Source: an uncultured Chloroflexia bacterium
GTDB lineage: Bacteria > Chloroflexota > Limnocylindria > Limnocylindrales > CSP1-4
Reading direction: 5' to 3'
Assembly (NCBI GenBank): GCA_963713975.1
Contig: OY970218.1
Location: 896,001 to 960,000, forward strand
Length of the DNA stretch: 64,000 nucleotides
Numbering within the stretch: position 1 is the first letter of the stretch; each line of letters opens with the position of its first letter. This document shows, piece by piece, positions 1-64,000 of this stretch. The notes under the pieces are model-generated. The model did no database searches and was not told the origin of the DNA. It saw nothing but the letters and a program-made list of their open reading frames with translations. The translations under genes and the position numbers were made by a program.

Positions 1-696
1 CCCCGGGAACGGTCCACCAGCAGATCGTCCGGGGCCGCCCATGCGGGCCGCCTGCTCGGCCTGGCGCTGCGCCTCGCCGAGACGGCCGAGGATGCCGCGC
101 AGCTGGCCCGGCTTCTCCGGATCGGCCGGCGGCGCCAGGCGCCCGGCGAGGTACAGGTTGAGCAGCAGGATCACGAGCACGGCGATGAACGCGGCCCCGA
201 ACAGCCCGAGCTGGGCGCCGAGACGGGTCCAGAAGACGCTGTCGAAGCCGACGCTCTGGTACCAGATCGCGTCGGTCCAGAGGTCGATGCCGGTACCGGC
301 CAGGAACACGATGAACGCGATGGCGACGACCACGAGCCCGAACCCGACGCGGCGCAGGATCATGCGGAGTGACGGGGGCTGCGCGCCATCGCTGGGCCCA
401 CCCGCAGCGGTGCCAGCCTGCGGGCCCTTCGGCGGCGCACCGGCCTTCGACCGTGCGCCGCGGGCGCGTCGGCGGATCGGGGTCGGCTCCTCGGCGGCAG
501 AGCTGCCGCCCGCGTCTGCTGCGTCATCCGCGTCGGGCGCGGCCCGGCCGCCACGCTCCTCGCCATCTCCTCGACCGGCGTCATCGGCCGACGGGTGCTT
601 GTCCCCGTCGCCGGCACCCGGACCCGGATCGCGGCCCTCGGCCTCGGCGCGCCGGCGTTCCAACTCGCGCATGAACTCGTCGAACAGGTCACCCAT
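1..696 (-). CDS. UPF0182 family membrane protein, 5' part (runs off window)
   Basis: Not in ORF track; hand-translated MGDLFDEFMRELERRR...GIDLWTDAIWYQSVGFDSVFWTRLGAQLGLF, matching the UPF0182 N-terminal 'D.lWf.s.G...Vf.t.l' pattern; TAGACT 7 nt before ATG 696. Confidence 0.8.
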   Translation of the reverse strand, partial: MGDLFDEFMRELERRRAEAEGRDPGPGAGDGDKHPSADDAGRGDGEERGGRAAPDADDAADAGGSSAAEEPTPIRRRARGARSKAGAPPKGPQAGTAAGGPSDGAQPPSLRMILRRVGFGLVVVAIAFIVFLAGTGIDLWTDAIWYQSVGFDSVFWTRLGAQLGLFGAAFIAVLVILLLNLYLAGRLAPPADPEKPGQLRGILGRLGEAQRQAEQAARMGGPGRSAGGPFPG

Positions 697-744
697 CGGC
701 ATGAGTCTAGGCGAGACTGCACGAACTGGCGCAGGCCGTTCGGC

Positions 745-1203
745 TCAGGGCCGGTGCATTGACTCCACCGAGCGCCTGAATCCGGCAAGGACCTGCTCGG
801 CGAGCTGGTTGGGGCGCAGCGTGGCAGCGAGGGCGGGTTCCCATCGGAACGCGGCCCTGATGGCCAGCGGACACCGCCACGGCTGCGTGTCGTCCTCCGG
901 CGGAACGAGCGGTACGAGGCGGATCGCGAGGCGCCCGTCCTCTTCGCGAATCATCCCGGACAGTGAGCCGGCGAGTGAGGGGCCAAGGCGCATTAACGGG
1001 GGCTCGGGAGGCGGACCGGCGGCCGGGCCGATCTCGCGAAAGCTCACGATGCCCTCGTCGTCCGCCACCCACAGGACGGCGAGCCACCAGTCATCAGGAC
1101 CGTCGACCGGCTTCGCCATGCCGGCCTGGAGCCGACGATCGCCGATCCGGACCTCCTGCTCGCGCAGGAAGGACGGGCCGGGGTGGGGAAGTCGCTCGGA
1201 CAC
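745..1203 (-). CDS. hypothetical protein
   Basis: Globular-looking ORF in gene-dense minus-strand run; GTG 1203 preceded by TATCCT at 7 nt. Confidence 0.65.
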   Translation of the reverse strand: MSERLPHPGPSFLREQEVRIGDRRLQAGMAKPVDGPDDWWLAVLWVADDEGIVSFREIGPAAGPPPEPPLMRLGPSLAGSLSGMIREEDGRLAIRLVPLVPPEDDTQPWRCPLAIRAAFRWEPALAATLRPNQLAEQVLAGFRRSVESMHRP

Positions 1204-1287
1204 GCAGCCGAGGATACCGGCCCGGACGGCCGGAGCCATTGCCACCTGCGGGCGTCGTGCGCCGCGGCCTGGGTTCGCGCTACCCGG

Positions 1288-1863
1288 TCAGCCGGGGATG
1301 GGCGGCTCCGCCGCCGCGGGAGCTCCATCCGGGTCCACCTCCGGTGGCCATTCCGCCTCGGGTTCCCCGGTCTCGGGGGCCTCCGGCTCGCCGCCGGCGG
1401 GCGCAGCGCCGGCCGCCGGCTCCGCCTCGGCGTCGGTCACTGCCTCCGGGGCGGCCAGCTGCGACAGCGGGATCCCGTACTTGGCCAGCACGTCCGCCTT
1501 GAGGGCGACGGTCTCGGCCGTCAGGTCCGCACGCTCCGCCTCCAGCTGCAGGCGGAGCATCTCCCGCCGCACCTCGACGTCCGGCGGAGCGAGCGAATCC
1601 GGGCTGGCGGGACCGCCGCCGGTATCCGGCATGGTCTCGCCCGTGATGAACGAGAGGATCCCGCCGCGGGGACGGCCCGCATCGGAACGAGCCCGCAGGA
1701 TCGCCTCCGGGTCCAGCGTCGTGACGCCCTTGATCTCCGCGTCTGCGCCTGAGGTGCCAACCAGCGTGGCAAGACATGAGGGACACTGCTCGACTGGTGC
1801 GTCGGGCAGGACAGCCGAGCACCACGGGCAACGGGTGATCGGACCGTTCATCGAATTGGCCAT
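1288..1863 (-). CDS. zinc-ribbon-containing hypothetical protein with coiled coil and acidic tail
   Basis: CPWC...CPSC at N-terminus; EVRREMLRLQLEAERADL helix; Glu/Pro-rich C-terminus. Confidence 0.65.
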   Translation of the reverse strand: MANSMNGPITRCPWCSAVLPDAPVEQCPSCLATLVGTSGADAEIKGVTTLDPEAILRARSDAGRPRGGILSFITGETMPDTGGGPASPDSLAPPDVEVRREMLRLQLEAERADLTAETVALKADVLAKYGIPLSQLAAPEAVTDAEAEPAAGAAPAGGEPEAPETGEPEAEWPPEVDPDGAPAAAEPPIPG

Positions 1864-1921
1864 GTGCGCATTTTGCACCCTCGCGGCTGCGTGCCAACCA
1901 CCTATTCGGCCTATGCCGCCG

Positions 1922-3712
1922 CTACTCCCACTCGATGGTGGCCGGCGGCTTGCTGCTGATGTCGTAGACGACCCGGTTGACGCCCGGAACCTCGTTGACG
2001 ATCCGGGACGAGATCTTGCCCAGCACGTCGTAAGGCAGCTTTGCCCAGTCAGCGGTCATCCCGTCCTCGGAGGTCACCGCGCGTATCGCCACGACATTCG
2101 CATAGGTGCGCCCGTCACCCATGACGCCCACGGACCGGACCGGTGTGAGGATCGCGAACGACTGCCACACGTTGCGGTACAGGCCGGCGGCCTTGATCTC
2201 GTCGATCACGATCCAGTCCGCGTCCCGGAGCGTGTCCAGGCGCTCGGCCGTGACCTCACCGATGATCCGGATCGCGAGGCCCGGGCCGGGGAAGGGCTGA
2301 CGCTGGACCATCGCGTCGGGCAGGCCCATCGCCGTGCCCACGTTGCGCACCTCGTCCTTGAACAGGTAGCGCAGCGGCTCGATCAGCTGGAACCGGAGGT
2401 CGGCCGGCAGCCCGCCGACGTTGTGGTGGGTCTTGATCTTCTGGGCGGTCTTCGTCTCGGGTGTCGTGGACTCGATGACGTCCGGGTAGAGCGTCCCCTG
2501 GGTGAGGAAGTCGATCTGGCCGATCCTCGCCGCCTCCTCCTCGAACACGCGGATGAACTCGTCGCCGATGATCCGGCGCTTCTGCTCGGGGTCGGTGATG
2601 CCGGCGAGGCGTGCCAGGAATTGCTGCCGCGCGTCCACCATGACCAGCCTCATGCCCAGGTTGGCCTCGAACGTGACACGCAGGAGCTCCGACTCCTTCT
2701 TGCGCATGAGTCCGTGGTCCACGTAGATGCAGGTCAGGCGGTCGCCGACGGCCCGGTGCACGAGCGCCGCCGCGACCGCGGAGTCCACGCCGCCCGAGAG
2801 CGCACAGATCACCTGTCCGGTGGATCCCGTCTCGCGGGCGTGCCTGTCGACGCGGGTCCTGATCTCCTCGACGGTGGTCTCGATGAAGTTGGCCGGGGTC
2901 CACGAGGGCGAGATCCCGGCGATACCGGTCACGAAGTTGCGCAGGACGTCCCTGCCCCGTGGTGTGTGCGCGACCTCCGGGTGGAACTGGATCCCGTACA
3001 GGTGGCGCGTCGGGTCCGCGAGCCCGGCGTAGGGCGTTGAATCCGTCTGCGCGGTGGCGTGGAAGCCATCCGGGATGCGGGTGATGGAGTCGCCGTGGCT
3101 CATCCAGACCGGCTGCTCGCGGTCGATCCCCGCAAAGAGGCCGTCATCCCGCGTCACCTGGACGGTCGCCGGCCCGTACTCGCGCCTGTCGGCCGGCATC
3201 ACGTCACCGCCCAGCTCGATCGCCATCAGCTGGGCGCCGTAGCAGATGCCCAGGACAGGCAGCCGGCCGGACCAGATCGAGGCGTCAGCCCTCGGAGCGG
3301 CTCCGTCGTAGACCGAGTTGGGACCGCCGGAGAGGATGATCGCCCGCACGCCGCGCCGCTCGAGCTCGGCCAGGGGCGTGTCGTGGGGCAGGAGCTCCGA
3401 GTAGACGTTGAGCTCCCGGACGCGGCGGGCGATCAGCTGGGCGAACTGGGAGCCGAAGTCCAGGATGGCGACCACGCCGGGCTCGGGCTGCACGGCCGCG
3501 ATCGGGGGATCGGTAGGGGCGCGGTCCGGGGCCGGGGCATCGAGCGCGACCTCGAGATATGCCTCGACCTCCGCGTCGTCCGGGGCGAGAACCCGGTGAC
3601 CGGCGTTGGCGGCCTCGCCGTGCACGGTCTTGCCGCGGTCCTTCACGGGCTCGTTCGCGGCCGTCGCGTCGACCCCCGATTCGGTCGCCCCCTGGTCCTC
3701 CGGCTCGGCCAA
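1922..3712 (-). CDS. guaA: GMP synthase (glutamine-hydrolysing)
   Basis: [46 protein letters not shown]; GGGAGG SD before TTG. Confidence 0.97.
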
Positions 3713-3762
3713 CGGCCCCTCCCGCCTGTCGTTCGATGGTCCTGGCAGAGTCTACCCGGCAC

Positions 3763-5817
3763 CTATGGCTTGACGGGCGCCCCCCGGAACGTGCCCGTGA
3801 CCTTCGCGTCCGCTGCCCCGTCACCCTCGTAGCGAAGGTCGCCGTCGGGGATCGTCACCTTGAGGGTCACGACGCCGCTCTCGTCGTCGATGGCGCCGGT
3901 ACCCGTCACGGGCACGCCATCGGTCAGCTCGCACGCGTCGAGCCGAAGGCCCGTACCGGCATCGCCGGGGGTGTAGGAGAGCACGCCGCCGTAGTCGCAG
4001 CCCATCGCGATCGGCTTCTCGTCGAGCTCGTAGACGTAGTCGTCGGTGTTGAGGACCTGGGTCACGAGCGATGTCATGAAGTCGACGCCGCCGGTGTAGG
4101 CCGCCTCCGTGTCCTTCGCGAGCGCCACGTAGTCGTCGGCGACATAGCCTTCGCAGGCGAGGACCGGGGGCAGCGCCTTGCCCTTGACCATCCAGTCCGC
4201 AACCGGCTTGTCCGGGCAGTCCAGGCCCCAGCCGAAGATGACGTGGGGGCCACCGGCCTGGATGATCACGTGGGCGTCGCGGAGCCGGTTCGCGATGCGG
4301 ATGGCGTTCGCCACGGGCGTGATCGGATCGGTCGTCGCGACCATGACGACGGTGGGGTAGGGGGCGTCGACGATCGGCGCGGGCCGCTCCCCGGACGCGG
4401 GATGGTTCGGCCAGTACAGGCACGGCATGTCGTCGTAGTAGATGCCGCCGAAGCGGGCGTCGGCCACGCCGAGCGTTCGCGCGTCGTCGAGGAACCCGGC
4501 GAGCCGCTCCTCGTCGGTGGCGGCGTCCGCCTGGTAGACGTAGTCCTGGCACTCGACGGCGTAGTACATGGCGTCCGAGTAGGTGGGGTCGGGTACGGCC
4601 TTGAGCGTGTCGGGGTCCACGGCGATCGCGGCGTACGAGATCCGGGCCAGCGGGACGAGGTTGCCGTCCGAGGCCGCGGCGAGCGCGCGCAGCAACAGGA
4701 ACCGGTCGGTGGGCGCGTAGAGATAGCCGACAACCGCGTTCACGAGCGCGGCGGCCGTGAAGGTCCGCGGCTGGATCGTGCCATTCCCCATCGGGAAGTC
4801 GAAGGTGATCCCACCGGCCCCGGCGCGTGTCTCGAGGTCCCGGTACACGGCCTCGGGGTCGCGCCCCCCGAAGTCGCCGAGGCACACGGGGTCGGCCGCA
4901 CAGGCGTTGAGCGTTGCGAACAGCGTGTCCTCGAAGGTGCGGGCCGCCTCGGCGTAGTACTCCGCCCCGTCGAGCGTCAGGTCCACGGGGCCGTCCAGGT
5001 AGAGCGTGGCGATCCGATCGGGGTGGGCGGTCGCGTACGTCTGCACGTACTGCGTGCCGTAGCTCTCGCCGTAGAGGTGCATCGTCTCGACGCCCAGGTA
5101 CTCGCGGATCGCCTCGAGGTCCTCAACCGCCTGGCGGGTCGCGTAGTAGGGCAGGTCCGCCGGATCGGCCCCCGACTCGCCGAGGCAGGCCTCGACATAG
5201 GTCCGCGCGGCGTCGCCGGCAGCCCGGGCCTGGGCGAGGTCCGCCGGATCGACGGTGCTCGCGTAGAAGGTTGCCGTGGCGTTCGGACACGCGATCGGAT
5301 GCGACATCCCGATGCCGCGCTGGTCCAGGAACACGATGTCGAAGTGCTCCGGGATGGAGGCCGGGTAGTAGCCCGTGTAGTTGTCGGCCGAGGCGATGCC
5401 GCTCGAGCCGGGGCCTCCGGTGATGACCACGTAGGTGCCGAGCCGCTTCCCGGTGGCCCGCCGGACCCCGAACTCGACGTCCCACCTCGGCCCGTCGGCG
5501 GTGAAGTGATCGCGTGGCACGGCCAGCGTGATGCACTCGAACTCGCTCTCGTCGGGGCATGGGCGCCGGCCCACGTAGGACCAGCCACCGGGGACGGCGG
5601 CAGCGGCCGGAGTCGCCGTTGGGGACGCGGTGGCGGAAGGCGCGGGCTCCGAGGGCTGGGGCGCGGACGGGGCGGCAACCGCGCTCGACGGGGATGGCGT
5701 GGTGGCGGCGACGGTCGGCGTCGCGGGCTCAGGCGCAGGCGCGCACCCGGCCACGACAAACGCCATGGCCAGGAGGCCGGCCGTGCCGGCACGAGCGATC
5801 CGTCCACCGGTCAGCAT
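3763..5817 (-). CDS. secreted lipoprotein alpha/beta hydrolase, TAP (tripeptidyl aminopeptidase)-like
   Basis: Lipobox VVAGC, Pro/Ala linker, GGPGSSG, DQRGIG.S, nucleophile GESYG, DPITP, C-terminal His (GPHVI). Confidence 0.85.
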   Translation of the reverse strand: MLTGGRIARAGTAGLLAMAFVVAGCAPAPEPATPTVAATTPSPSSAVAAPSAPQPSEPAPSATASPTATPAAAAVPGGWSYVGRRPCPDESEFECITLAVPRDHFTADGPRWDVEFGVRRATGKRLGTYVVITGGPGSSGIASADNYTGYYPASIPEHFDIVFLDQRGIGMSHPIACPNATATFYASTVDPADLAQARAAGDAARTYVEACLGESGADPADLPYYATRQAVEDLEAIREYLGVETMHLYGESYGTQYVQTYATAHPDRIATLYLDGPVDLTLDGAEYYAEAARTFEDTLFATLNACAADPVCLGDFGGRDPEAVYRDLETRAGAGGITFDFPMGNGTIQPRTFTAAALVNAVVGYLYAPTDRFLLLRALAAASDGNLVPLARISYAAIAVDPDTLKAVPDPTYSDAMYYAVECQDYVYQADAATDEERLAGFLDDARTLGVADARFGGIYYDDMPCLYWPNHPASGERPAPIVDAPYPTVVMVATTDPITPVANAIRIANRLRDAHVIIQAGGPHVIFGWGLDCPDKPVADWMVKGKALPPVLACEGYVADDYVALAKDTEAAYTGGVDFMTSLVTQVLNTDDYVYELDEKPIAMGCDYGGVLSYTPGDAGTGLRLDACELTDGVPVTGTGAIDDESGVVTLKVTIPDGDLRYEGDGAADAKVTGTFRGAPVKP

Positions 5818-5951
5818 CGGTTGATCCTACGCCGTTGGTGAACGGGTGATCACGACGGTCGCGGACGGTGCGAGTGCCGGGCCCGGCGACCAGGGTCGCG
5901 CGCCGTCCGAGTGGGACGCGCGGCGCTGGCCCGACGTCCCGTGGCTTCCGG

Positions 5952-7118
5952 CTACCGGCCGCGAAGCTGCCAGGACTTCCCCTCGGTCACCACGGACGGC
6001 GCGTACACGATCTCCACGTCGTGCATGTCCGCGATCGTCCGCGCACCCAGGGCCGCCATCGACTGGCGCAGCGCGCCGACCAGATTCTGCGTGCCATCCG
6101 TGACGTGCGATGGACCGTTGAGGACCTGGTCCAGCGGCCCCGAGGTGCCGACCCTGATCCGCGTGCCCCGCGGCAGCACCGGCGAGGGAGCCGCCATGCC
6201 CCAGTTGGTGCCGCGGCCGGGTGCCTCGGCAGCGCGCGCCAGTGGCGTGCCCAGCATCACGACGTCCGCGCCGGCGGCGATCGCCTTGGCGAGGTCGCCG
6301 CCACGCTTCATGCCGCCGTCTGCGACGACGGGCACGTAGCGACCGGTCTCGGCGAGGTAGAGGTTCCTGGCCGCAGTCACGTCCGCGATCGCCGTCACCT
6401 GGGGGATGCCGATCCCCAGGACCTCGCGCGTGGTGCACGCGGCACCCGGACCGACGCCCACGAAGATCGCCGCCGCACCCTGCTCCATCAGCTGGTAGGC
6501 CGCTTCGGCGTTGGTGGTGTTGCCCACCGCGACCGGGATGGGCATGAGCCTCGTGAACTCCGCGAGGGAGAGGGGCTCGTAGCCCGTGGCCAGGTGGCGG
6601 GCGGAGGACACCTGGCTCTGGACCAGGAACAGGTCGGCGCCGTGCTCCGCGCTGAACTGGCCGTACCGGCGGGCAATGCCGGGCGTCGCGGAGAGCGCGG
6701 CAGGCGACCCCGCCGCGTGCAGCTCACCGATCCGACGGGCGATCAGCTCCTCGCGGATGGGTGCAGCGTAGACATCCGCCAGCACGTCCTGGACGCGGTC
6801 GTCGGGGGCGGTGATGATGCGTTCGAGGATGTCGGCCGGGTCGTCATAGCGGAACTGCACGCCCTCGAGGTTCAGGATCGAGAGTCCACCGAGGCGCGCC
6901 AGCTCGCCCGAGAGGCGCACGTCGGCCACCGCGTCCATCGCGGCCGCGAGCACCGGCGTCTCCAGGCGGATGCCGCAGAAGTCCTGGGCCAGGACGACGT
7001 CGGCCGGGTCGACCGTGTCGGTGCCGGGAGCCAGGGACACGTCCTCGAACCCGTAGGTCGGTCGGATGCTGTCCACCTTGGAGCGGAAGACCCGCCGGTT
7101 CGCCAGGGTCTCGGTCAT
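5952..7118 (-). CDS. guaB3: IMP dehydrogenase-related protein (GuaB3 family)
   Basis: [48 protein letters not shown]; no CBS domains. Confidence 0.88.
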
Positions 7119-7250
7119 GGCCTCGTCCTCACCCGCAATCGTCCACTCCTCCAAAGCGTCGGCACAGTCTACCCGGCAGCCGGGCCGCGCCATACTGGCG
7201 GGGTTCGATCAACTTCGGTCGAGCTGCAGCATGGGTGAGGTGGTCGCACG

Positions 7251-8078
7251 ATGGCCAAGGAGAGTCCCCGGGCGAGGTCGGTCGGCAGCACGCCCGCCCG
7301 TGCAAAGCTCACCAACAAGGTCTACCAGAAGGAGCTATCCGGGCTCCAGGTGGAGCTTTCCAGGCTCCAGGAGTGGGTCAAGGCACGTGGCCTCAAGGTG
7401 GTGGTGGTCTTCGAGGGCCGCGACGCCGCGGGAAAGGGTGGCGCCATCAAGACGATCACCCTGGGCCTCAACCCGCGCATCGCGCGCATCGTCGCCCTGC
7501 CGGCTCCGACCGAGCGCGAGCGGGGCCAGTGGTACTTCCAGCGCTACACGGCCCACCTCCCTGCCGCCGGCGAGATGGTCCTGCTGGACCGCAGCTGGTA
7601 CAACCGCGCCGGCGTGGAGCGCGTGATGGGGTTCGCCACGGCGGAGGAGGTCGAGGAGTTCTACCGCTCCTGTCCCGAGTTCGAGCGGATGCTGGTCCGG
7701 TCCGGGGTCATCCTGATCAAGTACTGGTTCAGCGTGAGCGACGCGGAGCAGGAACGGCGGTTCCAGGCACGGATCGAGAACCCGACCAAGCGCTGGAAGC
7801 TCTCGCCGATGGACCTCATGTCCCGGACACGCTGGGTCGAGTACTCGATCGCCAAGGACGAGATGTTCCGCTACACGGACATCAAGCAGGCACCCTGGTA
7901 CGTGGTGAATGGCGACGATAAGCGACGGGCCCGCTTGAACGTGATCCACCACCTTCTGTCGCTGGTCCCCTACGAGGACCTCACGCCGGAGCCCATCGTG
8001 CTGCCCCCGCGCGAACCCGATCGTGGCTATGTCCGCCCGCCGATGGACGAGCAGACGTTCGTGCCCGAGGTCTACTGA
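7251..8078 (+). CDS. ppk2: polyphosphate kinase 2
   Basis: FEGRDAAGKGG, DRSWYNRAGVERVMGF, KRWKLSPMD. Confidence 0.96.
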   Translation: MAKESPRARSVGSTPARAKLTNKVYQKELSGLQVELSRLQEWVKARGLKVVVVFEGRDAAGKGGAIKTITLGLNPRIARIVALPAPTERERGQWYFQRYTAHLPAAGEMVLLDRSWYNRAGVERVMGFATAEEVEEFYRSCPEFERMLVRSGVILIKYWFSVSDAEQERRFQARIENPTKRWKLSPMDLMSRTRWVEYSIAKDEMFRYTDIKQAPWYVVNGDDKRRARLNVIHHLLSLVPYEDLTPEPIVLPPREPDRGYVRPPMDEQTFVPEVY

Positions 8079-8105
8079 CCCTGCGCCGTGGCCGCGTGGC
8101 TGAGA

Positions 8106-8642
8106 TCAGCCCGATGTCGGCCGGCGGGCGATACGACGGCCATCGGCGTCGAGGGCGAACCAGCGGGCCAGCTCCGGGACAAGCAGCTGCTCGCGGACGC
8201 GCCGGACGGATTCCGTGTAGGACGGCCAGACGGCGAGCGTGGGCGCCTCTGCCGCGGGAACCCAGCGCAGGCTGTCGTGCTCCCAGCTCTTGTGGGGCTC
8301 GGCATCGGGGCGCACCCGGGCAGCGAAGATCGCGCTCACAACCACCGCATCGGCGCCTTCGTCGTAGAACGGCGCGACCTGGTCCAGGTCGAAGAAGGTC
8401 TCGATCTCGTCTGGGCCCAGGCCGGTCTCCTCCCGAACCTCGCGCATGGCCGCGGACGGGATCCGCTCACCCGGCTCCACGCCGCCGGTCACGCACTGCC
8501 ACAGCCCCGGGAAGATCCGGTGCGGGGCCCGGCGGATGAGCAGGATCTCGAGACGCTCGGCATCCGGGCGGACGTCGGACGGACCGGCGGGTGGCACGAC
8601 GCGGAAGACCCAGCACTCGACGAGATCGGGGCGCAGGCTCAC
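8106..8642 (-). CDS. NUDIX hydrolase (NudB-like)
   Basis: WQCVTGGVEPGE...AAMREVREETGL Nudix box; EH..W. Confidence 0.88.
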   Translation of the reverse strand: MSLRPDLVECWVFRVVPPAGPSDVRPDAERLEILLIRRAPHRIFPGLWQCVTGGVEPGERIPSAAMREVREETGLGPDEIETFFDLDQVAPFYDEGADAVVVSAIFAARVRPDAEPHKSWEHDSLRWVPAAEAPTLAVWPSYTESVRRVREQLLVPELARWFALDADGRRIARRPTSG

Positions 8643-9217
8643 CGGATCGACTCCTCCAGCGTCTCGAGCTGCGCGAGATGCATCAGATCATGGACGCCTG
8701 CAAAGAGCAGCCACTCCCCACACCGCAGCCGCCCAACCTGGGGGTGGTCGAGCGGACACGGGTCCAGCTCGTGGCCATCGATGCTTCGGGCGGCGCGCTC
8801 GATGATCCGCTGGCTGGTGGCCAGTCGCCGTAGCAGACCATCCCGGGCATCGTCGGCCGCGCCCGGGACCCCGGGCACCACGGTGGGCGCGTCGGTGGGC
8901 CAGCGATCCGACGCCGCCAGCGACGCGGCCATCACCAGCCCCGCCCGGGCGCTCGCCGTGTGGCCGATCGCCTGCGCCACGTTCCAGTCGCCCTCGCCGC
9001 CCGGCATGGCGAACGCCCGCTCCGGCAGCCCCTCCACCACGCTCGCGAGCGCCGCGGCCACCGCCGCCAGCTGCGGGACGATCCGTGCGGCACTCCCCTC
9101 GCCGGCCCGACGACGGACCTCGCGGCGCACGCTGATCAGCTTTCCCTGGTCGATGCCGCGCCAGGCACCAACGACATCGGGTGCATCGACGGCAAGGCTC
9201 TCGAAACGTGCGCTCAT
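8639..9217 (-). CDS. DinB family protein
   Basis: WNVAQAIGH and C-terminal HDLMHL histidine motif, HPQVG. Confidence 0.75.
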   Translation of the reverse strand: MSARFESLAVDAPDVVGAWRGIDQGKLISVRREVRRRAGEGSAARIVPQLAAVAAALASVVEGLPERAFAMPGGEGDWNVAQAIGHTASARAGLVMAASLAASDRWPTDAPTVVPGVPGAADDARDGLLRRLATSQRIIERAARSIDGHELDPCPLDHPQVGRLRCGEWLLFAGVHDLMHLAQLETLEESIR

Positions 9218-9261
9218 CGAGTCCGAGCGTACAGCGCCCGGGCCGGCCCGAACGCGATCGG

Positions 9262-10194
9262 TCAGGGGAGGAGCTGCCGAAGCGCGAACAGCACGTTCGC
9301 GGGCCGCTCTGCGAGGCGGCGCATGTACCAGCGGTACCAGGCACCGCCGTACGCGATCAGGGTCTCGACACGGTACCCGGATCGGGCGAGGCGACGCTGC
9401 TCCTTCGCCCGGATGCCGTAGAGCATCTGGACCTCGAAGGCGTCGCGGGCAATGCCGGCGGCGGCGGCATGGACGGCGATCTGCTCGATCAGCTCCACGT
9501 CATGCGTCCCGAGGCCGACCCGCATCGAACGCGTGCGGCTCTCCCGGAGCAGGGTGATGGCGAGACCCAGGAAGTTGGCGTCGACCTCCTTCTTCGACTT
9601 GAAGGCGACCGACTTCGACTCGTCGTAGGCGCCCTTGACGAGGCGGATCGCCGGACCGACAGGCAGCAGCCGCTCGACGTCCTTGGCCGTGCGCCGGAGG
9701 TAGGCCTGGAGACAGATGCCGGTGTTCGCGTGCGATGCGCGCAGCCGCTGGTACAGGTCCAGCGTGCGATCGACGTACGTGCTGTCCTCCATGTCGATCC
9801 AGAGGTACGAGCCCTGCGCCTCGGCCGCGGCCGCGAGCACGCGCAGGTGGCCGAAGCAGATGTCCTCGTCGATGTCGAGGCCGAGCTGGGTCGGCTTGAC
9901 GCTGATCTCGCCATCGATCTGGGCGTCCTTGATCTGTGCCAGCAGCTCCAGGTAGTGGTCCACCACGGCCTGTGCGCCTGCGGCCTCCGTGATCGCCTCG
10001 CCGAGCTTCGTGTACAGCGTGCCGATGCCCAGCAGCTGCAGGTCGATGGCAGCGCCCAGCGCGTCCTCGATCCGATCGCCCGGCATGAACCGGTGCACGG
10101 CCCGCCGCATGAAGGGGAGGTTGGGCAGGCGCTCGCCAAGCCAGGGGTTCCGGGCAGCCCAGAGCAGAGCCCTACGAAGCAGTCGGTTGATCAC
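9262..10194 (-). CDS. monofunctional proline dehydrogenase
   Basis: SVKPTQLG, IDMED, LQAYLRR, RLVKGAY, THD, FEVQMLYG, YMRRLAERPAN. Confidence 0.93.
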   Translation of the reverse strand: MINRLLRRALLWAARNPWLGERLPNLPFMRRAVHRFMPGDRIEDALGAAIDLQLLGIGTLYTKLGEAITEAAGAQAVVDHYLELLAQIKDAQIDGEISVKPTQLGLDIDEDICFGHLRVLAAAAEAQGSYLWIDMEDSTYVDRTLDLYQRLRASHANTGICLQAYLRRTAKDVERLLPVGPAIRLVKGAYDESKSVAFKSKKEVDANFLGLAITLLRESRTRSMRVGLGTHDVELIEQIAVHAAAAGIARDAFEVQMLYGIRAKEQRRLARSGYRVETLIAYGGAWYRWYMRRLAERPANVLFALRQLLP

Positions 10195-10520
10195 AGGCGT
10201 TCGAAGCGCTCCACGGGCACGACGAAGACGGTGGCACCACCCATCTCCACCTCGAGCGGATAGGGCATGAAGAACTCACCGGGCTCCATGATCGGCGGCA
10301 TCGGGTTGACGACCTGGGTCCTCGAGTGGCAGGTATCGCGGATGATGCCCATGACCTCCTCGACCTCGTCGTCCTCGACGCCCAGCATCACCGTGGCGTT
10401 GGACTGCTTGAGGAAGCCGCCCGAGGACTGGAGGCGGGTCGCGCGGAAGTCCCGCTCGAGAAGGGCCTCGACGAGGTTGCCCGCGTCTTCGTGGTGCACG
10501 ATGGCGGTGACAAGCTTCAC
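10191..10520 (-). CDS. darA: PII-like cyclic-di-AMP receptor (DarA/PstA/YaaQ, DUF970)
   Basis: KLVTAIVHHEDA...TRLQSSGGFLKQSNATVMLGVEDD...GGATVFVVPVERF; 109 aa from GTG 10520. Confidence 0.9.
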   Translation of the reverse strand: MKLVTAIVHHEDAGNLVEALLERDFRATRLQSSGGFLKQSNATVMLGVEDDEVEEVMGIIRDTCHSRTQVVNPMPPIMEPGEFFMPYPLEVEMGGATVFVVPVERFERL

Positions 10521-10683
10521 GCCGCGGAGCATAGCCCACGCCCAACGGCCGTGACCCGCTCCGCGCACACATGGCGGCCGGCAGGCTGGAGGCGGTGTAG
10601 GATGCGGACTCGCCCGGGTCGGGTGGAGGACGCCGTCCGGAGGTCCGGATGGGCACCCCGGCCGGGCTGACCCGGAGGAATTC

Positions 10684-11703
10684 GTGGCGGACGCGATCGA
10701 GGGTGCCGGCATCGGGCCGCTCAACGTGCTGACGGCCGGTGCGGCTGCCCTGGCGCGCGCCAGGGACCTGGACATGGCGCTCGCGGTGATCGTGGAGGCC
10801 GGGGCCGCCGCGACGGGCGCGACGATGGCGGCCGTCTTCGCGCAGGATCCGGACATCGACGGCCTGGAGCTGCTGATGACGCTCGGGATCGAAGAGAGCG
10901 CGGTCGATGCCTTCGGCACGGAGGTGGCGTCGAACCCCGAGCATCCGATCCACCACGCGGCGCTGGACAGGACGGGCACGCTGGGCCGCACGGGCGAGGC
11001 GGCGGACGGCAGCGCGATGACCGGCGCGGACCTGCCGCTGGTGGTGGCGGACGGCAACGGCGTCGAGGCCTGCGTGGGCGTGCTCTCGTTCGGATGGGCC
11101 GGCGATCACGACATGGACACCGCCGAGGAGTCGCTGCTCGTCGCGGTGGCTGACCTGGCGGCTGCCGCCATCGCCACGTTCCGCACGTCATCCATGGCCG
11201 CCGAACGTGCCGAGTGGCTCGAGCGCGTCGCCCTCACGGATCCCCTCACCGGTCTCGCCAACGCCCGGACCCTGGCCCGCGTCCTGGACCTGGAGGTCGC
11301 ACGAGCGCAGCGGCAGGGCACGGAGGTGTCGATCGCGCTGTTCGACGTGGACGACTTCGGGGAGCTGAACGCGGCGGCCGGCTCGCTCGCCGGGGACGCT
11401 GTCCTGCGCAGGGTGGCGAGCGTGCTCTCGGAGAGCGTGCGGCTCGTGGACACGATCGCCCGGACCGGCAGCGACGAGTTCGTGCTCGTGGCGCCTGGTT
11501 CCGCCGGGGTGATGGTGGCACGTCGGGTCATGGACGGGATTGCTGCGCTCGAGCCCGTGGAGGGACGGGCATTCAGCCTGAGCGCGGCCGTGGCGCGGTT
11601 CCCACAGGATGGGGCGGACGCGGCATCGCTGCTCACCGCCGCTCGGGCCGCCTTCTCGGGATCCGAGGGCCCAGCCGCGATCACCGAGGTGGGTGGGTCC
11701 TAG
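10684..11703 (+). CDS. GAF + degenerate GGDEF domain protein
   Basis: GAF-like N-half; TDPLTGLANAR, DVDDF, RLVD I-site, GSDEF active-site loop, FPQDG. Confidence 0.85.
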   Translation: MADAIEGAGIGPLNVLTAGAAALARARDLDMALAVIVEAGAAATGATMAAVFAQDPDIDGLELLMTLGIEESAVDAFGTEVASNPEHPIHHAALDRTGTLGRTGEAADGSAMTGADLPLVVADGNGVEACVGVLSFGWAGDHDMDTAEESLLVAVADLAAAAIATFRTSSMAAERAEWLERVALTDPLTGLANARTLARVLDLEVARAQRQGTEVSIALFDVDDFGELNAAAGSLAGDAVLRRVASVLSESVRLVDTIARTGSDEFVLVAPGSAGVMVARRVMDGIAALEPVEGRAFSLSAAVARFPQDGADAASLLTAARAAFSGSEGPAAITEVGGS

Positions 11704-12374
11704 CCACCGGACGAGCCCAGGGCGGCCGCCAGGCACGGCAGGCGGTCGGCCACCCGTCGCACCGCCTCGAGCGCACCCGCCAGCACCGCGTCCGGATCGC
11801 CGATGGCATCGACGATCGCGTAGCGATCCGGCTCGGCGGCCGCGAACGCGAGGAATGCCGCGCGGACGCGTTCGTGGTAGGCAGCGTCCTGGAACGCCTC
11901 GAAACGCGTGATCTCCGCCGACTTGCGCCGGAGGCCCACCTCCACGGGCAGATCCAGCAGGATCGTCAGGTCCGGAGCGAGGCCTCCGGTGGCGAAGTGC
12001 TGGACCGCGCGCAGCTCGTCCATCGGCACGCCCGAGCCGGCTCCCTGGTAGGCCAGCGACGAATCGGCGTAGCGATCGCAGACCACGACGGCTCCCCGAG
12101 CGAGCGCCGGGCCGATGACGTCCTCCACGTGCTGGGCGCGGGACGCGGCGAACAGCAGCGCGTCCGCACGTCCACCCCGGTCGATGGGCGGATCCGTATC
12201 CAGCACCAGCCGGCGGACCTGCTCGCCGAACGGGGTGGAGCCGGGTTCCCGTGTCGCGACGACATCGCAGCCCCCCGCCGCCAGCACCGAGGTCAGGCGC
12301 GTCAGGAGACTGGACTTGCCCGAGCCATCGGGACCTTCGAGCGTGATGAACACGCCGGCGGGTGAGTCGGCCAC
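11700..12374 (-). CDS. tmk: thymidylate kinase
   Basis: FITLEGPDGSGKSS, TREPG, CDRYADSSLAYQG, PDLTILLD. Confidence 0.95.
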   Translation of the reverse strand: MADSPAGVFITLEGPDGSGKSSLLTRLTSVLAAGGCDVVATREPGSTPFGEQVRRLVLDTDPPIDRGGRADALLFAASRAQHVEDVIGPALARGAVVVCDRYADSSLAYQGAGSGVPMDELRAVQHFATGGLAPDLTILLDLPVEVGLRRKSAEITRFEAFQDAAYHERVRAAFLAFAAAEPDRYAIVDAIGDPDAVLAGALEAVRRVADRLPCLAAALGSSGG

Positions 12375-12527
12375 GTGGCGAGTGTAGGCGATGGACCGGG
12401 CCCAGCCGGGTTCGCCGCGAGGCACGAGTCCGCGACCTGGCACCCGGGCGCTCCCGGACGCTCCCGGACGCCATACGCCGATCGTCCTAGCGTCATGCGC
12501 GTCGTGCCCGCGCTACCCTCGGCCCGT

Positions 12528-13970
12528 ATGCGTGATCTGACGAGCCGTGCCCTCGACACGGCCACTGCCCTGGGGGCCACCTACGCCGACGTGCGCGTGG
12601 TCCGACGGCTCGAGGAATCGATCAACATCAAGTCCGGCCGGGTCGAAGGCGTCGCCGGTGGCGAGAGCGAGGGCTTTGGCGTCCGCGTGATCGTTGGCGG
12701 AGCCTGGGGATTCGCGGCCAGCCACGATCTCACGACCGCCGAGGCGGATCGGATCGCGGCGGAGGCGGTCCGGATCGCCCGCGCCAGCGCCACCGCGATC
12801 CGCATGCCCGTCACGCTGGACGACCGCCCCCCTGCCCAGGGCCGCTTCGAGTCACCGGTGGATGAGGACCCGTTCGACGTACCGCTGGACCGCAAGATCG
12901 CGGATCTCCTCGCCGCGGACAGGGCCATGAACGCCGTAAGGGGCATCGCCTGGACGGAGACCGTGTACGGCGCACAGCGCGAGTGGAAGACGTTCGCCGC
13001 GAGCGACGGGTCGTACACGGAGCAGGTGATCACCCACATCGGCGCCGGCCTCGAGGCCAACGCGATCGCCGGTGACGAGCACCAGCGGCGCAGCTACCCG
13101 GACAATGGAGGAGCCTGGGCCTCGGCCGGCTACGAGTACGTCCGGGCGATGGACCTGGCGGGCAACGCCGAGCGTGTCGCCAGCGAGGCCGTGGAGCTCC
13201 TCTCGGCCCCGCCCCTCCCTGCCGGAATGCGCACGATCCTCCTCCATCCATCGCAGCTGTACATGCAGGTGCACGAGAGCTGCGGCCACCCGACGGAGCT
13301 CGACCGCGCCTTCGGCACCGAGGCCAGCTACGCGGGCACCAGCTTCCTGACGCCGGACATGCTGGGGACCTTCCGCTACGGCTCCGACCTCTGTGACATC
13401 GTGGCTGACGCGACGGTTCCGGGCGGCCTGGGATCCTTCGGCTGGGACGACGAGGGCGTCGTGGCCCAGCGCGTCCCGCTGGTCACGGAGGGGATCTTCA
13501 CCGGCTACCTCAGCTCGCGCGAGACGGCCCCCCGCATCGGTCGGGCCTCCGGCGGCGCGATGCGCGCGGACGGCTGGAACCGGATCCCGCTGATCCGGAT
13601 GACCAACGTCAACCTGTTGCCGAGGCCCGGCATGAGCTTCGACCAGATCGTGGCCGACACCGACGACGGGCTCCTGTTCGAGACCAACCGCTCCTGGTCG
13701 ATCGATGATCGCCGCCTCAACTTCCAGTTCTCGACCGAGATCTGCCGCGAGGTCAAGGGCGGCAGGGTCGGCCGGCTCTACCGGAATGCGACGTACACGG
13801 GCATCACGTACGAACTGTGGCGATCGATGGACGCCGTCGGCGATGCCTCCTCGTGGGCGATGTGGGGGACCCCGAACTGCGGCAAGGGCGAGCCTCCCCA
13901 GTCGGGTCACGTGGGCCACGGGGTCTCGGGCGCCCGGTTCCGCAACGTGCGCGTGGGGGTCGTGGCATGA
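12528..13970 (+). CDS. tldD: TldD family metalloprotease subunit
   Basis: HESCGHPTELD (HExxGH), DDEG, RMTNVN, CGKG. Confidence 0.92.
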   Translation: MRDLTSRALDTATALGATYADVRVVRRLEESINIKSGRVEGVAGGESEGFGVRVIVGGAWGFAASHDLTTAEADRIAAEAVRIARASATAIRMPVTLDDRPPAQGRFESPVDEDPFDVPLDRKIADLLAADRAMNAVRGIAWTETVYGAQREWKTFAASDGSYTEQVITHIGAGLEANAIAGDEHQRRSYPDNGGAWASAGYEYVRAMDLAGNAERVASEAVELLSAPPLPAGMRTILLHPSQLYMQVHESCGHPTELDRAFGTEASYAGTSFLTPDMLGTFRYGSDLCDIVADATVPGGLGSFGWDDEGVVAQRVPLVTEGIFTGYLSSRETAPRIGRASGGAMRADGWNRIPLIRMTNVNLLPRPGMSFDQIVADTDDGLLFETNRSWSIDDRRLNFQFSTEICREVKGGRVGRLYRNATYTGITYELWRSMDAVGDASSWAMWGTPNCGKGEPPQSGHVGHGVSGARFRNVRVGVVA

Positions 13971-15337
13971 GCGGTCCGCACGGTATCGGCGGCAATCCTG
14001 AGGCGGCGCTGGGCCTGGCCGAGGAGGTCGTCCGCCAGGCCCTTGCGGCGGGCGCCGGCGAGGCCGAGGTGCTCGTCGTCGGTGACGACTCGGCCCTGAC
14101 GCGGTTTGCCAACAGCGAGATCCACCAGAACGTTGCCAGCAGCGAGGTCCTCGTCAACCTGAGGTTCGTTACGGGCCGGCGGGTCGGGGTCGCGAGCTCC
14201 GGCCGGGTGGACCCGGACGGGATCCGCGCCCTTGTCGAGCGCGCCGCGGCGATCACCGCGAACGTGGAGGAGCTCGAGGACTGGGCGGGACTCCCGGATT
14301 CCGGACCCGCCGAGGCACTCCCCGCGGCATGGTCCGATGGCACGGCGACCGCAAGCCCGGAGCTGCGTGCCGAGGGCGCCCGGGCAGTGATCGCGGCCGC
14401 GGACAAGGCCGGAGTCATGGCCTTCGGCTCGTTCTCCACGGAGGTCGAGGCCGTGGCCGTGGCCACCTCGAAGGGGATCCGCGTCGCCGAGCGGCGGACC
14501 TCCTCGCAGCTGCTGACCGTGACGATGGGCCCCGACAACGGAACCGGCTATGCAGAGCAGGTCGCCGTGGACGCGACGACCGTCGATGCCCCGGCCATCG
14601 GGCGCGAGGCCGCCGAGCGAGCACGGGCATCCGCGAACCCGGTCGACATCGCGCCCGGCGACTACCCCGTGGTGCTCCATCACTACGCCGTCGTGGACCT
14701 CGTGGACATGCTCGGGTACCTGGGCTTCTCCGCCCTGTCGGTTGCCGAGGACCGGTCCTTCTGGGAGCCCGGGCGCCGCGTCGCATCGCCCCTGGTCAGC
14801 CTGGTTGACGACGGCCGGGATCCGGCGGGCGTGCCTACGGGCTTCGACGCGGAGGGCGTTCCCAAGCAGCGGCTCGAGCTGCTGGACGCCGGCGTCTGTC
14901 GTGACCTCGTGTTCGATGCCCAGACGGCTGCGCGGGCCGGCCGGACGTCCACGGGCCACGGACTCCCCGCGCCGAACCCGTACGGTCCGTTCCCCACCAA
15001 CATGGTGATGGCCGCGGGCGACACCCCCATGGACGAGCTGCTCGGCGGTCTCGATCGGGGCCTGCTCGTGACCCGCTTCCACTACACGAACCCGGTCCAC
15101 TCCAAGAGGGTGATCATCACGGGCATGACCCGCGACGGGACGTTCCTGGTGGAGGGAGGCAGGATCGTGGGGCCAGTGCGCAACCTCCGGTTCACGATGT
15201 CCTACCTGGACGCACTCGCCAACGTCGAGGCGGTCAGCCGGGAGCGGCGGTGCGTGCGTGGGTTCCTGGGTGCGAGCGTCGTGCCGTCCCTGCGGCTGTC
15301 CTCGTACTCGTTCACCGGCGCCACGGCGGCCGGGTAG
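13967..15337 (+). CDS. TldE/PmbA family partner subunit
   Basis: TRFANSEIHQN, FDAEGVP, STGHG, TGMTRDG, NLRFT; ATGA overlap with tldD; lacks HExxH. Confidence 0.88.
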   Translation: MSGPHGIGGNPEAALGLAEEVVRQALAAGAGEAEVLVVGDDSALTRFANSEIHQNVASSEVLVNLRFVTGRRVGVASSGRVDPDGIRALVERAAAITANVEELEDWAGLPDSGPAEALPAAWSDGTATASPELRAEGARAVIAAADKAGVMAFGSFSTEVEAVAVATSKGIRVAERRTSSQLLTVTMGPDNGTGYAEQVAVDATTVDAPAIGREAAERARASANPVDIAPGDYPVVLHHYAVVDLVDMLGYLGFSALSVAEDRSFWEPGRRVASPLVSLVDDGRDPAGVPTGFDAEGVPKQRLELLDAGVCRDLVFDAQTAARAGRTSTGHGLPAPNPYGPFPTNMVMAAGDTPMDELLGGLDRGLLVTRFHYTNPVHSKRVIITGMTRDGTFLVEGGRIVGPVRNLRFTMSYLDALANVEAVSRERRCVRGFLGASVVPSLRLSSYSFTGATAAG

Positions 15338-15357
15338 GCGACGGGCGGGAGGCGACG

Positions 15358-15648
15358 ATGGGGATCAGCGACCGGACGACCGCGGACCTGACGCTCTACG
15401 CGGAACCCGACGGCTCCGTGTCCGTCGACACGGGGGCGCGGTTCGTGGCCGTCGGCGGCGACGACCTCGAGCGCATCCTGGACCGCCTCGCCGCGGACGG
15501 CGGCACGCTGCGTCTGCTGGGTGGCACCGGCCGCGCGGACGACGGCGACGAGGCTCCGGAGCTCGAGAGCGATCCGGCGATGGGCGCGGCGGGCTGGGTG
15601 CTGGCCCTCGCCCATGAGCGCGGCCTCACGGTCATCCGCGAGGCGTAG
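15358..15648 (+). CDS. small hypothetical protein
   Basis: GGAGG SD before ATG 15358; 96 aa directly after tldE. Confidence 0.6.
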   Translation: MGISDRTTADLTLYAEPDGSVSVDTGARFVAVGGDDLERILDRLAADGGTLRLLGGTGRADDGDEAPELESDPAMGAAGWVLALAHERGLTVIREA

Positions 15649-15661
15649 CCGGGCGACGGCG

Positions 15662-15694
15662 CGTAACGGATCCGTAGCGGCGATCCATGACGCT
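15662..15694 (+). promoter_or_regulatory. paired heptamer (CGTAACG-N4-CGTAGCG) + -10-like GACGCT
   Basis: Same geometry as the sites at 20041 and 23604. Confidence 0.55.
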
Positions 15695-15700
15695 GTGGTC

Positions 15701-17158
15701 ATGAAGCGTTCGACCGTTGCCATGTTCGTCCTCGCGATTGCCGCCGGAGCCTGCACCTCCCAGGCTCCGTCACCCTCGACTGCCGCCGCATCGCCTGCCC
15801 CGGCATCGCCCACGCCGGCGGCCTCCGGCAAACGCCCGGTCGTCTTCGACACCGACATGGGCATGGACGACCTGCTCGCGCTGTATGTCATCCTGCGCGA
15901 CCCGACGCTCGATGTTCGTGCGATCGCCATCGACGGCACCGGCCTCATCCACTGTGGCGCCGGTATCCGGAACATGCGCCGAATCCTCGGTGCGTTCGAC
16001 CGGCTCGATATCCCGTTCGGCTGCGGCCGCGAAGAGCCCGGACCGAACGGCCGGTCGTTCCCCAATGAGTGGCGCGCCACGAGCGATGCGATGTATGGCG
16101 TCGTCGTGCCACCGGTCGTGGCATCCGAGTTCCCGCCCGATGCGGTCACGATCCTCCATGACGCCCTCGCCGCCTCGGCGGACCCGGTGACGATCCTGGC
16201 GCTTGGCCCCTGGACGAACCTCCAGGACCTGTTCGTCGCAAACCCGGACACCATCGCGAAGGTCGCCGGCATTCACGCGATGGCCGGCACCATCGATGCC
16301 CCGGGCAACGTCGAGCTGGGCGGGACCACTGCGGCCAAAAAGGTCGAGTGGAACGTCGGCGCGGACCCCGATGCGTTTGCCGCCGTGATGGCGCTCGACG
16401 TGCCCGTGTCACTGGTGCCTCTCGATGCCACGAACGACGTCCCGACCCCGGCCGACATCGTCGAGACCCTGGACGCGGACCACGCCGCGGCGGGCGCGGA
16501 TCTCGCGTTCGAGACCTACGTCCGGAGCCCCTTCCTGCACGAGGCGGGCAACTACTGGTGGGACAGCGCCGCCGCCGTTGCCCTGACGAACCCGGAGCTT
16601 TTCACCTGGGAGGACGCGACGACCAGCGTCACGCTCGATGGACCTGCCACGGGCCGGATCAACCGCGATCCCGCGGGCCGGCCGACCCGGATCGCCGTCG
16701 GGGCTGACACGGCGCGCGTCACGGAGGCCGTCCTCGCGGGCCTCCGCCGCGGGGCGCCGCGCCCGGAGCCCTTCGCGACCATCGGCGCAATGCGGGTGGT
16801 GTTCGACGGGGCCACGTGCCGGCTCGAGGGCGAGCCCCCGACGAAGGCGGGCCTCGTGCGCATCGACTTCGCCAACCGGTCAAGCCTGCCGGCCGGCCTG
16901 CTGGCGGCCGGCGCCCGTCCTCCGAAGACGTGGGCCGACGCGCTCAACCTGATCGAGACCATCGAGCTCGACGATCCGGCCCTCGTGATCCCGGACTGGA
17001 TCGTCCAGGTGGACGGACCGGGCCCGTTCGCCGAGCCCGGCAAGGACGCGCTCGCCCTGGTCACGCTCCCGCCCGGGTCGCTGGGCGTGGCCTGCGCGAC
17101 CGGGCAATGGCCCGACCTCGCCTTCGTCGACGGCGGCTCGTTCACGCTCGCTGAGTAG
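15701..17158 (+). CDS. lipoprotein nucleoside hydrolase (IU/IAG-NH family) with extra C-terminal domain
   Basis: Lipobox IAAGAC; VFDTDMGMDD Ca-binding motif; LGPWTN, EWN...DP, PLDAT, YWWD. Confidence 0.85.
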   Translation: MKRSTVAMFVLAIAAGACTSQAPSPSTAAASPAPASPTPAASGKRPVVFDTDMGMDDLLALYVILRDPTLDVRAIAIDGTGLIHCGAGIRNMRRILGAFDRLDIPFGCGREEPGPNGRSFPNEWRATSDAMYGVVVPPVVASEFPPDAVTILHDALAASADPVTILALGPWTNLQDLFVANPDTIAKVAGIHAMAGTIDAPGNVELGGTTAAKKVEWNVGADPDAFAAVMALDVPVSLVPLDATNDVPTPADIVETLDADHAAAGADLAFETYVRSPFLHEAGNYWWDSAAAVALTNPELFTWEDATTSVTLDGPATGRINRDPAGRPTRIAVGADTARVTEAVLAGLRRGAPRPEPFATIGAMRVVFDGATCRLEGEPPTKAGLVRIDFANRSSLPAGLLAAGARPPKTWADALNLIETIELDDPALVIPDWIVQVDGPGPFAEPGKDALALVTLPPGSLGVACATGQWPDLAFVDGGSFTLAE

Positions 17159-17166
17159 CGGTCCTC

Positions 17167-20007
17167 CTACCAGGACACCAGCTTCCAGATCTCGGGCTCC
17201 AGCTCGCCCGGGCGGCCACCGATCTCAGCGAACAGGCTCACCGCGTGCTTGAGGTGCTCCATCGCCTCCTCGTGCCGGCCGGCGGCCTGCAGCTGGTCGG
17301 CAAGGTTGTTCTCCACGGCCGCCTCGAGATGCAGCTCCCCGGTCCGGCGACATTCGGCCAACGCGTCCTCCAGGAGCCCGATGGCGGACTCCCGATCGCC
17401 CGCCGCCGCCTCGACCAGGGCGAGGGCATTGGAGGCCGCGATCGCGGCCCCGGGGTCACGGTCGTTGCCCGTCCCTGCGGTGTCGAGCGCCCGGCCCAGC
17501 TCGAGGCGCGCCGAATCCGGGTCGCCCCGCCGGAGTGCCACGAGGCCGGAGAGACGGCTGGCCGCTCCGATCGTCCGAAGGTCACGCGCGCTGTCGAGCG
17601 CCTCGGCCGCAAGCGCCGCGGCGAGACCGAGATCCCCGGCCCGGAGCGCGACCGTGCCGCGTTCCACCTGCGCCGCCGAGGCAACCTTCTCGTCGCCTCC
17701 GGCGATCGCCGCGTCGAGGTGGCTCGCCGCCGTCGCCACGTCGCCGCGGCGAGCGTGGACCCGGCCCAGTCGTAGCTCGATCTCCGGAAGCTGCGCCTCG
17801 GACACGACCGCGGCCGCCGCCTCCAGCGCCGTGGCCGCCGCCGCGTAGTCGCCCAGGGCCGTCCGAACCTCGGCGATGGCGACCTGCAGCCCGGCCACGT
17901 CCGGGTGGCCCAGGGCCAGCGCCGTCTCGAGGTGCCCGAGCGCCTCGCGGTTCGCGTGCACAGGTCGCGACGCCAGCCCCGCCTCGCGATATGCCTCCGC
18001 TGCCGCCGCGTCGCGACCCGCCGCATGCTCGTGACCGGCGATCTGGGCGAGACGCCCGGGGTCGTCCCGGCTCGTCGGGGCTGCGCGGAGGATCTCGGCG
18101 ACCCTCCGGTGGAGCAGGCGCCGGCGGGCAAGGCCCGTGTCGTCATACGCCGCGTCCCGGAGCCGCGCGTGGCTGAAGTCGAATGCCGATTCGCCGGCGC
18201 TCGCGACCTCGCGAACAACTCCTCGGCGCACGAGCTCCTCGAGTGCGGTCACCGTCTCGTCATCCGAGCGACCGCTCGCGGCGCGGACGGTCGTGAAGTC
18301 GAAGGAGCGGCCGATGACGGCAGCCGCAGCGAGCACCTGGGACGCGATCCCACCCACAGTCGACAGGCGCTCGTGAAGCAGCGCCCGCACGCCGCGCGGT
18401 GGTGCGTGGCGGTCGGCCCCCGGGCCCGCCAGGAGTGCCTCGACGACGTAGAGCGGAAGCCCCTCGGACTCCGCTGCAAGCGCCGCCGCATCCCAGGACG
18501 GCTGGCCCGCAGCAGCAGCCGACTCGACCAGCGCCCCGACCACGACATCGTCCAGCCGCTCCAGCCGTACCGACGTCGCTCCGGGCAGCCCCTGCACTGC
18601 ACTCGCAAGCGCCGTGGCTCCGCCCTCCATGTCCTCGGGACGCCACGTGAGGCACAGGAGCATCGGCCGGTCCGCAAGCCGCCGGGCGAGGTACAGCAGC
18701 GCCTCACGCGACGCATCATCCGCCCACTGCAGGTCCTCGAGCACCAAGATGCCCGGCACGGGCCCGCGGACGAGCGCCGTGAGGACGCTCGCGATTGCCT
18801 CGAGCAAGCGCGCGCGCGCGGCGGGCGAGTCCGACTGCCCGGCGGCAGCGACCCCGGCGGTGACGCCATCGGGCAGGGGCACAAGCCGCTCGACCTCCGC
18901 GAGGCCGGCCGTTGGGACATGGGCGAGACGCTCGGCGGCTCCCGACATCGCGAACCCTGCACGAAGCAGCTCCACGATCGGGCCGTAGGCGATTGACCCT
19001 TCGGCCGGGAATGCGCGCGCCTCAAGGGCCGCTGCCCCATCGGCGGCAGCGGCGGTGACAAGCGTCCCCACGAGGCGGGACTTGCCGATCCCGGCCTCGC
19101 CCGTGACCGAGGCGACACGACCGTCGGGCGACGACGAGAGGAACGCGGCACGGAGCGATGCCAGCTCCTGGCGCCGACCCATCATAGGCAGCCGTGCCGG
19201 CGCATCTGGATGGCCGGGGGGGGTCGCTTCGGCCGGCGGCGGCATCGACGGCGCCTCGAACCGCTCGTCCCGGATCGCCTCGTACAACTCCGTTGTCTCC
19301 GCGAGCGGCGCCACGCCGAGCTCCCGCTCCAGCACGGCCACGGTCGCGCGGTACTGGCGGATGGCGCCGGCGCGGTCGCCGCTGCCCGCCAGCGCGGTCA
19401 TCAGGCGGCGGCGCGCAGGCTCGTCGAGTGGGTCCAGCTCCACGAGCCGCATGACCGCGGACACGGCAGTCTCCGTGTCACCCGCGGCCCCTGCCGCCGT
19501 TGCCAGCCGGCCGAGGACGTCCACGATACGGCGCTCGATGGACACGGCCCGGGTAGCGCGCCAGTCATCGAAGTCCGGGCTGTCGCGGAGCGCGAAGCCG
19601 GCCAGGAACGGGCCGCGCGCAAGGTCCGCGGCGGTTGCGAGCACCACGGCGTCGGAGGTGTCGGCAGCGACGGCAGCCTCCAGGCCGGCGAGATCGAAGC
19701 TGACACCGTCGCCGGCCATCTCGAGGGCAACAGTGAAGCGATCCACCCGCAGCCACCGGTCGCCGAGCGCCGTCCGGAGGACCGACAACGTCCGGCGGAG
19801 CGCGCCGCGAGCCGACTCGTCGTCCGATTCCGGCCAGAACAACGCCGCGAGCTCGTCCCGCGCGTAGGGCCGTCCCTCCACCGCCAGCAGGGCAACGATG
19901 GCGAGCGCTTTCCTCGTGTCAACGTGGATCGGCTTGCGGTCGACCAGCACCTCGAGCGGGCCGAGGACGCGGACCTCAAGCATGGCGTCAGGGGACGACT
20001 GCGGCAT
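17167..20007 (-). CDS. AfsR/SARP-type regulator (wHTH-BTAD + STAND-like ATPase + TPR)
   Basis: LEVRVLGPL, ALFWPE, RGPFLAGF, DPLDE, GEAGIGKS Walker A, LEDLQWAD, GLPLY, FSHARLRD, TPR-like C-terminus; start 20007 or 19983. Confidence 0.9.
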   Translation of the reverse strand: MPQSSPDAMLEVRVLGPLEVLVDRKPIHVDTRKALAIVALLAVEGRPYARDELAALFWPESDDESARGALRRTLSVLRTALGDRWLRVDRFTVALEMAGDGVSFDLAGLEAAVAADTSDAVVLATAADLARGPFLAGFALRDSPDFDDWRATRAVSIERRIVDVLGRLATAAGAAGDTETAVSAVMRLVELDPLDEPARRRLMTALAGSGDRAGAIRQYRATVAVLERELGVAPLAETTELYEAIRDERFEAPSMPPPAEATPPGHPDAPARLPMMGRRQELASLRAAFLSSSPDGRVASVTGEAGIGKSRLVGTLVTAAAADGAAALEARAFPAEGSIAYGPIVELLRAGFAMSGAAERLAHVPTAGLAEVERLVPLPDGVTAGVAAAGQSDSPAARARLLEAIASVLTALVRGPVPGILVLEDLQWADDASREALLYLARRLADRPMLLCLTWRPEDMEGGATALASAVQGLPGATSVRLERLDDVVVGALVESAAAAGQPSWDAAALAAESEGLPLYVVEALLAGPGADRHAPPRGVRALLHERLSTVGGIASQVLAAAAVIGRSFDFTTVRAASGRSDDETVTALEELVRRGVVREVASAGESAFDFSHARLRDAAYDDTGLARRRLLHRRVAEILRAAPTSRDDPGRLAQIAGHEHAAGRDAAAAEAYREAGLASRPVHANREALGHLETALALGHPDVAGLQVAIAEVRTALGDYAAAATALEAAAAVVSEAQLPEIELRLGRVHARRGDVATAASHLDAAIAGGDEKVASAAQVERGTVALRAGDLGLAAALAAEALDSARDLRTIGAASRLSGLVALRRGDPDSARLELGRALDTAGTGNDRDPGAAIAASNALALVEAAAGDRESAIGLLEDALAECRRTGELHLEAAVENNLADQLQAAGRHEEAMEHLKHAVSLFAEIGGRPGELEPEIWKLVSW

Positions 20008-20040
20008 GGCGCGTAACGGTACAACTTCGGCGCGCAATGT

Positions 20041-20073
20041 CGTAACGTTCTGCGAACGGCGTCTCCGCATCAT
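20041..20073 (+). promoter_or_regulatory. paired heptamer (CGTAACG-N4-GCGAACG) + -10-like CATCAT
   Basis: In the SARP/sensor divergent intergenic region; a further CGTAACG lies at 20012-20018. Confidence 0.6.
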
Positions 20074-20081
20074 CCGGTGCC

Positions 20082-21257
20082 ATGACCGCGTCCCGCGTTC
20101 GACCGGCCCTCGTCGCCTGGCTGCTCGCCATCCTCGTGATCGCGCTGAGCGGCTGGGTGCTGTTGCCGTTCCCGCGCCCTCCCACGGGCTGGGAGGAGGT
20201 CGCGTGGATCATTGGGTTCGGCGTCGGGTTCACGACCATTGGCGCGCTCCTCGTCGATCGTCGTCCCCACGAACCGGTCTCCCGGATCACGCTTGGCATC
20301 GGCTTGATCGTCGTCGCGGCGGTTGGGCTGCGGGCGCTGGCCGTGGCGCTCGATGCGCGGCCCGGAGACCTGCCGGCAGCCGGAGCGCTGGCAGCCGCCC
20401 TGTCCGCGGTGCTCCAGGCCATCGCGTTCCTCGCATCGGGCAGCTTTCTGCTGGTCCGTTTCCCAAACGGGCGCGAGCGCGGCCGCCTGTCAGCTTCGGT
20501 TGATGCGCTGGTCGTGCTGATCGGGACTGCGGCAGTGCTCAACGTATTCGCCCCAGGCCGGATCGCCGTGGACTACCTGTCCCCGACGGAGAACCCGATC
20601 GGCATCGAGCGGCTCGATCCCGCGCTGTTCAAGGCGATCGGGACCCTCGCCCTCGCCGCCTACGCCGTGAGCCTGGTGCTCGCGGTCGTCGTCGTCGCTC
20701 GCCGCTACCGGCGTTCCGACCCGGTCGCCCGTGCCCAGATTCGATGGGTCGCGGCGGCGGGCCTCCTGCCCGTGGTGCTCGCGCCGCTCATCTTCACGTC
20801 CGAGTGGATGTGGACGGTCTGGCTCCTCTCGACCGCCCTGCTGCCCGTTGCGATCGGCATTTCGATCCTGCGCTACCACCTGTTCGACATCGACCGGATC
20901 GTCAGCCGCTCGCTCGCGTACGCGATCGTGACCGCCGTCCTGGCCGTGACGTTCCTCGGCACGAACCTCGTCCTCCAGGCGCTGATCGCGGACACCCTCG
21001 CGGCCGGCACGTTCGCGGTCGCCGCGTCCACGCTCGTGGTGGCGGCGCTGTTCCAGCCTGTGCGGGGCCGGGTCCAGGCGCTGCTGGACCGACGGTTCAA
21101 CCGGCGTCGGGTCGACGGCGACCGTATCGCCCGCGCGTTTGCCACCGGTCTCCGCGACCGCGTCGACCTCGACGAGGTCCGGGCGGCGATGCTCGCCGCG
21201 GCGGACGAGGCCGTCGCCCCCGCGTCGCACGGCCTGTGGATCCGGAGCGCCGGATGA
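20082..21257 (+). CDS. multi-pass membrane sensor-like protein 1 ending in truncated GAF N-part
   Basis: About 10 hydrophobic segments; FPNGR, ENPIG, RAQIRW, ILRYHLFDID, LFQP.R.RVQ..DRRFNR, ends ...ASHGLWIR. Confidence 0.8.
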   Translation: MTASRVRPALVAWLLAILVIALSGWVLLPFPRPPTGWEEVAWIIGFGVGFTTIGALLVDRRPHEPVSRITLGIGLIVVAAVGLRALAVALDARPGDLPAAGALAAALSAVLQAIAFLASGSFLLVRFPNGRERGRLSASVDALVVLIGTAAVLNVFAPGRIAVDYLSPTENPIGIERLDPALFKAIGTLALAAYAVSLVLAVVVVARRYRRSDPVARAQIRWVAAAGLLPVVLAPLIFTSEWMWTVWLLSTALLPVAIGISILRYHLFDIDRIVSRSLAYAIVTAVLAVTFLGTNLVLQALIADTLAAGTFAVAASTLVVAALFQPVRGRVQALLDRRFNRRRVDGDRIARAFATGLRDRVDLDEVRAAMLAAADEAVAPASHGLWIRSAG

Positions 21258-22408
21258 TGCCGCGTGGCCTGACGCTCGTGCTCGCGTCGATCTCGCTGCT
21301 CACGCTCGGCGCCAGCGTGGTCCTGTTCGCCGCCGTCGATTACGCGAGCGCCGAGCTACTCATCTTCACGCCATCGGTCGCGGCCTTCGTCGTCATCGGT
21401 GCGTTCGTGCTGCAACGGCAGCCGTCGAGCGTCGTCGGCGTGCTGCTGCTCGTGTTCGGCGTGGGCGGGAGCGTCATCTACCCGCTGGCTGCCATCGGCG
21501 CGGCGCCAGCCGGCACGCCCTCGGCGGACGTCGCCGGCGCCTTCGTCCAGGCACTGGACCCGATGACCTACGCGACCGTCTCGCTCCTCCTGCTCGTGTT
21601 CCCCGATGGCCGTCTGCCATCGGCGCGCTGGCGACCCCTCGTCGCGATGGTCGCGGTCGGGTTCGCCCTCAGCGTGGTGGGCAACCTGACGACGCCGGGG
21701 GCGCTGCTCGTCTTCCCGCAGCATGAGAACCCCGTCGGGGTGGCGTCGCCGGTGCTCACCGCCGCGGGAGCGGTCGGGTACATCCTCGCGACCGTCTCGA
21801 TGCTCGCTGCCGCGGCCTCGCTCGTCGTCCGCTGGCGGCGCGGCTCGGCCCTCGAGCGGGCGCAACTCAAGTGGATCGCCGCGTCGGGGCTGCTCCTGGC
21901 GTTCGTCTCGGCCCTGTACTTGATCTCGTTCTTCCTATGGGCGGTCGCGCTCCTCCCGCTCGTCGCGTCCTCGATCTCGTTCACGCTGTTCCCGGCGACG
22001 GTCGCGATCGCGGTCCTCCGCTACCGGCTGTTCGAGATCGACCGGATCTTGAGCCGGACGATCGGATGGGCGATCGTGACCGGACTCCTGCTGGCCGTGT
22101 TCGCGGGTGCCGTCGTCGGGCTGCAGGCCGTCCTTGCGCCGGTGACGGCGAACAACACCCTTGCGGTCGCCGCGTCCACGCTCGTCGCGGCGGCGCTGTT
22201 CCAGCCGCTGCGCGCCCGTGTCCAGCACGGCGTCGACCGCCGCTTCAACCGGTCCCGGGTTGACGCGGACCGGGCGGTGGCAAGGTTCGTGGACCACGCC
22301 CGGAACGAGGTTGACCTGGCCCGGCTCAGAGCGGCCCTCGTCGCCACCGCCGATGACGCCGTCCATCCGTCCGACGGGGCAGTCTGGCTCCGGGGGGTCG
22401 CTCAATGA
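21254..22408 (+). CDS. multi-pass membrane sensor-like protein 2 (paralog)
   Basis: FPDGRLPS.RWR, ENPVG, RAQLKW, LRYRLFEID, DRRFNR, ends ...DGAVWLR; ATGA overlap. Confidence 0.8.
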   Translation: MMPRGLTLVLASISLLTLGASVVLFAAVDYASAELLIFTPSVAAFVVIGAFVLQRQPSSVVGVLLLVFGVGGSVIYPLAAIGAAPAGTPSADVAGAFVQALDPMTYATVSLLLLVFPDGRLPSARWRPLVAMVAVGFALSVVGNLTTPGALLVFPQHENPVGVASPVLTAAGAVGYILATVSMLAAAASLVVRWRRGSALERAQLKWIAASGLLLAFVSALYLISFFLWAVALLPLVASSISFTLFPATVAIAVLRYRLFEIDRILSRTIGWAIVTGLLLAVFAGAVVGLQAVLAPVTANNTLAVAASTLVAAALFQPLRARVQHGVDRRFNRSRVDADRAVARFVDHARNEVDLARLRAALVATADDAVHPSDGAVWLRGVAQ

Positions 22409-23646
22409 ATGCACGTCCGACCCCGACCAGGACCCACGTCGCGAGGCCTGGGCTCCGGCTGCTCATAGTCGTGGTGATCGCGATCTCGGTGGTGGCCACG
22501 GTCTCACAGCTCGTGACGGAGCCACGCACGCGGATCAACAGCGTCCTGTTCCTGGTGGCGACCCTGAGCTACCTGGGCGTTGGGCTGGTGCTCGCGGAGC
22601 GCCGGCGCGGCAATCTCGTCGGCGCCCTGGTCCTGCTCCTCGGCGTGTTCTTCGCGAGCTACGTCACGATCGATGCCTACCTTCGCCAGGCGGACCGTCC
22701 CGAAGGCGCCGTTGCGGTGAGCCTTGCGTTGGGCGTGAGCCTCATCGACGGACCCATGTTCTTCGCCGTCGCGATGCTGTTCCTGGTGTTTCCGGACGGA
22801 CGCCTTCCGTCATCGAGATGGCGTGCGCTCGTCGTCGCCTCTGGGGTGTTCGCAAGCCTCACGTTCCTCGGGGCACTCCTCCGGCCGGGCGCGTTCCTGT
22901 TCTACACCTGGTTCGATAACCCGCTCGATCCTCCGCCGAACCTCCTCACCGACACCTGGGATCCGATGTACGGGCTCACGGTGGGCTGCGTCGTGCTGGC
23001 TGCGTTGTCCCTGGTCAGCAGATGGCGACGCGCCGGCGCCGTCGAACGTGCCCAGCTCAAGTGGGTGGCAGCCGCGGCATCGCTCGTCGGGCTTGCCATG
23101 GTGACCTATGGGCTCGGTGCCGGACCTACCAACTACTCAGACGTCGGTGACATGACCGTCGGCGCGGCCTTCTCCCTGTTCCCGATCGCAATTGGCATTG
23201 CCGTGCTCCGCTATCGCCTGTTCGAGATCGACCGGCTCATCAGCAGGACGCTGGGCTGGGCGATCGTGACGGCGATCCTGGTGGCGTCGTTCGCGGCGAT
23301 TGTCGTCGGCCTCCAGGCGGTGCTGAGCGGCGTCACCCAGGGGGAGACGCTTGCCGTCGCGGCCTCCACGCTTGTTGCCTTCGCGCTCGTCCAGCCGCTC
23401 CATCGCCGCATCCAGCGGACCGTCGATCACAGGTTCAACCGGTCGCGCGTGAATGCCGAACGCACGATCGCCGCGTTCGGCGAGCGGCTGCGCGACGAGG
23501 TTGACCTGGCTGCGATCAGCGCCCAGGTCCCGGCGACTGCCGACGCGGCGGTGCAGCCATCCAGCGTCGGTCTCTGGCTGCGCCGCGGGACGGCTGGCGA
23601 TCTCGTAACGATGTCCGAACGCCCGAGCACGAGCATGCGCACATGA
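22405..23646 (+). CDS. multi-pass membrane sensor-like protein 3 (paralog)
   Basis: FPDGRLPS.RWR, DNPL, RAQLKW, LRYRLFEID, RLRDEVDL, ...SVGLWLR; ATGA overlaps at both ends. Confidence 0.8.
   Translation: MNARPTPTRTHVARPGLRLLIVVVIAISVVATVSQLVTEPRTRINSVLFLVATLSYLGVGLVLAERRRGNLVGALVLLLGVFFASYVTIDAYLRQADRPEGAVAVSLALGVSLIDGPMFFAVAMLFLVFPDGRLPSSRWRALVVASGVFASLTFLGALLRPGAFLFYTWFDNPLDPPPNLLTDTWDPMYGLTVGCVVLAALSLVSRWRRAGAVERAQLKWVAAAASLVGLAMVTYGLGAGPTNYSDVGDMTVGAAFSLFPIAIGIAVLRYRLFEIDRLISRTLGWAIVTAILVASFAAIVVGLQAVLSGVTQGETLAVAASTLVAFALVQPLHRRIQRTVDHRFNRSRVNAERTIAAFGERLRDEVDLAAISAQVPATADAAVQPSSVGLWLRRGTAGDLVTMSERPSTSMRT
23604..23636 (+). promoter_or_regulatory. internal paired heptamer (CGTAACG-N4-CCGAACG) + -10-like GAGCAT
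   Basis: Within the 3' end of sensor 3, 6 nt before ATG 23643. Confidence 0.55.
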
Positions 23647-25304
23647 CAGCAATCAGCCGTCCGTTTCGCCGCCTGATCGGCCGTCCTGTGGCCGAGGCCG
23701 TGGCCGCCCCGGTGCCGTCCGCGGCCGCCACGGTGGAGCAGCCCGGCGTGGCGATCGACATCCCCGAGACGGACCCCCTGTTCGCCTACCTCCAGGCCGC
23801 GCCGGGCCCCGTCGACCTGACGAGGCTCGAGCTCGGCTCAGCGGCCCTCGACCACCTCCGTGAAGCCGGCGTCGCGCTCGTCGTGCCGCTGGTGACCCAG
23901 GGCGAGCTGATCGGGACCCTGAACCTCGGGCCGCGCCTGTCCGAGCAGGACTACTCCACCGACGATCGCCGTCTCCTGGCCACCCTCGCCGCTCAGGCGG
24001 CGCCCGCGATCCGCGTCGCCCAGCTGGTCCGCGAGCAGGCAGCCGAGGCCGCCGAGCGCGAGCGATACGAGCAGGAGCTCAAGGTCGCCCAGCTCATCCA
24101 GCAGCAGTTCCTGCCGCGCGAGCTGCCGAACCTGCGCGAATGGCAGATCGCCGCGTACTACGGCCCGGCGCGGGTCGTCGGCGGGGACTTCTACGACTTC
24201 ATCGACCTCGGGGAGGGGCGCATCGGCGTCGTCGTCGGCGACGTCACCGACAAGGGCGTCCCAGCTGCCCTCGTCATGGCCCGCACCCACTCGATCCTCC
24301 GGGCCGAGGCCCCGCGGCTCATCGAGCCCGGCAAGGTGCTCGCCCGCGCCAACGAGCTGCTCACGCCGGAGATGCCCGCCCGGATGTTCGTCACCTGTCT
24401 CTACGGCGTGCTCGAGCCCGAGAGCGGCCGCTTCACCTTCGCAAACGCCGGCCACAACCTGCCGTACCTCAGGACCGCGGATGGCGTCATCGAGCTGCGG
24501 GCGACCGGCCTGCCGCTGGGCCTGATGCCCGGGATCGTCTACGAGGAGACAGACAGCGTCATCGGCCAGGGCGACGCGATGCTGCTCTACTCCGACGGGC
24601 TTGTGGAGCAGCACGGTCCCGGTCGCGAGATGTACGGCTTCCCGCGCCTGCGTGAGGCGATGGCCACCGACGACGCCGGGAGCGTGCTCCTCGACCGCCT
24701 GCTCGATGAGCTGCATGCCTTCACCGGGTCGGCTTGGGAGCAGGAGGACGACATCACGCTCGTCACCCTCCGCCGCTCGGCGGGCGTGGCCGACATGTTC
24801 GCCGCAGACGGCCCGGGCGTGCCCCTCACCCGAGACGATGCCGCCGCCGAGGAGTTCCCCCAGGATGCCGAGCCGCTCATCGCATTCACGGTCGAGGGCG
24901 CCATCGGCAACGAGCGGGGTGCGATGCAGCGGGTTGCCGACGCGGTCGCCCCGCTGGGCCTCGAGCCCGCGCGACTCGAGCGCCTCAAGACCGCGGTCGC
25001 CGAGACTGTGATGAACGCCATCGAGTACGGCTCGCAAGGCAGTCCCGACGTTCCGGTCGACGTCCGGGTCGACGTCGACGACGCGGCCATCCGCGTCCGC
25101 GTGACCGACCGCGCGCTCTCGGGTCCCGTCCCGGACGCCGAGATGCCGGATCTGGACGCGAAGCTCGAGGGTCGCCAGAAGCCCAGGGGCTGGGGCCTGT
25201 TCCTCATCCGCCACATGGTCGACGGCATGGATGTGCACGCCGAGGACGGCCTCCAGACCGTGACCCTCACCATCGCCCGAACCCCCCAAGGAGGTGCGTC
25301 GTGA
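23643..25304 (+). CDS. partial GAF + SpoIIE/RsbU PP2C phosphatase + RsbW-like HATPase fusion
   Basis: LVVPLVTQGELIGTLNLG (GAF C-part); VGGDFYD, GDVTDKG, NAGH, YSDGLVE, DDIT (PP2C); ETVMNAIEYG, RGWGLFLI (HATPase). Confidence 0.9.
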   Translation: MTAISRPFRRLIGRPVAEAVAAPVPSAAATVEQPGVAIDIPETDPLFAYLQAAPGPVDLTRLELGSAALDHLREAGVALVVPLVTQGELIGTLNLGPRLSEQDYSTDDRRLLATLAAQAAPAIRVAQLVREQAAEAAERERYEQELKVAQLIQQQFLPRELPNLREWQIAAYYGPARVVGGDFYDFIDLGEGRIGVVVGDVTDKGVPAALVMARTHSILRAEAPRLIEPGKVLARANELLTPEMPARMFVTCLYGVLEPESGRFTFANAGHNLPYLRTADGVIELRATGLPLGLMPGIVYEETDSVIGQGDAMLLYSDGLVEQHGPGREMYGFPRLREAMATDDAGSVLLDRLLDELHAFTGSAWEQEDDITLVTLRRSAGVADMFAADGPGVPLTRDDAAAEEFPQDAEPLIAFTVEGAIGNERGAMQRVADAVAPLGLEPARLERLKTAVAETVMNAIEYGSQGSPDVPVDVRVDVDDAAIRVRVTDRALSGPVPDAEMPDLDAKLEGRQKPRGWGLFLIRHMVDGMDVHAEDGLQTVTLTIARTPQGGAS

Positions 25305-25660
25305 CCGACCGCCTGTCCATCGAGATCATCACCGCCATCCCCGGCGAGGCCCGCCTGGCGATGCGTGGAGATGTCGACGTCGCCGCGGACGAAGTCCTCT
25401 CCGCGGCATACACGGAGGCCGCGGCCGCCGGCGCAACCCGCGTGGTCCTCGACTTCGGCAATGTCGACTACATCAACTCGACCGGCATCGCGCTCATCGT
25501 CCGGCTCCTGGCGGAAGCGCGTCGCGACCACCGCGAGGTGATCGCGCTCGGGCTGTCCGAGCACTACCGGGAGATCTTCCGGATCACGCGCCTGTCCGAC
25601 TACCTCACGATCGCCGACGGCCTGCCGGCGACGCCCGTCCCCGAGGAGGCAGCCCGATGA
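25301..25660 (+). CDS. STAS anti-anti-sigma factor (RsbV-like) 1
   Basis: VLDFGNVDYINSTGI, IFRITRL; AAGGAGG SD. Confidence 0.9.
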   Translation: MTDRLSIEIITAIPGEARLAMRGDVDVAADEVLSAAYTEAAAAGATRVVLDFGNVDYINSTGIALIVRLLAEARRDHREVIALGLSEHYREIFRITRLSDYLTIADGLPATPVPEEAAR

Positions 25661-25998
25661 CCGACACCACCGTGGACGAGACCCGGGATGGATCGACCGC
25701 GATCCTGCGGATCCATGGCGAGATCACCGGGGGCAGCGAGCCTCCGATCATGGCGGCCTACGCCGAGGCCGGCGACGCCCGATCGATCGTCCTGGACTTC
25801 AGCGATCTCGACTACATGAACAGCGGTGGGATCGGCCTGCTGGTCACCTTGCTGGTCCGTGCGCAGCGCGCCGGTCAGAAGCTCCTGGCGATCGGTCTGA
25901 GCGACCACTACAAGCAAATCCTCGCCCTCACCCGCCTCGACGAGGCGATCGCGATCCACGACGACGAGACCGCCGCGCTGGCCGCTGCGTCCGCCTGA
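25657..25998 (+). CDS. STAS anti-anti-sigma factor (RsbV-like) 2
   Basis: VLDFSDLDYMNSGGI, ILALTRL; GAGGAGG SD. Confidence 0.9.
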   Translation: MTDTTVDETRDGSTAILRIHGEITGGSEPPIMAAYAEAGDARSIVLDFSDLDYMNSGGIGLLVTLLVRAQRAGQKLLAIGLSDHYKQILALTRLDEAIAIHDDETAALAAASA

Positions 25999-26047
25999 TC
26001 TCCGCGGCCCGCCAGGGCCTGCGCCCCATCGAGAACGGAGAACCGCG

Positions 26048-26791
26048 ATGACCACTCCTGATCCCCGCGCGCCCCGTGACCAGGAATCCTGGGCCCGGCC
26101 CGTCGACCGCCTGACCACCACCGCCACCGGCGCCGGCTCCGACACCGTCACCGGCAAGCGCGTCGCCGGCCCCGTCCAGGGCTTCGGCCAGATGTGGCAG
26201 AAGACGTTCGCGATCCGCGTGCCCGGCGATGAGCACTCGCCCGAGGAGGTGATCTCGCACTGGAAGGAGAGGTTCCCGACGTTCTGGCCGAAGGGCGCGA
26301 CGTTCTACGCGCCGCTCGCCGGTATCTCGCCGGGCGAGGTCGCGCTGCTCGAGATCCCGCCCGTGCCGGGTTCCCCGGTCAAGATGTCCACCGGCGTGAT
26401 GGTGATCTACGCTGACCGCGAGTCGTTCACCTTCATGACCCCGGAAGGGCACGCGCTGGCCGCATGGATCACCTTCTCCGCATACCGGGACGGCGACGAG
26501 ACCGTCGCCCAGGCACAGGCGCTCGAGCGCACCAGCGATCCGCTGATCGAACTGACCTATATCTTCGGCGCGAACCGGTCGAACGACGCGTTCTGGGAGA
26601 AGACGCTGGCCAACCTCGCACGGTCGCTCGGCGTCACGTCGCCGGTCGTCGAGACCACGAAGGTCTGCGTCGACAAGCGACGCCAGTGGAAGCACGCGGG
26701 CAACGTGCGGCACTCGCCGGCGGTGCACATGACGGTGTCCACGATCACGGCGCCGGCGCGCTGGGTCCGGCGTCGGAGGACGACGAGCTGA
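26048..26791 (+). CDS. conserved hypothetical protein (possibly DUF1990/SRPBCC-like)
   Basis: FTFMTPEGH..A.WITF motif resembles DUF1990-like proteins; GGAG SD. Confidence 0.6.
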   Translation: MTTPDPRAPRDQESWARPVDRLTTTATGAGSDTVTGKRVAGPVQGFGQMWQKTFAIRVPGDEHSPEEVISHWKERFPTFWPKGATFYAPLAGISPGEVALLEIPPVPGSPVKMSTGVMVIYADRESFTFMTPEGHALAAWITFSAYRDGDETVAQAQALERTSDPLIELTYIFGANRSNDAFWEKTLANLARSLGVTSPVVETTKVCVDKRRQWKHAGNVRHSPAVHMTVSTITAPARWVRRRRTTS

Positions 26792-26822
26792 CCTCGCGGT
26801 GGCGCCGATCGGGCCCTCGTCC

Positions 26823-28247
26823 ATGAGCTCGCTCGACGCGATCGTCGTCGGGGCAGGACCCAACGGCCTCGCGGCCGCCATCGAGCTGGCGCGTGCCGGC
26901 CGGTCGGTCCGGGTCTACGAGGCTTCGGACACGATCGGCGGCGGCACGCGCTCGGCCGAGGTGACGCTGCCGGGGTTCATCCACGACGTCTGTGCCTCGG
27001 TCCACCCGTTGAGCCTGGCATCGCCGTTCCTCCGGTCGCTGGACCTGGAGCGACACGGGCTGGAATGGGTGCACCCCGACGCGCCGGTCGCACACGCCCT
27101 CGCGCCCGGTCGCAGCGTCGTGCTGGAGCGGGATCTCGCGGCGGTCGACGACGCGCTCGAGCGTGATGCGGACGCCTGGCGGCGTCTCTACGGCCCGTAC
27201 GTCCGCGAGTGGAAGCAACTCGTGCCGGCGATCCTGTCGCCGGTCGTCCGGCCCCCTCGGCACCCGATCCTCATGGCACGGTTCGGGCTCCCGGCGCTCC
27301 TCCCCGCGACGTCGCTCGCACGGCTGGCGTTCGCTGAGCCGGCTGCGCGGGCGTTGTTCGCGGGCATGGCCGCCCACTCGATGCTCCGCCTGGGACAGCC
27401 GATGAGCGCGTCCTTCGGCCTGGTCCTGGGCCTGCTCGCCCATGCCGTCGGCTGGCCGATCGCGAGGGGTGGCAGCGGTGCGATCGCCGCAGCGCTCGAG
27501 GCGGAGGCTCGATCCCTTGGCGTGGAGCTCGTGACCGGCCACCGCGTCGATGCCGTCGCAGACCTTCCCCGCGCGGGCGCGTACGTGCTCGACGTGACAC
27601 CCCGCCAGGTCCTGGCCATGGCCGGCGACCGGCTGCCCGCGGGCTATCGCCGCCAGCTCGAGGGCTTCCGCTACGGCCCCGGGGTGTTCAAGGTCGACTG
27701 GGCGCTGGACGGACCGATCCCGTGGGCCGATCCCGCAACGGCCCGTGCCGGGACGGTCCACCTCGGTGGCACCTACCGGGAGATCGCGGCCTCCGAGGAG
27801 GCCGTCGGCCGCGGCAGACACGCGGATCGGCCGTACGTCCTGCTCGTCCAGCCCACGATCGCGGACCGCTCGCGGGCCCCGCAGGGCAAGCACGTGGCGT
27901 GGGCGTACTGCCACGTTCCCAACGGCTCGACGGAGGACATGACCGGCACCATCGAGGCGCAGATCGAGCGGTTCGCACCGGGCTTCCGGGATCTCGTCCT
28001 CGCCCGCGCCACCAAGGACTCGGTCGCAATGGAGGCGTGGGACGCCAACTACGTTGGCGGCGACATCAACGGCGGCATCGGGGACTGGCGCCAGCTGCTG
28101 TTCCGCCCGGTCGTCCGCTGGAACCCTTACACGACGCCAGACCCGGCGATCTTCCTGTGCTCGTCCTCCACGCCACCCGGCGGTGGTGTCCATGGCATGA
28201 GCGGACACCATGCCGCACGCGCGGTGATCGCACGGCGGTATCGTTGA
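26823..28247 (+). CDS. FAD-dependent oxidoreductase, phytoene dehydrogenase-like
   Basis: AIVVGAGPNGLAAA, HDVCASVHP, GGDINGG, STPPGGGVHGMSG. Confidence 0.88.
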   Translation: MSSLDAIVVGAGPNGLAAAIELARAGRSVRVYEASDTIGGGTRSAEVTLPGFIHDVCASVHPLSLASPFLRSLDLERHGLEWVHPDAPVAHALAPGRSVVLERDLAAVDDALERDADAWRRLYGPYVREWKQLVPAILSPVVRPPRHPILMARFGLPALLPATSLARLAFAEPAARALFAGMAAHSMLRLGQPMSASFGLVLGLLAHAVGWPIARGGSGAIAAALEAEARSLGVELVTGHRVDAVADLPRAGAYVLDVTPRQVLAMAGDRLPAGYRRQLEGFRYGPGVFKVDWALDGPIPWADPATARAGTVHLGGTYREIAASEEAVGRGRHADRPYVLLVQPTIADRSRAPQGKHVAWAYCHVPNGSTEDMTGTIEAQIERFAPGFRDLVLARATKDSVAMEAWDANYVGGDINGGIGDWRQLLFRPVVRWNPYTTPDPAIFLCSSSTPPGGGVHGMSGHHAARAVIARRYR

Positions 28248-28251
28248 GCCA

Positions 28252-28938
28252 ATGGACGACGGGCGCGCGACGGCGACGGCCAGGAAAGCGCGCCGTGCCA
28301 CGCCCCCGAAGGGCTGGCAGTTCTCGCGTCCGGCGATCGTCGCGCGTGAGATCACGGCCCGCCTCATCGGCCCGTTCATCGGCTGGTTTCTGGTGGGGCC
28401 GCGGGTCGTGGGCCGGGAGCACCTCGCCTCCCTGGGGGGTCCGTCCCTGATCTGTCCCAGCCATGCGAGCCATTTCGACTTCTCGGCGCTCCGCCTGGCC
28501 CTCGGCCCCAGGCATCGGCAGCGTCTGACCGCGGCGGCCGCGGCCGACTACTTCGCCACGAAACGCTCCCGCTGGTTCGTCGCCGCCTGGCTCGGCGCGT
28601 TCGCCTTCAACCGGACGGGACGCGGTGCCGATTCGATCGCTGCCGCGGAGGGTCTGCTGCAGGCCGGCTGGCACGTCGTCCTGTTCCCGGAGGGGACGCG
28701 GACCGTGACCGGCGAGATCAACCCGTTCCAACCGGGCATCGGGCTGCTGGCGAGGCACACGGGATGCCAGGTGCTGCCGGTCCGGATCATCGGGATCCGT
28801 GGCGTGCTGCCCAAGGGCGCGCAGAGGCCGAGGCGGTCGCCCGTGGAGGTGCGCTTCGGTGCCCCGCTCCGCGCGCTGCCGGGCGAGGACGCCCGTGCGT
28901 TCACCGCCCGCCTGGAGGCGGCCGTCCGCGCGTTGTGA
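28252..28938 (+). CDS. lysophospholipid acyltransferase (PlsC family)
   Basis: SHASHFD (HX4D), LFPEGTR, VLPVRI. Confidence 0.88.
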   Translation: MDDGRATATARKARRATPPKGWQFSRPAIVAREITARLIGPFIGWFLVGPRVVGREHLASLGGPSLICPSHASHFDFSALRLALGPRHRQRLTAAAAADYFATKRSRWFVAAWLGAFAFNRTGRGADSIAAAEGLLQAGWHVVLFPEGTRTVTGEINPFQPGIGLLARHTGCQVLPVRIIGIRGVLPKGAQRPRRSPVEVRFGAPLRALPGEDARAFTARLEAAVRAL

Positions 28939-28948
28939 CGGAGCATGG

Positions 28949-28983
28949 TTGACGTCTACCCTTGACTGGGTACACTTCTACCC
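28949..28983 (+). promoter_or_regulatory. vapBC promoter with TCTACCC direct repeats (putative operator)
   Basis: TTGACG 28949, TACACT 28971, TCTACCC at 28955 and 28977, ATG 28984. Confidence 0.6.
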
Positions 28984-29250
28984 ATGGGCCTCAACATCAA
29001 GAACGAGGAGACCATCCGGCTGGTGCGCGAGCTGGCGGACGAGCTCCATGTGTCCATGACCGCTGCGATCACGGTGGCAGTCCGGGCGCGCCTCGAGCAG
29101 CTCCGCGAACGGGAGGCTGACGAAGACCTGGCGGCCGACTTCGAGCGCGGACTGGCGATCCTGCGTGAGATGCGCGAACTGATGGGCGAGGAGTACTTGA
29201 GCCAGGACTTCGATGCGCTGCTCTACGACGAGGCAGGGCTGCCGAAATGA
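28984..29250 (+). CDS. vapB: VapB antitoxin (Rv0623/VapB30-like)
   Basis: MGLNIKNEE...LVRELA...SMTAAI..AVR..L; ends LYDEAGLPK. Confidence 0.88.
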   Translation: MGLNIKNEETIRLVRELADELHVSMTAAITVAVRARLEQLREREADEDLAADFERGLAILREMRELMGEEYLSQDFDALLYDEAGLPK

Positions 29251-29720
29251 TCATCGACTCATCGGTGCTCGTCGCCACCATGCTGCGCGAGCCGGACGCC
29301 CAGGCGTTCGCGAGGGCGATCCGGGCGGCCGAGAGCCGCCGCATCTCCGCTGCGAGCTACGTCGAGCTGTGCGCTGTGATCGACGGCCGTCGAGACCCCG
29401 TCCTCTCGAGCGGGATCGACCAGGTGCTTCTCGCGTGGCACATCGAGATCGTGCCGTTCACCCCGCAGCAGGCGCGACTCGCCCGGGAGGCCCACCAGCG
29501 GTTCGGGCGCGGCTCAGGGCACCCGGCGCGGCTCAACATGGGCGACTGCTACTCGTACGCGCTGGCACGGGACCTCGGCGAGCCGCTCCTGTTCAAGGGC
29601 AGTGACTTCGCGCTGACCGATATCGAGCTGATCGTGGAGCCCGTGAAGAGCCGGCGCCTGAGCGAGATCGTCGCGGCGTACGCATCCATGTCGGAGGCGG
29701 CGCCGACACTGCAGCCCTAA
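29247..29720 (+). CDS. vapC: VapC PIN-domain toxin (VapC30-like)
   Basis: IIDSSVLVA...EP, ISAASYVE, GHPARLNMGDCYSYALA, LLFKGSDF. Confidence 0.92.
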   Translation: MIIDSSVLVATMLREPDAQAFARAIRAAESRRISAASYVELCAVIDGRRDPVLSSGIDQVLLAWHIEIVPFTPQQARLAREAHQRFGRGSGHPARLNMGDCYSYALARDLGEPLLFKGSDFALTDIELIVEPVKSRRLSEIVAAYASMSEAAPTLQP

Positions 29721-29726
29721 GCCTCG

Positions 29727-30086
29727 TCAGCCGCCCGACACGCAGAACTCGTTGCCCTCCGGGTCCGCCATCACGGTCCAGCGGACGCCCTCACCCATGG
29801 CGCGCTCCGCGATGAACGTCGCGCCGAGTGCCGTCAGCCGCTCGACCTCCGCGTCCATCGAGTCGCCCCGCAGGTCCAGGTGGACGCGGTTCTTGACGGT
29901 CTTGGCCTCGGGAACCTTCTGGAACAGGAGGGCCGGCCGCCCGATCGCGCGCTCCGCCGGTGCAATCGCCACGTACTGCTCGTTCACGTCGTGGCGGACG
30001 TAGTCCCCGAGGGCCGCGAGCCAGAAGGCGACGACGACCTCGTGATCCGCACAGTCGATGACGATCTCGCCGAGCTTTAGGGTCAT
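29727..30086 (-). CDS. VOC/glyoxalase family protein
   Basis: IVIDCAD, KNRVHLDL, VMADPEGNEFC; GGAGGAGG SD. Confidence 0.88.
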   Translation of the reverse strand: MTLKLGEIVIDCADHEVVVAFWLAALGDYVRHDVNEQYVAIAPAERAIGRPALLFQKVPEAKTVKNRVHLDLRGDSMDAEVERLTALGATFIAERAMGEGVRWTVMADPEGNEFCVSGG

Positions 30087-30122
30087 CGTGTGACCTCCTC
30101 CATGTCCAGGCACCGGCGCGCG

Positions 30123-32303
30123 CTACCGCCAGGCGGGCCTCGCGGCGTCGGGATACAGGCGGACACGCCGGTATGGCTCGCGACCCCGTGATCGCGAGAC
30201 CAGGTTCGCCCGCTCCGCCATCTGGTGCTGGAGGCGCCGGATGTAGGCGCTCTGGGGCGCCAGCTCCACCGGCTCCTGCTGCTTGACCACGAGCTCGATC
30301 GCCTGCTCCGTCTCCTGCAGCGCCGCCTCCCGGGGATCCACTTCGAGCGCGAACACGCTTGTCAGGGACAGCTGCATCTGCGCGATGGTGTTGGCCTTGA
30401 GGACGTAGATCGGGATGCCACGGTCCTCGGCGTCACGCAACGCCGGCGGCTTCTGGCGGTACTCGGAGCGCAGGGTCATCGCCACGTCGGCCTCCTCCGG
30501 CTCGCGGGCGATGATCACCGGCAGGCCGGTATCGCGGATGGCCTGCTCGAGGCGCTTGCGGCTGATCCCGTGGGGGAGGACCCGCAGCGTGGGCAGCGTC
30601 CCTCCCTCGACGGTCAGCGACGCGGTCCCAAAGGCAGCATCGTCGTCGTCGGCGTCCCCATACGTGGCGACGGCTTCACCGGGCACCATCAGCGCGATCC
30701 GCTCCTCCTCGGCCTCGAGGTCCGCCGCGTTGACCGGCCGCGTTCCCTCCTCCTCGTGGAGGGCGTTGAGCGCACGTGCCGCCTCGGCCCGCCACGCCTG
30801 CTGACGCGCAAGCTCGCGCGCGTCACGTGCCCGGACCTCCAGCGCCGCCGCAGCGACGCTCTCGGCCCGCTCCAAGGGCCCCCGGTCCGCGATGTCGCCG
30901 GCCACGAACGGCGCGCCGGGCGCGCCGCCCACAGGACCACCGGGCGAGCCACTCGGCCGGACGGCAAACCGCTCCCCCGGCATCGTCCCTACGTGCGCCG
31001 GTCGGTCTCCCTCCTGGCCGCGGGCCGCGCGCTCGGAGCCGCGATCTGATCCGCCACGCCCAGAGCGCCAGCCACCGGACTGTCCGGGCCGGAAGCCGGG
31101 CCGCGCCGGAAGTCGGTCCTCACCCGCGTACCCGCCCGTGCGGTATTGCGAGGCGCCACGCCAGCCCGGCTCCCGCCCCCAGGCTCCAGCTCCCGCCCCC
31201 GTGAGACCGCTGAACCGGTCGCCGGCTCCGGCCACACCACCCTCGCGTGCCGTCGGCCGGGGGCGCGACTGGGAGCGGTGCACGCCCTCCTCGTCGCGCC
31301 AGCGCTGCTCGGGCGAGACCGGCTCGCCCAGGAGCATGGCATCCACGGTCTGGGCGACGTCGGCGTGGACGAGGACCTTCTCCCGGTCCTGGATCTCGAC
31401 GATCACGTCGAACGTCGGGGGCTGCTTCCGCTCCAGGACGCTCTTCTGCGAGCGTCGACGGCGGGCCTCCTCGTCACCCAGGGTCACTGACTGGATGCCG
31501 CCGATCAGATCCGACAGCGTCGGGTTGAGCATCAGGTTGTCGAGGTTGTTGCCGTGCGCGGTCCCGATCAGCTGCACGCCGCGCTCGGCGATCGTCCTGG
31601 CCGCCTGAGCCTCGAGCTCCGTCCCGATCTCGTCGATGACGATCACCTCGGGCATGTGGTTCTCGACCGCCTCGATCATCACCTCGTGCTGGAGGCTGGG
31701 CGTCCGCACCTGCATCCGGCGTGCCTTCCCGATCGCCGGGTGGGGGATGTCCCCGTCGCCCGCGATCTCGTTCGAGGTGTCGACCACCACCACGCGCTTG
31801 CGCTGCTCGTCCGCCAGCACCCGGGCGGCCTCGCGCAGCATCGTGGTCTTGCCGATGCCGGGGCGGCCCATGATCAGGATCGACTTCCCCGTCTCCACGA
31901 AGTCCGAGATGATCTCAATCGTCCCGTAGACCGAGCGTCCGATCCGGCACGTCAGGCCGACGATCTTGCCGCTCCGGTTGCGGATCGCGCTGATCCGGTG
32001 GAGCGTCCGCTCGATGCCCGCCCGGTTGTCGTCTCCGAAGCTCCCGATGTGGTCGACGACGTGGGCGATGTCGTGGTCGGAGACCTCGCGCTCGAGGAGC
32101 GTGACCTCGCTGGACGGGTAGCGCGCCTCGGGCTGCCGGCCCAGGTCCAGCACCACCTCGATCAGGGCCTCGCGATCGGGCAGGGCCGTGACGGCCGCGA
32201 CGATCTCCGGTGGCAGTGCCGCGAGCAGGACGTCGAGGTCGTCGGCGGTTGCCTGCTGCCGGTCCTGGGATCCCACGCTGGCGGTCCTCCGTTCCTCCGT
32301 CAT
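30123..32303 (-). CDS. Ycf45/SpoIIIAA-like AAA ATPase with C-terminal R3H domain
   Basis: [37 protein letters not shown]; RRLQH R3H motif. Confidence 0.88.
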
Positions 32304-33343
32304 CGCACGCCGGCCGGCACGAGGCGCGGTTCGGCGACGCGGACGAGGGTTTCCTTTATCAGGAGCGTGACGGTGGCAATCGAGCCGAACCCCTCCTCCT
32401 CGAGCCGGCGGTCGATCGGGGACTCGTACGTACGCACCGGTGCGAGAACGCCCTGGTGCCGTGCCGCGACGTCAACGCGCGCCGAGATCACCCCCAGGGC
32501 ATACCGCAGGAGCGGGACGACATCGGCCTCGGGGCGCGCCAGCACCTTGAGGTAGTGCGGCTGGTCCTCCTTCGCGACACCCACCTGGACGAAGGCGTCG
32601 AGCTGCGTCCCGTCCTTGCCACCATCAGGCGCCGCGAGGACGAACGCGTCCATGTCGGCGAAGCGCAGGATCGGCGCCAGGGAGCTGCGCGGCACGCGCG
32701 AGTCGCGGCCTTGCCGTTCCCAGTCGGACAGCCGCAGCGCCTCCAGGCGCTGGACCGGCGCGGGAGTCACAGTGGTGTAGAGGCGCGAGATGGCGAGGGC
32801 GTCCTGCGGCCGCGCCACGCGGATCCCGAACGAGCCCGCCTCGCCCTCGTCCATCGGGGCCGGCAGCGCGCTCCCGGGCTCCCGGAACAGGAGCCGCTCG
32901 TCGCCGTACCGGACGAACCCCGCCTGCATGAACAGCTCCACGTTGTCGTCGGCATCGATGCACGCCACGTGGAACCGGACTGCGCCTCGCTTCGCTCCAT
33001 CGCGCAGCAGGTGCTGCACCAGCCGGAACCGGACGTCGCCGGCGTCGAGATCGCCCACCGCGTCGAGCTCCACCACCGTCCACTCGTCGCGCGTGCTGTC
33101 GCGCTCCACGCGCATCAGGCCCGCGACGTGGCCGTCGCGATCGAACACGTACATGACGTCGTGGGGCGTGAACATCCCCAACGGCAGCCGGAACAGGCTG
33201 AACACGCCGATGCGCGGGCCGGACACGGGCAGGCCCAAGGACCGGGTCCCCTCCCCGTCGGCCTGGGCCAGCCGCGAGAGCTCGCCCAGCGCGGCCAGAT
33301 CGGTCAGGCGGGCCGCCCGCACCTTCCCAGAGCTTCGAGCCAC
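32300..33343 (-). CDS. hypothetical protein, probable tandem GNAT fold
   Basis: Two 'vR.Ar..Dl.al..L' starts; LFMQAGF and LEEEGF motifs. Confidence 0.6.
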
Positions 33344-33350
33344 GGTCGCC

Positions 33351-33989
33351 TCACCATCCCTGCTGACTGCGGCGCGTCGGGTACGGGCGGCGCCCGACGC
33401 CCTCGCCGGGATCGGCGTGCTCGGCCGCCATCGTCGCGATCAGGCGGTGGAAGCGGGTCTCACCCGCGAGCTCGGGGTGGAAGGACGTGGCGATGACGTT
33501 CCGCTCCCGGACGGCGACGACCCGCCCGTCGTCGAGCCTCGCGAGCACGTCCACGTCCGGCCCGACACGCTCGATCACGGGTGCGCGGATGAACACGGCG
33601 TGCACCGGTGTGTCCCCGAGCAGGGGCACGGAGAGATCCATCTCGAACGAGTCGAGCTGGCGGCCGAAGGCGTTGCGCTCCACCGTCACGTCCAGCAGCG
33701 GCAGGACGGGCTCCTCGCCGCCGGCGATCTCGCGGGCGAGGAGGATCATCCCGGCGCACGTCCCGAACACGGGCGTGCCGCCCGCGGCCAGCTCCAGGAT
33801 CGGGGCGCGCAGCGCCCAGCGGTCGATGAGCTTGCGCATCGTCGTGCTCTCGCCGCCGGGCAGGATCAGGCCATCGATGTCGTCCAGGTGTGCGGGCAGG
33901 CGGACCTCCACCGCCTCCACGCCGATCGAGCGCAGGGCAGCCAGGTGCTCCGCGAACGCCCCCTGGAGGGCGAGGACGCCGATCCTCAT
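33351..33989 (-). CDS. pdxT: PLP synthase glutaminase subunit
   Basis: GVLALQG, PGGESTT, GTCAG, RNAFGRQ, FIRAP, FHPEL. Confidence 0.96.
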   Translation of the reverse strand: MRIGVLALQGAFAEHLAALRSIGVEAVEVRLPAHLDDIDGLILPGGESTTMRKLIDRWALRAPILELAAGGTPVFGTCAGMILLAREIAGGEEPVLPLLDVTVERNAFGRQLDSFEMDLSVPLLGDTPVHAVFIRAPVIERVGPDVDVLARLDDGRVVAVRERNVIATSFHPELAGETRFHRLIATMAAEHADPGEGVGRRPYPTRRSQQGW

Positions 33990-34017
33990 CGCGCCGGCTC
34001 CGTGCCGAGCGTTCCGC

Positions 34018-34902
34018 CTACCAGCCGCGGACCGCCAGCCGCTCGTGTTCGGGGATCGCCTCCATGGCGATGCCCCGCATCGGTGCCCCAAGGCCCTTGG
34101 AGACCTCGGCGATGATCGTGGCGTCCTGGAAGTGCGTGGTCGCCTGGACGATGGCGTTGGCCATGCGGGCCGGATCCTCGGCCTTGAAGATCCCGGAGCC
34201 CACGAACACGCCCTCGGCGCCCAACTGCATCACGAGCGCGGCATCGGCCGGGGTGCTGATCCCGCCGGCCACGAAGTTGACCACCGGGAGCCTGCCGTTG
34301 GCCGCCACGTCCCGGACCAGCTCGTACGGTGCCTGGAGCTCCTTGGCGGCGACGAACAGCTCGTCCTCGCGCATGTGCTGGAGCCGGCGGATCTCGGCCA
34401 GCACGTCGCGCAGCTGGTGGACAGCCTCCACGACGTTGCCTGTGCCGGCCTCGCCCTTGGTCCGCATCATCGCCGCGCCCTCGTTGATCCGGCGCAGGGC
34501 CTCGCCCAGGTTCCGGCAGCCGCAGACGAAAGGGATCTTGAACGCGTGCTTGTCGATGTGGTTCCGCTCGTCGGCCGGGGTCAGCACCTCCGACTCGTCG
34601 ACGTAGTCCACGCCCAGGGCCTCGAGGACCTGCGCCTCGACGAAGTGCCCGATGCGGGCCTTGGCCATGACGGGGATGCTGACCGCCGCCATGATCCCCG
34701 TGATCATCTCGGGATCCGACATGCGGGCGACGCCGCCGGCCGCGCGGATGTCGGACGGCACGCGCTCGAGCGCCATCACGGCGACGGCACCGGCGTCTTC
34801 GGCGATCTTGGCCTGCTCGGGGGTGACGACGTCCATGATGACGCCGCCCTTGAGCATCTGGGCGAGGCCCTTCTTGGTGGCCCAGGTGGAGGTTTCGGTC
34901 AT
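34018..34902 (-). CDS. pdxS: PLP synthase lyase subunit
   Basis: [44 protein letters not shown]. Confidence 0.97.
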
Positions 34903-35043
34903 GGTTGTTGGGCTCTCCGGGAGGACGCGAGTGGTCGGCCGGCCAAGCTTGCCGCGGGGTCGTCGCCCGTTCGAGCCGGTTCGGTCCGACGTCACGCCCT
35001 GATTATCGCACGACGGCCCGGGTGGCCCAACCGGACGCGCTCG

Positions 35044-35787
35044 CTAGCGGACCAGCGTCCTGACCACGCCGGACATGAGCGTCGTGGCGCGGCGGGCCGA
35101 CGTCGGAGACAGGCGGCTCAGCGCCTCCACGAGGCCGAGCACGTCCTCGTCCGGGAGGCCGTCCAGCAGCCTGACCAGGCGCAGGATCGTGTCGTCGGGC
35201 ACCTCGCCCAGGAGCCGGACGGCGCGCTCGAGCTCGGTGGGCTCCAGGCGGCTGACGATGCCGACCGCACGGTCGAACAGGCGGACGAAGATGAGGAAGG
35301 TCGCCAGCCATTCGCGCAGGCGCACCAGCTCGGGCTCGCTCGGGTGCAGCACGAGCGCCTCGTTCGCGTCCGCCAGCGTCCGCTCCAAGACCACGATGAT
35401 CGGATCTCCCTCGCGGACCTTTCGCTCGGCGACCACGCGGCCGAACCAGCGCCAGTGATCCCCGACGGCCATGTAGGCGGTGCCGGCAGGCCCGCGGCGG
35501 CCGACCCGGCGGGGCTCGGCGACACGCTCCACCAGGCCCCATGCCTCGGCCTCGGCGAGCGCGAGGCTGGCGGCGCGGTGGCTCAGACCGAGGGCCTCGC
35601 GGACCTCCCGCTCCGTGAGTGGCTCGCCGCGTGCCATGAGATACGCATGGACGCGCGCGATCGCTGGAGCGACGCCCCACGCGGCACCCATCTCGCCCCA
35701 GGCGTTGGCCAGCTCGAGCCGGATCTCCTCCGCGATAGGCGAGGTCGCGCGCCTGCCGGGCGGGTTCGCGAGAGCGGCATCGGTCAC
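35044..35787 (-). CDS. GbsR/MarR-type transcriptional regulator
   Basis: WGEMGAAWGV...ARVHAYL...PLT..E....LGLS..AS..L....WGLV wHTH pattern. Confidence 0.78.
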   Translation of the reverse strand: MTDAALANPPGRRATSPIAEEIRLELANAWGEMGAAWGVAPAIARVHAYLMARGEPLTEREVREALGLSHRAASLALAEAEAWGLVERVAEPRRVGRRGPAGTAYMAVGDHWRWFGRVVAERKVREGDPIIVVLERTLADANEALVLHPSEPELVRLREWLATFLIFVRLFDRAVGIVSRLEPTELERAVRLLGEVPDDTILRLVRLLDGLPDEDVLGLVEALSRLSPTSARRATTLMSGVVRTLVR

Positions 35788-35845
35788 GCAGCCATCCTAA
35801 CCCGGCCGAATGAAACCTGTCCCTGTCCGATAGCCGATTTCGGGT

Positions 35846-36307
35846 TCAGCCGCCGCCGAACAGGATCTCCCCGACCAATCGGAACGGATCCTGCGCGGGA
35901 TCGATGGCGGTAGTGCAGGACGCAAGGACGACCGGCTCCGGCGCGACCGCGAACGTGTAGACCTCCTCCTGGCCGTCGAAGTTCTTCGGGCACTCGCCCT
36001 CGAACGGCCGGGCGAGGATCGCGTCCCAGTCGGCGTCTTCCACCTGCGACGTGAGGAGCGCCAGCGTCTGGGCGTCCACGGTCTGTGCCGTGCCATCGCT
36101 GCGGACCACCGTGCCGTCGCGCAGGATGTCGGCCCTGAAGCCGCACGGGCCCTGTGGGCACTCCCCGCCGCTGGCCTCGTAGGTCACCAGGGCCGGGTTG
36201 AACGCCTCGGGGACGATCCCCGGCGGGAGGAGGCCGCACGCACCGAGTGCGGCGGCGATCAACAGGGCCAGCGCGAAGCGCGCGGCCAAGCGAACGATAC
36301 TGGGCAT
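35846..36307 (-). CDS. hypothetical lipoprotein
   Basis: Signal peptide with LGAC lipobox; CPQGPC and two further Cys. Confidence 0.65.
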   Translation of the reverse strand: MPSIVRLAARFALALLIAAALGACGLLPPGIVPEAFNPALVTYEASGGECPQGPCGFRADILRDGTVVRSDGTAQTVDAQTLALLTSQVEDADWDAILARPFEGECPKNFDGQEEVYTFAVAPEPVVLASCTTAIDPAQDPFRLVGEILFGGG

Positions 36308-36365
36308 GGGGTGCGGACGTCCGATACCCCCGGCGGGTTCCCCCGGCGGAGGTATCGTTCGAGCG

Positions 36366-37442
36366 ATGCCCACGCCCGCCCTTGATCCTGCTGCCCTCGA
36401 GTGCGCCTTTGGCGTCGCCTCCGCCCAGGTCCGGACCGGCACCGTCCCGTTCGTGATCCTCGGCGTGGCCAACGGGGAGGGCACGATCCGGCTCGAGGCG
36501 GTCCCGCCGCTGGACGGGCCGCGGATCGGGACGAATGCCGTGTGCCTGCTGGCGTCGATCACGAAGCCCATCGTCTCGACCGCCGTGATGCGGCTGGCCT
36601 CGGAGGGCCGCTTCCCGCTGACGGCGCCCCTGTCGCGGTGGCTGCCGGAGCTCGACCATGCCGGCCTTGCGCCGTTCACGGCCTGGCATGTCATGACCCA
36701 TACGACGGGGATCGCGGACATCGATCTCGAGGAGCTGCTCCTCGCGGGCGGCGACCGCGCCGAGCTCCTGCGGCAGACGATCGCCTCCGGACAGGTGGCG
36801 GTGCCCGGCAGCCGGTTCCAGTACGCGTCCTTCACGTTCGACCTCCTCGCCGAAGCGGTCGAGCGGGCACTGGACCGGCCGCTTGAGGAGCTGCTCCGCG
36901 AGCAGGTGCTCGTATCGCTGGGGATGACGGACACGGGCTTCTCGCCGCCCGCAGCAGCGGACCGGGCGGCACCGATCGCCGTCGGCGCATGGGACGGTAC
37001 CCGGCGCGCCCTTGACCTGGGGGTTGACTCCGCAGAGATGGTCGCGGCCTACTCGGCCCTGCGACTTGCCGGCGGCGGCCTGTGGAGCAGCGCCCACGAC
37101 CTGCTGCGCTTCGGGCGCGCGATGGTGCGCGGCGGCGAGCTGGACGGCATGCGGGTCCTGGGCCGGTCGGCCTTGGGACTGATGACGCGCGAGGTCACGG
37201 TGAACGGACTTGGCGCCGCGGTGGACCGGCTTGCGGACGACCACTACGCGATCGGCTGGGGGAAGCCCGGCACCGCATCGTCGGGGTCGCCGTCGGCATT
37301 CGGGCATGGGGGCATCTCGGGAACCCGGCTGTGGATCGACCCGGACGAGGACCTGGTCTTCGTCTACCTCACTGGCGTCTGGGGGCTCGAGCCAAGGTTG
37401 ATCGACGACGTGCTGCTCGCCGTGTACGGGGCGCTGGAGTAG
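36366..37442 (+). CDS. serine hydrolase, beta-lactamase (class C-like) family
   Basis: ASITK (SxxK), THTTG, PG.RFQY, LGMTDT, AGGGLWS, FGHGG. Confidence 0.88.
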   Translation: MPTPALDPAALECAFGVASAQVRTGTVPFVILGVANGEGTIRLEAVPPLDGPRIGTNAVCLLASITKPIVSTAVMRLASEGRFPLTAPLSRWLPELDHAGLAPFTAWHVMTHTTGIADIDLEELLLAGGDRAELLRQTIASGQVAVPGSRFQYASFTFDLLAEAVERALDRPLEELLREQVLVSLGMTDTGFSPPAAADRAAPIAVGAWDGTRRALDLGVDSAEMVAAYSALRLAGGGLWSSAHDLLRFGRAMVRGGELDGMRVLGRSALGLMTREVTVNGLGAAVDRLADDHYAIGWGKPGTASSGSPSAFGHGGISGTRLWIDPDEDLVFVYLTGVWGLEPRLIDDVLLAVYGALE

Positions 37443-37494
37443 TAGGCCCTGAACGCTCCGGCGCAAGCCGGCGCATCACCCCCAGGCGGGAGCG

Positions 37495-37869
37495 CTACGG
37501 CTTCGGCTCGAGGACGAACAGGTCGCCCCAGTCGGCGCGCTCGGCCACCCGGCCCATCTTGGCCCGCATCTCGGCGAGCGCGGCAGGCCGGTCCTCGTCG
37601 GCCACCAGCCCGCCCAGGTACCGCCGCTCGACGCCCTTGATCGAGAAGGTGACCGCTGGATCGGCTTTCAGGTTGGCCGTCCAGCCCCGGTTCACCGGAC
37701 TGCCGGATCCGATCAGGATCGTGCCATCGGGACGCGCAACGAACCCGAGTGGCGCCTGACGCGGCAACCCGGTCCTCGCTCCGGTGGAACCGAGGATCCC
37801 GATCCGCCCGGACCTGGCCATGAGCGTGCCGCCGAGAGCATTGAAGGTCCGGGTGAGTCGATTGGACAC
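37495..37869 (-). CDS. deazaflavin (F420)-dependent nitroreductase family protein
   Basis: TGARTGLPR..PL, W..NLKADP.V. Confidence 0.72.
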   Translation of the reverse strand: MSNRLTRTFNALGGTLMARSGRIGILGSTGARTGLPRQAPLGFVARPDGTILIGSGSPVNRGWTANLKADPAVTFSIKGVERRYLGGLVADEDRPAALAEMRAKMGRVAERADWGDLFVLEPKP

Positions 37870-37958
37870 GGGTGCTCCTTGGACGGCCGACGGTCGATGC
37901 TGGCCCTATTCGACACCATGTGCCGCTCCGATGCCACGAGGCCGCTGTGGCGGACCCC

Positions 37959-38036
37959 TTGACACCGGTCCCTCGAGTGCTACGCTGCCGATTGAGCGCA
38001 CACATGAGCGGCTCTCCTGCTCGGATGTGCAGTCAA
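37959..38036 (+). promoter_or_regulatory. sigma70-type promoter and imperfect inverted-repeat operator of BMC operon
   Basis: TTGACA 37959, TG-c-TACGCT 37978-37986; arms 37992-38009 and 38019-38036 match 13/18. Confidence 0.65.
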
Positions 38037-38046
38037 CGGAGAGGCA

Positions 38047-39021
38047 GTGCTCGCAGTCCGGCGTCGGGGTACCAGCGACGTGCGACTCATGGTGCGGATC
38101 GCACAGCTGTACTACCGCATGCACCTCAGCCAGGCGGAGATCGGTGAGCGGCTGGGCCTCAGCCGCTTTCAGGTGGGCCGGCTGCTGGATCGCGCGGTCG
38201 AGGAATCCATCGTCCGGATCGAGATCGTGCATCCGACGGCTCGTCTCGTGGACCTCGAGGACGCCCTGGTCGCCCACTTCGCACTGGACGCGGCCGTCGT
38301 GGCCGACGTTCCCGCCGCGGCCGCCGGAGACGTCGCCGACGACCTTGCCCGCGATGCCGTGGCCACAGCGGCCGTGGACCTGCTCGCCAGATACCGGCCG
38401 ACAGGGTCCATCGCCGTCTCCTGGGGCCGCACCATGCTCGCGGTCGCGCGCCGGCTCCCGATGGACTGGACACAGGCGACCGAGATCGTGCAGCTCAACG
38501 GAGCGGCCAGCCGCTCGACCCAGCCGACCCGTGCGAACGAGATCCTCGAGCGGTTCGCCGCAACGTCCGGAGCGACGTTCCGGGGCCTGGCCGCCCCGGC
38601 GATCGTTGGCTCCACCGACCTGCGGGACGCGCTGATGGCAGATCCCGCAATCAGCGAGACGATCGATGCCGCGAGGTCCGCCCCGTCCGCGGTGTTCGGC
38701 CTGGGCATCCCTGCGGCGGACAGCCCGCACCTCGCTTCGGGCTTCGTCGACGAGCCGGAGCAGGTGCGCCTCCGCGAGCGGGGTGCGGTGGGCGACGTGA
38801 TCGGCCGCTTCCTCGATGCCGACGGCGCCATCGCCTGGCCCAAGCTCAACCGCCGGACGGTGGGCCTGCCGCTGGGGGACCTGCGGGCCAAGCCGTTCCG
38901 GATGGGTGTGGCCGCCGGGGCGGGCCGCGGGCCGATCGCACTCGCCGCGATCCGGGCCGGTGTCGTGAACGTCCTCGCCTGCGACGACGCAACCGCGGAG
39001 TGGGTGCTCAACCGTGGCTGA
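38047..39021 (+). CDS. SorC/DeoR/LsrR-type sugar-binding transcriptional regulator
   Basis: AQLYY..HLSQAEIGERLGLSR..V.RLL; VSWGRT; GAVGDV.GRF; VLACDD. Confidence 0.9.
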   Translation: MLAVRRRGTSDVRLMVRIAQLYYRMHLSQAEIGERLGLSRFQVGRLLDRAVEESIVRIEIVHPTARLVDLEDALVAHFALDAAVVADVPAAAAGDVADDLARDAVATAAVDLLARYRPTGSIAVSWGRTMLAVARRLPMDWTQATEIVQLNGAASRSTQPTRANEILERFAATSGATFRGLAAPAIVGSTDLRDALMADPAISETIDAARSAPSAVFGLGIPAADSPHLASGFVDEPEQVRLRERGAVGDVIGRFLDADGAIAWPKLNRRTVGLPLGDLRAKPFRMGVAAGAGRGPIALAAIRAGVVNVLACDDATAEWVLNRG

Positions 39022-39645
39022 GCGACGCCTTCCCGACGAGATCGTGATCCGCCAGCTGGTGGAGCGCGCGCTCGAGGGATTCGAGGCGGGCTCGGAGCCG
39101 CCGCGGGCGGATACTGCAGCAGGCACCAGCGCGCCCGCGGGCGCACCCACCGCCGTGGCCCCGGCAGGCGACGCGAAGTCCGTCGCCATCGGCGCCGATC
39201 ACGGCGGGTTCGCCCTCAAGGCCGTGCTCGTGAAGCACCTGACCGACGCGGGCTTTGGCGTAACCGACTGCGGAACGAACGGTCCCGGGGCCGTGGACTA
39301 CCCGGACTTCGCCCACGTCGTGGCCCGGCTCGTCGCGTCCGGTGCCTGCGCCACGGGGATCATGATCGACGGAGCCGGGATCGGCTCCGCCATGACCGCG
39401 AACAAGGTCCCGGGCGTCCGTGCGGCAAATGCGCACGACACCTCCATGGCTCGCAACGCCCGTGAGCACAACTACGCCAACGTGGTGACCCTGGGCGCGC
39501 GCATGATCGGCGAGGGACTGGCCCTCGAGATCGCCGACACGTTCCTCGCCACCCCGTGGGGCGCAGAGCGGCACGGCACGCGTGTGGCCAAGATCACCGA
39601 TATCGAGCAGCGCTACAGCAGGCCCCAGGCAGAGGAACCCCAGCG

Positions 39646-39649
<4 letters not shown>
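39014..39649 (+). CDS. rpiB: ribose-5-phosphate isomerase B with N-terminal encapsulation peptide
   Basis: [41 protein letters not shown]. Confidence 0.9.
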
Positions 39650-40519
<870 letters not shown>

Positions 40520-40533
<14 letters not shown>

Positions 40534-41149
40534 CCTCAGGGCGTACGTGTACCTGGACAGCCTCCAGGCCCAGTACGCCGCGTTCCTGGGTACGGTGGCC
40601 CAGGGCTTCCTGCCGCTCCCGGGCGACGCATCGCTATACATCGAGGTCTCGCCGGGCATCGAGATCAACCGGCTGACGGACATCGCGCTCAAGAGCACGT
40701 CCGTCAAGCCGGGCATGCAGATCATCGAGCGGTTCTTCGGCCTGCTGGAGATCCACTCGCCATCGCAGGCGGAGGTGCGGGCGGCGGGCGCCGCGATCCT
40801 GGCGGAGCTCGAGCTGGCGGAGACCGACCGGATCAAGCCGCGAATCCTGTCGAGCCAGATCATCCGGCGCATCGACGACCACCAGGCCCAGCTGATCAAC
40901 CGAACCCGTCACGGGCAGATGATCATCGGCGGGCAGACGCTGTACGTGCTGGAGATGGAGCCCGCGGCCTACGCGCCGCTGGCCGCCAACGAGGCCGAGA
41001 AGGCCGCCAAGATCAACATCCTCGAGGTCCGGTCGTTCGGCTCGATGGGCCGCGTGTACCTGGGCGGCGAGGAGGCCGACATCGATGTGGGCTGGCGTGC
41101 CGCCGTGGCGGCCATCGAGGCCATCGATGGCCGTGAGGCCAAGGCGTAG
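40520..41149 (+). CDS. BMC-T shell protein, stacking permuted type (CcmP/CsoS1D-like)
   Basis: [52 protein letters not shown]. Confidence 0.9.
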
Positions 41150-41220
41150 GAACGATCACCAACGACAGACCGGCGGCCACCCGGCCGGCCGGAGCACACA
41201 CCGATACGGGAGAGGGTCCG

Positions 41221-41526
41221 ATGGCAGACGCACTGGGAATGATCGAGGCACGCGGCTTCGCCGCGGTGGTCGAGGCGGCGGACGCGATGGTCAAGGCCGC
41301 CAAGGTTGACCTCGTGGGCTACGAGAAGACCGGCGGCGGGTACGTGACGGCCGTCGTGCGGGGCGATGTCGCCGCGGTCAAGGCAGCCGTCGAGGCGGGC
41401 GCCCGCAGCGCCGCCAAGGTGGGTGAGGTCGTCGCGACCCACGTGATCGCCCGGCCGCACGCCAACGTGGACACTGTGCTGCCGCTGGGTCGCGCGGACG
41501 AGGCCAAGGCGGAGCTCGGCGGCTGA
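41221..41526 (+). CDS. BMC-H hexamer shell protein
   Basis: [34 protein letters not shown]. Confidence 0.96.
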
Positions 41527-41616
41527 GGAAGCCGCCACCAGGACCCTCGCGGGGGCGGTGAACCACCGGGCGACCGGTGAGCGCCGCCCCCGGACCCGAG
41601 AGGTCGGGAGGTACCA

Positions 41617-41904
41617 ATGCTCCTGGGACTGATCGCGGGGACGGTCGTCGCCAGCCGCAAGGAGCCCCTCATGGAGGGGTGGCGGCTGCTCGTCGTGCAG
41701 CAGCTCGGGGCGGACTGCAAGCCGACGGGCGGCTACGTGGTCGGTGTCGACACGGTCGGCGCGGGCGTCGGCGAGGTCGTGCTCTATGCCAGCGGCTCCT
41801 CCGCGCGCCAGACCGAGGTCACGCGTGATCGGCCGTGTGACGCCGTGATCATGGCCATCGTCGACACCTGGGAAGTCGGCGGCACGGAGGTCTACCGCAA
41901 GTAG
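41617..41904 (+). CDS. BMC-P pentamer (EutN/CcmL) 1
   Basis: [33 protein letters not shown]. Confidence 0.95.
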
Positions 41905-41906
41905 CC

Positions 41907-43358
41907 GTGGTCGACGAGCGAGAGATCCAGGACATCATCGACCGGACCCGCCGGCGTGTCGGCGAGCCCGGGCCGCAGCTAGCCCGCCGCATGGCGGTCC
42001 AGGCGGAGCTGACGGCGCCTGCCGCGAGCCAGACGGGGGACGGCGTGTTCGCCAGGCTGGACGAGGCGATCGCCGCCGCCGGTGCCGCCTTCCGCTCCAC
42101 GCGGATGGAGTTGGACCAGCGCAAGGTCATCATCGACGCCGTGCGGCGGGCCGCGCTCGACCAGGCGGAGGCCCTCGCCCGCCTGGCGGTCGAGGAGACC
42201 GGTCTGGGTCGCGTGGACGACAAGACGGTCAAGAACCGGCTGGTCGCCACGAAGGCGCCGGGGCCCGAGGATCTCGAGGTCCAGGCCGTGTCGGGCTCCA
42301 ACGGGATGATGATCACGGAGTTCGCCCCGTTCGGGGTCGTGGGTGCCATCACCCCGGTCACGAACCCGGCGGCCACGATCCTCAACAATGCCATCTCGAT
42401 CGTCTCTGCGGGCAACGCGGTGGTGTTCAACCCGCACCCGTCCGCCCGGCGGACGTCGAATGCCGCGGTCCGCCTCGTCAACCGGGCGATCATCGCGGCC
42501 GGCGGTCCGCCCAACTTCGTCGTGTCCACGGCGGAGCCCACGATCGAGTCTGCCCGGACGCTCATGACCCACCCGGACGTCCGGCTGCTGCTCGTGACCG
42601 GCGGTCCCGGCGTGGTGCGCGAGGCCCTGCGCACGGACAAGCGCGCGATCACCGCGGGACCCGGCAACCCGCCGGCCGTGGTGGACGAGACGTCCGACGT
42701 CGAGAAGGCGGGCGCCGACATCGTCCGGGGCGCCTCCTTCGACAACAACATCGTGTGCACGGACGAGAAGCTGGTGATCGCGGTCGCGTCGATCGCGGAC
42801 CGCCTGGTCCGCTCGATGGGCCAGAACGGCGCCTACGTGCTGGCCGAGCACGAGCTGCGCCGCCTGGAGCGCGTGATCTTCACGGAGCTGGGTGACCCGG
42901 GCAGGCCAGGTCACGTCAACCCGGCGTGGATCGGACGAAACGCGGCGCGGATCCTCGCGGAGATCGGCGTGCGGCCGTCCGTGGAGCCACGGCTGCTGGT
43001 GGCGGAGGTGCCCGCGGAGCACAGCCTGGTCTGGACCGAGCAGATGATGCCGGTACTGCCCGTGGTCCGGGTCCCGGACGTCAGCGCCGCCATCGACCTT
43101 GCCGTTCGCGCCGAGCATGGCTTCCGCCACACGGCCTCGATCCACTCCACCAACGTCGGGACGATCACGCGGATGGCGCGCGCGATGAACTGCTCGATCT
43201 TCGTCACCAACGGCCCCAACTTCACGGGCCTGGGCGAAGGCGGCGAGGGCTTCGCGACCGTGTCGATCGCCAGCCCGTCCGGCGACGGCATGACGCGGCC
43301 GCGGACGTTCTCCCGCGAGCGGCGGATCACCGTCGTCGGCGCGCTGCGGATCGTCTGA
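41907..43358 (+). CDS. CoA-acylating aldehyde dehydrogenase (EutE/PduP-like)
   Basis: EETGLGR, PFGVVGAITPVTNP, VTGG, AGPGNPP, SFDNNIVC, EQMMP, EHGFRHTA. Confidence 0.93.
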   Translation: MVDEREIQDIIDRTRRRVGEPGPQLARRMAVQAELTAPAASQTGDGVFARLDEAIAAAGAAFRSTRMELDQRKVIIDAVRRAALDQAEALARLAVEETGLGRVDDKTVKNRLVATKAPGPEDLEVQAVSGSNGMMITEFAPFGVVGAITPVTNPAATILNNAISIVSAGNAVVFNPHPSARRTSNAAVRLVNRAIIAAGGPPNFVVSTAEPTIESARTLMTHPDVRLLLVTGGPGVVREALRTDKRAITAGPGNPPAVVDETSDVEKAGADIVRGASFDNNIVCTDEKLVIAVASIADRLVRSMGQNGAYVLAEHELRRLERVIFTELGDPGRPGHVNPAWIGRNAARILAEIGVRPSVEPRLLVAEVPAEHSLVWTEQMMPVLPVVRVPDVSAAIDLAVRAEHGFRHTASIHSTNVGTITRMARAMNCSIFVTNGPNFTGLGEGGEGFATVSIASPSGDGMTRPRTFSRERRITVVGALRIV

Positions 43359-43360
43359 AG

Positions 43361-44008
43361 ATGCCCACCCGCGTGCCCGACGCCCTGCCGCTGGAGCCCG
43401 CCCTGGCGCTGCTCGAGTTCGCCTCGATCGCCGTGGGCATCGAGGCCGGCGACGCGATGGTCAAGCGCGCGCCGGTGGACGTGGTGCGGGCGGGGACGAT
43501 CCACCCCGGCAAGTTCCTCGTGCTGGTCGCGGGGGCCGTGGCGGATGTCGAGGAGGCGCTTGCAGCCGGGGTCGCCGCCGGTGAATCGTGCCTCGTGGAC
43601 AGCGTGTTCCTGCCCAACATCCATCCCCGGGTCGTGGCGGCCCTGCGCGGCGAACGACGCACCGGGACGGGCGAGGCGCTCGGGATCGTGGAGACGGCGA
43701 CCGTCGCGGCCGCGATCGAGGCCGCGGATGCCGGGGTCAAGGGGGCGGCCGTCGAGCTCCTGGAGCTGCGCCTGGGCGATGGCCTGGGCGGCAAGGGGTA
43801 CCTCCTGTTCGACGGTTCCGTGTCCGACGTGGAGGCCGCGGTGTCCATCGCCGTGGAGCGGATCGACGACGGATCGCTGGGTGCCGTGCCCGGCGGTCGC
43901 TCGCCCATCGCGCGCGTGATCCCCCAGCTCCACCGCGAGATGCGAGCGGAGCTCGAGGCCTCGCCGCGGTTCGGGTCGCGGCTTGGCGCCGGCGGCGGGG
44001 AGTCCTAG
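43361..44008 (+). CDS. BMC-T single-layer tandem shell protein (PduT-like)
   Basis: LLEFASIAVGI..GDAMVK, TIHPGKF, ALGIVET, AADAGVK, GLGGKG. Confidence 0.9.
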   Translation: MPTRVPDALPLEPALALLEFASIAVGIEAGDAMVKRAPVDVVRAGTIHPGKFLVLVAGAVADVEEALAAGVAAGESCLVDSVFLPNIHPRVVAALRGERRTGTGEALGIVETATVAAAIEAADAGVKGAAVELLELRLGDGLGGKGYLLFDGSVSDVEAAVSIAVERIDDGSLGAVPGGRSPIARVIPQLHREMRAELEASPRFGSRLGAGGGES

Positions 44009-44011
44009 GCG

Positions 44012-44296
44012 ATGCAGCTCGCGCGCGTGATCGGGACCGTGGTGGCCACGGTGAAGGCGCCGAACATGGACGGGCTGCGTCTGCTCATCGTCCAGCCGCT
44101 GACCCGCGAACTGGAACCCACCGGGCAGCCGGTCGTCGCCGCGGACGCCCTGGATATGGCCGGGCCCGGGGAGCTGGTATACATCGTCGCCGCCCGCGAG
44201 GCGGCCGAGGCGATGCCGGACCGGTTCGTGCCCGTCGACCACGCGATCGTGGGGATCGTGGATGCGGTCGAGGATCTCGCGGGGCAGCGGCCATGA
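44012..44296 (+). CDS. BMC-P pentamer 2
   Basis: MQLARVIGTVVATVK, AGPGE, DHAIVGIVD. Confidence 0.93.
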   Translation: MQLARVIGTVVATVKAPNMDGLRLLIVQPLTRELEPTGQPVVAADALDMAGPGELVYIVAAREAAEAMPDRFVPVDHAIVGIVDAVEDLAGQRP

Positions 44297-44670
44297 AGCT
44301 GGGCCGGGTCGTGGCGAGCGTGGTGTCCACGATCAAGGCACCGATCTTCGAGGGCCGGGCGATGCTCCTGTGCGAGCTCCTGGAGCCCGACGGGCGCCCG
44401 TCGGGCGGCTACCTCATCGCGCTGGACACCGTCGGCGCCGGAGCGGGCGAGACCGTGCTGATCCTGGACGAGGGGACGAGCGCCCGCCAGATCACCGGGG
44501 CGTCGCACGGGCCACTGCGGACCGTGATCGTGGGAATCGTTGACGCGGTCGAGGGCCCGGCGAGCGCCGTCTCGGAGCCCGCGGCCGCCACAACGTCGCC
44601 GGCTCACGCTGCACGCTCGAGGGCTCGCACCGCCCGTGCGCGGGCCGGGAAGAACCGGGCCACCGGCTGA
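44293..44670 (+). CDS. BMC-P pentamer 3 with basic C-terminal tail
   Basis: MKLGRVVASVVSTIK, DTVGAGAGE, GTSAR, IVGIVD. Confidence 0.92.
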   Translation: MKLGRVVASVVSTIKAPIFEGRAMLLCELLEPDGRPSGGYLIALDTVGAGAGETVLILDEGTSARQITGASHGPLRTVIVGIVDAVEGPASAVSEPAAATTSPAHAARSRARTARARAGKNRATG

Positions 44671-45015
44671 GCCACAACCACGACGTGCGCCAGACGCACG
44701 GTTTCCGGACACCCCCGCCGACAACGTGCGTGCCGGTCACGAGCTTGGCCCAGCCAGGGTCCAGTGGCGCGTCCAGGGGTCTGCGCTCGTGCGCTCGGTG
44801 CACGTGCCAGACCGGCGGGCCCAGAAAGCGTGCATGGGCCGCACGAGCGCTTCGGCAACGCGCCAGGCGCCGCGCGCCGGCCGCACGGGCGTTCGGCGGG
44901 CGCGCTGGCGCGTCGGCAGCACCCGACGCACCGGGCGCGGCAACAGACGACGCACCGCACCCCGAGGACGATCCTGCTCCGGCGCGCTACCCTGCGTGTA
45001 ACGCACGGAGGAACC

Positions 45016-45216
45016 ATGGCCGACACCCCGAAGGCCGGCGACGTCGTCCCGGCCACCACCCGCGAAGAGCTCCTGGTCCAGCACGCCGCCGCCCGGCAGC
45101 GCCGGAATGCGGCGTCGCTCGGCAGCCACGAGTGGGAGCAGGCGAGCCACGACGTGGGCCGGATCGAGGTGGAGATCGCCCAGCTTGAGCGGGCGATGGA
45201 CCCGCCGCGGGTCTAG
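45016..45216 (+). CDS. small helical hypothetical protein (66 aa)
   Basis: GGAGG SD; MADTPK...RIEVEIAQLER. Confidence 0.65.
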   Translation: MADTPKAGDVVPATTREELLVQHAAARQRRNAASLGSHEWEQASHDVGRIEVEIAQLERAMDPPRV

Positions 45217-45322
45217 ACGCGGCAGAGAGGAACCCGAGACCGAGATCCACGCCCTTCCAATCTCGGCATCGGCCGCCGGCCCCCGGACTGGGTTGCCCGG
45301 GGGTCCTGTTATCGTGCGGCCG

Positions 45323-45838
45323 ATGGACGGCGTGGTGCTCGTGCTCAACCAGAACTACGAGCCGCTGAACGTCTGCAACCTCCCGCGGGCGTTCCGTCTC
45401 GTGTTCGGCTCCAAGGCGGAGGTCATCGAGTACGACCACGCCACCATCCGCACCGTCCGCGCCGCCTATCGCGCCCCCTCGGTGATCCGGCTCCAGCACC
45501 AGGTCCGGCGTCCGCGCCCGCGGGTCAAGCTGACACGACGCGAGATCTTCGCGCGCGACCGGCACACCTGCCAGTACTGCGGGCGCATCGCCCACGACCT
45601 CACGCTGGACCATGTCGTGCCGCGCCACCGCGGAGGCAGCCACACTTGGGAGAACCTCGTGGCGGCCTGCAAGCCCTGCAACCATCGCAAGGGCGGCCAC
45701 ACGCCGGAGGAGGCGCGACTGCGGCTTACCCGTACGCCGTTCGAGCCGCGCAGCGACATCTACTCGCTGTTCACGCCCTACCTCGACGACACCCGGAACG
45801 AGGCGTGGCGGACCTACCTGTTCCTCGGCCGGAACTAA
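45323..45838 (+). CDS. HNH endonuclease
   Basis: VLVLNQNYEPL, PSVIRL, RD.HTCQYCG, DHVVP...GG..WENLVAAC..CN..KG. Confidence 0.92.
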   Translation: MDGVVLVLNQNYEPLNVCNLPRAFRLVFGSKAEVIEYDHATIRTVRAAYRAPSVIRLQHQVRRPRPRVKLTRREIFARDRHTCQYCGRIAHDLTLDHVVPRHRGGSHTWENLVAACKPCNHRKGGHTPEEARLRLTRTPFEPRSDIYSLFTPYLDDTRNEAWRTYLFLGRN

Positions 45839-45848
45839 CACCGGCGCC

Positions 45849-47240
45849 ATGATCTCCGAGGATGCCGCCGGGGCGCGCCTTGCCCACGTCGTCCCCGACA
45901 CCGTGATCGAGATCCTCGATGACCTGCGCGAAGCCGGCTACGCGGCCTACGTGGTGGGCGGGTCGCTCAGGGACGCGCTCCTCGACCGCGAGCCGTCCGA
46001 CTGGGACCTGGCGACGGACGCGCTCCCTGGGCGCCTGGTGGAGCTGCTCCACGGCGCCGTCTACGAGAACCGGTTCGGCACCGTGGCGGTTCGCCGCAAC
46101 GACGACGTCTACGAGATCACGACCTTCCGTACCGAGCACGAGTACGCCGATTTCCGGAGGCCGCACCGCGTCGAGTTCGGAACAGACGTCACGGCTGACC
46201 TGGCCCGGCGCGACTTCACTGTCAACGCCATCGCCTGGGGCCGCGATGCCGGGGCTACCGCGGACAAGGCCATCGTGGACCCGTTCGGGGGTATCGCAGA
46301 CCTGGGGCGTCACCTGCTGCGAGCCGTGGGTGATCCGGACGCCCGGTTCCGTGAGGATGCGCTGCGCATGATCCGCGCCGTGCGCCTGGCCGCAGCGCTC
46401 GAGTTCGAGATCGAGCCCGCCACCCTGGCCGCGATCCGCGCCAACGCGTCGCTGGTCGCCCACCTCTCCGGGGAGCGCATCGGCGCCGAGCTGGAGAAGC
46501 TTCTGGCTACGCCAAGGCCGTCGATCGGGCTGCGCCTGGCCCAGGAGACGGGCCTCCTGGCCGTGATCTCGCCCGACCTCGCCGCCCAGTGTGGCATCCC
46601 GCAGAACAAGGTGCCCGGCGAGGACCTCTGGGACCACACGCTCGGGACGGTCGATGCGGCGCCGGCATCGCGGCCCGTGATCAGGCTGGCCGCGCTCCTC
46701 CACGACATCGGCAAGCCAGCGACCCAGTCCGACGGCCACTTCCACCACCACGACGTGGTGGGGGCCCGCATCGCCGGTTCCTTCCTGCGCAGGCTCCGGT
46801 TCCCGCGAGCCGCCGCCGAAGACGTCTCGCACCTCGTCCGCCATCACATGTTCTGGGCCGATCCGGACCTGACCGACGCCGCCGTCCGCCGGTTCCTCAA
46901 GCGCGTGGGCGCGCGTCATCTCGACAACCTGTTCGCGCTGCGTCGGGCAGACGACATCGGCTCCGGCATGGACCCGGACGACCCCGGCCAGCTGCGGTTC
47001 CGGGCCCGGCTCGATGCGGAGCTGGAAGCCGCAGCCGCGCTTGACCGCCACGCGCTCGCCATCGACGGCGATGACCTCATGCGCGAGCTCGGGCTGGAGC
47101 CCGGGCCGATGCTGGGCCACATGATCGACGCCCTCGTGGACCGGGTGATCACGGATCCTGCCCTCAACGAGCGCGCATCGCTGCTGCTCCTTGGACAGGG
47201 CATGCTTGCGGACATGGACGAAGGACCGGGCGACCGATGA
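45849..47240 (+). CDS. cca: class II tRNA nucleotidyltransferase (CCA-adding) with HD domain
   Basis: VGGSLRD.LL, DWDLAT, EITTFR, DL.RRDFTVNA, EDALR, SGERI..E, LHDIGK. Confidence 0.9.
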   Translation: MISEDAAGARLAHVVPDTVIEILDDLREAGYAAYVVGGSLRDALLDREPSDWDLATDALPGRLVELLHGAVYENRFGTVAVRRNDDVYEITTFRTEHEYADFRRPHRVEFGTDVTADLARRDFTVNAIAWGRDAGATADKAIVDPFGGIADLGRHLLRAVGDPDARFREDALRMIRAVRLAAALEFEIEPATLAAIRANASLVAHLSGERIGAELEKLLATPRPSIGLRLAQETGLLAVISPDLAAQCGIPQNKVPGEDLWDHTLGTVDAAPASRPVIRLAALLHDIGKPATQSDGHFHHHDVVGARIAGSFLRRLRFPRAAAEDVSHLVRHHMFWADPDLTDAAVRRFLKRVGARHLDNLFALRRADDIGSGMDPDDPGQLRFRARLDAELEAAAALDRHALAIDGDDLMRELGLEPGPMLGHMIDALVDRVITDPALNERASLLLLGQGMLADMDEGPGDR

Positions 47241-47662
47241 TCGAGCTGCTCCTCCAGGCGGAACGCGCCCTGACCGTCGGAATGGTGGACCAGGCGGAGA
47301 CCCTGTACCGGTCCGCCGTCGCCGCCGACCCGAAGAACTCGATCGCCGTCGTGGGCCTCGCCCGCGTGGCGCTCGAGCGCGGCGACGAGCCCGAGGCCTG
47401 GCGCTTGGCGCGGCAGGCCCTGGTGATCGACCCGGAGAACGTGGCGGCGCAGCGCCTGGCGGGCCGCCTGGAAGAGGTCTACGCCTACCGCGGGCAATCG
47501 CTGCCCGAGCTCGCGGGTGCGGCCGCCTCCGATGGCGTCGGCACGGGCAGCGCACCCGGCGCCTCGCAGGCCGACGTTCCCACGACTGTCCCGGAGGATC
47601 CGGCGCCGCCCACGACGACGCGGGACGTCGTGAGCCGCCTGTTCAGGAGGAGCCGCTCATGA
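47237..47662 (+). CDS. TPR repeat protein
   Basis: Two TPR-like repeats (A..LYRSAVAADP.N; A..LARQALVIDPEN). Confidence 0.75.
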   Translation: MIELLLQAERALTVGMVDQAETLYRSAVAADPKNSIAVVGLARVALERGDEPEAWRLARQALVIDPENVAAQRLAGRLEEVYAYRGQSLPELAGAAASDGVGTGSAPGASQADVPTTVPEDPAPPTTTRDVVSRLFRRSRS

Positions 47663-48669
47663 GGGTCCTGGTCACCGGCGGCGCCGGCTACGTCGGCGGC
47701 GTGTCCGTGGACGCCATCCTGGCCGCCGGCCACGAGGCGGTCGTGCTGGATGACCTCAGCACCGGTCACGAGGCGGTGGTGCCGCCGGCCGCGCGCCTGG
47801 TCCGCGGCAGCTACGGCGACGAGGCCCTGGTGCGCGAGCTGCTCGTGGACGAGCACATCGACGCCGTCCTGCATTGCGCCGCGCGGTCGCTGGTTGGCGA
47901 GAGCGTCGCCAACCCGGCGAAGTACTACCGCGACAACGTCGCCGGCGGGATCGTGCTGCTCGAGGCGGCGAGGTCGGCCGGGGTCGGGCGCCTGGTGTTC
48001 TCCTCCACCGCTGCCGTCTACGGCGTCCCGGCATCCACGCCCATCGCGGAGGACGCTCCGCTCCGCCCGATCAACACCTACGGCGAGACCAAGCGGACCT
48101 TCGAGGGCGCCCTGCACTGGTACGGCGCGGCGTACGGCCTCCGGAGCGTGATCCTGCGCTACTTCAATGTCGCCGGTGCCACAGAGCGCCTGGGCGAGGT
48201 CCACCGGCCCGAGACGCACCTGATCCCCAACGCCCTCCTGGCGGCCGAGGGCGGACCGGCGCTGACGCTCTTCGGCGAGGACTACCCGACGCCGGACGGC
48301 ACACCGGTCCGCGACTACATCCACGTGGCCGACCTGGCCGACGCCCACGTGGCGGCCTTGGAGGCGACGGCGCTCGACGATGCACGGACCGGCCCGGCCC
48401 AGGGTGGCTGCGAGCCCTTGATCTGCAACCTCGGCACATCGGCCGGCTTCTCCGTGCGCGAGGTCCTGGCCACCGCCGCCAGCGTCGTGGGCGACCCGAT
48501 CCCCCACACGGTTGCTCCTCGGCGTGCCGGCGACCCGCCCGTCCTCGTGGCCTCGAATGCGCGCGCGCGCGACGTCCTGGGCTGGGAGCCGCGCCGCTCC
48601 ACCCTCGATGAGTTGCTGGGCTCCGCGTGGGCGTGGCGGTGTGCGCACCCGGAGCGCTACCGGGACTGA
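47659..48669 (+). CDS. galE: UDP-glucose 4-epimerase
   Basis: VTGGAGYVG, VGESV, FSSTAAVYG, YGETK, LRYFN, RDYIHV.DLA. Confidence 0.95.
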   Translation: MRVLVTGGAGYVGGVSVDAILAAGHEAVVLDDLSTGHEAVVPPAARLVRGSYGDEALVRELLVDEHIDAVLHCAARSLVGESVANPAKYYRDNVAGGIVLLEAARSAGVGRLVFSSTAAVYGVPASTPIAEDAPLRPINTYGETKRTFEGALHWYGAAYGLRSVILRYFNVAGATERLGEVHRPETHLIPNALLAAEGGPALTLFGEDYPTPDGTPVRDYIHVADLADAHVAALEATALDDARTGPAQGGCEPLICNLGTSAGFSVREVLATAASVVGDPIPHTVAPRRAGDPPVLVASNARARDVLGWEPRRSTLDELLGSAWAWRCAHPERYRD

Positions 48670-48953
48670 CGGACGCGGCGCGGCGGCGCAGCGGTGCAGC
48701 CGGCTGGCCTCCGCCTGCGCCGAGGCTGCGGGGTGTACCGTTGCGGCGGTTCCGCCACTCGGCCGATACGCCGCGGGGGCGGCTGGAGCAGGTTCAGGGC
48801 CACATGCACGGCAACACCGGCGATCTCGACACGGAGCGGGCGGCGCAGGGCGCCACGATCGGTGGCGCCCCGGCCCTGCCCGGTGACGGCGTGGAGCAGC
48901 CCTTGGGACGAGAGGTGGCTCCCGATCTCGCCGGTTCAGAACGGGAGCCTGCC

Positions 48954-49079
48954 ATGCGATCGCGCCAGCGTGGCCCACGCCCGCTGGTCTTCGTCCTGGT
49001 CCTGACGGGCGTGATGATGGCGTTCGCGATCATCGTGGCCGTGTGGATGTACTGGCTCGCACCCGCACTCACGGTCTGA
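48954..49079 (+). CDS. small single-pass membrane protein (41 aa)
   Basis: GGGAG SD; basic N-terminus followed by a hydrophobic helix. Confidence 0.45.
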   Translation: MRSRQRGPRPLVFVLVLTGVMMAFAIIVAVWMYWLAPALTV

Positions 49080-49129
49080 GGCACCCCAAACTCAGGCCTC
49101 GGCCCGACGTACGCCCGGGGGTGGTCCTG

Positions 49130-51622
49130 CTACGGCACCACGAGGTGCACGGGGTTGCCCTTGATCGCCGCCGTCCACGTGGTGACGTCGTTGGACGTCC
49201 CGCTGCCGGTCATGGCGTACTTGATCTTCCACCACCCGTCCTGGTCGCCCGAATAGTTGGTGGGGATCGGGATGGTGAGCGTGAGCCAGCAGCCGTTGAA
49301 GCTGCCGGTCGTGCTGCCCACGTTCGTGAGGACCGACATGTTGGTGGGCGACGAATTCGAGTTCGAGTTGCACGCGGTGTTGGCACCGCCGGTGGTCCCA
49401 GCGCTTGCCGCGTAGGTGAACTCCGTGTCAGTCCAGCCAAAGGTCGTCGGACGCTGGATGTAGAGCCTCGCCGCGAGCGGGTTGGTGTCTCCGGGATCCC
49501 AGAGGTTGATCTCCAGGAGCTTGCCGGCGTAGAACTCCGGCACCTGGGCGAGGTAGAAGTCCGAGTTCGTGGTGCCGCCATTGGAGGTCAGCGGGGTGAA
49601 CATCTGCATGGCGCCCAGGCCGTAAACCTGTGGCAGCCGGGAGGCCACCGCTTGGCCCTCGGTATTGTCCGCGAAGATCGCGAAGCTCTGCTCCCCGTTC
49701 GTGCTCCTCTGGTCCACCGCGCCCGACGAGGTCGTGTGGACGCGGTAGGTGATACCTCCGGACAGGCCGCTGGCCAGCAGGTACCAGGAGTTGTGGTAGT
49801 CACGGGCGTCGCCGTAGGCCATGTCGTCCCGCTGCAGACACTCGCTGGGGTTGGAGCCACCGGTGGTGCCGCCGCCCATCGAGGAGTCCCTGGCCCTGAT
49901 GTCCTGGAAGGTCGACCCAGAGGTGGTCAGGAGGCTGTCGTCGGAGTTGTCGTAGGGCGTGTTGTTGGGGTCGGTCCAGACCTCGTACCAGGAGCTCACG
50001 GCAGTGGTGCCGCTGAACCATCGGTCACCGGTGCCGCTACCGGCCGCCGTCGCACAGAAGGTCGGGTCGAAGACGAAGATCCTTCCGCCGGACGTCCCGG
50101 CCGGCATCTTGACGGCATAGTTGTAGTAGTTGACCGGGTCGTAGCAGGCGTTGCCGGCAGACGGACAGGTCTGCGCCGCCGTGGACGTCGCCGTGTCGTA
50201 GTACGGCTGGTACGCATCCCCGTTGACGTTCGCCGAGCCCTGGGTGTTCATCGTGGCCCAGAAGCCCCGCGGGTTGAGGACCTGCCCGTTGCCGGCGGGC
50301 GTGCCGAGGTAGCAGCCCGCCACGCCGTTGGCGCACGCCGTGCCGGGTCCACGGAGCCGGTAGGTTGCGGTCGTGGTGTTGGTGGTGGTGGTCTCCGTTG
50401 CCGTGGTCGTCGTGACCGTGTAGTACGGAGTGACCCGGAGCTGGTCCACCTGCAGGTTCACGCTCGCGGTGCTGCAGCCCTTGATGGCGGTCAGGCGGAC
50501 CCGGAAGTTCGCGTCACTGAAGTCGTCACTCGACCAGGAATGGCTTCCCCACGGCGACGTGTTGCTGTTGTTGCCGAGGGTGTAGTCACCACTTGTCGTG
50601 CTCGTCCCGAGCAACCCGGTGTTGACCACCGTGGACCAGTTCGAGCCCCCGTTCCAGGACAGCGACACACCGATCCTGGAATTGGCGCAGGTTGCCGTCC
50701 TGCGCGCGTCGGCGAGCAGGACCTGGAGCCCGACGATGTTGGTTGCCTTGCTCTGGTCGCCCGCGTTGGTCGGGCTCGGCATGGCGACGTCAGCCGGGAT
50801 GGCACTCGAGGACAGGAAGCCGAAGTCACCCCACTCCTGGTTGGCGCCGTTGGATGCGCTCTGGGCGTAATAGATCGTCCCACTGGTCTCATTGGTCTCC
50901 ACGGCCTGGGCCAGGGTCCTGGACGGACTGGTGGGCGTGACAGTCCAGGTGGCCGTTCCCGGCGAGGTCGTCGCGGTCGCGGGTCCCGCCGCCTGCCCGC
51001 TCGAGGTCGATTGAGTCCACGAACCCGGGGGGTCCAACTGCGTCGTCACGTTCGTCATCGTCGCGTTGCGGACGTCACCGAACACGCCGTAGTAGTTCTC
51101 GGGGCTGCCCATTGGCACGGGCAGGGTGTAGAGCGCCTTGGACGACCGGGTCGCCGTGATGTTCTGGATCCCGAACACCCGCATGAAGAACGTGCCCACG
51201 GGCGCGGAGATCGTGACGTTCATCTGGTTCCGGTTCGTTGAGTCCTGGTGGGCGCACATGCCCGGCACGCCTGTCGGGTTGTCGCCGGAGCAGCCCATTG
51301 GCAGCGAGGGGTAGCCGTTCTTGCCGGCCTGCGCCTGAGCATCGTCACGGGCGTCCGTGGGGCGGGTCGGGAGCTGGACGGCGCCGGCGAGCGCGGCGGC
51401 GTCGGCGGCACGTTGCACGCGGAGGGTGTTGGTCCAGTACCAGCTGATGTCGATGACGACCCCGACCAGGCCAATGATCACGAAGATCGCCATCACGAAG
51501 ACGACGAGCATCTGGCCCCGCTGGGCCAGCGTCCTCGCGACGGTCGGCGACGCCGCGGAACGCCGGGGCGGGGTTTCGTTCAAGGCAAGGGTCTCGGTCT
51601 CGACGAGGCTGGTCGCCTGCAT
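49130..51622 (-). CDS. TadG-like pilin/adhesin, large Thr/Ser/Cys-rich
   Basis: RGQMLVVF prepilin site, VIDIS, QRAADAAALAGA, VGTFFMRVFG. Confidence 0.82.
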   Translation of the reverse strand: MQATSLVETETLALNETPPRRSAASPTVARTLAQRGQMLVVFVMAIFVIIGLVGVVIDISWYWTNTLRVQRAADAAALAGAVQLPTRPTDARDDAQAQAGKNGYPSLPMGCSGDNPTGVPGMCAHQDSTNRNQMNVTISAPVGTFFMRVFGIQNITATRSSKALYTLPVPMGSPENYYGVFGDVRNATMTNVTTQLDPPGSWTQSTSSGQAAGPATATTSPGTATWTVTPTSPSRTLAQAVETNETSGTIYYAQSASNGANQEWGDFGFLSSSAIPADVAMPSPTNAGDQSKATNIVGLQVLLADARRTATCANSRIGVSLSWNGGSNWSTVVNTGLLGTSTTSGDYTLGNNSNTSPWGSHSWSSDDFSDANFRVRLTAIKGCSTASVNLQVDQLRVTPYYTVTTTTATETTTTNTTTATYRLRGPGTACANGVAGCYLGTPAGNGQVLNPRGFWATMNTQGSANVNGDAYQPYYDTATSTAAQTCPSAGNACYDPVNYYNYAVKMPAGTSGGRIFVFDPTFCATAAGSGTGDRWFSGTTAVSSWYEVWTDPNNTPYDNSDDSLLTTSGSTFQDIRARDSSMGGGTTGGSNPSECLQRDDMAYGDARDYHNSWYLLASGLSGGITYRVHTTSSGAVDQRSTNGEQSFAIFADNTEGQAVASRLPQVYGLGAMQMFTPLTSNGGTTNSDFYLAQVPEFYAGKLLEINLWDPGDTNPLAARLYIQRPTTFGWTDTEFTYAASAGTTGGANTACNSNSNSSPTNMSVLTNVGSTTGSFNGCWLTLTIPIPTNYSGDQDGWWKIKYAMTGSGTSNDVTTWTAAIKGNPVHLVVP

Positions 51623-51633
51623 GGTCGTACTCA

Positions 51634-52269
51634 CTAGCTGGATACGCTCGTCGGGTTGAACTGCATGACGGTCACGTCGTTCATCGTCAGCGTCGACACC
51701 ACCGGGGTCGACCCCTGGTACGTGTAGCTGATCGAGACGCCGATGGAGGCCGGCGTTCCACTGCCGACGGGCTTGTTCGATCGGAGGCATGCGCTCCAGT
51801 TGCCGGAGCTGCTCGGCCGGAAGTTGACCTGGGTACCGTCAGGAAGGGTGTACTTGGAGGCGGAGTAGACCCAGGTGTTGCCGGTCCCGGAGTCCGCGCC
51901 GGTCGAGGTCGCCAGGAAGATCCGGATCGTGCCGACGTGGTCGAGCGGGATCGGCGAACCGGAGGAGCTCAGGACGCGGTCCACGGCCTCGATGATGACC
52001 GGGTCCACGTTCGCGGCGTTGGGGGACTGGCCGGTGCTGCAGCCGAGCGTCCCGCCACCGTTCACCAGGTCCGCGCCGATTCGGGCGCCCTCGCGGGTCG
52101 CGTAGCCCAGCGTCAGGTGGTGGTTGAACGCGAGGCCGAACTCCAGCATGCCCAGAAGCAGGAGCATGAAGACCGGCACGACCAGCGCAAACTCGACCAG
52201 CCCCTGGCCGCGCGCACCTTCCGCCGGGCGGCCCTCCGGCATCGAACCGCGATGCCTCTGCCGGCTCAC
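51634..52269 (-). CDS. TadE-like minor pilin
   Basis: RGQGLVEFALVVP, ATREGAR; GTGA overlap. Confidence 0.85.
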   Translation of the reverse strand: MSRQRHRGSMPEGRPAEGARGQGLVEFALVVPVFMLLLLGMLEFGLAFNHHLTLGYATREGARIGADLVNGGGTLGCSTGQSPNAANVDPVIIEAVDRVLSSSGSPIPLDHVGTIRIFLATSTGADSGTGNTWVYSASKYTLPDGTQVNFRPSSSGNWSACLRSNKPVGSGTPASIGVSISYTYQGSTPVVSTLTMNDVTVMQFNPTSVSS

Positions 52270-52907
52270 AGGATCGGCTCCATGCGCATCTCGTTGGACC
52301 GGACGATGGTGTAGCCGCCCCCGCCCGAGCTGATGAAGTTGCGCAGCGGCGTATGCCATGTGTACCGGTAGGTGATCTGGACCCCGACGGCATCACGCGT
52401 CCGGTCGGCGTTGGTCGGGCAACCGTTCAGGAAGTCACACCGGCCGCCGACACCAGTCGAGAGGCTCGGGAGTCCCTCCGGGTAGTTGTTCGAGGTCCGG
52501 GAGAACGGCACGGCCGCCGACCCGCCGTAGGCGCTGCAGTTCGTCGTCGCGTTCGACGGGTTGCCGGCCGTGCCGGTGTGGGCATAGACATTGCCCGATC
52601 CGGAGTAGCTGCCGGTCCAAGGAGCGCCGGATGGCTTCGCCCGGTAGATGATGATCTCCTCGATCGCACCGCCGTCTACCGGCGGTCGCATGTCCTCGAG
52701 CACCTTGGCGATGATCACGCAATCGGCGCCCGTGCTGGACCCGGCCTCGGCGGCGATAAGCGAGGCATCCCGGGTAGCGTAGTTGGCGCTCAGCACGGCG
52801 TTGAAGACGAACGCGAACTCGATGATCGCGAGCAGCATCATGATGAAGATCGGGAAGACCAGCGCAAACTCGACCAGGGTCTGCCCCGAGTCGCGGTTTG
52901 GCCGCAT
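52266..52907 (-). CDS. TadE-like minor pilin
   Basis: SGQTLVEFALVFP, ATRDAS. Confidence 0.85.
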   Translation of the reverse strand: MRPNRDSGQTLVEFALVFPIFIMMLLAIIEFAFVFNAVLSANYATRDASLIAAEAGSSTGADCVIIAKVLEDMRPPVDGGAIEEIIIYRAKPSGAPWTGSYSGSGNVYAHTGTAGNPSNATTNCSAYGGSAAVPFSRTSNNYPEGLPSLSTGVGGRCDFLNGCPTNADRTRDAVGVQITYRYTWHTPLRNFISSGGGGYTIVRSNEMRMEPIL

Positions 52908-53082
52908 CGACAAACGGTGAATTGCCACTGACAGTCCCACGTGCATGGCGCGTGGATGCGCCTCCTCGCACCCTACGGGGCGCGCAGGGTCAATTCGCAT
53001 CCCCCAGAAGTCAGGGTGCGGGCGGTCAACCTGTCGTCTCACGGCATTCATGGTCCGTGCATTCGAGCAGCGGAACCTTTCG

Positions 53083-53425
53083 CCCGACATTGCATCCCAG
53101 CAGCAGGGAGTACCAGGCGGCGGAGACCCTCCGCCCGCATCACATCCCTCCGCCACCGCCAACCACACCGGACCGACGGGGCCGCGCAGTCGCCGGGCAC
53201 CCTGATGGTGCGAGTCCGCACCGGTGAGCAGCGCTGGCCGCTGGCATGGCCACCAGGGGTGACCGCCCCGGATTCCCGGCCGTGATTCCCTTCGGGTGCG
53301 ATACCCCCAGGCCCGTACGACGGGGGCAATGGGGATGGGAACAAGGCCTGGTCGCGCTGGGACCATCGCGCGGTGCGGGACGGCAACACCAGGACGATTT
53401 CCGCAAGGTGATCTGCAATGTCGGG
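53083..53425. repeat. perfect 12-bp inverted repeat pair in divergent Tad intergenic region
   Basis: CCCGACATTGCA 53083-53094 and TGCAATGTCGGG 53414-53425. Confidence 0.7.
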
Positions 53426-53494
53426 AGGCCTACATTCCCGTCCCCATGGCGCGTGGTCGCGCCGCCAGCGTCCCTCACATCCGGGGTATGGATC

Positions 53495-53938
53495 GTGCAC
53501 ATTCGTCGCCGGGGCAGGCCGACAGGCCAGCGGAAGACACGAGGCCAGTCACTCGTGGAGTTCGCCCTCATCATCCCGGTCTTCCTGATGCTGGTCGCCG
53601 GCATGGTCGATCTCGGGGTGGGGCTCATCTCGTACATGACGATCATCAACGCAGCCCGTGACGGGGCTCGCGTTGGGGCGACCGCGTGCGCGGAAACCGC
53701 CCCTCCGTGCTCCTCCGTCGTCACCACTCGGGTCAATGCGGCGGCCGGTGGCGTGCCGGTCAGCAGCGTGCTGGTCTGCACGTCGCCGGCCGGCGCGACG
53801 ACCACGTGCAATGCGGGGGGGGCCAAGGACGGGGGCAGCGTCACGGTCAGGGTGTCCACCACCTACCACATGATCTGGCCGCTGGCATTTGGGGCGACGA
53901 TCCCGATGACCGCGTCCGCCAAGTTCCTGGTGCCGTAG
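53495..53938 (+). CDS. TadE-like minor pilin
   Basis: RGQSLVEFALIIP, NAARDGAR. Confidence 0.85.
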   Translation: MHIRRRGRPTGQRKTRGQSLVEFALIIPVFLMLVAGMVDLGVGLISYMTIINAARDGARVGATACAETAPPCSSVVTTRVNAAAGGVPVSSVLVCTSPAGATTTCNAGGAKDGGSVTVRVSTTYHMIWPLAFGATIPMTASAKFLVP

Positions 53939-54029
53939 GGATGCGCTCGATGTCAATTCAGGACGACCGCCCGTTCGCCACGTACCGGGCCGGCAGGCCG
54001 TCGCGTAACGAGCCGATCGTGAGGGAGAC

Positions 54030-54503
54030 ATGTTGAGGCTCCACCGACGGCGATCGTCGTCGCACGCACGCGCTTCGCGGGGCCAGTCCCTGGTGGAGTT
54101 CGCCCTCGTCTTCCCCCTGTTCATCCTGCTGCTCGCGGCGATGGTCGATTTTGGGGTAGGGCTGTACGGCTACATGACGGTCACCAACGCGGTGCGGGAT
54201 GGGGCGCGCCTGGGGGCGACCGCGTGCACCGCGCTTTCGTGCACCAATGCGGTCAAGGCTCGCGTCACGGCCGCGTCCAACGGACTGGTGCAGCCGGGGG
54301 ACGTGTCCGTCAGTTGCACGACCGCGGCGGGCGGGCCGATCGCGTGCACCAGGAGCACGACGGTTCCCCCGGACCCCCAGAACGGCGCGATCAACGGCGA
54401 CAGTGTCACCGTCACGGCGTCGTACACGTATCACCTGATCTGGCCGCTGGCGTTCGGGACACAGATCCCGCTGACCTCGGCCGCAACGTTCATGGCCGAG
54501 TAG
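54030..54503 (+). CDS. TadE-like minor pilin (paralog of the preceding gene)
   Basis: RGQSLVEFALVFP, NAVRDGAR; shared YH.IWPLAFG..IP.T C-terminus. Confidence 0.87.
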   Translation: MLRLHRRRSSSHARASRGQSLVEFALVFPLFILLLAAMVDFGVGLYGYMTVTNAVRDGARLGATACTALSCTNAVKARVTAASNGLVQPGDVSVSCTTAAGGPIACTRSTTVPPDPQNGAINGDSVTVTASYTYHLIWPLAFGTQIPLTSAATFMAE

Positions 54504-54513
54504 AAGGGCTCAA

Positions 54514-56844
54514 GTGATGTTGAACGCACCCCGCGAACTCCTGACGGCCGCGCGTGCCCGACACCGATCGGACGGTGAACGGGGCCAGATCCTGGTCCTG
54601 TTCACCCTCGTGATCGTCATCCTCATGGTCTCCGCGGCCATCGTCATCGACGTCGGACTCCTTCGCACGGACACCGCGCGGCTGCAGAATGCCCTGGACG
54701 CCGGGGCGCTCGCGGCAGCGGATTCCCTTCCGGCGACCAGTGGGAACATCGCCGCGGTCGAGAGCACGGCCAGGGGCTACGTGCAGGCCAACTACGCCGG
54801 AGTCGCCGCGCCCGACACCTCGTTCCGCTGCATCATCGGTGCCGACCCGTCCGGAGCGCCGCGTCTCATCGACATGCCGGCCGTGTGCAACGTGGCCCAG
54901 GCATCGACGTGGACCTGCACCGCAAATGTGTGCTGGGCACCATGCGATCCCCGGGCACATTCGACGGATGTCTGCAACACCGTTGTCCTAAAGGATTCCG
55001 CGGTACGGCCGTACACCTTCGGCCGGGTGGTCGGCGTCAACAGCGGTAGCACCGGCACGCTGCAATCCGCCGCGTGCACGGGTGCCTGCGGACCAACGTC
55101 GCCACTTGACGCCGTGCTGACCATCGACCGGACCGGATCGATGAGAACCCGCGAGCAGCTCCTCGCCGACGGCGCTCGCGCGGTGCTTGAGGCGTGGGAC
55201 CCCGACATCCAGCATGTCGCGCTCGGCATGATCGGCCCCAGCTCTCAGTTGACAGCCTGTTCCACGGGTGCCTACGGCAGGATCCTGGAGAACGGCACGC
55301 TGACGTCACCGCCGATCGCCAGTGTCCAGTCGGCTGCCAACGCCAACGGCGGGGCCGCGAGCCTGGTGATCAACAGGCCGACGTCGACGTCAGCGGACGA
55401 CCTTCTCGTTGCCGGGATCACGGTCGATGGTGGCTCCGGAACCTCGGTCACCGCGCCGGCGGGCTGGACCCAGATCCGCAGGACCGACAACGGCACCAAC
55501 GTGACCGTGGTCTCGTTCTGGAAGCTGGCCGGCGCCTCTGAACCCAACAGCTACTCGTTCACGCTGTCACCGAACGCCCGAGCCGTGGGCGGCATCCTGC
55601 GTGTCACGGGCGTCGACACCGCGGACCCGATCGACCTGTCGGGCGGCAACACCGGGAACTCGAGGGATGTGCAGGCCCCGAGCATCACCACGACCAGCAA
55701 TCGCACCACGCTGATCGGGTTCTTCGGGACCGACACGCGCACGAGCTTCAATGACGCCGCCAGCATGACCGAACAGTTCGACCGACAGCATGGCAACAGC
55801 GCCGGCCCGACCCTGGCGGGCGATTCCGACCCGGCAGCCAGCACGGGTGCCACCACGAGCCGGATAGCCCGCGCCGGAGCCAGCGCCCAGTGGGCGGCCC
55901 AGATGATCGCGATCCGACCGGAGCCCGTGGAGAGCTACCCCGTCGGCTACCCCACGACGACCCCCGCCTACACCGACACTTTCCTGCGCGACAACATGTC
56001 CAAGTGGATCCCGGTCGGCCTGACCGGCACGTCGCACGCGGAGGTGATCGAGTCCTACAAGAACGCCGACGGCACCTACCGGGCCTCAAGCATGATCGCG
56101 AAGGCAATCGGCTGCGTTCTCCCCCCCAACGACCTGTACAACGGCACGGACCAGGCATCACCGTTCGACTTCGCGCGGCGGTACCTCCTGGACCACGGCC
56201 GGGCCGGCGTCCCGACCGGCATCATCTTCGAGACTGACGGCACCCCGCAGTTGCAGAACTACACCTGCCAGCAAGCCCAGACCGCAGCCAGCGCCGCCAA
56301 GGCGAGCGGCATCGAGGTCTATGTCATCGGGTTCTTCGCCTCGAACTCGCCGGGGACACGCTGTCCGGACAGCTCCGGAACCTGGCGCAACAGGACGATC
56401 GTCCAGTCCCTGGCAGCGATGGCGACCAACTCCTCCACGACCAGCAGCTCGAGCTGTGACGCCAACGAGAACACCGACGGCGATCACTTCTTCTGCACGC
56501 CGGATCCGGGCAGCCTCGCCGACGTGTTCCGTGCTGCGGCGGTCGCCCTGTCGGGAGGGAGTCGCCTGGTCCAGCTGTACCCGCAGCCGATCGTGACGTC
56601 CGTGTCGGGATCGAGCGGCAGCGCCGGTGGTGGAAGCGTCACGATCAGTGGCAAATACTTCACCGAGGCCTACTCGGTCACGTTCGGCGGGACGCCCGCC
56701 AGGTCGTTCACGGTGACCAGCGACACGTCCATTCACGCGATCGCGCCGCCGCACCCCAGCGGGACGGTTGACATCCAGGTGTCCACACCGGGAGGCTCGT
56801 CGAACATCACCAGCGCAGACCACTTCACGTACGGCGGGCCGTGA
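54514..56844 (+). CDS. TadG-like adhesin with interrupted vWA domain and C-terminal IPT/TIG domain
   Basis: RGQILVLF, LQNALDAGALA; IDRTGSM ... IIFETDG ... GIEVYVIGF; P.VTSVS..GG..VTISG..F...VTFGG...VSTPGG. Confidence 0.85.
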   Translation: MMLNAPRELLTAARARHRSDGERGQILVLFTLVIVILMVSAAIVIDVGLLRTDTARLQNALDAGALAAADSLPATSGNIAAVESTARGYVQANYAGVAAPDTSFRCIIGADPSGAPRLIDMPAVCNVAQASTWTCTANVCWAPCDPRAHSTDVCNTVVLKDSAVRPYTFGRVVGVNSGSTGTLQSAACTGACGPTSPLDAVLTIDRTGSMRTREQLLADGARAVLEAWDPDIQHVALGMIGPSSQLTACSTGAYGRILENGTLTSPPIASVQSAANANGGAASLVINRPTSTSADDLLVAGITVDGGSGTSVTAPAGWTQIRRTDNGTNVTVVSFWKLAGASEPNSYSFTLSPNARAVGGILRVTGVDTADPIDLSGGNTGNSRDVQAPSITTTSNRTTLIGFFGTDTRTSFNDAASMTEQFDRQHGNSAGPTLAGDSDPAASTGATTSRIARAGASAQWAAQMIAIRPEPVESYPVGYPTTTPAYTDTFLRDNMSKWIPVGLTGTSHAEVIESYKNADGTYRASSMIAKAIGCVLPPNDLYNGTDQASPFDFARRYLLDHGRAGVPTGIIFETDGTPQLQNYTCQQAQTAASAAKASGIEVYVIGFFASNSPGTRCPDSSGTWRNRTIVQSLAAMATNSSTTSSSSCDANENTDGDHFFCTPDPGSLADVFRAAAVALSGGSRLVQLYPQPIVTSVSGSSGSAGGGSVTISGKYFTEAYSVTFGGTPARSFTVTSDTSIHAIAPPHPSGTVDIQVSTPGGSSNITSADHFTYGGP

Positions 56845-56874
56845 TGAACGCCTGAGGCGATTCTTGGGGACCTC

Positions 56875-56902
56875 GAACGGGGCGGCGCGAGCCGCCCCGT
56901 TC
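56875..56902. terminator. hairpin between convergent genes (probable terminator)
   Basis: GAACGGGGCGGC-GCGA-GCCGCCCCGTTC, perfect 12-bp stem with GNRA loop; no U-tract. Confidence 0.6.
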
Positions 56903-56958
56903 GGATTCGGCAGGGGTCCCTGGGCTTCGTTCGCTGCCCCGCCGCCCGCGTTCGATCC

Positions 56959-58341
56959 CTAGTTGCGATCCCCCAGCGGCGCCCGGTCCGGGGCCAGCCG
57001 CGGCGGCGGCGCTCCACCCGCGAATCCGCGGGGGGCGTCCCCGCCCGGAGACCCGCCGTCCGGATCGCGCACCTCGCCGGAGCCCGCCCAGCGGTCGCTG
57101 ACCGGCCAGACCAGCCACACGCCGATGAGCATCGTCACGAGAAGGCTCAGGACGGCCACCTGGTAGGCGCCGTTGCCGATGGTCTCGACCAGCAGGAAGA
57201 TGGTTGCGCCGTACAGGAGCTGGCCGATGACCTGCGACCCCTTCCCGACCAGCCCGTACAGCCCGAAGAACTGACCGATCTTGGCGGGCGGTGACAGGCG
57301 GACCATCAGGACGCGATCGGCGACCTGGACGCCGCCGAGACCGCTGCCGAGGATCGCCCCGGCGATGAGGAACGGCACCAGCCCTGCCTCGCCAAACCCG
57401 ATCGCGACACCCCCCAGCAGAAGACCGAAGGCCCACGAGACGAGGACCCAGATGAGCGTCCGCTTCGGGCCCTGCCGGTCGGCGAGCCAGCCCCACACGA
57501 AGCTCATGAGGATGGCCACGAAGGTCAGCATCAGCAGGACCATGTTGGCGGTCGCCTCGCTGAGGCCCATCGTCTTCACCACCACGACGCTCATGACGAC
57601 GATGACGGTGTTGACCGCGTCCGAGTAGAAGAAGCGCCCGATCAGGAAGCGCCACAGCCCCGGCACCTCGCGGGCATCGGCGATCGAGCGCCTGAGCTGG
57701 CCGAAGGAGTGGACCACGTCGGAGCGGGTCAGCGGCTGCTCGTCGGGCCGGTGCGGCTCGCGCACGAACCAGAAGATGGGGATCGCGAACGCGAGGAACA
57801 GGATGGCGGTCAACCGGAACCGGTCCGCAACGGGGATGTCGAGGAGGAAGATGAGCAGCCCCACGAAGACCGTCCCGCAATAGCCGATCCCCGTCCCGAT
57901 GCCCGACAGGCGACCCCGCGTCTCCGGGGTGCTCACGGTCTTGAGCGTCGCGTCGTAGTAGATGAGGGCCGCCTGGTAGGCGAAGTTGGCGACGATGAAC
58001 AGGGCGACGCCGACGATCGGCGGGACGTCCGCGATGAAAAACGTGCCCCCGATGCACAGGGCGGTGAAGAACAGCAGGAACGGCATCCGGCGCCCGCCCC
58101 GGTCCGAGAAGGCTCCGAGGATGGGCGACACCAAGGCGTTGATCCCGACGCTGATAACGATCGCGATCGAGAGGACCAGGTTGCCGTCACGCTCGCCGAA
58201 CTGGTTGTCGTTGACGAGGTACAGCCCGATCGCCCCGGACACCACCGCGAACGAGAAGATGGTGTTGGCAAAGTCGTACAGCGTCCATGCGCCCTGGGCG
58301 AGCGGCCGGAGATTGGGGTCGGTCCTCGGGATCGCTGTCAT
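56959..58341 (-). CDS. MFS transporter (UMF1/Atg22-like)
   Basis: WTLYDFAN..F, LGAFSDRGGRR, GRLSGIG, GWLADRQG.K, FFGLY. Confidence 0.87.
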   Translation of the reverse strand: MTAIPRTDPNLRPLAQGAWTLYDFANTIFSFAVVSGAIGLYLVNDNQFGERDGNLVLSIAIVISVGINALVSPILGAFSDRGGRRMPFLLFFTALCIGGTFFIADVPPIVGVALFIVANFAYQAALIYYDATLKTVSTPETRGRLSGIGTGIGYCGTVFVGLLIFLLDIPVADRFRLTAILFLAFAIPIFWFVREPHRPDEQPLTRSDVVHSFGQLRRSIADAREVPGLWRFLIGRFFYSDAVNTVIVVMSVVVVKTMGLSEATANMVLLMLTFVAILMSFVWGWLADRQGPKRTLIWVLVSWAFGLLLGGVAIGFGEAGLVPFLIAGAILGSGLGGVQVADRVLMVRLSPPAKIGQFFGLYGLVGKGSQVIGQLLYGATIFLLVETIGNGAYQVAVLSLLVTMLIGVWLVWPVSDRWAGSGEVRDPDGGSPGGDAPRGFAGGAPPPRLAPDRAPLGDRN

Positions 58342-58513
58342 CAGCGCTGCCTCACTGCTTGGCCCCGGCGTGCTGGTCCGCCCGCACTGCGCGGGATCAT
58401 AGGCGCTGGAGCGGGCGGGGATCGGGGCGTTCCGGCGCGCCGGCGGGGCGCCGGCGGGGCGCCGGCGCCGCCGCCGTGCGCCCGGGCCGGGTGGGCGCGG
58501 TAGGATCGGCGCC

Positions 58514-59260
58514 ATGGACGATGAGCAGGCGGTGCTGGACCTCGCGATCGCCTGGCGGCCGCAACGCCCGGGCACGCGCGCGGTGAAGGACATCACGGAC
58601 GCCCTGGTGGAGCCCGAGTGGGGCGGCCTGCGGGTCGTCGCTGCCCTGACCGAGCACCGCGCCGTCCTCGTCCATGACGGTGCGGAGGTTCCGGTCCCGG
58701 ACGAGCTGCCGGCCGAGCTGGTCGCAGCATTCAGCGCGGTGGACGCCCTGGTCGAGGGCTACCTGACCACGGCGGCTCTCCAGAGTGGCGAGGGCGCGGC
58801 GCCCGCCCAGCAGAGGGTGGAGCGCCCGCCCTTCCTGATCCCGCGGGCCGTCCGCAAGAGCGTCAAGGACGACCCCTATGTCCGCGCGAGAGACTACGAG
58901 GCGCACGCCCAGAAGTTCGCGCCCGTGGTCCTCGAATTGCTCGAGCGCGGAGAGCGCCACGCGTTCGTCGCCAGCGATTTGCTGTGGCTCGACGGCCTGC
59001 CGCTGGACGACGTCCCGCTGCTGGAGCGCAAGCGGCTCCTCGACGGCGTCCTCGAGCCATCCTTCCTGGTGCGCGTTACGCCGCAGATCAAGCCGACGGC
59101 AATCCTCACCCTGGTGACGTGGGGGACGCTGGGCTTCGGGGAGCTCCACTACCGGGCGGCCAACAGCCGCTATCGCGCCGGGCTCGAGAACCCCGACTGG
59201 GCCGTCGGCCGGCCACCGGAGGGGCCGATGGGGCCACCGAGGGCGCCCATCAAGCGGTAA
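58514..59260 (+). CDS. ATP-dependent DNA ligase adenylation-domain homolog, degenerate
   Basis: VEPEWGGLR, FVASDLLWLDG..L..VPLLERKRLL, SRYRAG...W; no KxDG, no OB domain. Confidence 0.72.
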   Translation: MDDEQAVLDLAIAWRPQRPGTRAVKDITDALVEPEWGGLRVVAALTEHRAVLVHDGAEVPVPDELPAELVAAFSAVDALVEGYLTTAALQSGEGAAPAQQRVERPPFLIPRAVRKSVKDDPYVRARDYEAHAQKFAPVVLELLERGERHAFVASDLLWLDGLPLDDVPLLERKRLLDGVLEPSFLVRVTPQIKPTAILTLVTWGTLGFGELHYRAANSRYRAGLENPDWAVGRPPEGPMGPPRAPIKR

Positions 59261-59293
59261 CCGTTGCCGAGCTCGGGATGGTAGGGTGACTGG

Positions 59294-60694
59294 GTGCCCG
59301 AGACGACCCTCACGCCCGCCATCCGGGAGGAGATCGCCCGCCTCGGCAAGGCCGACATCATGGTGGGCATCCCCAGCTTCAAGAACGCCGCCACCATCGG
59401 CTACGTGGTGCGTGCGGCGCATGCCGGGCTGGTCCAGTACTTCCCGGACCTCAAGCCGGTGCTCGTGAACTCCGACGCCGGGTCCCCGGACGGCACCCAG
59501 CGCGTGGTCGTGGAGACCGAGCCCCCGGACTACGTCGAGTCCATCCTGCTCACCCGGCCCACGAACCGGCTCGACCGCGTCACGCTCACCTACCCGGAGA
59601 TCGACGGCATCGGCGGCAAGGGTGCGGCCCTGCGGACCATCTTCGAGATCGCGGCGGCGCTGGACGTGCAGGCATTGGTGGTGGTGGACAGCGACCTGCG
59701 CAGCATCGTGCCAGAGTGGATCGAGCTGCTCGCCGGGCCCATCCTCAAGGGCGGGTACGACTACGTGGCGCCCCTGTACGCGCGCTACAAGTACGACGGC
59801 ACCATCACCAACACGGTCACCTACCCACTGACCCGGGCCCTATATGGCCACCGCATCCGCCAGCCCATCGGCGGCGACTTCGGCGTGAGCGGGGACCTCG
59901 TCCGGCACTACCTCGAGCTGGACGACTGGACCGACGACATCAGCAAGTTCGGCATCGACATCTGGATGACGACGTCGGCGCTCACCGGCGGCTTCGCCGT
60001 CTGCCAGACCCGCCTGGGCGCCAAGGTCCACGACCCCAAGGATCCAGGATCCGATCTCGGACCCATGTTCCGACAGGTCGTGGGCACGATCCTGCGCCTG
60101 GCCGCGACGCACCCCGATGCCTGGCTCAACGTGCGCGGCTCGCATGACGTCCCGGCCTATGGCTTCGAGCGGATCATCGACCCGCCGCCGCTCGAGGTGA
60201 ATGCGATCCGCCTCCTTACCGAGTTCCATGCGGGCTTGCTGACGCTCGCGGACACGTGGCGGCGGATGCTGGATCCGGGCAACGCGGAGACCGTTCTTGC
60301 GCTCGCGGCCGAGGCGGGCACGCTGGCCGAATCGGTGGCCCGGCGACTCGGCATGGGCGGCGAGGGCGACACGGTGCGGGTGAGCACGGTGGACATGGCC
60401 GAGGCCCTGGCGGCCTTCCACTTCCCCGACGAGCTGTGGGCCCGCGTCATCTACGACCTCGTGCTGGCGACGCGGCGCGGCGACATGGAGACCGGGACGA
60501 TGGTCGCGTCCCTGGTGCCGATCTACTTCGGGCGCGTCGGCAGCTTCGTGATCGAGAACCGCCACCTGACGACCGCCGACGCGGAGGAGCGCGTGGAACG
60601 TCAGGCGCGGCAGTTCGAGCTGCTCAAGCCGTACCTCGCCGAGCGCTGGCTGGCGATGGACGCCGCCGAGACGGGCCGGGGAGACGGCGTATGA
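59294..60694 (+). CDS. GT-A glycosyltransferase, glucosylglycerate/mannosylglycerate synthase-like
   Basis: VGIPSF, SD.GS.DGT, GKG.A, DSDLRSI.PEW, P.Y.R.KYDGTITN, IRQPIGGDF, FGIDIWMTT, K.HD.KD. Confidence 0.78.
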   Translation: MPETTLTPAIREEIARLGKADIMVGIPSFKNAATIGYVVRAAHAGLVQYFPDLKPVLVNSDAGSPDGTQRVVVETEPPDYVESILLTRPTNRLDRVTLTYPEIDGIGGKGAALRTIFEIAAALDVQALVVVDSDLRSIVPEWIELLAGPILKGGYDYVAPLYARYKYDGTITNTVTYPLTRALYGHRIRQPIGGDFGVSGDLVRHYLELDDWTDDISKFGIDIWMTTSALTGGFAVCQTRLGAKVHDPKDPGSDLGPMFRQVVGTILRLAATHPDAWLNVRGSHDVPAYGFERIIDPPPLEVNAIRLLTEFHAGLLTLADTWRRMLDPGNAETVLALAAEAGTLAESVARRLGMGGEGDTVRVSTVDMAEALAAFHFPDELWARVIYDLVLATRRGDMETGTMVASLVPIYFGRVGSFVIENRHLTTADAEERVERQARQFELLKPYLAERWLAMDAAETGRGDGV

Positions 60695-62613
60695 CCAGCG
60701 ATCCGCTTCCGTCCCGGATCCTCATCCCGGTCGCCAACCCGCTGACCGCGGAGGAGTTGATCCGCATCGGAGCCGCCCTGCTCGAGCCGCGCACGGGAGA
60801 GCTCACGGCCCTGGGCATCGTGGAAGTGGCCGAGGGCATGCCGCTGTCGGAGGGCGCCACGCGCGCCCGGCAGGCCCGCCGGCTGCTGCAGAAGGTCCTG
60901 GACTACGTCCCCGAGGGAACCGTAATCCATCCCCTCGTGCGGATCGGGCGCCATGCGGCGGCCGGCATCGTGGAGGCTGCCGCGGAGCAGGAAGCGGACC
61001 TGATGATCTTCGGCTGGGGCGGCAAGTCCGGGCCGCACCGCGACGCCAGCCGCCCGGTGATCAGCCCCACGATCGATGAGGTCGTGCGCGAGGCTCCCTG
61101 CAACATTGCCGTGGTCAAGCAGCGCGGCGCGCGCGAGGTCCGGCGGATCCTGGTCCCCGTACGCGGCGGTCCTCACGCGGAGCTCGCGCTGCGCCTCGCC
61201 GACGCCCTCGCGGTCCGGCACGGAGCTACGGTCGTGATCATGCACCTGGTGCCGGCCGGCGTGACGGAGGCGGTCCGCGCGCAGGCGGAGCGCGCCCTCG
61301 CCGCGTTCGGCCGCCAGTTCGTGACAGCGCACTCCGAGCCGGTGCTGCGCGAGGCGGCCAACGTCCGGTCCGCGATCCTGCGCGAGGCGGAGCGCGCGGA
61401 CCTCGTCGTGATGGGCGCGTCCGCGCCGCCCGGCGAGCCCGGCGGAGCCCTGTTCGGCCAGCTGCCGGAGGTCATCGCGCAGCGCGCCAAGTGCACCGTC
61501 ATCGTCGTCAAGACGCACGAGGTCATCGGTCGCCAGACCTTCGAGGCGCTCGCGCAGAAGGCGGAGACCCTCGTTGCCGCCGACCGGGCCGCAGAGGAGT
61601 CACGGGCGATTCCGGCGAAGGTGGACCGGTGGTTCGCGGAGGCGAACTTCCATCATTCGGAGTTCGGTGACCTGGCCCGCCTTGCCTCGCTCAAAGAGAA
61701 GCACGGCGCCACGGTCAGCCTCGTCCTGCCGACGCTCAACGAGGCCGACACGATCGGCCCGATCGTCCGCCGGGCGATCCGTGAGATGCAGGACCGCTAC
61801 CCGATCCTGGACGAGATCCTGGTGATCGACTCGGCGTCCACGGACGATACCCGGTCCATTGCCGAGGCCGAGGGAGCCCGCGTCGTCCAGCACCCCGACG
61901 TTCTCGCCCGCTACGGCTCGTTCCAGGGCAAGGGCGAGGCGCTCTGGAAGTCGCTCTACGAGACATCGGGCGACATCGTGGTCTGGGCCGACACGGATGT
62001 CCGCAACTGGCACCACCGAATGGTCTACGGGACGCTCGGACCGCTGCTGATGGAGCCCCGTCTCCAGTACGTCAAGGGCTACTACCAGCGCCCGATCGTG
62101 GAGGGCGGCGTCCTGAAGGAGGGCGGCGGCGGACGCGTGACGGAGCTGGTCGCCCGGCCGCTGGTCAACCTCTTCTTCCCGGAGCTGTCCGGCCTGATCC
62201 AGCCCCTGTCTGGGGAGTACGCCGGCCGCCGCTCGTTGCTGGAGCAGTTGCCGTTCTTCACCGGCTACGCGGTGGAGATCGGGCACCTGATCGATGCCCT
62301 GGACAAGGCCGGGCTCGGCGGGCTGGCGCAGGTGGACCTGGAGCGCCGGGTGCACCGCAACCAGGAGCTCGAAGGGCTGTCACGGATGTCGTTCGTCATC
62401 CTGCAGGCCGTCATGAAGCGCCTGGAGGAGCGGCGGCGGGTCCGCCTGTTCGCGGAGCTGGGCTCCACGATGAAGCTGCCGCGCTCCGGTCATGGCCGGC
62501 TGAGCCTCGAGGTGATGGAGCTGGCGGACAACGAGCGGCCACCGATGATCCGCATCCCCGAGTACCTGGAGAGGCGGCGCCTGGCCGGCGGTGACGTCGA
62601 GCCGGCCGACTGA
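60691..62613 (+). CDS. tandem universal-stress domains fused to glucosyl-3-phosphoglycerate synthase (GpgS-like)
   Basis: RILIPVA..ADLMIFGW..APCNI and RILVPV.GG..ADLVVMG (USP x2); LPTLNE, GKGEALWKSL, DTD, GGRVTELVARP, QPLSGEYA, GYAVE, HRNQ. Confidence 0.87.
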   Translation: MTSDPLPSRILIPVANPLTAEELIRIGAALLEPRTGELTALGIVEVAEGMPLSEGATRARQARRLLQKVLDYVPEGTVIHPLVRIGRHAAAGIVEAAAEQEADLMIFGWGGKSGPHRDASRPVISPTIDEVVREAPCNIAVVKQRGAREVRRILVPVRGGPHAELALRLADALAVRHGATVVIMHLVPAGVTEAVRAQAERALAAFGRQFVTAHSEPVLREAANVRSAILREAERADLVVMGASAPPGEPGGALFGQLPEVIAQRAKCTVIVVKTHEVIGRQTFEALAQKAETLVAADRAAEESRAIPAKVDRWFAEANFHHSEFGDLARLASLKEKHGATVSLVLPTLNEADTIGPIVRRAIREMQDRYPILDEILVIDSASTDDTRSIAEAEGARVVQHPDVLARYGSFQGKGEALWKSLYETSGDIVVWADTDVRNWHHRMVYGTLGPLLMEPRLQYVKGYYQRPIVEGGVLKEGGGGRVTELVARPLVNLFFPELSGLIQPLSGEYAGRRSLLEQLPFFTGYAVEIGHLIDALDKAGLGGLAQVDLERRVHRNQELEGLSRMSFVILQAVMKRLEERRRVRLFAELGSTMKLPRSGHGRLSLEVMELADNERPPMIRIPEYLERRRLAGGDVEPAD

Positions 62614-62860
62614 CCATGAGCCGCCGGATCAACGGCGCCATCTGTGCGCCGCGTGCATGGTTTCTCGCCCGGGCAGCCCCTTCGGTGCGTTACGCGCACG
62701 GTCACGACACCGGAACCGGCCCCATCCGGCCGGATCACGTCTCGGCGATGCGCCCCACGCACGAACGGAGCATGAGACCCCGAAATCCGTGTACCCCACG
62801 CACAGCCGTCCTCCTCGGGGCTTCGTCGGCTGGTGCCTGCCCATTGGTGGCGACCCGTCC

Positions 62861-63919
62861 ATGCACGTCCTGATCGCACCCGACTCGTTCAAGGGCTCCC
62901 TGACCAGCGTCGAGGTGGCACGGGCGATCGCCGACGGCTGGCTGCGGGCGCGTCCACAGGACGAGGTCCATCTCTCGCCCCTCGCGGATGGCGGCGAGGG
63001 CACCCTGGTCGCGGTGGAGGCATCGGGTGGCTGGCGCCGGGTCGAGGCCACGGTGCACGACCCGCTGGGCCGGCCGATCAGCGCGACATGGCTGCTCAGC
63101 GACGACGGTGCCATGGCGTTCGTGGAGATGGCCGGGGCATCGGGGCTCTCCCGCCTCCGACCGGACGAGCTGGACCCGGTCGGGGCGGCGAGCTTTGGCA
63201 CGGGCGAGCTCATCGCCGAGGCCATCCGGGCCGGTGTTGGTCGCGTGATCCTGGGGATCGGAGGCAGCGCAACGACCGATGGCGGACGCGGGCTTCTCGA
63301 CGCCCTCGCAGGCACCCGACTCGACGGCGTCGATCTCGAGGTTGCCTGCGACGTCACCAACCCGCTCCTGGGCGCGACAGGCGCCGCCGCCGTCTACGGG
63401 CCGCAGAAGGGGGCCGACCCGGCGCAGGTCCGCCTCCTGGACGAGCGCAACGCCGCGTGGGCGGACGAACTGGAGGCGCGCGAGGGCCGGCGCGTGCGCG
63501 ACACGCCGGGTGCGGGCGCAGCGGGCGGCGTCGGCTTCGCGCTGCTGGCGACGCAGGGTGACTTCCACTCGTTCTCGCTCCGCCCAGGTATCGATCTCGT
63601 CATGGAGGCCTCGGGGTTCGACGCGGCGCTGACCTCCGCGGACCTCGTGATCACCGGCGAGGGCCGGATCGATCATCAGACCGCGTTTGGCAAGACCGCG
63701 ATGGGCGTGGCCCGGCGGGCCCTGGCCGCTGGCGTCGCCTGCGTGGCGGTCGGCGGCGGCGTGACTCCCGAGGGCATGGAGGCGCTGGCAGCGGCCGGCG
63801 CCGTGGCCGTCCCGGTGAGCGAGGGCCCAGGGACCGTGGAGGCCGCGATGTCCGGCGGGACGGCTCCGCTGGAACGCTGCGGGGAGCGGATCGCGAGGCT
63901 GGTCGGAATTGTCCCGTAG
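62861..63919 (+). CDS. glycerate kinase (GlxK/GarK family)
   Basis: IAPDSFKGSL, ADGGEGT, GIGGSATTDGG, YGPQKGA, GAAGG, TGEGRID.QT. Confidence 0.94.
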   Translation: MHVLIAPDSFKGSLTSVEVARAIADGWLRARPQDEVHLSPLADGGEGTLVAVEASGGWRRVEATVHDPLGRPISATWLLSDDGAMAFVEMAGASGLSRLRPDELDPVGAASFGTGELIAEAIRAGVGRVILGIGGSATTDGGRGLLDALAGTRLDGVDLEVACDVTNPLLGATGAAAVYGPQKGADPAQVRLLDERNAAWADELEAREGRRVRDTPGAGAAGGVGFALLATQGDFHSFSLRPGIDLVMEASGFDAALTSADLVITGEGRIDHQTAFGKTAMGVARRALAAGVACVAVGGGVTPEGMEALAAAGAVAVPVSEGPGTVEAAMSGGTAPLERCGERIARLVGIVP

Positions 63920-63932
63920 GCCCCCGTGCGGC

Positions 63933-63961
63933 TTGACCTAGTCCACTGGTTAGTCCATCAT
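63933..63961 (+). promoter_or_regulatory. promoter with TAGTCCA direct repeats (putative TA operator)
   Basis: TTGACC 63933, 17 nt, CATCAT 63956; TAGTCCA at 63939 and 63951. Confidence 0.55.
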
Positions 63962-63967
63962 CGGGCC

Positions 63968-64000
63968 ATGACCGACGCCTTCAACATCCACGACGCGAAG
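63968..64000 (+). CDS. probable Phd/YefM antitoxin, 5' fragment
   Basis: MTDAFNIHDAK matches the Phd-type 'NIHEAK' start; only 11 codons visible. Confidence 0.6.
   Translation, partial: MTDAFNIHDAK

Follow-up and report, generated by a model that had tools for sequence, protein, structure and literature searches.

Can the C-terminal tails of membrane sensors that lack an output domain complete a GAF domain left unfinished in the phosphatase encoded beside them? The question is raised by a six-gene operon in a 64,000-nucleotide stretch of DNA, here termed the window, from an uncultured Chloroflexia bacterium:

S1, 20082..21257, + strand: sensor, multi-pass membrane protein of 391 residues; tail at about nt 21093-21245, GLWIR at 385
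S2, 21254..22408, + strand: sensor paralogue of 384 residues; tail at about nt 22241-22393, start codon overlapping the S1 stop (ATGA)
S3, 22405..23646, + strand: sensor paralogue of 413 residues; tail at about nt 23431-23583, LWLR at 390-393
E, 23643..25304, + strand: enzyme of 553 residues with half a GAF domain, a PP2C/SpoIIE domain and an RsbW-like kinase domain
V1, 25301..25660, + strand: RsbV-like STAS-domain protein of 119 residues (STAS_2 7e-12, STAS 4e-11)
V2, 25657..25998, + strand: second STAS-domain protein of 113 residues (Pfam STAS 2e-12, scanned from 25660)

Operon organization, sensors and enzyme

Consecutive genes of the operon share 4 nt, the junctions being ATGA at S1/S2, S2/S3, S3/E and V1/V2, and GTGA at E/V1, where the GTG start of V1 overlaps the E stop and is preceded by AAGGAGG 6 nt upstream. 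No sigma factor gene lies within the operon. The original prediction described three paralogous multi-pass sensors with a common end point, and their coordinates, content and RFNR...LWLR tails are as it proposed. S3 shares 41% identity with S2 and 31% with S1, and a hydropathy scan found all three rich in hydrophobic segments. The tail extends from RFNR (starting at residue 338 in S1, 330 in S2 and 343 in S3) to LWLR/IWIR (385, 377 and 390), after which 3, 4 and 20 residues, respectively, remain before the stop; the 20 residues of S3 are non-conserved and overlie a DNA motif that precedes E. The predicted lack of an output domain was borne out by Pfam, which revealed none in the sensors and at most sub-threshold matches to HisKA_7TM (scores of 17.1 and 21.3 bits, the cut-off being 28.6), and an NCBIfam scan of S1 and S3 gave no match. 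Genome-wide, the source organism holds these three sensors and one enzyme, so the further sensors that had been suggested elsewhere in its genome are not there, although relatives reach 16.

The enzyme comprises the following regions:

Residues 1-14: conserved hydrophobic/basic N-peptide, MTAISRPFRRLIGR
Residues ~15-35: low-complexity linker rich in Ala and Pro
Residues ~36-128 (nt 23748-24026): C-terminal two thirds of a GAF domain, followed by a helical linker
Residues 191-378 (nt 24213-24776): PP2C/SpoIIE, E-value 1e-48
Residues 427-543 (nt 24921-25271): HATPase_c_2, RsbW/SpoIIAB-like, E-value 2e-20

Three Pfam GAF profiles match within residues 29-123 of E, and each is covered in its C-terminal part only (PF13185 at positions 85-135 of 136, PF13492 at 41-127 of 129, PF01590 at 56-133 of 133). 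The whole first third of the GAF profile is thus absent from E.

One GAF domain in two genes

A search for fused homologues, as the original prediction had advised, retrieved P0010, P0014 and L054. S3 residues 45-393 align with residues 191-535 of P0014 and E residues 44-393 with its residues 568-921, the two parts being joined by a 32-residue low-complexity loop; the fused homologues are therefore collinear with S3 followed by E. In P0014 and P0010, PF01590 spans from position 1-6 (residues 509-514) to position 130; the profile begins at the "DLD" of the tail and extends through the "VPL...LIG" strands and the last helix. A 184-residue fragment of L054, a homologue from another family and not the S-E pair of the window, was modelled with AlphaFold from a 103-row alignment; the mean pLDDT was 80.5 and the pTM 0.75. 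The tail elements form two helices (residues 4-31 and 37-52) and a strand (57-61) in a block with pLDDT of ~91, and the sole stretch with pLDDT below 50, residues 68-78, is the loop that matches the gene break of the window. Structural comparison with Foldseek gave 61 PDB matches at an E-value of at most 0.001, and all 39 of those listed contain GAF. This type of GAF has no clear canonical β2, the loop carrying the break is poorly modelled, and in a model of whole-length P0014 the pLDDT falls below 50 across the GAF region. Collinearity, profile span and predicted fold support homology of the sensor tails to the first GAF helices and strand 1, and of E to the remainder, as originally put forward. 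Fission of a single GAF between the sensors and E is well supported.

Conservation of the division among relatives

A frameshift or assembly indel cutting a fused sensor-GAF-PP2C gene, or a recent pseudogene, would produce a similar picture. Some metagenome open reading frames do resemble frameshifted read-throughs (P0003, for instance, contains out-of-frame stretches rich in Arg), and in two of the 12 loci fetched from the same genus, L019 and L024, the first ~65 codons of E are broken between frames, which could reflect assembly indels or decay. The stop and start points nevertheless recur in 12 of 12 genus loci, where E orthologues 81-91% identical have sensor paralogues upstream, and in the scan loci; another 14 loci, which represent at least eight Chloroflexota families, carry a split-type E with the identical start point. 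Among these loci the sensors and E differ in relative frame, spacing and gene order, and the split forms share the conserved N-peptide, which is missing from the fused consensus. An artefact is accordingly rejected as very improbable, in line with the original argument against a random frameshift.

The scale of this conservation is considerable, although related genomes are non-independent samples. All 37 sensor C-termini in the genus loci end within ~30 residues of the Trp, and none of the best 120 E relatives listed exceeds 627 residues in a search that admitted up to 968. A scan of species genomes yielded 75 loci in which an E core could be recognised; 74 were classed as split, and the other was a false match of the regex at a locus whose split layout had been established before. 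A tail-ending open reading frame lies within 3 kb upstream of E in 71 of the 74; at the other three none was found within that distance. Because the pattern of sensor ends and enzyme start recurs in every related locus examined, it is far beyond chance. The tail is also one of the most constrained parts of the sensors: its mean entropy is 1.1-1.8 bits, whereas the N-terminal membrane part has 2.5-2.7 and the residues after LWLR 3.0. Residues F344, R346, P385 and W391 (S3 numbering) do not vary across 54 sensors, and an alignment of 103 rows, most of them fused proteins, shows conservation at the equivalent positions.

Probable assembly in trans

Co-folding of E residues 1-140 with S3 residues 330-413, the experiment initially recommended, was run with this one tail and gave ipSAE values of 0.54, 0.54 and 0.55, the best of three controls reaching 0.00, with a partner pLDDT of 51-57. 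The mark was passed, and the result was classed as weak support: of 80 solved complexes 58 attain the mark, as do 2 of 110 mismatched pairs; passes at or below 0.60 comprise 7 of the 80 solved complexes and both passing mismatches; and a weak pass of this kind is more likely to be false than true, except where the pairing was already probable. The co-fold yielded no contacts.

This outcome bears on a reading in which fission occurred without reassembly, the sensors being autonomous and their tail a left-over helical cap or self-association element; the truncated GAF of E would function by itself, as a dimerisation module for instance, and the genes would be linked by co-regulation or descent. 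Gene distribution can be read in both directions here. Among genomes of the genus, sensors are present in 13 of 13 with E and absent from 10 of 11 without it; the exception, an 86% complete genome (G010), has a sensor, and E was not found. In split-E genomes of other families, 10 of 10 contain sensor matches, numbering 1-16 and sitting upstream, downstream or dispersed; in one complete genome (G204) every match is dispersed. Six sensors that lie far from E in relatives lack any E or STAS neighbour within ~2-4 kb. Such distant and dispersed sensors fit action in trans and also fit independence. Sensors diverge much faster than E (33-61% against 81-91% identity), which favours fission without reassembly. 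Against independence, the tail keeps the fused-GAF residues named above, which is hard to explain for a free fragment of 60 residues, E lacks the first third of the GAF profile, and sensors and E co-occur as described.

Phylogeny adds to this argument. In a tree of the C-terminal GAF part and PP2C, a sensor-like fused clade (P0010, P0014, P0015, P0019) nests inside the split clade with supports of 97/96, 98/93 and 98/92, and a topology constraining the split rows together was rejected (p-AU of 0.0175, for a group chosen after a quick tree had been inspected). The nesting suggests that this fused clade arose by re-fusion, an event that would have restored one contiguous GAF. Taken with these observations, fission without reassembly is considered unlikely, and assembly of the GAF halves in trans is likely.

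Trans assembly may still take the form of an obligate two-gene receptor, a fixed constitutive complex with neither exchange of nor competition among sensors, the paralogues being redundant or differentially expressed. This overlaps the preferred explanation and differs from it in dynamics alone. The 4-nt overlaps linking all six genes favour co-translation and stoichiometric assembly, and single-chain fused forms work in other lineages. The original prediction suggested a search for genomes with many orphan sensors and one half-GAF PP2C, and 1 to 16 sensor matches per genome accompany a single E orthologue; these numbers, the placement of sensor arrays upstream, downstream or chromosome-wide, and a promoter-like element belonging to E itself favour many-to-one use over fixed one-to-one pairs, leaving the obligate receptor a still smaller share of plausibility than fission without reassembly. 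Overall, a partner-switching operon in which an ancestral sensor-GAF-PP2C receptor was split within its GAF, and whose sensors complete E in trans, is the explanation we favour, with a probability of about 0.6.

Promoter-like elements and the adjacent regulator

Two similar DNA motifs and a divergent gene accompany the operon:

20041..20058, + strand: CGTAACGTTCTGCGAACG, 24 nt upstream of the S1 ATG
23604..23621, + strand: CGTAACGATGTCCGAACG, before E
17167..20073, - strand: large, divergent SARP/AfsR-like regulator (Pfam BTAD E-value 1.3e-21, AAA_16 6e-23, TPR)

The motif before E consists of the hexamers GTAACG and CGAACG separated by 11 bp; the second heptamer is followed by 8 bp, GAGCAT, 6 nt and the E ATG. 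It is conserved in 21 of 23 aligned loci from several families, and it recurs, in varying frames relative to the ATG, in most of the upstream translations listed for the scan loci, which identifies it as a DNA-level element. A sigma-70 consensus was not matched at this site. The pattern CGTAACGNTNNNNGRACG has three forward and no reverse matches in the 3.62 Mb genome (0 and 1 for the reversed-pattern control), and two of the three are the sites before S1 and E. A second CGTAACG occurs near S1 at 20011-20017. From sequence, the upstream motif may serve the sensor array as a SARP-type promoter or operator, and the downstream one is a candidate internal promoter for E, whose transcript would possibly be leaderless. 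The separate promoter originally assigned to E is thus plausible in so far as a conserved promoter-like motif precedes the gene, but its separateness is qualified by the E start, which overlaps the S3 stop and makes translational coupling possible. The SARP/AfsR-like gene, which matches the NCBIfam AfsR model at 2e-21, under the cut-off, adjoins the sensor array divergently in four of four genus genomes tested and lies ~7 kb from it in a fifth genome of another family; it is a candidate activator of the motif-bearing promoters.

Relation to known systems

The closest relatives are single-chain membrane-GAF-PP2C receptors of Chloroflexota, which have the tail motif, GAF and PP2C in common with S plus E. 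Over 354 residues E shares 61% identity with P0014, whose membrane part is 31% identical to S3; P0010 also contains HATPase_c_2, and the Ktedonobacteria type has the architecture 4TM-tail-GAF-SpoIIE in ~555-600 residues (e.g. P0309, which is L054). These receptors are one polypeptide, whereas in the window two genes each encode part of the GAF, with the break at the β1 loop, several sensor genes are present per enzyme gene, and the enzyme has gained the conserved N-terminal peptide.

The proposed logic of interchangeable sensor paralogues converging on one partner-switching phosphatase is shared with the stressosome, in which RsbR paralogues feed one RsbT/RsbU; there, soluble STAS-domain sensors belong to a large complex and act by kinase release, and no domain is split, unlike the GAF proposed here. 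Engineered split bacteriophytochrome/GAF reporters, which are man-made, divided between or within chromophore-binding domains and not signalling receptors, suggest that GAF-containing proteins can be made to reassemble from separate pieces.

In Bacillus subtilis, a separate protein, RsbT, binds the N-terminal region and linker of the PP2C phosphatase RsbU and switches it on, and GAF is one of the sensor domains named as acting on PPM phosphatases by way of a dimeric coiled-coil linker (PMC12143880). The likeness lies in a partner-switching PP2C controlled by a separate protein at its N-terminal region and linker. RsbT is a whole folded kinase-like protein acting on a complete N-domain, whereas the membrane partners in the window would supply missing GAF elements; neither Pfam nor NCBIfam revealed homology of the window proteins to RsbT or the RsbU N-domain. 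The best solved relative of the PP2C part of E is Mycobacterium tuberculosis Rv1364c (PDB 3ke6; E-value of 1.4e-20), a PAS-PP2C-RsbW-STAS protein (PMC12143880). Like E, it is described there as carrying phosphatase and anti-sigma-type kinase on one chain; it has a complete PAS in cis, a fused STAS and no known membrane partners, in contrast with the half GAF and separate STAS genes of the window.

Proposed mechanism

An ancestral single receptor gene encoding membrane sensor, GAF and PP2C would have been split inside the GAF. Each sensor would retain the juxtamembrane helix, GAF α1 and strand β1, ~60 residues on the cytoplasmic side, and E the other GAF strands together with the final helix, which continues into the PP2C linker. 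The amphipathic/basic N-peptide, on its flexible linker, may bring E to the membrane, where the tail of whichever sensor is present would bind in trans and complete the partial GAF. The membrane state of the sensor could then pass through α1 and the last GAF helix to the linker and PP2C activity, in a direction of regulation that we infer, a step likened to the ordering of the RsbU linker upon RsbT binding. The phosphorylation of V1 and V2, and hence presumably the output of the switch towards its final target, would be set by the PP2C domain and the fused RsbW-like kinase. The original prediction knew of no described example, and the literature searched likewise held no description of a natural GAF split in this way. 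If the sensors dock in trans, interchangeable sensors may share one enzyme.

Organisation of the operon

The genome to which the window belongs (3.62 Mb, single contig, ~70% G+C) has close homologues whose source names are Candidatus Limnocylindrales and Chloroflexota. Six genes, overlapping by 4 nt at each junction, form the operon considered here.

Genes of the operon
20082-21257, forward strand: S1, multi-pass membrane protein
21254-22408, forward strand: S2, multi-pass membrane protein, paralogue of S1
22405-23646, forward strand: S3, multi-pass membrane protein, paralogue of S1 and S2
23643-25304, forward strand: E, enzyme with N-terminal peptide, Ala/Pro-rich linker, partial GAF, PP2C/SpoIIE and RsbW/SpoIIAB-like HATPase_c_2
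25301-25660, forward strand: V1, STAS protein
25657-25998, forward strand: V2, STAS protein

Relative to S3, identity is 41% for S2 and 31% for S1, and all three sensors finish with a common C-terminal tail comprising RFNR, ~45 residues and LWLR, followed by 3, 4 or 20 unconserved residues. Pfam revealed no recognised output domain in S1-S3, and S1 and S3 gave no NCBIfam match. Scores for HisKA_7TM (PF16927) were 17.1 bits for S1 and 21.3 bits for S3, both below the gathering score of 28.6, with no match for S2; ESM Atlas features gave a 0.86 lead to HisKA_7TM, the closest clusters being unnamed hypothetical proteins. Re-reading the genes showed that three coupled paralogous sensors ending alike and followed by an enzyme with half a GAF, as originally described, is a correct account of the locus. 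Directly after the STAS genes lies an ORF of 247 aa (26048-26791, forward strand) that matches no Pfam family at an E-value ≤0.001. Among sequencing runs, two of DNA each contain only 0.04 of the sampled words, and no RNA run is listed.

The sensor tail and the enzyme N-terminus as two parts of one GAF

The enzyme matches only the C-terminal part of the GAF profiles (PF01590, positions 56-133 of 133; PF13185, 85-135 of 136; PF13492, 41-127 of 129), while S1-S3 have no match to these three families at an E-value ≤0.1. Each protein thus holds only part of a GAF, and a whole GAF profile is found within neither a sensor nor the enzyme. The search for fused homologues that had been proposed identified, among the longer S3 homologues, natural single-chain proteins in which membrane part, tail, GAF and PP2C follow one another (P0010 and P0013-P0019), the GAF being contiguous in P0010 and P0014. 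PF01590 positions 1-130 correspond to P0014 residues 509-644 and positions 6-130 to P0010 residues 514-646; in both proteins the Pfam GAF starts (profile 1-6) at the 'DLD' of the tail and ends (130) at the helix following the 'VPL...LIG' strands. BLASTP aligned S3 residues 45-393 with P0014 191-535, ending exactly at LWLR, and E residues 44-393 with P0014 568-921 (61% identity), leaving a 32-residue low-complexity stretch between the S3-like and E-like segments. Judged on the fused homologues, the tail and the N-terminus of E together make up one complete GAF.

An AlphaFold model of whole P0014, computed from a thin alignment (17 rows), was uninformative across the GAF, where pLDDT was < 50. 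For a naturally fused gene (locus L054 of a relative), a 184-aa fragment modelled with 103 rows, mostly of fused homologues, gave a mean pLDDT of 80.5 and a pTM of 0.75. The model comprises a long helix with the RF-x-R motif (residues 4-31), helix α1 (37-52) and strand β1 ('LALWI', 57-61), with blocks at pLDDT ~91, then a loop (62-85, of which 68-78 have pLDDT < 50), the other helices and strands, and a long last helix. Foldseek returned 61 PDB matches at an E-value ≤0.001, and all 39 listed contain a GAF (TMq 0.48-0.65), including PDE2A, Lcd1, KdpD-GAF and phytochromes. The gene boundary in the window maps to the sole disordered loop of this model. The profile spans, the collinearity with P0014 and the fused model together place ~60 GAF residues (juxtamembrane helix, α1 and β1) in the sensors and the rest in E, the division that the original prediction had proposed. 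We put the probability that the sensor tail and the E part derive from, and correspond to, one GAF at about 90%.

The same tail and GAF module also occurs fused to HisKA_3/HATPase histidine kinases (P0312, P0314, P0320, P0321, P0329, P0011 and P0021). An extra N-terminal cupredoxin-like domain, with weak PF13473 matches under the cut-off, is present in P0010, P0014, P0015 and P0019, and also in P0026 and P0037; residues 58-158 of P0014 are predicted to form a β-sandwich. The domain may point to metal or redox sensing in that fused branch.

Conservation of the split

Orthologues of E (78-91% identical) were found in 13 of the 24 genus genomes and, at an E-value ≤1e-30, in none of 16 genomes of the small-genome sister family. 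All 12 genus loci examined contain tandem sensor paralogues, 33-58% identical to S1-S3, then E, then STAS genes. The recognised sensor C-termini (34 from relatives and three from the window) all stop ≤ ~30 residues from the tail W (37/37), the tail patterns being permissive or incomplete and the genus-locus set having missed some sensors that tblastn found. Two loci, L019 and L024, carry frame breaks within the first ~65 codons of E, through assembly error or decay. None of the best 120 relatives of the first 190 residues of E exceeds 627 aa, with lengths up to 968 admitted.

In a sample of 300 genomes from the phylum, where only two candidates per genome were scored and tallies are consequently undercounts, 16 matches (one being the gene of the window) share with E a start at the loop, and seven span the tail in the manner of the fused forms. 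Examination of 19 of these loci identified 14 as split, with the same start architecture and from at least eight families, and five as fused in one frame. A scan of one genome per species, queried with an alignment of ten E N-termini, returned at least 534 relatives, and the best 80 were all Chloroflexota by their titles. The E core was located in 75 of these 80 and all are split; the lone 'fused' call (L137) was a false positive of the pattern search, and this locus had been read separately as split among the genus loci. In 71 of the 74 loci counted as split, a tail-ending ORF lies ≤3 kb upstream on the same strand, as judged with a permissive tail pattern for which some opposite-strand matches may be false.

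The recurrence of the same split across genus loci, families and scan loci rules out frameshift, misassembly and recent pseudogene formation as its source. The case made earlier against a random frameshift is hence strengthened, the split being kept in 12 of 12 genus loci and in 14 loci elsewhere. Three metagenome ORFs (P0003, P0001 and P0002) present sensor-sensor or sensor-E 'fusions' with Arg-rich out-of-frame stretches. These look like indel artefacts of the assemblies, and noise is to be expected when domain architectures are tallied automatically in this family.

Evolution of split and fused forms

A maximum-likelihood tree of the C-terminal GAF part and PP2C region (38 rows) was rooted on the 4TM-type fused clade (100/100); the core pattern left out L019, L024, L053, L055, P0013, P0016, P0017, P0018, P0310, P0325, P0335, P0344 and P0404. 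All split enzymes fall within one clade (100/100), and nested inside it (97/96, 98/93, 98/92) are four fused proteins whose membrane part is sensor-like (P0010, P0014, P0015 and P0019). Two changes of state suffice. A constraint holding the split rows together, a group named after a quick tree had been seen, was 37.5 log-likelihood units worse (p-AU 0.0175). The simplest reading of this tree would be one old fission followed by a re-fusion of sensor and enzyme that restored a contiguous GAF, and such a re-fusion would supply a Rosetta-stone argument for their interaction. The alternative, several independent fissions at the same loop, would likewise say that the two parts work together.

Sensor repertoire and its co-occurrence with the enzyme

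Sensors occur in all 13 genus genomes that carry E (2-11 matches each) and are absent from 10 of the 11 that lack it, the remaining one (G010, 86% complete) having a single sensor. All 10 genomes of other families with a split E have sensors (1-16 matches), and 18 distinct tails parsed in other-family genomes stop 2-27 residues past W. Genomes with many sensors against one enzyme gene, as originally envisaged, do occur among these relatives, with up to 16 matches per genome, but the genome of the window is not one of them, where a search found neither a second E nor, contrary to what had been expected, any sensor of this kind beyond S1-S3.

The position of the sensor array is upstream of E in the window's genus, whereas in other families arrays lie downstream of the STAS genes, as with seven sensors in G043 (G043:C25:275783-283768). 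One contig of G122 holds fourteen sensor matches (G122:C176:484-15596), locus L045 has a long tandem array with seven tail-ending sensors upstream of E, and the complete genome G204 has its sensor matches at scattered chromosomal sites. Since the order of sensors and E is not fixed, any joint function must act in trans. Around a single enzyme gene the set of sensors grows and shrinks rapidly. In relatives, six sensors located far from E terminate at the tail, with neither E nor a STAS gene beside them.

Conservation along 54 standalone sensors is uneven. Mean entropy is high in the variable input half (2.5-2.7 bits), falls to 0.6-1.8 bits over the conserved RYRL motif, final membrane helices and tail, and rises to 3.0 bits immediately past LWLR, where conservation ends. 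Four residues (F344, R346, P385 and W391) do not vary among these sensors, and the fused proteins conserve the corresponding positions. If the tail were a free 60-residue fragment, unable to complete the fold by itself, retention of the fold's core residues would be unexpected.

The S3 family is large: 19,702 clusters (50% identity) match at an E-value ≤0.001, fused kinases or phosphatases included, and 3,026 at ≤1e-30. Of the best 150 cluster matches, 146 end ≤25 residues from the tail by our own count. In the phylum, membrane-GAF-PP2C receptors on a single chain are frequent (308 matches at an E-value ≤1e-10).

The enzyme and the partner-switching components

The PP2C/SpoIIE match of E (PF07228; E-value of 1e-48, 166.3 bits against a cut-off of 25) spans profile positions 2-191 of 192, and this full-length match, together with conserved metal-binding Asp motifs, places E among PP2C phosphatases. 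GGDFYD, GDVTDKG and SDG (D182, D185, D200, D318 and G319) are invariant among 26 aligned sequences, and the PDB relatives of the domain are Rv1364c, SiaA-like phosphatases and SpoIIE. HATPase_c_2 (PF13581) matches with an E-value of 2e-20 and 73.5 bits against a cut-off of 27.4, and the PDB entries for SpoIIAB and RsbW match the kinase domain at E-values of 4e-8 to 4e-6. NCBIfam equivalogs all scored far under their cut-offs (RsbW, for example, 24.8 versus 145); on these matches the kinase domain is predicted to be a member of the HATPase_c_2 family but an orthologue of no named protein. The operon encodes the protein types of a putative partner-switching system, namely PP2C, RsbW-like kinase domain and two STAS genes, and no sigma factor or other target was found among the scanned genes in and beside it.

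Genus orthologues of E with an intact 5' end begin MTA(L/I)(T/S)RP(F/I)RR, and a hydrophobic and basic (Arg-rich) N-terminal peptide is common to the split enzymes of all families (MTALTRPFRRL, MTTATRSLWSSLFRRR, MAYFFTTLKRRFRAR and similar). In the window this peptide comprises residues 1-14 (23643-23684) and is followed by a variable Ala/Pro-rich tether, as seen by comparison with the E starts in L037-L050. The fused consensus is without the peptide, which may have been acquired after fission as an element for docking to the membrane or to a sensor. A Tat signal was considered for its 'RR' and rejected, the next stretch being charged or Pro/Ala-rich in most families on inspection; Tat export of E was also rejected, because the enzyme needs ATP and cytoplasmic STAS partners.

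A promoter-like motif and the divergent SARP/AfsR-like gene

A DNA motif precedes both S1 and E, and a regulator gene is divergent from S1.

Motif sites and regulator gene
17167-20073, reverse strand: SARP/AfsR-like regulator, 968 aa, BTAD + AAA_16 + TPR
20011-20058: motif site before S1
23604-23642: motif site before E

The motif is a direct repeat of GTAACG, 5 nt and (C/T/G)G(A/G)ACG, with an 11-bp spacing between the hexamers, and it precedes E in 21 of 23 aligned loci (L013-L023 and L037-L048). A -10-like hexamer stands 8 bp past the second heptamer (GAGCAT/GAGGAT in the genus; TACAGT, TACACT or TAGACT in other families), and in most aligned loci the ATG follows it after 6-9 nt; before S1 and E in the window, inspection gives CATCAT or GAGCAT at this position. 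In most upstream translations of the scan loci the motif falls in differing frames relative to the ATG, which identifies it as a DNA element rather than coding sequence. The pattern has three sites on the forward strand of the genome, two of them preceding S1 by 24 nt and E by 21 nt. The third (G000:C1:2905929-2905946; L056 about 1430) falls within the 3' end of an ORF resembling a tRNA 2-thiouridylase, ~90-160 nt upstream of a small membrane-protein ORF, and may be due to chance.

The promoter scan found no sigma-70 consensus promoter or intrinsic terminator in 19900-26200. SARP-dependent promoters are described as having direct repeats spaced by 11 bp, the 3' one standing 8 bp from the -10 (PMC10936776). 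From sequence, the geometry of the motif before S1 and E fits this rule, making both sites candidate promoters, and suggests near-leaderless transcripts. The separate promoter earlier ascribed to E thereby gains some support, as a candidate. The SARP/AfsR-like gene is divergent from S1 and syntenic in four of four genus genomes tested. AfsR-type regulators are themselves described as under Ser/Thr phosphorylation control (PMC10936776), and it is conceivable that this regulator is linked to the neighbouring PP2C/kinase.

Test of binding and proposed mechanism

Residues 1-140 of E were co-folded with residues 330-413 of S3, the only tail used, each chain with its own alignment. The three ipSAE values were 0.54, 0.54 and 0.55, versus 0.00 for the best of three controls, with a pLDDT of 51-57 for the partner and 67-68 for the other chain and agreement between runs in at least 70% of contacts. 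Among 80 solved complexes, 58 reach the mark applied, as do two of 110 mismatches, and the passes at ipSAE ≤0.60 comprise only seven of the 80 together with both passing mismatches. The co-fold of tail and E originally suggested lends weak support in the case of S3. As the comparative evidence had already raised the prior, the result is read as mildly favourable to binding, not as proof. Taken together, we consider it somewhat more probable than the contrary that tail and E part reassemble in trans to control the enzyme.

Being Arg-rich and placed after the last hydrophobic segment, the tail would be cytoplasmic, in line with the positive-inside rule. The half-GAF of E would be incomplete as a domain alone and would be completed by the sensor tail. 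The conformational state of the sensor would pass through α1 and the last GAF helix to the helical linker and so set PP2C activity, and PP2C and the fused RsbW-like kinase would in turn determine the phosphorylation state of V1 and V2. PPM phosphatases are known to be controlled by GAF, PAS and receiver domains via dimeric coiled-coil linkers, and RsbU by a separate partner, RsbT (PMC12143880).

A more tentative proposal, towards which we lean slightly less than even, is a natural plug-in receptor system based on fragment complementation of a sensor domain, in which sensors would compete for, or alternate on, one PP2C/kinase enzyme, each donating α1 and β1 to its incomplete GAF. Assembly or exchange of the GAF would then be the signalling step, many inputs would converge on one partner-switching output, and the sensor repertoire (three here and 1-16 matches in relatives, some dispersed) would be fast-diversifying around a conserved enzyme.

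Implications

GAF, PP2C, RsbW-like kinase, STAS and HisKA_7TM-like membrane domain are all ordinary parts. What is unusual is the division of a GAF between genes at a fixed loop, with many diversified sensors bearing the same fragment and one conserved complementary enzyme. The literature searched, with subscription journals outside its reach, yielded no description of a naturally split GAF. To our knowledge, sensor domains such as GAF are viewed as indivisible and as shuffled whole between signalling proteins.

The organisms are, by the source names of the homologues, uncultured soil and freshwater Chloroflexota, and the system is therefore of interest for the mechanism of signalling and for protein evolution rather than for medicine. 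Short peptides and a single soluble domain would suffice for a direct test of the idea, and a sequence rule would follow from it by which partners could be assigned to the many unannotated 'hypothetical' membrane proteins of this large family. A conserved and widespread two-gene GAF would be the natural counterpart of engineered split-protein sensors and a new way of wiring many inputs to one output.
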